Positions 1 through 20,000 of a stretch of DNA of 20,000 bases are shown in pieces. A model generated the notes under the pieces. The model saw only the letters and a list, made by a program, of their open reading frames with translations. It was not told where the DNA came from and made no database searches. The stretch's first letter is position 1. Each line of letters starts with the position of its first letter. Origin of the DNA: an uncultured virus (IMG/VR IMGVR_UViG_3300049442_000166) (Duplodnaviria; Heunggongvirae; Uroviricota; Caudoviricetes); the IMG/VR virus record IMGVR_UViG_3300049442_000166; one strand, given 5' to 3'. A program made the translations under genes and the position numbers.

Positions 1-567
1 GGCGGCAACGTCAACATCTCCGGCAACGTGATCGAGCAAGGGCCGCGCAGCGAGAACCAGAACATCTTCGCCTGGGGCGAGGAGGGTATCACGCACAACG
101 GCACCGAGACCATCAGCAACAACACCATCGTCAACGACCGCGATGGCGGTGTGGGCGTGCTATCACCCACGCCAGTTAGTTTCACCGGCAACCAGCTCTG
201 GAACCTCAGCAACCTAGGCACCGTCAATGCCTCCAACAACGTCAACCTCGCCGCGCGGCCTTCGCTCGACACTTCGGCGATGGCGTTCATCAATCCGACG
301 GACGGCGGCGGTAGTGGCACTGGTGGCAGCACTGGTGGCAGCGGCGATGGCACTGGGGGCGGTGGTAGCACTCCTCCTCCACCGCCTCCGCCTAGCCTGA
401 CGCTGGACGACTACCACGCGATGGTACTCAGCGACTTCCTGGCCTACTTCATGACCCACCCCGCGGTGCTCACCGACCAGCAGGCACTCGGCGTGTTCAT
501 CGCCGAATACACCAGCCCTACGGTCCTGCTGACCCCACCCCCAGGCGACCTATGGAGCCACGCATGA
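1..567 (+). CDS. C-terminal part of a right-handed parallel beta-helix repeat protein with Gly-rich and poly-Pro linkers (5' truncated by the window edge)
   Basis: Frame 1 is open from base 1 (GGNVNISGNVIEQGPRSENQNIFAWGEEG...TISNNTIVND...FTGNQLWN). These Asn-ladder I-x-x-N-x-I repeats are typical of beta-helix proteins. They are followed by a GGGSGTGGSTGG/PPPPPPP linker and a short C-terminal segment. Confidence 0.7.
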   Translation, partial: GGNVNISGNVIEQGPRSENQNIFAWGEEGITHNGTETISNNTIVNDRDGGVGVLSPTPVSFTGNQLWNLSNLGTVNASNNVNLAARPSLDTSAMAFINPTDGGGSGTGGSTGGSGDGTGGGGSTPPPPPPPSLTLDDYHAMVLSDFLAYFMTHPAVLTDQQALGVFIAEYTSPTVLLTPPPGDLWSHA

Positions 568-743
568 CGCCAGAGAATGCTGCGCTGCAGCGACAGATCG
601 ATACCCTGCGCACCCAAACCCAGATGATGCGCGAGGAGAACGCTGAACTGCGCAAGCAGATCGTCCAGCGCGACCATTGGATCAAAGACTTGCGGGAGAC
701 AGTGGAGGCGCTGCTTCGCCCAGCCCCATCGGAAGCGGCGTGA
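564..743 (+). CDS. small coiled-coil hypothetical protein (59 aa)
   Basis: ATG at 564 overlaps the upstream TGA (ATGA coupling). Heptad-like sequence LQRQIDTLRTQTQMMREENAELRKQI. Confidence 0.7.
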   Translation: MTPENAALQRQIDTLRTQTQMMREENAELRKQIVQRDHWIKDLRETVEALLRPAPSEAA

Positions 744-746
744 AAG

Positions 747-764
747 TGTAAAGCTAGCCTTACA
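747..764. promoter_or_regulatory. palindromic operator/enhancer-like site TGTAAA-GCTAGC-CTTACA
   Basis: 18-bp inverted repeat with one mismatched pair, in the AT-richer gap about 110 bp upstream of the first PEP-CTERM gene. Confidence 0.45.
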
Positions 765-872
765 ATTCCTGGTATCCCATTACCGCAAGTGTCGGAACTA
801 TTCGATAACTGTTCCCGTCCCGCATCAGCTAGGACAGCATGCGTCATTCCGGCGCACACCCCAGGAGAACCC

Positions 873-1529
873 ATGCGACACACCCTCCTAGCTGCCACCG
901 CTTTCGCCGCCCTGGCCTACGCTGTCCCGGCGTCCGCCACCCTGATCAGCACCGCCACCTCAAGCACGGCTGGCCTGAGCACCGGCTGCAACACGACCAC
1001 AGCCACCGGCCTGCTGACCGCCACCTGCTCCGGCGGCGGCTTCTCGGCCGTTGCCCTGACAGCATCAGCCCCGCCGCTGCTGGCCGTCCCTGACCTCACG
1101 GCGACCACACTGACCGTCACCACCATCCCGTTGGCGGCGGCGACCACGCTCACCGTCGACATCGCCTCGTCCGGCTTCAGCTTCCCCGGCGGACCGCTCA
1201 CCGCGCTGCTGACCGTCAACAACCTGATCGGCAACGGCGTCGGGCCGTTCGTGTTGTCGGCCGTCACCCCCGTCGGAACCGTTACGCACACCTTCACGGG
1301 TGCCGGCGCAGCGACCGGTGGCCCCACCGTGTTCCCTGCGTTCACGACTGACAGTGCACACTTCGTGCTGACCTTCGGCCCCTCCGCAACGGCGCAGTCG
1401 ATCGATGCCACGATCGAAATCCAGGGCGTCGCCGCGGCGCCGGAGCCTGCCGGCCTCGCCATCCTCGGCGTCGGCCTGCTCGGTCTGGGCCTCGTGTCCA
1501 GTCGCAAGCGTGATCAGTTCTCGCGGTGA
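873..1529 (+). CDS. PEP-CTERM sorting-domain protein 1 (218 aa)
   Basis: AGGAG at 863-867 precedes ATG 873. Sec signal peptide MRHTLLAATAFAALAYAVPASA, Thr/Ser/Ala-rich mature region, and C-terminal APEPAGLAILGVGLLGLGLVSSRKR (PEP motif, TM helix, basic tail). Confidence 0.9.
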   Translation: MRHTLLAATAFAALAYAVPASATLISTATSSTAGLSTGCNTTTATGLLTATCSGGGFSAVALTASAPPLLAVPDLTATTLTVTTIPLAAATTLTVDIASSGFSFPGGPLTALLTVNNLIGNGVGPFVLSAVTPVGTVTHTFTGAGAATGGPTVFPAFTTDSAHFVLTFGPSATAQSIDATIEIQGVAAAPEPAGLAILGVGLLGLGLVSSRKRDQFSR

Positions 1530-1626
1530 CCTAAGACCATCCAGGGGCATCCTCACAGCCATCATCATCAGTATGCTGTGCTGGACGCTCCTGGCCCACC
1601 TCGTGATAAGGATACTTTCGGAATGA
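1510..1626 (+). CDS. putative small single-pass membrane protein (38 aa)
   Basis: GTG at 1510 opens (M)ISSRGDLRPSRGILTAIIISMLCWTLLAHLVIRILSE. It fills the gap between two PEP-CTERM genes, and its TGA overlaps the next ATG (ATGA at 1623-1626). The start is uncertain. Confidence 0.5.
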   Translation: MISSRGDLRPSRGILTAIIISMLCWTLLAHLVIRILSE

Positions 1627-2336
1627 AAAGACTATTGAGTACCACCGCCATCGTCGCCGGAGCCCTCTGGTTCGGGGTGCCGGCGGCGCATGCCAACATC
1701 ACCTTCACCCTGGGCAACGTGCCGCAGCAGCCGAGTGAACAGAATATCTTGTTCACGAACGGCGAGTCGGGCCTCACGTTGACCGATGGCCAAGTCGATC
1801 ACACCGGAGCCGGTGTGCTCTTCACGACGCTCGGCAATCCGTTGCAGATTTTGGCCCAGGCGTCCGGTGGGCAGGCCAAAATCGAGTGTCTCGCGAACTG
1901 TATCGACAACAGCGCGATCCACGCCCCCGACAACAACCAGCTCAATTCGATCTCGATGCGGGCTGGACTGTTGAACGGCCAACCGACTGCGTGGGGCGAT
2001 GCCATCATTGACCTGACGAACGGGGTCGGTGATGCGCTGGTGACGGTCACCGACAATTTCGGCGCGCCGTTCCACTTCGTGCTAACCAACGGCTCAAACT
2101 TCCTGACCATGGTTGCCTCGGGTGGCGAGTTCATCACCCGCATCGACGTGACCAACAATGTTCCTGGAGCAGCCTTCGGGTTTACCCAGTTCGATCAGCC
2201 ACGGGTCAGCGGTCTGTGCACGTTGGTCACCGCGACCAGCTGCACACCGGTCGAGACCCCTGAACCGGCATCCCTCGCCTTGCTTGGCGTAGGGCTGCTC
2301 GGTACCGCCGCCTTCGCACGGAGGCGCCGGTCCTAG
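1623..2336 (+). CDS. PEP-CTERM sorting-domain protein 2 (237 aa)
   Basis: Signal peptide MKRLLSTTAIVAGALWFGVPAAHA and C-terminal ETPEPASLALLGVGLLGTAAFARRRRS. Two Cys pairs (CLANC, CTLVTATSC). Confidence 0.9.
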   Translation: MKRLLSTTAIVAGALWFGVPAAHANITFTLGNVPQQPSEQNILFTNGESGLTLTDGQVDHTGAGVLFTTLGNPLQILAQASGGQAKIECLANCIDNSAIHAPDNNQLNSISMRAGLLNGQPTAWGDAIIDLTNGVGDALVTVTDNFGAPFHFVLTNGSNFLTMVASGGEFITRIDVTNNVPGAAFGFTQFDQPRVSGLCTLVTATSCTPVETPEPASLALLGVGLLGTAAFARRRRS

Positions 2337-2359
2337 CCTAGACTATCCCACAGCAACTC

Positions 2360-2396
2360 GGCGGCAGGAGATGAACCCCCTCCTGTCGCCATTTTT
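2360..2396 (+). terminator. intrinsic (rho-independent) terminator
   Basis: GGCGGCAGGAG / 9-nt loop / CTCCTGTCGCC forms an 11-bp stem with one G-U pair, followed by ATTTTT, about 23 bp after the stop at 2336. Confidence 0.75.
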
Positions 2397-2477
2397 CTGC
2401 CAACGCCATTCCGACCAGGATCAGCTAAAGTCTGGGTGCGCGCCACTGATCGGGCGCATGTCTCAGGGGGTCTCGTC

Positions 2478-3131
2478 ATGAAGCACATCCTGTTCGTCAC
2501 CACGACACTGGCCGCCATGGCCTGGGTCTCGCCGGCCAGCGCCACGCTCGTCAGCTCCGCCAGCTCGACCACGGCTGGCCTGAGCGCCGGCTGCAACACC
2601 ACCGACGGCGGCTCCGGCACGTTGACCACATCGTGCAGCGGCGGCGGCTTCTCAGCCATCGCACTCAGCGCGGGAGGCCCGCCGCTCCTGAGCGTGCCAG
2701 ACCTCTCAGCCACCACGCTGACCGTCACAACGACACCCCTGGTAGCCGCGACCACCCTGACGGTGGATATCGCCTCGTCCGGGTTCAGTTTTGCCGGTGG
2801 GCCGCTCAGCGCTCTCTTGACCGTCAATAATCTGATCGGCGCTGGCACTGGTCCGTTCGTGCTGTCCGCCGTCACCCCGGCCGGCAGCGTCACCAGGACC
2901 TTCACAGGCTCTGGCGCCGAGACTGGCGGCCCGACCGTGTTCCCGGCGTTCACCACCGACTCGGCGCACTTCGTGCTGACGTTCGCTGCATCCGCGCTGC
3001 CGCAGTCGATCGATGCGACGATCGAAATCGTCGGCGCCACGGAAGCATACGAACCGGGATCGCTCGCGCTGTTCGGCGTCGGGTTGCTCGGTACTGTCGT
3101 CCTCTCCCAACGGAGGCGCTGGTTCCTGTGA
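2478..3131 (+). CDS. PEP-CTERM-like protein 3 (217 aa), paralog of 873-1529, with variant YEP motif
   Basis: Signal peptide MKHILFVTTTLAAMAWVSPASA. Long blocks are identical to protein 1 (CSGGGFSA, TTLTVDIASSGFSF, ALLTVNNLIG, GGPTVFPAFTTDSAHFVLTF, QSIDATIEI). C-terminus is EAYEPGSLALFGVGLLGTVVLSQRRRWFL. Confidence 0.88.
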   Translation: MKHILFVTTTLAAMAWVSPASATLVSSASSTTAGLSAGCNTTDGGSGTLTTSCSGGGFSAIALSAGGPPLLSVPDLSATTLTVTTTPLVAATTLTVDIASSGFSFAGGPLSALLTVNNLIGAGTGPFVLSAVTPAGSVTRTFTGSGAETGGPTVFPAFTTDSAHFVLTFAASALPQSIDATIEIVGATEAYEPGSLALFGVGLLGTVVLSQRRRWFL

Positions 3132-3508
3132 GGCGTAAACCGCGGCGCATCGATGAGGTCACGGCCGGCTTCTACCGCTACCGGCGGGCAAAGAAGGGCC
3201 CGTGGATGCCGGCCGTCGTCACCGTCGAGGACGGCATGATTTACGTGGTCGAGGCCGACGAGACGTTGCAGGTCGGCATCACCGCGGACGCCTACGCCGA
3301 CATCATCATCCAGGCGACAATGGAGGGCACGGCGTTCGAGCTGAGCCTGCTGCGGGTCGTGTGGTTCGGCGACCTCATCGACGAGGCTGAGTATCGCCAG
3401 ATGCTGGAGACGCTGGCCTGGGCGCGGGAGAACCAGCCGGATCACCCGATGCTCCATCCAGACGAACCTATCGTGCTGCGCGAGGTGAGGGTCGCTAGTA
3501 TCTTCTGA
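3128..3508 (+). CDS. conserved phage hypothetical protein (126 aa)
   Basis: GTGA overlap with the previous stop. The pattern GFYR..R.KKGPWMPA...IDEAEY...WA...PDHP...P.EPI resembles a recurrent alphaproteobacterial phage family (recognised by eye). Confidence 0.75.
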   Translation: MRRKPRRIDEVTAGFYRYRRAKKGPWMPAVVTVEDGMIYVVEADETLQVGITADAYADIIIQATMEGTAFELSLLRVVWFGDLIDEAEYRQMLETLAWARENQPDHPMLHPDEPIVLREVRVASIF

Positions 3509-3537
3509 TTGACGGATGGATACTGATGAGCTATCAG
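3509..3537 (+). promoter_or_regulatory. sigma70-type promoter (TTGACG-N17-TATCAG)
   Basis: TTGACG at 3509-3514 and (GC)TATCAG at 3530-3537 resemble the alphaproteobacterial housekeeping consensus. It lies directly ahead of a tightly coupled four-gene run. Confidence 0.55.
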
Positions 3538-3564
3538 GATACTCCGACCCCACAGGAGTATCCC

Positions 3565-4326
3565 ATGTCCCACAGCAACTACCCGATCCCGCCGTCCCCC
3601 GAGACCATCAAGGAATGGCTGGCTGAGACGAACACCGCCCTGGTGCAGCGTCGCGACGAGCTTCTCGCCGGCTACAAGCGCTTCCTGGAGGCCTATCCCA
3701 ACGGCATCCCCGACGAGACCGTGCAGGGCCGCGCAGCCGACTTCGCCGGCCCCAAGGGCATGATGAACACCTTCATCAAGGAGTGCGACACCGGGCACGA
3801 TGTCGAGAAGAAGCCCTACATCGTCGGCGGCAAAGTCGTCGACGCGTTCTTCGGCTCGCTGAGCGACCCGGTCGAGCGCTGTCAGAAGGACATGAGAGCC
3901 CGCATGACGGTGTTCGCCAACAAACAGGAGGCGGAGCGCCGTGAGGCAGCCCGCCTGGAGGCTGAGCGGCTCGCCGCCGAGGCTGCCCTGGCCCAGGACG
4001 CAGCCATCGATGCGATGACCGAGGAGGCCCTCGACCACGCCATGGTCGTCGCCCAGGAGGCCGAGGAAGCCGCCGCCCTTGCCCAGGCGTCAGCTGCCGA
4101 GTTGAGCCGCACCCGCGGCGAGCTGGGCACGGTGGTGTCGCTGCGCACCCGCTGGGTGGCGGACTACCGGGCCTCCGACTTGATGAAGCTGGTCAAGGCG
4201 GTCGCTGCCGGCGACGCGCCGTTGGCGTACCTCGCGTTCGCCGAGACCCGCATCAACTATGCCATCCGGAGCGAAAGGGTTCGTCAGATCCCCGGTGTGG
4301 TGATCAAAGAGGAGCGGTCGATATGA
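3565..4326 (+). CDS. conserved phage coiled-coil protein (253 aa)
   Basis: AGGAG at 3554-3558 precedes ATG 3565. Motifs EKKPYIVGGKVVDAFF, an Ala/Glu-rich coiled coil, and C-terminal SRTRGELGTVVSLRTRW...RQIPGVVIKEE are typical of a phage early-region family. Confidence 0.8.
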   Translation: MSHSNYPIPPSPETIKEWLAETNTALVQRRDELLAGYKRFLEAYPNGIPDETVQGRAADFAGPKGMMNTFIKECDTGHDVEKKPYIVGGKVVDAFFGSLSDPVERCQKDMRARMTVFANKQEAERREAARLEAERLAAEAALAQDAAIDAMTEEALDHAMVVAQEAEEAAALAQASAAELSRTRGELGTVVSLRTRWVADYRASDLMKLVKAVAAGDAPLAYLAFAETRINYAIRSERVRQIPGVVIKEERSI

Positions 4327-4931
4327 AGACGCTGTACGTTCAGACCGACACCACCGGCCGCTACAATTTCCGCGAGCAGATCACCTACACCGAGCAGCCC
4401 AATATGGTGCGGCTCGCCTGCCTGATCGCCGACGAGGCCGACATCATCGGCCGCTGGTGCGTGCTGATCCGCCCCAACAACACCTGGATGGTCGAGGACG
4501 ATGCGGTCGTCGCGCACGGGGTCACCCTGGAGGAGGGGGTGAGGATCGGCGTGCCGGTGGAGAACGCGATGGCGCGCTTTGTCGGCTGGCTGGAGGACGT
4601 CGAGCGGGTCTGCGCGTTCAACATGGATTTCCACCGCAAGATCCTGGAGCGCTCAGCGTTCCAGTCCAGGATAGGGTGGTCACGCCTGTTCGACAGCAAG
4701 ACCATGGCCTGCGCCATGCGCCGGGCGACCGACATCGTGCAGAAGCCCAGGATGATGCCGGGCGGCGGGTTCTCGTGGCCGAAACTCGGCGAGGCGTACG
4801 CGTTCTTCACCGATCGGGATCTGCCGTCGATGGACATGCCACCCGTCGAGCGCGGCATCGCCCTGGCGCAGTGCGTGTATGAGATCGACCGCGGCATCAT
4901 CGACCACCAAAGGAGTACTCCACATGAGTGA
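4323..4931 (+). CDS. DnaQ/DEDDh 3'-5' exonuclease-like protein with degenerate active site (202 aa)
   Basis: ATGA coupling and a GAGGAG RBS. Fold landmarks LYVQTDTTG, AVVAHGVT, VCAFNMDFH, CAM, WPKLGEAY match phage DnaQ-like proteins, but the acidic catalytic residues are altered. Confidence 0.75.
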   Translation: MKTLYVQTDTTGRYNFREQITYTEQPNMVRLACLIADEADIIGRWCVLIRPNNTWMVEDDAVVAHGVTLEEGVRIGVPVENAMARFVGWLEDVERVCAFNMDFHRKILERSAFQSRIGWSRLFDSKTMACAMRRATDIVQKPRMMPGGGFSWPKLGEAYAFFTDRDLPSMDMPPVERGIALAQCVYEIDRGIIDHQRSTPHE

Positions 4932-6438
4932 CACCGACAACGAAATGTTCGTGCAGGAGCGGCCGCGCAACCCGTTCAACACCGGCCAGGAGGTCGCCAC
5001 ACGGCAGGCGCCTTCGCTCGGTGCCTTGGCGTCGGCCGAGCAGCAGAGGGCCCTCGGCGAGCTTCAGGCGCAGATTATGCTGGCACGCATGAACCCACGC
5101 GACCCGCAGCAGGCGATGGACGCCATCCTGCGCGACTGTGGCCGCGTCACCCTGGCGAGCGTCGCGCAATACGAATACGCACGCGGCGGCACCGACATCA
5201 GAGGCCCGTCCATCAAGTTACTGGAAGCGATTGCCCGGCGTTGGGGCAACATCCATTCGGGCTTCAAGATCGTCCACACCGAAGGCAACACCAGCGACGT
5301 CGTAACGTACGCTTGGGATCTGGAGACCGGCTACAAGGACGACAGGCAGTTCCAGGTCCGCCACATCCGCGACACGCGCCAAGGTCCGAAGCTGGTGACG
5401 GACGAACGCGACATCTACGAGCTGATCGCCAACAGCTCGCAGCGCCGCAAACGGTCGTGCCTGCAGGCGGTGATCCCATCAGACGTGATCGATGCCGCGG
5501 TCGAGCAATGCCAAGAGACGATGAGCGCCAACGTCGACACTTCGGTGGACGGGCTGAAGAAGCTACTGAAGGCGTTCTCGGAATTCGGCGTCACCCAGGC
5601 GCAGATCGAGCAGCGCATCCAGTGCAAGCTGGAGGCAATCAGCCCGGGGCAGGTGATGCAGCTGAGCCGCATCTACACCAGCATGCACGACGGCATCTCT
5701 GTGCCGAGCCAATGGTTCAGGGCGGTCGATCCGCCGCGGCCGACCCGGCAAAGTCCAGCCGCCAAGCAGCCAACCCAGACGCCGCCGGCACAGGACACTT
5801 CCCAGGTAAAGGGGGATAAGTCGGAAACCCCGACACAGCCCCAGGAGCCGCCCCAGGAGCCGCCCCAGACGCCTCCGCCGACGCCCCCGACACCGACACC
5901 CCCGCCAGCCGAGGAGCCGCCAGCGGAGCCTGAACCCCCGCCAGCGGCAGCGTCCGAGACTCAGGAGCAGTTCGACTACGCCGTGCTGGATGATACCGGC
6001 GAGCCGATCGACGGCGAGACCTATCTCGACCCGCTGGTCTGGGCGCAGCAGTTCCTGGCCGTCTGGGCCCAGACCCACGACAACGACCGTAACAACTTGC
6101 TGTTCCACAACGCCGAGGCTTTGCACGACGCCAAGGCCATGAGCCCCGAGGCCGACGCCCTGCTGGACACCCTCGACGAGGAGGACGAGTCGGAAGCCGG
6201 AGAGCTGCCGGCCGCAGATCCCGAGGAGACGACCGACCCCGACGAGAAGATCGTCGCGCACATCCTGCAGCATCTGCCGACACTGAAGACCGGGCAGGAA
6301 GTCATCGCCTACAGCAAGACACCCGCGGTGATGGCGCCGATCCAGCGCTGGCAGAAGGATGGGCGGGAGGGACTGGTGCTGTCGGTCAAGTCCGCGTTCA
6401 CCACCCGGCTGGAGCGCCTGCGAGTCGGCGGTGCCTGA
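4924..6438 (+). CDS. phage protein with conserved N-terminal domain (putative recombination/ssDNA-annealing function), Pro-rich linker and acidic C-terminal region (504 aa)
   Basis: AAGGAG RBS before ATG 4924. Family signature ARMNPRD...C.R..LA..AQYEYARGGTDIRGPSIKLLEAIARRWGN...AWDLET...RDIYE. The function is inferred from context only. Confidence 0.65.
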   Translation: MSDTDNEMFVQERPRNPFNTGQEVATRQAPSLGALASAEQQRALGELQAQIMLARMNPRDPQQAMDAILRDCGRVTLASVAQYEYARGGTDIRGPSIKLLEAIARRWGNIHSGFKIVHTEGNTSDVVTYAWDLETGYKDDRQFQVRHIRDTRQGPKLVTDERDIYELIANSSQRRKRSCLQAVIPSDVIDAAVEQCQETMSANVDTSVDGLKKLLKAFSEFGVTQAQIEQRIQCKLEAISPGQVMQLSRIYTSMHDGISVPSQWFRAVDPPRPTRQSPAAKQPTQTPPAQDTSQVKGDKSETPTQPQEPPQEPPQTPPPTPPTPTPPPAEEPPAEPEPPPAAASETQEQFDYAVLDDTGEPIDGETYLDPLVWAQQFLAVWAQTHDNDRNNLLFHNAEALHDAKAMSPEADALLDTLDEEDESEAGELPAADPEETTDPDEKIVAHILQHLPTLKTGQEVIAYSKTPAVMAPIQRWQKDGREGLVLSVKSAFTTRLERLRVGGA

Positions 6439-6718
6439 TCTGCTGGCACCATCCCTGGTCGAGATGCTGGCCGAGATGGATCGCGATCTGCTTGCCAGGA
6501 AACGGGCCTATGGCAACCGAGTCTTCACCCGCCGCCTGACTCACGAACGTGCCGAGCGACGGCTGGTCCTCGTGCAGGCTATCATCGACAACCTCAGGGC
6601 CCAGCTATCGCCAGCACAACTCCAGGCGATCGCCCAGGCCAGGGAGAAAAAGGAGCGGCTCAAGTCCCAGCGTCGCAAACCGGCGACCAAGGGAACCGCA
6701 CTGCAGGGGATGGGTTAG
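6431..6718 (+). CDS. small basic phage hypothetical protein (95 aa)
   Basis: GTG at 6431 overlaps the end of the previous gene. SLVEMLAEMDRDLLARKRAYGNRV...AERRLVLVQAIIDNL resembles a common small helical phage family. Confidence 0.7.
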   Translation: MPDLLAPSLVEMLAEMDRDLLARKRAYGNRVFTRRLTHERAERRLVLVQAIIDNLRAQLSPAQLQAIAQAREKKERLKSQRRKPATKGTALQGMG

Positions 6719-6721
6719 TTG

Positions 6722-7615
6722 TTACGCGTAGAAAATTATATAGTTGCAGATAATCGAGGGCTGCACGTTGTTGCTGCCACCACCACCGAAGTTAGAGATC
6801 GTGATGCCGGTCGTCGCATCAGTGATCTGTGCCATGCCTGACTGTACTTTGGACTCTGGGAAATCGAAGTGGTAGTTGCCCCCGCCTTGTAATCCTCCTC
6901 CAGTAAGAGGGTAGCTTATTGCAATCGGCGACATTGTATGAGTGTGACCGGTATCTGAATGTTTGTGTCCCGGATCGGTTAATGCATGATTATGTGTCTG
7001 TAAAAGCTCACTTCCCCCCATAGCCCCGACGGTAGCACCGTCAACCCCGCTGTTGCCTGAGGTGATCCGCCCGGCAGCGACTCCGCCGAGATTGTCTCTG
7101 CCCACCGCCACATTGCCCCTCAAATCTGGAAGGGCATAAGTCGTCGCGCCATCGCCGGCTCCGAATGTGGTGCCGATGACAGAGAAGAGGACCGAGAACG
7201 TGGTGCGTGATATCTCGCTACCGTCGCAGAACAGCCATCCAGATGGTGGGGTGCTCCCACCGAAAGGTACGATAGCGCCGACAGGGACGTAGCCAGAGAT
7301 CGAACCGCCGAAGCCGCTAGTAGGAACACCCGAGCAAGGGTCACAATCGTAGATGACCGCTCCCGCCGCGTCCTCTAGGCGTAAGCGGTACGCAGGCGCC
7401 GCAACGAGGAAGACCTGTGGGAACATTCCCATGCTGTTGGTGACCACGGGATTGGCATTAGCGATCGTGAGAGACACGTCATTATATGTGCTCTGCAGCG
7501 TACCTGTCCCGGTCGCATACGAAAAAAGCTGGGCCCCAACGAGGGGAATGCCGGCGGCATCAACCACTTGCTGGATAGGGAGCACCAGTCTGTTGCCAAT
7601 TGCGGTACCGGACAT
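6722..7615 (-). CDS. tail fiber/tail-collar domain protein (297 aa)
   Basis: N-terminal virion-attachment-type segment (GAQLFSYATGT...TYND...NANPVV), phage tail collar motif PVGAIVPFGGSTPPSGWLFCDGSEISRTTFSVLFSVIGTTFGAGDGATTYALPDLRG, HxH motifs (THNH, GHKH, GHTH), and ending NNVQPSIICNYII. Confidence 0.9.
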   Translation of the reverse strand: MSGTAIGNRLVLPIQQVVDAAGIPLVGAQLFSYATGTGTLQSTYNDVSLTIANANPVVTNSMGMFPQVFLVAAPAYRLRLEDAAGAVIYDCDPCSGVPTSGFGGSISGYVPVGAIVPFGGSTPPSGWLFCDGSEISRTTFSVLFSVIGTTFGAGDGATTYALPDLRGNVAVGRDNLGGVAAGRITSGNSGVDGATVGAMGGSELLQTHNHALTDPGHKHSDTGHTHTMSPIAISYPLTGGGLQGGGNYHFDFPESKVQSGMAQITDATTGITISNFGGGGSNNVQPSIICNYIIFYA

Positions 7616-7618
7616 TCC

Positions 7619-7648
7619 TTGTATCTCTGCCCTCTAACCTAGTATGAT
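7619..7648 (+). promoter_or_regulatory. putative sigma70 promoter for the antisense HNH cassette (TTGTAT-N18-TATGAT)
   Basis: Near-consensus hexamers at 7619-7624 and 7643-7648, 60 bp upstream of HNH ATG 7709. Confidence 0.45.
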
Positions 7649-7650
7649 GC

Positions 7651-7684
7651 GGGACGCGCCCGGTAGTGACCCCGGACACGTCCC
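7651..7684. other. GC-rich stem-loop between the divergent tail-collar and HNH genes
   Basis: GGGACGCGCCCGG / 8-nt loop / CCGGACACGTCCC. The two C-A mismatches on + become G-U pairs on the - strand transcript. Confidence 0.6.
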
Positions 7685-7708
7685 TAAACCCCGCCATGGA
7701 GATGAGCC

Positions 7709-8254
7709 ATGCCGAAGCCTTTCCGTAGTCTACCGCCCCTGATCTTTCTACGCGATAGCCTCATATACGAGCCAGAACTCGGCGCGTACAGATGGCAACG
7801 GTGGCGCCCACGAGAACACTTCCCAACCCAGAAGGGCTGGAAGACTTTCAATAGGCTGTTCGGTGGAACGCCAGCCGGGGGTATCGTCCTCGGATATTGG
7901 ATGATCCACATCAGCGGCAAGAATTACAGGGCGGCGCGGATCGCCTGGATGTTGATGACCGGCGAAGATCCTGGCGCCATCGAGATTGATCACATCAACA
8001 AAAACAGTGCTGACGACCGCTGGGAAAATCTTCGGTTAGCTACGAGCGCGCAGAACTTGCGTAACCGAGGCGTCAACAAGAACAACGGTTCTGGATTGAA
8101 GGGCGCCTATCGCCATCGCAAGCAATGGCACTCACAAATCACAGCAGAGGGCGTCGTTCATTACCTGGGTTCCTTCCCCACCCCTGAGGCCGCCCACGCC
8201 GCCTACGTCGAGGCCGCCCGCCGGCTGCACGGCGACTTCGCGCGGGAGGGCTGA
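7709..8254 (+). CDS. free-standing HNH homing endonuclease with C-terminal AP2-like DNA-binding domain (181 aa)
   Basis: YRAARIAWMLMTGEDP...IDHINKNSADDRWENLRLATSAQNLRN (HNH), followed by SGLKGAY...WHSQI...YLGSFPTPEAAHAAYVEAARRLHGDFA (AP2-like). GGAG RBS. Confidence 0.92.
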   Translation: MPKPFRSLPPLIFLRDSLIYEPELGAYRWQRWRPREHFPTQKGWKTFNRLFGGTPAGGIVLGYWMIHISGKNYRAARIAWMLMTGEDPGAIEIDHINKNSADDRWENLRLATSAQNLRNRGVNKNNGSGLKGAYRHRKQWHSQITAEGVVHYLGSFPTPEAAHAAYVEAARRLHGDFAREG

Positions 8255-8257
8255 GCG

Positions 8258-8632
8258 ATGACCGACGCCGATCGTCAGCGCTTGGTGAACATCCTCGGCA
8301 TGCTCGGGAGCGCGCACCAGGGCGAGCGTGACGCAGCTGGGCTCCAGGCCGAGGCGTTCCGCAATAAGCACGGGCTGAGCTGGGCGGAGATGATCAATGG
8401 GAAGACGGTCTATGTCGGTGGCAATCCACCATGGCACACGGTCCCGGTCGAGAAGACTGTCTACGTCGATCGCATCGTTTACGTGGACCGCACATTCGGT
8501 AGACAGACTATTCAGCGATGGAGGCGGTCGGTTGCTCTACCTTGGTCTTGGTGTGATTTAATCGCCTTCGGTGGCATCGCTTTCATTGTGGTCACCATCG
8601 CCTATGGTGCGGTCCTTGGGTCTTGGCATTAA
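8258..8632 (+). CDS. phage hypothetical protein with C-terminal transmembrane helix (124 aa)
   Basis: N-terminal motif RLVNILGMLGSAHQGERDAA...GLSWAE and hydrophobic C-terminus LIAFGGIAFIVVTIAYGAVL. Its stop overlaps the convergent gene's stop at TTAA 8629-8632. Confidence 0.7.
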   Translation: MTDADRQRLVNILGMLGSAHQGERDAAGLQAEAFRNKHGLSWAEMINGKTVYVGGNPPWHTVPVEKTVYVDRIVYVDRTFGRQTIQRWRRSVALPWSWCDLIAFGGIAFIVVTIAYGAVLGSWH

Positions 8633-10683
8633 GGGGGCGGCACTGGTGGTGGCGGTTGAGGAACTTCTCCGCCGAACTTCCCCAGCGCCCCAGTGACACG
8701 CCGCTGTTGCAAGCGGCCTCCCACCCAATTCATCCCGCGCTGTGCGACATGTATTCCACCCGCTGCCGCAAGCGCAGGGAAGAGGCTACCCGATGCTCTG
8801 CCTTCGGCGAGAGCGCCACCCAGCATAAGCAGCTTGTTGCCGAACAGGTGCAGCGTTCCGCCGATCACACCGCGATTGGCGGCGTCTTTCAGCCACGCTT
8901 TCTCAATGTTGGAATACCCCCGGGATCTGGTTGGACTATCCAGCAGGGATTTGACTTGGCGCCGAAAGGCCGTCGTCGTGTCGCCCTCAACGCCCTCCGC
9001 GCGCTGCCACATACGTTCGATGTCGTCCATCTTCCGGTATATCGACCACGCGCCACGTGCGTTGCCTAATGCCTGGAACCCGGCCGTGCCGCCGGTCGTG
9101 TCGCCAACACCTGCGTTGTCTATCGAGTGACGCAGATCGCTTTGTATCTCCAGGAGTTCCTTCCCTTCTTCGGTTAGGCGCGGCTTGTACTCTCTGCCAA
9201 TGAGCCTCGTCAGACCTTCATCCATCTCCTGCACGGCATTCAACGTCAGCGGCTTGCCTTTGAGTGCTTGCCACCGCTGCACCATGGCATCGACTTCGCT
9301 TGGCCCAACAGTGGCCGCGCCGGCTTCTGTCTTTGGTTGGACGCGTTTGGTGATGTTATCGATGAAGGCGTCAGTGAACTGCGGCGTCAGTGTGCCACCG
9401 GTATCGTTGGCGGTCTTATAGAGATCATTGGACCACGCCTTCGCGTCTGCCGCCGTCCTGACCCTGGTCGGCGGTGGCGTGGCCGCTGGCGTCGCCGCAG
9501 TCGGTGATGTGGCGGTAGGCTCATAAACCTCCGATTGTCCGGTCGTCTGGTTCATGCGGAACTGACGCCCGGGCTGGAACACCTCATCCGGATTGACGGG
9601 TCGCCACCCACCCGTTGTCCCGGTGGTAGTGGACGGCGTGATGCGCAACCCCTCTCGTCCTGTGCCATCGAAGGCCACAGGCACCCCACCCCACTGCTGC
9701 CCCTTATCGTCATACATCATGCCGTCTTTGACACGGACGATCGGCACGATCTTCTTCCCACCATCGGCGACAAGCTCGACCTTGTGTCCTGCTGCCAAAG
9801 CTTGGTCGGCGGCGCTGGACATGGCATTGCCGCCCTTAGTCATATCGAAGCCGGTGCCAGTCTCCCCGGCGTTGAGCATCCAGTCTCTGCCGAAGAAGGT
9901 TGGCTTGGCCTGTGGCGTGGCCCCCGGTTCAGGCGGCGGCGGTGCTGTGTCGTGCTGGATCAGTTGATGCATGCGCTCCAGGTCGGTCATGCCGGCCGGG
10001 CGCGGTGGCGCCGTTAGTTCTTGAATGGTGCTTGGCCTTGGTGGTAGCGGCTCGGATGGCGTTGCCTCGTGCATGAAGGGCGCGCGCTGCTCGGTAAAAG
10101 GCACGCGCAACTCTGTCCCAGGAATGGGCGGACGCATGGGTGGGCGCAGGTGGCCTACGCCGGTCGGGAACGCTTCCGGCCCCGCTGCTAGCTCGTGGCC
10201 GAGTGAACCTGGGGTGAGTTCTCCGGAGATGCCCAACCACGGGACGTCAAGCGATCCCAGGTGAATGTCGGGGGTCGCTTCGACGACTGCCTGCTGGCCC
10301 CCGCGCAACAGGGCGCCGCCAGCGCGGAGTACGGTTTCGGCACCGGCAATGACCGGATTATAGAACGGAGCCGTTATCAGATCTCCGGGAACTCTCGGGA
10401 TGTGCGGAACCCCCTCAGCGCCTTCGACGCCTGCCTGGAAGATGCGCTTGTACGGTTCGTAGTTCGGCGTGTAGTTGAGTTCCGCCGTCGGCGGGGGGAA
10501 TAGCTCGTCCTTGGTCGCCCGATGTGGCTCCTGGGGCGGCGGCGCCTGGGTGGTGGTGAAGCTGGGGAAGAAGTCGGTGGTCGCGGCCGCTGGCGGCGCT
10601 GCTGTTGGTGGTGGCGCCTGAGCTGGTGCTGGTGCCGGTGCCGGTGCCGTCGTGCCGAAGCTGGGGAAGAAGTCCTCTGCCAT
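8629..10683 (-). CDS. putative internal virion/DNA ejection protein (684 aa)
   Basis: ATG at 10683 is coupled to the upstream TGA (TGATG). Pro/Ala/Thr-rich N-terminus with repeated DFFPSF and a helical C-terminal domain. It is the third gene of an ejection-protein triplet, so the assignment is positional. Confidence 0.65.
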   Translation of the reverse strand: MAEDFFPSFGTTAPAPAPAPAQAPPPTAAPPAAATTDFFPSFTTTQAPPPQEPHRATKDELFPPPTAELNYTPNYEPYKRIFQAGVEGAEGVPHIPRVPGDLITAPFYNPVIAGAETVLRAGGALLRGGQQAVVEATPDIHLGSLDVPWLGISGELTPGSLGHELAAGPEAFPTGVGHLRPPMRPPIPGTELRVPFTEQRAPFMHEATPSEPLPPRPSTIQELTAPPRPAGMTDLERMHQLIQHDTAPPPPEPGATPQAKPTFFGRDWMLNAGETGTGFDMTKGGNAMSSAADQALAAGHKVELVADGGKKIVPIVRVKDGMMYDDKGQQWGGVPVAFDGTGREGLRITPSTTTGTTGGWRPVNPDEVFQPGRQFRMNQTTGQSEVYEPTATSPTAATPAATPPPTRVRTAADAKAWSNDLYKTANDTGGTLTPQFTDAFIDNITKRVQPKTEAGAATVGPSEVDAMVQRWQALKGKPLTLNAVQEMDEGLTRLIGREYKPRLTEEGKELLEIQSDLRHSIDNAGVGDTTGGTAGFQALGNARGAWSIYRKMDDIERMWQRAEGVEGDTTTAFRRQVKSLLDSPTRSRGYSNIEKAWLKDAANRGVIGGTLHLFGNKLLMLGGALAEGRASGSLFPALAAAGGIHVAQRGMNWVGGRLQQRRVTGALGKFGGEVPQPPPPVPPP

Positions 10684-13595
10684 CACGGCGCCGCCGCTGG
10701 TTTCTGATGGCCGCCAGGAGCCCACTGCGGGTCGACCCTGCGAATGATCGCCTCAGCCTCGGCTCGCTGCTCTGATGTGAGCTTGCCGTACCACTTCGTC
10801 AGCTCGTCGGCGCTACGACCGTTTAAGGCGTCGGTCGCCAGCTGATACACAGCCGGCGCATGGATGCCCTTTGGGTCTTTCCACTCCGCTTCCAATTCCG
10901 GTGATGCGGGCACATAGGCTGCCGGCATACCGCCCTCCTTCGTGTTCCGCCACGCCATGTATCGCGGTGTGAGCTTCGCCGTGAGCCCTTGTGCGTGGTC
11001 TAGGATTGCCTGATTGCTGACCAGTCCTGCGTGGAGCAAGTCGCTAATTGTTGCCTCCGGCATACCGGCGTGAGGCGAAGCGTGAGCGTTCATCTCGGCG
11101 AGGCCGATGCCATGCACTCCGCCCATCTGTGCTTCCTGCTGCAACGCGAGCTTGGTGAACTCCTTGACAGCAGCATCTCGATCGCCGGCAGAGGAGAAGT
11201 CTAAATGGAGGTAGTCCTTCATATCCTCCTGCCAGCCCTTCGATAGCCATGTATCGCCGAGACGGATCAGGTTGTTGCGCCATTCGGTGCCACTGCCTGC
11301 GGCAATGTTAGGCAGGCGGTGCAGGAGGTCTAAGGTGGTCTGGTTCACTGAATTGGCCTGCGTCGCCTGCGCCTGGAGCACGGCGTTCGTTTTGAAGTCC
11401 TCCTCGGTGCGCTTCTCGTCCGCAGAGGTAAACGTCTCCTGGCCCGGCATCGCCTGAGGCTGCACCGCTGTTGGTGGTCCGGATGTTCCTGGCGGCTGCG
11501 ATATGGTTCCAGCTGGTGGCGCTGTAGCCGCTGGTGGTGTGGTGGCTGGTGGTGTGGTGGCTGGTGGTGTTTGCCCAGCTCCTGGCCCCGCCACCGGGGT
11601 GCTGCCGGGCGGCAGGCCGCGCGCCGCCAGGATGTGGGTGGGGGTGATCGCATCGGTGCCGGCCACCCTCCTGGTATAGGCCACGAAGCCGCGCGCCGTA
11701 GTGTCGCCGCCCAGCTGCGGATTTGCCGCGACGGCAGCCTTCAGCTCCGGGATATCCGCGAGCTTCGTGTTGGACGGATAGCGCGCCAGCGCCGCCACAC
11801 CACCCACACCCAGCCAATGCGCCGCGAACAGCGACGCGCCGGTCGGTCGCATGCCGTTCTTGATGAGTGCGGCTGCGTTGTCGGAGGTGAGCCCGGCCAT
11901 CGCCTCGCGCTCGTAGTCGCCGTTGTTGGCGGTGATGTAGCGATCGGTGATCTGCTGATCGGTGAGATTGGTCGTCAGCTCCGGATGCTGCTTCTTCATC
12001 TGGGTGGCGAATGTGCCCGGCATGAACTGATACACGCCATTGGCGCCGGAGCCCTGCTTGTTCGGCTGCGCAACACCGCCGCTCTCGTGACCACCCACGG
12101 CGGCCATGTACCTCGTGTAGGGGTTGCTCTGGTCGGCTGCTCCCGGCCCCGGCGGTGTCGCAGGCGCATTCGGAGCCCCCGGCACGGGGGCGGTTGGTGC
12201 AGGAGCAGTTGACGCTGGCGGTCTGCCTGTCGCGCCTCCCGGTATCGTGCCCGGCGCCATCATCGGCGAACCAGACCGGGCGGCGATTTCGGATGGTGTC
12301 GCCACCTCCGGCACGAACCTGCCGTTGACGATCCATCCGCGGTCGGTCTTCGTGGGCGCCCTGTCAGCGGACAGGTCTGGATTGAAGACATATTGCAGCC
12401 CGTTCCACGAGTAGCTTTTCTGCGACATCTCGCGGTCCCAGGCGTCTGTCTGGTCCTTGGTTTTGAGCCCTCGGAGAGCCGCCATCTGCAGCTCAGGGTG
12501 GTCGAACAGCATCCTGCCGTCGGCGGTGCTCAGGTAGCCCTGGCGCCACGCCAGATCGATCGCCTTGTTCCAGCTGGCCGGATCGGTGACGCTGCTCTCC
12601 AGCTGCGATAGATACTCGGTGCGCTGCTTACGTAACTGCTCTGCCGCCTCTATGGACCGCTCGGGGGCGAAGGTTATCGCCCGGCGATAGGCCATATCCA
12701 GCTCACGCGGCACGAAGGCACCGATAGCTTGGTTGTAGACGCCGGTTCTCGCGCCGGTCACGCTCTCCCTGGGGTCAGTGGCGCCGGGCCGCGGAGCGGC
12801 TGGTGCGGCAGGCGCAGCGTTGGGAGGGGTGGCCTGGGCGAGCTGCGCCGACGCAGGTGGGCGGGCGAGCACGGCTGGTGCTGGAGCGGGTGGCGGCGGC
12901 TGCACTTGCGGGTGGCTGGCTAGGTACTGCTCCTTGGGGACCATCTGCCCAGTATCAGGGTCTGCTATCATGGCGTTCGGGTCGGCGAGCGCGCGGTCAA
13001 CGGCGGGGCTCAGGGGTCTCCTGGCTGGCTCTGTGGTCGTGGCCCCCATCATGAGGGGGCTGTCAGCGGACACGCCGCCGAAGCCCAGCTGAGGGGCCGC
13101 TGACGCCAGCATGGCGCTACCCGGCGGCTGATACCCTGGGCCCGGCTGGGAACCCGCCCCAGGTCGCCCAGCTGTGTAAAGCTGACGGGTGCTGCCGCCG
13201 CCCTGGTCTGTGTCCGGACTGTCGCCGATAGGATGTGCAGCACCACCACCACCACCTCCGCCACCACCACCTCCGCCACCACCACCGCCGAAGGGGGATT
13301 GTTCGTTAGAGATCCCGGAGTTGGGGTCTGGGGGCTGCAGTGTCCCCATCTTCAGTCGTGTCATCTCGGCATCGATCGCCGCCTTGGTGCCCAGCGCCCC
13401 GTAGTAGGGCACCTGCGCCCGGTTCAGCTCGGCCTGCGATCGCAGCACATCAGGCTGCTGCCGCTCGGTCGCCGTCTGCGCCTCGATCAGCGGGATACCC
13501 GCATACGTCTTGGAGACGTCGGCCATCGACTGCGGCAGGGTCGAGGTGAGGTACTGGGCACCCCGGAACGGCATGTCGAGCAGTGACCAGCTCAT
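10683..13595 (-). CDS. large ejection/internal virion protein with lytic transglycosylase (lysozyme-like) domain (970 aa)
   Basis: AVGGHESGG...SGANGVYQFMPGTF...LFAAHWLGVGG...AANPQL (about 11660-12120) matches SLT/lysozyme-like motifs, with the catalytic Glu in ES. It directly follows the gp7-like gene. Confidence 0.8.
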   Translation of the reverse strand: MSWSLLDMPFRGAQYLTSTLPQSMADVSKTYAGIPLIEAQTATERQQPDVLRSQAELNRAQVPYYGALGTKAAIDAEMTRLKMGTLQPPDPNSGISNEQSPFGGGGGGGGGGGGGGGGAAHPIGDSPDTDQGGGSTRQLYTAGRPGAGSQPGPGYQPPGSAMLASAAPQLGFGGVSADSPLMMGATTTEPARRPLSPAVDRALADPNAMIADPDTGQMVPKEQYLASHPQVQPPPPAPAPAVLARPPASAQLAQATPPNAAPAAPAAPRPGATDPRESVTGARTGVYNQAIGAFVPRELDMAYRRAITFAPERSIEAAEQLRKQRTEYLSQLESSVTDPASWNKAIDLAWRQGYLSTADGRMLFDHPELQMAALRGLKTKDQTDAWDREMSQKSYSWNGLQYVFNPDLSADRAPTKTDRGWIVNGRFVPEVATPSEIAARSGSPMMAPGTIPGGATGRPPASTAPAPTAPVPGAPNAPATPPGPGAADQSNPYTRYMAAVGGHESGGVAQPNKQGSGANGVYQFMPGTFATQMKKQHPELTTNLTDQQITDRYITANNGDYEREAMAGLTSDNAAALIKNGMRPTGASLFAAHWLGVGGVAALARYPSNTKLADIPELKAAVAANPQLGGDTTARGFVAYTRRVAGTDAITPTHILAARGLPPGSTPVAGPGAGQTPPATTPPATTPPAATAPPAGTISQPPGTSGPPTAVQPQAMPGQETFTSADEKRTEEDFKTNAVLQAQATQANSVNQTTLDLLHRLPNIAAGSGTEWRNNLIRLGDTWLSKGWQEDMKDYLHLDFSSAGDRDAAVKEFTKLALQQEAQMGGVHGIGLAEMNAHASPHAGMPEATISDLLHAGLVSNQAILDHAQGLTAKLTPRYMAWRNTKEGGMPAAYVPASPELEAEWKDPKGIHAPAVYQLATDALNGRSADELTKWYGKLTSEQRAEAEAIIRRVDPQWAPGGHQKPAAAP
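11530..11570. repeat. 15-bp coding tandem repeat (GCTGGTGGTGTGGTG, about 2.7 copies; TTPPA linker)
   Basis: Direct repeats at 11530, 11545 and 11560. Confidence 0.85.
13242..13289. repeat. NCC triplet run encoding 16 consecutive Gly on the - strand
   Basis: ACC/TCC/GCC triplet run of 48 bp. Confidence 0.9.
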
Positions 13596-13640
13596 GACAG
13601 AAATCCTTCGCGCGCGAACCGAAACTGCCTAGTTGGGTTC

Positions 13641-13676
13641 ATATCAGCCTTTTGCCCTAACAATATCAGCGGGTTA
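13641..13676 (-). promoter_or_regulatory. paired direct repeats YAA-N4-CTGATAT in the gap between ejection genes
   Basis: The - strand reads TAACCCGCTGATAT...CAAAAGGCTGATAT. ATATCAGC occurs on + at 13641 and 13663, 22 bp apart. Confidence 0.45.
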
Positions 13677-14480
13677 CTGAAGTGGCCGGAAGAAGCCGAG
13701 GTTCTGCAGCGCAGCCCCTCCTGGCGTGGTCCCTGTCGGGTCTGACGCGTAGCCGTAGTTGGTGGGGTCGTAGCTGCTGCTGGTCTGGCCACCGAAGGCG
13801 GTATCGGCGGCGCTGACGAGGCCGCCGACGCCCTTGAAGAGGTCGCCGACCCCACCAAGGGCCTTATTGACGCCGGCTTGCTGACCCATGATGCCGGCGC
13901 CGGCCGAAGCCGCGAGACCGGAGGCCGTCTGACCAACCTGACCACCAGCGGTGCCGCCGATCTGCCCCAGCTGGCCCGCTGTCGTCACGCCGATGCCGCT
14001 GAGCTTGGTGAGCGCGTCCATGTAGCTGCCGAAGTTGCTGGCGGAGTAGCCTCCGGCATATTTCCCGAGATCTGCCAGCTGGCCGCCCGACAAGCTCATG
14101 CCCTTCGCCGCCGCGGAGCGATCCATGGTGTCGAGGTTCTGCTGCAGCGGGAATGTGTAGAAAGGGGTCTTGGTGAACTGGTTGTAGGATGCGAGGGCTC
14201 CGGAGCCGCCTGCGGCCCCCGCGGCGCCCGCGGTGTTGCCCAGGCCCAGGAACTGTTCCACGCCGCCCAACGCTTCCTGGCCGCCGGTAATCCACGGCTG
14301 CATGTTGGTCTGCGCAGTGCCGTAGACGGCCTGCTGGAACGCCATCGCCTTGTCCAGCTCTTCCTTCTGCGCCGCCGCGGCTTTGCCAGCCGCATTGCCA
14401 CCCATGATGCCCCCGAGGATGCCGGAGCCCGCAGAGGCGACCGAACCCACCGCACCGATGATGCCGACCGTGGCTGCCAT
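13674..14480 (-). CDS. DNA transfer/ejection protein, P22 gp7-like (268 aa)
   Basis: Gly/Ala-rich hydrophobic N-terminus, MQPWITGGQEAL, and FTKTPFYTFPLQQ...RSAAAKGMSLSGGQLADLGKYAGGYAS, the characteristic gp7-like motif. It follows the GNAT gene as in P22-like podoviruses. Confidence 0.8.
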   Translation of the reverse strand: MAATVGIIGAVGSVASAGSGILGGIMGGNAAGKAAAAQKEELDKAMAFQQAVYGTAQTNMQPWITGGQEALGGVEQFLGLGNTAGAAGAAGGSGALASYNQFTKTPFYTFPLQQNLDTMDRSAAAKGMSLSGGQLADLGKYAGGYSASNFGSYMDALTKLSGIGVTTAGQLGQIGGTAGGQVGQTASGLAASAGAGIMGQQAGVNKALGGVGDLFKGVGGLVSAADTAFGGQTSSSYDPTNYGYASDPTGTTPGGAALQNLGFFRPLQ

Positions 14481-15022
14481 TATGCGATCCTCTTGCGGTA
14501 GCTGACTTCCACCGGCCGGTAGCCGAGGAACCGGAACAACACACCGAGGGTGCGCCCGCCGCGCCCCGGCTTCACATGCAGCTTGACGCGGTTGTGGACC
14601 TCGGTGACGCTCTTCTCGCGCAGCAGATCCTCAGCCACCCGGAACAGCTTCACCCCGAGCCAGCCTGACCGATGCGCCGGGTCGATGAAGAACACATCGG
14701 CTTCGGCGATCGTGAGGGCGTAGTGCATGTGCGGCGCGAGGAAGTAGACCACGTAGCCGACCAGCTCGCCGGCCTTGCGCACGGTGACACACGCCTCAAT
14801 GCCGGCCAGTTCGAGCCTCTCGAACATAGTCCAATTGATAGCGAGCGGTGTCGTTAGATCGGCGCTGGCCTCGGCATAATGCTGCAGGAACAGGTGCTCG
14901 GCATCAGTGTCGCCGCGCAGCCAGCTGAACCTCTCTTCGTGGAACGAATAGCCGCGATGTCGCGCCAGGAGCCTGGGTGGCGGCGGCAGCACCGTGGTGT
15001 GGGTTTGCAAGGCAAAGGACAT
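14480..15022 (-). CDS. GNAT-family acetyltransferase-like protein (180 aa)
   Basis: TVRKAGELVGY...HMHY...ADVFFIDPAHRSGWLGVKLFRVAEDLL...LFRFLGYRPVE covers GNAT motifs A and B. The position between tail and ejection genes is typical for podoviruses. Confidence 0.85.
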   Translation of the reverse strand: MSFALQTHTTVLPPPPRLLARHRGYSFHEERFSWLRGDTDAEHLFLQHYAEASADLTTPLAINWTMFERLELAGIEACVTVRKAGELVGYVVYFLAPHMHYALTIAEADVFFIDPAHRSGWLGVKLFRVAEDLLREKSVTEVHNRVKLHVKPGRGGRTLGVLFRFLGYRPVEVSYRKRIA

Positions 15023-15078
15023 CGCTCGCGATCCTGCGGGTGAGGAGGTGAGCGGCCATTCCTATGCCGTGAGCGACC

Positions 15079-15762
15079 CTACCCGTCCGCCAGCCACGCG
15101 ATCAAGCTGCCGTAGGCCGAGATGGCCCCGGTGAAGGTTGCCTTGATGTTGAGATAGACCGGCCAGGGCCCCGGCAGTGGCGCCACGATCGGGATCAGCT
15201 GTGCGCAGGTGCCGACCGACAGATCCACCCCGAGGCCGCCAGGACTGGCACCACCACCGAACCAGCCGGTGGCAAATGCCCCAGGCGCCGTCTCGATCAC
15301 CGCGGTTGTCAACCCGACCGAGGCCTGCGCGATCGTCACCGAGCCTGAGCCGGTCAGATAGATCGTGCCGAACAGGACGTAGGTGCCGGCGTTCACAGTC
15401 AGCGTGGTGATCTGTGTTGCTGTGCCGGAAGTCAACGCGACGGCTCCAGCCTGGGCTACAGCCGCGCCGTCCGGCACCCGCAGCAAAGCGACACCCGCAG
15501 CGCCGTTGGCGCCCTGGGCGAGCCTGACGTTGTCAGCGAGGCCAGTGGTGAGGGTGTTCACCTCGCTGTTGAGCACACCGATGGCGTGGGTGTTGGTGGT
15601 GAGCTGATCCTGCAACCCCGTGGCGGTGGTCAGGCTGTTGCCGTGTGACGAGGTGAGCCGCTGCAGGTATTGCAGGAACTCGAACGTGGCATAGACCCCG
15701 TCGCTGCCGGGTTGGGCACGGGCGATCGGCCGGTCGCCGTAGGCGATGGTCGTGCCCGACAT
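15079..15762 (-). CDS. putative tail needle/knob structural protein (gp26 position; 227 aa)
   Basis: N-terminal PIA...ATFEFLQYLQRL, a short coiled coil (LQDQLTTN...LNSEVNTLTTGL), and a beta-rich C-terminal domain. It lies between the gp10-like and GNAT genes. Confidence 0.55.
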   Translation of the reverse strand: MSGTTIAYGDRPIARAQPGSDGVYATFEFLQYLQRLTSSHGNSLTTATGLQDQLTTNTHAIGVLNSEVNTLTTGLADNVRLAQGANGAAGVALLRVPDGAAVAQAGAVALTSGTATQITTLTVNAGTYVLFGTIYLTGSGSVTIAQASVGLTTAVIETAPGAFATGWFGGGASPGGLGVDLSVGTCAQLIPIVAPLPGPWPVYLNIKATFTGAISAYGSLIAWLADG

Positions 15763-16298
15763 CAGGTCATCCCCTGGTTGGCATCGATGTAGACACCCAC
15801 GATATTGCGGCGGATCGGGTCAGTGCATTCGAGCTTCACCATGCGCTCGCGGCTCTGGCCCATCTTCAGCCAGCGCAGCCGGCTCAGGTATTCGCCGAGC
15901 CTGCCGATCGAGCGCGGCTTCACCAGCGTGCTCCAGCTTCGGCCACCGTCGTCGCTGACGGTGAGGCGCCACTGCGGATCGGCCGCCGGCCCCGCCCCTT
16001 CGGTGATGAAGTACGGCGTGCAGCCTGGGCCGCCTGTCGCACCGACCACGCCGGTTGGCGCAAACCCGCCGCCAGTGCCGGCGTTCCCGGCAAAGTCCAG
16101 CGGTGGTCCGCGTGTTGTCAGATAGACTGCCGGCGGCCCGGCGAAGGGCAGGGCGCCGTTATCGCCCATCCAGGCAGGGGTGCCGCCTGTCGCGATGAAC
16201 TTGCGCCGGTTGGCCTCGACGGACAGATCGAGGAAGCCGGGTGTCGGCTCGAACACCAGCTCTGCATCAATCAGTGTCCGGGGAGGGGGGAGCGCCAT
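15762..16298 (-). CDS. short gene carrying the gp10-like C-terminal module (178 aa)
   Basis: DAELVF...DLSVEANRRKFI segment followed by DPQWRLTVSDDGGRSWS...SIGRLGEYLSRLRWLKMGQSRER...TDPIRRNIVG, the usual C-terminus of gp10-like hub proteins. TGATG coupling at both ends. Confidence 0.8.
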   Translation of the reverse strand: MALPPPRTLIDAELVFEPTPGFLDLSVEANRRKFIATGGTPAWMGDNGALPFAGPPAVYLTTRGPPLDFAGNAGTGGGFAPTGVVGATGGPGCTPYFITEGAGPAADPQWRLTVSDDGGRSWSTLVKPRSIGRLGEYLSRLRWLKMGQSRERMVKLECTDPIRRNIVGVYIDANQGMT

Positions 16299-17950
16299 CA
16301 GGCCATACCCTGTTCGTCATCGATATAAATACCAATAATGTTCCGTCTGACCGGATCGGTACACTCCAGCTTGATCGAGCGCTGCCGGAAGTGCCCCATC
16401 TTCAGCCAGCGCAGCCGCGTCTTGTAGGCGCCGGTCACGCCGATGTCGCGTGGCTTTACCAACGTCGACCACGTCCGCGATCCGTCGTCGCTGACCGACA
16501 ATCGCCATTGCGGCCTGGACGCGGGGCCAGCCGCTTCGGTGATGAAATACGGCGAGCAGCCCGGTGGTGGGCTCGCCAGTCCCAGCGGGCCATTGCTGAT
16601 AGCGAAGCTGCCGCCAGCACCGTTGTTGTTGGCGAAAGTGGCCGGGTCCGTGCCAAGCGCCGAGAGGTAGACCGGTGGCACTTGGCCGCTGAAGGGGACG
16701 CTGCCGTTCGCTGTCATCCACTGCGGCGTGATGGTGCTGCTGACGAACAGGCGACGGTTGGCTTCCACTGTGAGATCCATGAAGCTGGCGGTGTCGCTGA
16801 ACACCAGCTCGGCATCGGTCAGGGTCTGGCCAGATACTGCGAAGGATATCCCGCAATTCGTATAGGCTGGGCCACGGCCGGCGACGCGCCACTCGACGGC
16901 TTGACCCTCAAGCACCCAGTCTGTGACGCCGTAACCCCTTGGAAGAAGTCCAGGTGAAGTGTTGGTGGTAAGACTGTCCTCGTTTCCGGCAATCAGCTCG
17001 TAAACCCACGGCAATACCCGGACCTCAGGCGCGTCCGGCGTCATAACCATACCGGTCCATGGCGGCGTGCTGGTGACGAGATGCTGGAAGTTGCTTGCGT
17101 TGGTATCGAATGGGGCTGCTGGGTTGGCGAGGTTTTTGAAGACAGTGACATCGCCCAACAGGAAGCCAGGACTGGTGAAGCCGGTGCCGGATATAGAGAG
17201 CGTGGCGCTGACTGGCGTTGGTGCGAGCGCCCACCACACCTCCATGACGTAATTCTTGGATGCAGGCGGAATAGCGCTCGGCATGTACACGGCCGATGTC
17301 TGTCGAGATAGCCGGGTGAACGTCAGGCCGGCGAAGTTGATCGATGTGACGGCCGGTGCCGTTGGGGGTGTGCTGCCAGCCGCTCCCGCATAGCCGACGA
17401 CGCCGACCAACAGCACCGAGTTGGCGGCGGTGGTCGTCACCGTGAAAGAGTTATTTATTGCAGGATAAGTACTGAACGTATTGTCATAGATCGACGCATC
17501 CGTCGCCCCGACTAACATGAGCCCATAGTACATCCCCGTCTGCTGATCACCCGAAGCAGTTGATGGCACATTCTGGACGAATACAGGAGCAAGCGGCAGT
17601 GGCGTCGCGCTCTCGTTGTATCGCGCCCACAGCCGGAACGTGTCGGATGATGCTGCGGAGGTGTTGGTGTAAGCGACCCTGCCGTCGCGTGACTGTTGCC
17701 ATGTGAAGCGGCTTGTTGGTGTTCCATCTAAGGTGATGACGCCATGCGCTGGCGGGGTGACCACATCGATATAGACGTGATTGTTGTTGGTGATGGTGCT
17801 GAGATTATTGTCGTGCGACGTGCTGATGCTGATGACGAAGCCGGTGAAAACGTACGTCCCCCCTGGGGGGATGTCCCCAGCGAAAAAACCGATGCTGAGA
17901 TTATAGGGGTTCAGCAGACCGGTGCGGACGTCTGCGGGCGGGACTGCCAT
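16298..17950 (-). CDS. long gene carrying a second gp10-like C-terminal module plus N-terminal adhesin-like domains (550 aa)
   Basis: The last ~175 aa are paralogous to 15762-16298 (PQWRLSVSDDGSRTWS...TDPVRRNIIG). The N-terminal part has a cadherin/CSPG-repeat-like segment (PPAHGVITLDG...FTWQQSRDGRVAYTN...SDTF) and a beta-rich domain (TTTAANSVLLVGV...EVWWALAP). Confidence 0.8.
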   Translation of the reverse strand: MAVPPADVRTGLLNPYNLSIGFFAGDIPPGGTYVFTGFVISISTSHDNNLSTITNNNHVYIDVVTPPAHGVITLDGTPTSRFTWQQSRDGRVAYTNTSAASSDTFRLWARYNESATPLPLAPVFVQNVPSTASGDQQTGMYYGLMLVGATDASIYDNTFSTYPAINNSFTVTTTAANSVLLVGVVGYAGAAGSTPPTAPAVTSINFAGLTFTRLSRQTSAVYMPSAIPPASKNYVMEVWWALAPTPVSATLSISGTGFTSPGFLLGDVTVFKNLANPAAPFDTNASNFQHLVTSTPPWTGMVMTPDAPEVRVLPWVYELIAGNEDSLTTNTSPGLLPRGYGVTDWVLEGQAVEWRVAGRGPAYTNCGISFAVSGQTLTDAELVFSDTASFMDLTVEANRRLFVSSTITPQWMTANGSVPFSGQVPPVYLSALGTDPATFANNNGAGGSFAISNGPLGLASPPPGCSPYFITEAAGPASRPQWRLSVSDDGSRTWSTLVKPRDIGVTGAYKTRLRWLKMGHFRQRSIKLECTDPVRRNIIGIYIDDEQGMA

Positions 17951-19647
17951 CAGGTGCTCGGGATCAGTGACCAGCTCGACCCGTCATTGCCGATCGGATT
18001 GGTGCTGGACCATGTCAAGGATGTCGCGGTCAGATGCACATCGCCATAGCCGGCCGTGCTGATCCAACACTGGATCGCGTGGGTCGCGGTGTCGCAGGTG
18101 ATGCCAACCCACACCCAGGACGACCACACCGTCCACTGATACTCGGCGTCGACGATCGCGGCACCGCTGGCATCCTTGGCGCGCACGATGATCTGGTTGG
18201 CACCCACGCTGCTGGTGTTGTTGGCGATCTTGATCGTCAGGTTGGTGTTGCCGAAGGTGAGGCCGCGGGTGGTGCCATCGTTCGGCATGAACACCCAGTC
18301 ACTGAACACGAAGTTGCTGTAGGTCGTCGGCAGCCCCAGTAGCGCTCCTGGTGTCGCGATCTGGGTCGGCGTCGTCATAGTGATACCGGCCGGACAGAAC
18401 TCGTTGAGGATCTGCTGCGTGTAGGGCGCCCCCATACCGCTCTCGACGTCGATCTCGAACTTGCGCATGAACACGCGACGGCGGTCGCTGTGCAAAGGCG
18501 GTCCGACCACCAGCGCCCGCATCGTGCTGTCGAACTCGCGGAACACGTTGTTGTTGAGCTGGTCGACCCGGCCCGACAGGCTGTCACCCATCAGCAGCTC
18601 GGGGTAGCGCTCGATTGATGAGCTGTTGTTGACCACGCAGTTGACCCGCCAGCGGCCGATCGAGCTGTCGTGGTTGTCGGCAGTCCAGCTTTCGCGCTCG
18701 TGCCAGCGCTTGGTCGCCAGATCCAACACCCAGGTGGCGTGGGCAGCGGGGAAGGTGATGGCGATCATCTTGTGGCCCATCACCGTGTAGCTGAACGCCT
18801 TGGTGTAGTAGTGACCGGTGTACTTCGCCCACTGCGTTTCGATCGCGTGGTTGCTCTGCCGTTCCGGCGCGAACCCATTTAGTTTGTAAAACACCAGATC
18901 GTCGCCGAGGAAGAACATCGTGTTGTCTTCCAGCACGATGCTGTAAGGCGCCATCAGTCCACGCTGCACCAGGGCGCCCGAGCTGCGCGAGAACGGGAAG
19001 GCCGGGGTCGGGTTGCCGGCGTCGTACCACACTTCGAGGCGCCGCTCGCCGCAGATGAACAGCTGCTCGTGGCAGTTGGCCGCGGCGACGACGAGGTCGC
19101 TGGTGGCTTCCTTGCTGGCGAACATCGCGCCATTGAGCGGATCGGTGCCATTCCACTGCGGCGGCGAGATGAAGAACTGCTGCGTGCCACGGCGGATGAA
19201 CACAAAATACGTGTCGAAGTAGGTGACAGTGGTGCTGGGGAAGAAGTTAGGATCGGTGATCTGGTGGATGCCGGTCGTCGTGTTGTAGGTCCACCCTGTC
19301 ACGCCATCCACCCAGCAGATCGTGACGCCGTTGTTGTCGATGCTGCAGCCGTTGGTGCTGACCGAGGTGTGACCGAGATACACCGAGACACCATTGTGCT
19401 CGATGCGGAACAGGCTGTCACCGGTCAGCGCGTAGACCTTGCCGCCCATCGAGGTGAAATTGATGATCGGGCCGCTGCCGCAGTTGGCGAACGGCGATGT
19501 GCCGGGGTGCATGAAGATGCCGATGTTCGCCTTGCTGCGAGCGTCGGGGATCTCCTGCTCGGCGAACATATTGACCACCCGGCTCGCGTTCAGCGGCAGG
19601 GAATTCGTCGTGTAACTCTGCGCGATCCAGTCCGCTACTTGCGGAAT
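17950..19647 (-). CDS. packaged DNA stabilization/tail hub protein, P22 gp10-like, lacking the usual C-terminal module; start uncertain (candidate ATT at 19647, first canonical GTG at 19578)
   Basis: QSY...SLPLNASRVVNMFAE, ITDPNF...VTYFDTYFVF, FASKEATSD, LEVWYDAG...FPFSR, SNHAIE, TWVLDLATKRWHER and FEIDVESGMG are gp10-family landmarks. Confidence 0.85.
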   Translation of the reverse strand: MPQVADWIAQSYTTNSLPLNASRVVNMFAEQEIPDARSKANIGIFMHPGTSPFANCGSGPIINFTSMGGKVYALTGDSLFRIEHNGVSVYLGHTSVSTNGCSIDNNGVTICWVDGVTGWTYNTTTGIHQITDPNFFPSTTVTYFDTYFVFIRRGTQQFFISPPQWNGTDPLNGAMFASKEATSDLVVAAANCHEQLFICGERRLEVWYDAGNPTPAFPFSRSSGALVQRGLMAPYSIVLEDNTMFFLGDDLVFYKLNGFAPERQSNHAIETQWAKYTGHYYTKAFSYTVMGHKMIAITFPAAHATWVLDLATKRWHERESWTADNHDSSIGRWRVNCVVNNSSSIERYPELLMGDSLSGRVDQLNNNVFREFDSTMRALVVGPPLHSDRRRVFMRKFEIDVESGMGAPYTQQILNEFCPAGITMTTPTQIATPGALLGLPTTYSNFVFSDWVFMPNDGTTRGLTFGNTNLTIKIANNTSSVGANQIIVRAKDASGAAIVDAEYQWTVWSSWVWVGITCDTATHAIQCWISTAGYGDVHLTATSLTWSSTNPIGNDGSSWSLIPST

Positions 19648-19673
19648 GACACATACTCCGATAAAGATTGTCT

Positions 19674-20000
19674 ATGGTTTACAAGAGACTGCCATCTCGG
19701 CGACAGCTCAGCCAGTTGTTCAGCTACGACCCAGACACCGGGCTTCTGACGCGCAGGTCCGGCAAGGTGGTCAAACCGCAACCGAGCCAGAAATACACAT
19801 CGGTTCCGATGGGTCATAACACCAGATTTCAGGCCCATCGGATCATTTGGAAGATGGTCACTGGCCGCGAGCCGACCATACTCGACCACATCAATCGGGA
19901 TGGGAACGACAACCGGTGGTCGAACCTCAGACAATGCACTTGGTCGCAGAGCAACGCCAACCGTCGGAGCATAGACCGAGGCAGCGCCCTTAGGGGGGTC
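19674..20000 (+). CDS. second free-standing HNH endonuclease (3' truncated by the window edge; absent from the ORF track)
   Basis: Manual translation from ATG 19674 gives MVYKRLPSRRQLSQLFSYDPDTGLLTRR...FQAHRIIWKMVTGREPTILDHINRDGNDNRWSNLRQCTWSQSNANRR...LRGV, open to the end of the window. Confidence 0.9.
   Translation, partial: MVYKRLPSRRQLSQLFSYDPDTGLLTRRSGKVVKPQPSQKYTSVPMGHNTRFQAHRIIWKMVTGREPTILDHINRDGNDNRWSNLRQCTWSQSNANRRSIDRGSALRGV

Follow-up and report, generated by a model that had tools for sequence, protein, structure and literature searches.

We analysed a window of 20,000 nt, the whole stretch of DNA presented above, which derives from a soil phage whose record is a fragment with a CheckV completeness of 51%. 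The locus consists of three genes, A to C, followed by a context gene, D. Their coordinates and parts are as follows:

17950-19578 from a GTG start (542 aa), or to 19647, minus strand: gene A, putative hub N-chain
18430-19578: A core, residues 1-383 (GTG-start numbering), predicted N-terminal platform segment and beta-propeller
17953-18429: A tail, residues 384-542, putative first two thirds of a LamG_3-like insert
17948-17952, minus strand: TGATG overlap of A stop and B start
16298-17950, minus strand: gene B, 550 aa, putative partner 1
16829-17950: B distal N-terminal region, residues 1-374, predicted cadherin-like Ig domain and beta-sandwich
16301-16828: B C-half, residues 375-550, putative last third of the LamG-like insert and hub C-terminal module
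16296-16300, minus strand: TGATG overlap of B stop and C start, also the breakpoint of diverging variant contigs
15762-16298, minus strand: gene C, 178 aa, putative partner 2, bare form
15993-16298: C head, residues 1-102, putative last third of the LamG-like insert
15765-15992: C module, residues 103-178, predicted hub C-terminal (platform) module
15760-15764, minus strand: TGATG overlap of C stop and D start
15079-15762, minus strand: gene D, 227 aa, context gene outside the split

The motif FEIDVESGMG occupies residues 374-383 of A and ends at base 18430, after which 159 residues remain to the stop codon. In line with the preliminary description of this DNA, all junctions are TGATG-coupled, and B and C both start with M-A-[VL]-P-P (MAVPP in B, MALPP in C). 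The start of A is uncertain between the GTG at 19578 and an ATT at 19647. In the relative L001, the homologue of A starts 23 codons farther upstream, at the equivalent of 19647, where the window has ATT and not ATG. An inserted HNH gene adjoins this ATT, which replaces the canonical ATG of A, so that in this genome translation of A may be inefficient or its N-terminus shortened.

The hub gene sits between an adaptor-like gene upstream of A, which matches phrog_637 weakly (E 2.9e-4), and a needle-like gene; on gene order, the hub may form a hexameric ring below the head-to-tail adaptor. D comes after the partner genes in all complete relatives, and its homologues in L002 and L003 (50-53% identical) directly follow the last partner gene. 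PHROG and Pfam searches gave no match for D, and its nearest named cluster in the Atlas was the Sf6-type needle knob (0.85), which serves as a lead only; D is probably a tail needle or plug.

Mapping of the three genes onto one hub family

A PHROG search placed residues 2-388 of A at positions 26-406 of the 486 positions of phrog_578 (E 8.8e-71), the head closure Hc3 family of P22 gp10 that is also described by PF11134, and residues 105-176 of C at positions 402-472 of the same profile (E 3.1e-7). A stops after profile position 406 and does not hold both platform segments in one polypeptide. The preliminary description, which read A as a gp10-like protein without the family's terminal module and found this module at the ends of B and C, agrees with this mapping, since the SDDG module of C falls on the gp10 C-terminus that A is missing (positions 402-472). 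Judged on the sequences, such complementary mapping of A and C onto one hub family is far beyond chance. The C module also maps to residues 367-437 of PDB 9vyg_M, and residues 484-544 of B match phrog_19101. Residues 375-549 of B and 7-177 of C are 62% identical (109/177, E 1e-72), so that the segment preceding the terminal module is common to both partners, as had been noted.

When A and C were searched by tblastn against 50,697 phage records, A matched 42 of them, none past about residue 395, and residues ~103-176 of C matched 33, inside the same annotated hub genes as A. In MW824394.1, for example, the match to A (7512-8531) and the match to C (8541-8753) are 9 nt apart within one gene. The 33 records bear out the expectation that the E.E.G.G strand and the SDDG module normally lie close together in one chain. 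Homologues of A bear a precomputed PF11134 label, and P0133 matched PF11134 at 32 bits with the Pfam library used here; A itself remained blank in our local scan even at E 10, though the PF11134 model was included, and at this threshold Pfam returned nothing useful for A or C, whether as whole proteins or as A tail and C head.

The AF2 model of A had a pLDDT of 89.1, with low values only at residues 361-397. By Foldseek, it matched 9vyg_M of Pan3 (E 1.9e-21, TMt 0.64), P22 gp10 (8eap_D, E 1.4e-18) and Sf6 gp8 (7sg7_S, E 1.3e-17), so that the comparison with P22 and Sf6 hubs that had been proposed for A gave the anticipated matches. The modelled structure has the beta-propeller fold of P22 gp10-type hubs.

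A lectin- or LamG-like insert had also been proposed, and three comparisons support it. A profile of the A tail aligned by hhalign with the LamG_3 part of 18 repeat units from six multi-unit proteins (probability 96.5%, E 7e-10, 128 columns), of which P0136 was the only one scanned with Pfam, giving a LamG_3 match, and the others were picked by C-head periodicity. The C head matches the piece directly after each Pfam LamG_3 domain in the repeat units. In P0079, a distant hub, a Pfam LamG_3 domain (PF13385, E 5e-15) is present at the same insertion site. Neither the A tail nor the C head matched the PF13385 (Laminin_G_3) model itself, even with E up to 10. With the A tail corresponding to the first two thirds of the insert and the heads of B and C to the last third, sequence comparison places the A-B cut inside a LamG_3-like domain inserted just before the hub C-terminal module, as the preliminary description had it.

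The predicted A+C complex reached an ipSAE of 0.89, against 0.06 for the best of three controls; part of this score may stem from similarity to single-chain hubs of known structure. Of 157 solved complexes, 116 attained this ipSAE mark, as did 2 of 215 mismatched pairs, counts that give only a rough calibration because our own alignments were used for the A+C model. Among model runs, at least 94% of the contacts agreed, and partner pLDDT was at least 81. Strand pairing was predicted in both parts of the fold: the lowest-error contacts of the insert joined A 422-430 to C 10-19, and in the hub part A 352-382 and A 18-23 contacted C 136-178. The modelled interface would rebuild both the hub domain and the insert by strand pairing, the outcome anticipated for the two chains.

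Conservation of the split

The A/B junction was bridged by contigs of all four other runs (4/4) with 0 differences and 0 gaps, and no indels were listed. The B/C junction was bridged in runs X4 and X5, and X3 and X6 had loose ends at 16296 with one shared consensus; parts of the stretch without contig cover in X4-X6 are uninformative. No RNA run was listed among the 18 runs. The relatives L001 (87% identity), L002 (81%) and L003 (67%) are cut at the same residue, with junctions of TGA+8 nt+ATG, TAA+1 nt+ATG, and a stop, 43 nt and ATG, in differing frames. The indel check suggested at the outset thus leaves the split in place, both in the other runs and in the relatives.

Across 88 homologue clusters, 41 were of A type, with core and tail and without the C-module; 37 of the 41 end at most 11 residues from the end of the tail, and none (0/41) retains a C-module of its own. 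Among the best 150 representatives, 58 were of partner type, with C-head and C-module but without the core (135-891 aa), and the C-module lies at the extreme C-terminus in 55 of these 58. Pairwise dN/dS, which averages over both lineages, was 0.15 in the N-domain of B, 0.17 in the core of A, 0.23 in both the A tail and the C-half of B, and 0.26 in C, the last against the C-half of L002's second partner. Values across all pieces (0.15-0.4) indicate purifying selection. These findings confirm that the split is genuine and conserved.

If the split were an error of assembly or sequencing, or a newly formed pseudogene, the true gene would be one long ORF. A and B are indeed offset by a single-base frame at the TGATG, and single-chain relatives exist: in Gluconacetobacter prophages (45% identity) the hub is a single chain of ~1,206 aa, ORFs of 1,204-1,219 aa are present at 9 of 11 Gluconacetobacter genome loci, and the prophages L018 and L024 are interrupted by apparent frameshifts. 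However, the breaks in L018 and L024 lie elsewhere (after 785 and 664 aa), and this explanation is effectively refuted by the identical junction in 4/4 other runs, by the shared cut residue in three diverged relatives with an ATG of their own, by the common end point of the 37 A-type clusters and by purifying selection on all pieces. Relatives with one continuous ORF, which had been named as evidence that would count against the split, were found only at the distance of Gluconacetobacter; the close relatives are split.

It is also very improbable that A and B are joined in translation by programmed frameshifting or reinitiation-coupled recoding, with a split at the DNA level only. The one-base overlap of stop and start, present at each of the three junctions, could be read in this way, but a slippery heptamer is absent from the A/B junction, the same TGATG couples C to D, an unrelated gene, and the spacers of the relatives (8, 1 and 43 nt) need different shifts and frames, which excludes a conserved recoding signal. 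Programmed frameshifting was rejected on account of these differing junctions. An intein or intron was rejected as well: all pieces have a start and a stop of their own, with no sequence in between.

B and C could alternatively be ordinary side fibres that dock elsewhere and have a C-terminal domain that only looks like the end of the hub, A being a C-terminally truncated, functional hub. The C-module is present on many proteins with varied N-termini, and a further tail-fibre-like gene is found in the phage at 6722-7615, both of which fit this explanation. In solved hubs, however, the C-terminal segment and the N-terminus together form the apical/platform domain (PMC9728967), and A alone would be without part of it. 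Residues 361-397 of A, which are expected to pack on the missing module, are those of low confidence when A is modelled alone, and the complex model sets the C-module on A 352-382 and A 18-23. Together with the exactly complementary profile positions and the absence of the C-module from all 41 A-type proteins, these points make side fibres a quite improbable explanation.

Partner genes and evolutionary series

The preliminary description proposed that an ancestral hub gene gained an insert, was split within it and had its C-half duplicated, and each step that could be tested is supported. Relatives span canonical hubs of ~470 aa, single chains with the insert of 775-1286 aa, and split forms. 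The Gluconacetobacter prophages (L008, L019 and others), P0133 (775 aa), P0126 (972 aa) and P0130 (989 aa) have the same hub core and the same LamG-like insert site, and their distal domains are nested exactly where the window's gene is cut. Unlike the window, such nested-insert hubs consist of one polypeptide, so that each subunit has a single, fixed decoration and no choice of partner. In a quick tree (SH-aLRT support, midpoint root), the Gluconacetobacter single-chain hubs were basal to the split clade, which fits the order of insertion, then split, then duplication.

Duplication of the C-half is visible in L002 and L003, each with two partner genes, and L001 has one partner gene and, running off the contig end, the first part of another. 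The three-gene layout looked for in relatives is present in L002 and L003 with their two partner genes; the bare form is absent from L001, L002 and L003. Another bare partner (P0121, 177 aa, 50% identity) and a short form that starts with M (P0103, 233 aa) were found elsewhere. The N-domains of B and of L002's second partner are 88% identical. The C-half of B, however, has its nearest counterparts (80%) in the first partners of L001 and L002, and the nearest counterpart of C, also at 80%, is L002's second partner, a full-length protein of 547 aa. In X5 and X6, variant contigs branch off at exactly 16829, the boundary between B residues 374 and 375; in X3 and X6, others do so at the B stop (16296).

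Alternatively, the hub could be split and completed by B while C is a functionless leftover, an internally deleted second partner on the way to being lost, leaving effectively one partner. MALPP in C, like MAVPP in B, runs straight into the C-half, which fits an in-frame deletion of the distal region; the closest relative of C is full length, and none of the three split relatives has a bare partner. Bare C could have arisen by a recent deletion and persist without adaptive value. Nevertheless, C has an intact frame, a start codon and TGATG coupling on both sides, its dN/dS against its closest homologue (0.26) is the same as for the other pieces, P0121 and P0103 are independent cases of bare or short partners, and the strong A+C model argues against a functionless C. 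We regard this alternative as unlikely.

For the distal region of B, a Cadherin_3 match (E 0.0027) misses the Pfam cut-off, and in its homologue P0090 the same domain passes it (E 6e-8). Modelled alone by AF2, B had a pLDDT of 63 overall, with confident residues 60-110 and 140-290 and a poor C-half, as would be expected if B needs A, which is no proof that it does. In a wide VIA-align search, the best match of the B model was a CSPG4 fragment (Z 8.3) among generic Ig/beta-sandwich matches, and the match to the phage RBP head of Tuc2009 (Z 5.5) is too weak to name a function. In the Atlas, the feature search gave no usable match to the B N-region and the structure search only matches with TM <0.3. 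The region looks like globular Ig and beta-sandwich domains and not like a rope, and this weak fold and domain resemblance is consistent with B being adhesin-bearing.

Proposed assembly and comparison with known hubs

We propose, with a probability of roughly 0.8, that the hub of this P22-like podovirus is made of two polypeptides joined by fold complementation and completed by either B or C; the physical assembly is inferred from the complex model. A would supply the N-terminal platform segment, the beta-propeller and the first two thirds of the LamG_3-like sandwich, and each hub subunit would be completed by one partner chain contributing the remaining LamG-like strands and the ~75-residue C-terminal module. 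Being tandem and translationally coupled, B and C would compete for completing A. B would display a built-in side appendage (~374 residues, Ig/cadherin-like plus beta-sandwich), probably for host-surface binding, and C would be a bare anchor. Both partners would be used in virions, with B possibly acting as an adhesin. The conserved C-half would act as a universal plug, so that distal domains would be exchangeable by recombination at its boundary.

The hubs of P22 (gp10), Sf6 (gp8), Pan3 and Pam1 (8eap, 8u10, 7sg7, 9vyg, 7eeq) share the profile and the beta-propeller fold of A, and their last ~70 residues correspond to the C-terminal module of B and C; the place of the gene between an adaptor-like and a needle-like gene is likewise shared. 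Unlike the window's hub, they are single chains of 440-472 aa without the LamG-like insert. Their receptor-binding tailspikes are separate proteins with non-covalent docking (PMC9728967). The C-module was also considered as an Asp-box propeller blade; this was dropped, since the Sf6 paper puts the C-terminal extension in an apical lamin-B1-like domain.

A split nozzle has been solved by cryo-EM in the Pseudomonas podophage A1002, with nozzle-base gp42 and nozzle-rope gp39 (PLoS Biol 2026, PMC13730344), and it is one solved precedent showing that split-hub assembly can work. As proposed for the window, the ancestral single hub is divided between two chains in A1002: the base chain comprises platform-N and most of the propeller, and the C-terminus of the partner completes the propeller and platform-C; in our case, completion of the hub fold by a partner C-terminus is predicted by profile mapping and the complex model. 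The N-terminal part of the A1002 partner serves the fibre apparatus, in which separate fibre dimers dock. A1002 has one partner (PMC13730344), which gives two incomplete blades and platform-C (residues 469-620), and the gp numbers place fibre genes gp40/gp41 between the gp39 and gp42 genes. By contrast, in the window two tandem alternative partner genes directly follow the hub gene, the cut lies in the LamG_3-like insert, and a partner would give ~75 hub residues and a third of the insert. No sequence relation to A1002 was seen: phages of its kind were absent from the 42 A-matching and 33 C-matching records of the phage collection, which may contain no A1002 relatives, and A1002 chains were absent from the PDB matches of A and C, whose libraries may predate their release. 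What is new here are the tandem alternative partners and swappable distal domains, the split nozzle itself being known from A1002.

A second partner type, P0138-like, resembles A1002 more closely than B and C do. For P0239, a partner without the C-head, a related-locus search of viral contigs gave no confirmed locus, and its hub N-chain was not seen.

More tentatively, and at somewhat less than even odds, the hub may be a programmable socket whose last fold piece is a portable anchor. Tandem partners might then be co-assembled in one hexamer, conceivably with the 3+3 mixing that the preliminary description offered as an example, giving two receptor-binding arms or one arm diluted by the bare cap C, and arms might be swapped by recombination at the anchor boundary. 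Such host-range cassettes operating by fold complementation may have arisen at least twice in the gp10 family, with different cut points.

Podovirus hubs are usually seen as a conserved single-chain scaffold on which separate fibres or spikes dock. For annotation, our results carry the warning that a 'truncated' hub gene and the 'hypothetical' genes following it can be halves of one subunit, and the C-half, at ~175 residues, offers a candidate for a universal anchor in engineered podovirus display. In the proposed assembly, the hub subunit itself would include the receptor-side decoration, which interchangeable genes would deliver in trans. The series from canonical to insert-bearing, nested-insert, split and duplicated hubs, to which dozens of partner variants (58 of the best 150 representatives) add, indicates how a structural protein can be broken up and become what would be a modular attachment system.

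Gene order around the tail hub

Genes A to D lie consecutively on the minus strand of the window, neighbours being coupled by TGATG stop/start overlaps. These and the other genes considered here are as follows:

17950-19578, minus strand: A, hub N-chain, 542 aa counted from GTG
16298-17950, minus strand: B, long partner, 550 aa
15762-16298, minus strand: C, bare partner, 178 aa
15079-15762, minus strand: D, probably needle or plug protein, 227 aa
14480-15022, minus strand: GNAT acetyltransferase (Pfam E 2.6e-5; phrog_1249 E 3.4e-9)
10683-13595, minus strand: 970-aa ejection-type protein with a transglycosylase segment (phrog_4067, residues 489-643)
7709-8254, plus strand: HNH endonuclease (phrog_99, E 4.5e-53)
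19578-20000 (also L017:42-380, in coordinates of the IMG/VR record itself), plus strand: HNH endonuclease (phrog_99, E 8e-36)
L017:3579-4001, minus strand: HNH endonuclease (phrog_3377, E 2.9e-47)

The motif FEIDVESGMG spans A 374-383, with its last base at 18430, and 159 further residues of A follow. B and C begin with MAVPP and MALPP, and B 375-549 is 62% identical to C 7-177 (E 1e-72). The preliminary description was correct in every detail of the layout, motif, TGATG junctions, M-A-[VL]-P-P starts and segment common to B and C, and its observation is confirmed. The codons of the conserved C-terminal QGM read CAGGGnATG in both partners and lie a short distance ahead of TGATG (15760-15790 and 16296-16320); an AGGG motif resembling a Shine-Dalgarno site consequently stands about 8-10 nt upstream of the next start.

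The start first assigned to A, 19647, is the position of ATG in the homologue from the related viral locus L001; the window has ATT there, the L001 homology starts exactly after this codon, and a GGAG motif stands 8 nt upstream of it. A may start either at this ATT or at GTG at 19578, of which the latter would drop 23 conserved residues. The HNH gene at 19578-20000 lies beside the ATT codon, between an adaptor-like gene and A; these two genes abut in L001. The other two HNH genes both sit amid structural genes, and the 31-kb record has three free-standing HNH genes in total. The GNAT gene sits between D and the ejection-protein genes, and a 180-aa ORF (11846-12388) occupies the equivalent place in the related locus L003, position alone being compared. 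The 970-aa ejection-type protein also has 16 consecutive glycines, and its long linkers are rich in proline and alanine.

A hub profile divided between separate genes

In PHROGs, A 2-388 corresponded to positions 26-406 of the 486-position phrog_578 (head closure Hc3, P22 gp10 family; E 8.8e-71) and C 105-176 to positions 402-472, so that A and C complement each other exactly on the profile. Among the records of the phage collection, 42 matched A, none beyond about A residue 395, and 33 matched C at about 103-176, within the annotated hub genes that A also matched; in Vibrio phage 41E34.2, for example, 9 nt separate the A match from the C match. A 2-302 and C 102-171 both align with the hub structure of cyanophage Pan3 (9vyg_M). 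The AlphaFold2 model of A (pLDDT 89.1, low confidence only at 361-397) gave the hubs of Pan3, P22 (8eap, 8u10), Sf6 (7sg7) and Pam1 as top Foldseek matches. The gp10-like identity proposed earlier is borne out, by the P22 and Sf6 hubs for A and by the C-terminal positions of phrog_578 for C. A Pfam scan of A (17950-19578) gave no PF11134 match even at E 10; PF11134 is the precomputed label on A homologues, and the homologue P0133 matches the local model at 32 bits. Pfam alone would miss the A hub. In the Sf6 structure (PMC9728967), the hub is an interrupted six-bladed propeller with an apical domain made of N- and C-terminal extensions, so A alone lacks half of the apical domain.

To judge from profile comparisons, the tail of A (384-542) and the head of the C-half (C 1-102, equivalent to B 375-476) are separate pieces of a single LamG_3-like unit. 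C-head sequences repeat every ~240 residues in large proteins, immediately after each Pfam Laminin_G_3 match, and a profile of 47 A tails aligned with the LamG_3 part of 18 such repeat units (hhalign probability 96.5%, E 7e-10; A-tail positions 9-142 on unit positions 18-160). In the distant hub P0079, core and C-terminal module are separated by a LamG_3 domain that Pfam recognises (E 5e-15); a Pfam scan of the A tail and C-head gave no match. These results agree with the earlier proposal of a LamG-like insert within which the gene was split.

Against a maximum of 0.06 in three controls, the complex model of A with C, built on custom alignments, scored an ipSAE of 0.89. Among solved complexes 116 of 157 attain that level, and among mismatched pairs 2 of 215 do. 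Contact agreement between runs was at least 94%, and partner pLDDT at least 81. The lowest-error contacts (A 422-430 with C 10-19) would form a strand addition within the LamG-like insert, which is present in no solved hub, while A 352-382 and A 18-23 contact C 136-178 in the hub platform. An interface of this kind between the N-chain and a partner had been anticipated; the score may in part reflect likeness to solved single-chain hubs, and the model counts as support for binding, not as a demonstration of it.

For B, the N-region model was confident at residues 60-110 and 140-290. A Cadherin_3 match fell below the Pfam threshold (E 0.0027) and lay above it in the homologue P0090; VIA-align of the model gave a CSPG4 cadherin-like fragment as best match (Z 8.3) and a lactococcal phage RBP head at Z 5.5, and Atlas structural rows for the N-region name Cadherin_3 with TM below 0.3. 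Position and fold class hint that B may be an adhesin.

Conservation and origin of the split

Over 15700-18500 the window was compared with Logan contigs from four further runs (X3-X6), of soil and rhizosphere origin. The A/B junction (17950) was bridged in all four with 0 differences and 0 gaps, the B/C junction (16298) was bridged in X4 and X5, and no insertions or deletions were listed within this range, which speaks against the indel considered earlier at 17950. The split recurs in related phages: three of 14 related viral loci, L001, L002 and L003 (87%, 81% and 67% identity), have their cut at the very residue where the window has it, after a conserved W.L.P motif. Their junctions read TGA, 8 nt and ATG in L001, TAA, 1 nt and ATG in L002, and a stop, 43 nt and ATG in L003, in other frames. 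A constant split residue with differing spacers and frames rules out an indel at A/B, and likewise a conserved recoding signal there.

Among 88 clusters of A homologues, 41 comprise core and tail without the C-module and another 41 are canonical (core and C-module); 37 of the 41 core-and-tail clusters stop at most 11 residues from the tail's end. An exhaustive search with C as query returned 3,021 representatives with E no higher than 0.001, and 58 of the best 150 were of partner type (C-head and C-module, no core), 135-891 aa long, with the C-module at the very C-terminus in 55. Pairwise dN/dS was 0.15-0.4 for all pieces (C 0.26, A tail 0.23). The split of the hub gene is real.

Canonical hub relatives are about 470 aa long, P0133 (775 aa) is a hub with the insert only, and P0126, P0130, P0134 and P0132 (972-1,286 aa) have additional domains nested between the insert's two parts. 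In the related locus L008, the equivalent of the window's cut is 557/558, the exact start of the nested region. Gluconacetobacter prophage hubs are ORFs of 1,204-1,219 aa at 9 of 11 genome loci and are interrupted elsewhere at 2. In L018 and L024 (= L007 and L010; Gluconacetobacter liquefaciens and G. tumulisoli), the 1,206-aa single-chain hub ORF is broken after 785 and 664 aa, probably by frameshifts in decaying prophages or by assembly errors, unlike the conserved split. A quick maximum-likelihood core tree (71 rows, SH-aLRT support, midpoint root) has the canonical hubs outside and the single-chain forms with insert at a basal position, and it gathers all 38 split forms into one 41-row clade (support 97). 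The clade's three other rows, two canonical and one single-chain, are nested in it and would be secondary changes. This topology fits the order proposed in the preliminary description, in which the insert came first and the split later.

Partner genes and the split-nozzle kind

The window has one long and one bare partner, whereas L002 has two long partners (550 and 547 aa), L003 has two (561 and 583 aa), and L001 has one of 567 aa and the beginning of a second, broken off at the contig end. The paired partners of L002 and L003, like the identity between B and C, accord with the proposed duplication of the C-half. The N-domain of B shares 88% identity with its counterpart in the second partner of L002, whereas for the C-half of B the nearest relatives, at 80%, are the first partners of L001 and L002. 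For C the nearest, also at 80%, is the C-half of the second L002 partner. This shows reassortment of N-domains and C-halves. Variant contigs branch at two points: exactly at 16829 (B residue 374/375, the boundary of distal region and C-half), where X5 and X6 agree in consensus, and at the B stop (16296), where X3 and X6 have a loose-end consensus in common. Co-occurring strains appear to carry other cassettes at these positions.

Pseudomonas podophage A1002 has a solved 'split nozzle' (PMC13730344, November 2026), in which nozzle-base gp42 provides platform-N, propeller and tip, and the C-terminus of nozzle-rope gp39 gives propeller-C and platform-C, its N-terminal rope docking fibre dimers.

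Further bare or short partners are P0121 (177 aa) and P0103 (233 aa). Seven cluster representatives (P0138, P0140, P0142, P0146, P0155, P0158 and P0227) are of a second kind, ordered as a LamG-like unit (in some also an FN3 domain), a proline linker, the last ~55-78 core residues (A 306/329-383) and the C-module; P0138 and P0146 begin with M. This order would imply another split point, ahead of the last blade and nearer to A1002 gp39; N-chains matching these partners were not found. In P0239-P0242 (457-467 aa), a B-like distal region (44-49% identity) is fused directly to the C-module with no C-head, which suggests split hubs without the LamG-like insert; scanning viral contigs with P0239 gave no locus.

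The split-hub interpretation is supported. The system of the window would work like the A1002 split nozzle but differs in that its cut falls within a LamG-like insert, the hub gene is followed directly by two or more alternative partners in tandem, and the distal domains are reassorted. Searches of an open-access literature library for split tail hubs yielded the A1002 paper and no account of alternative partner genes, which is not proof of absence. The system is a variant of the recently described split-nozzle kind.
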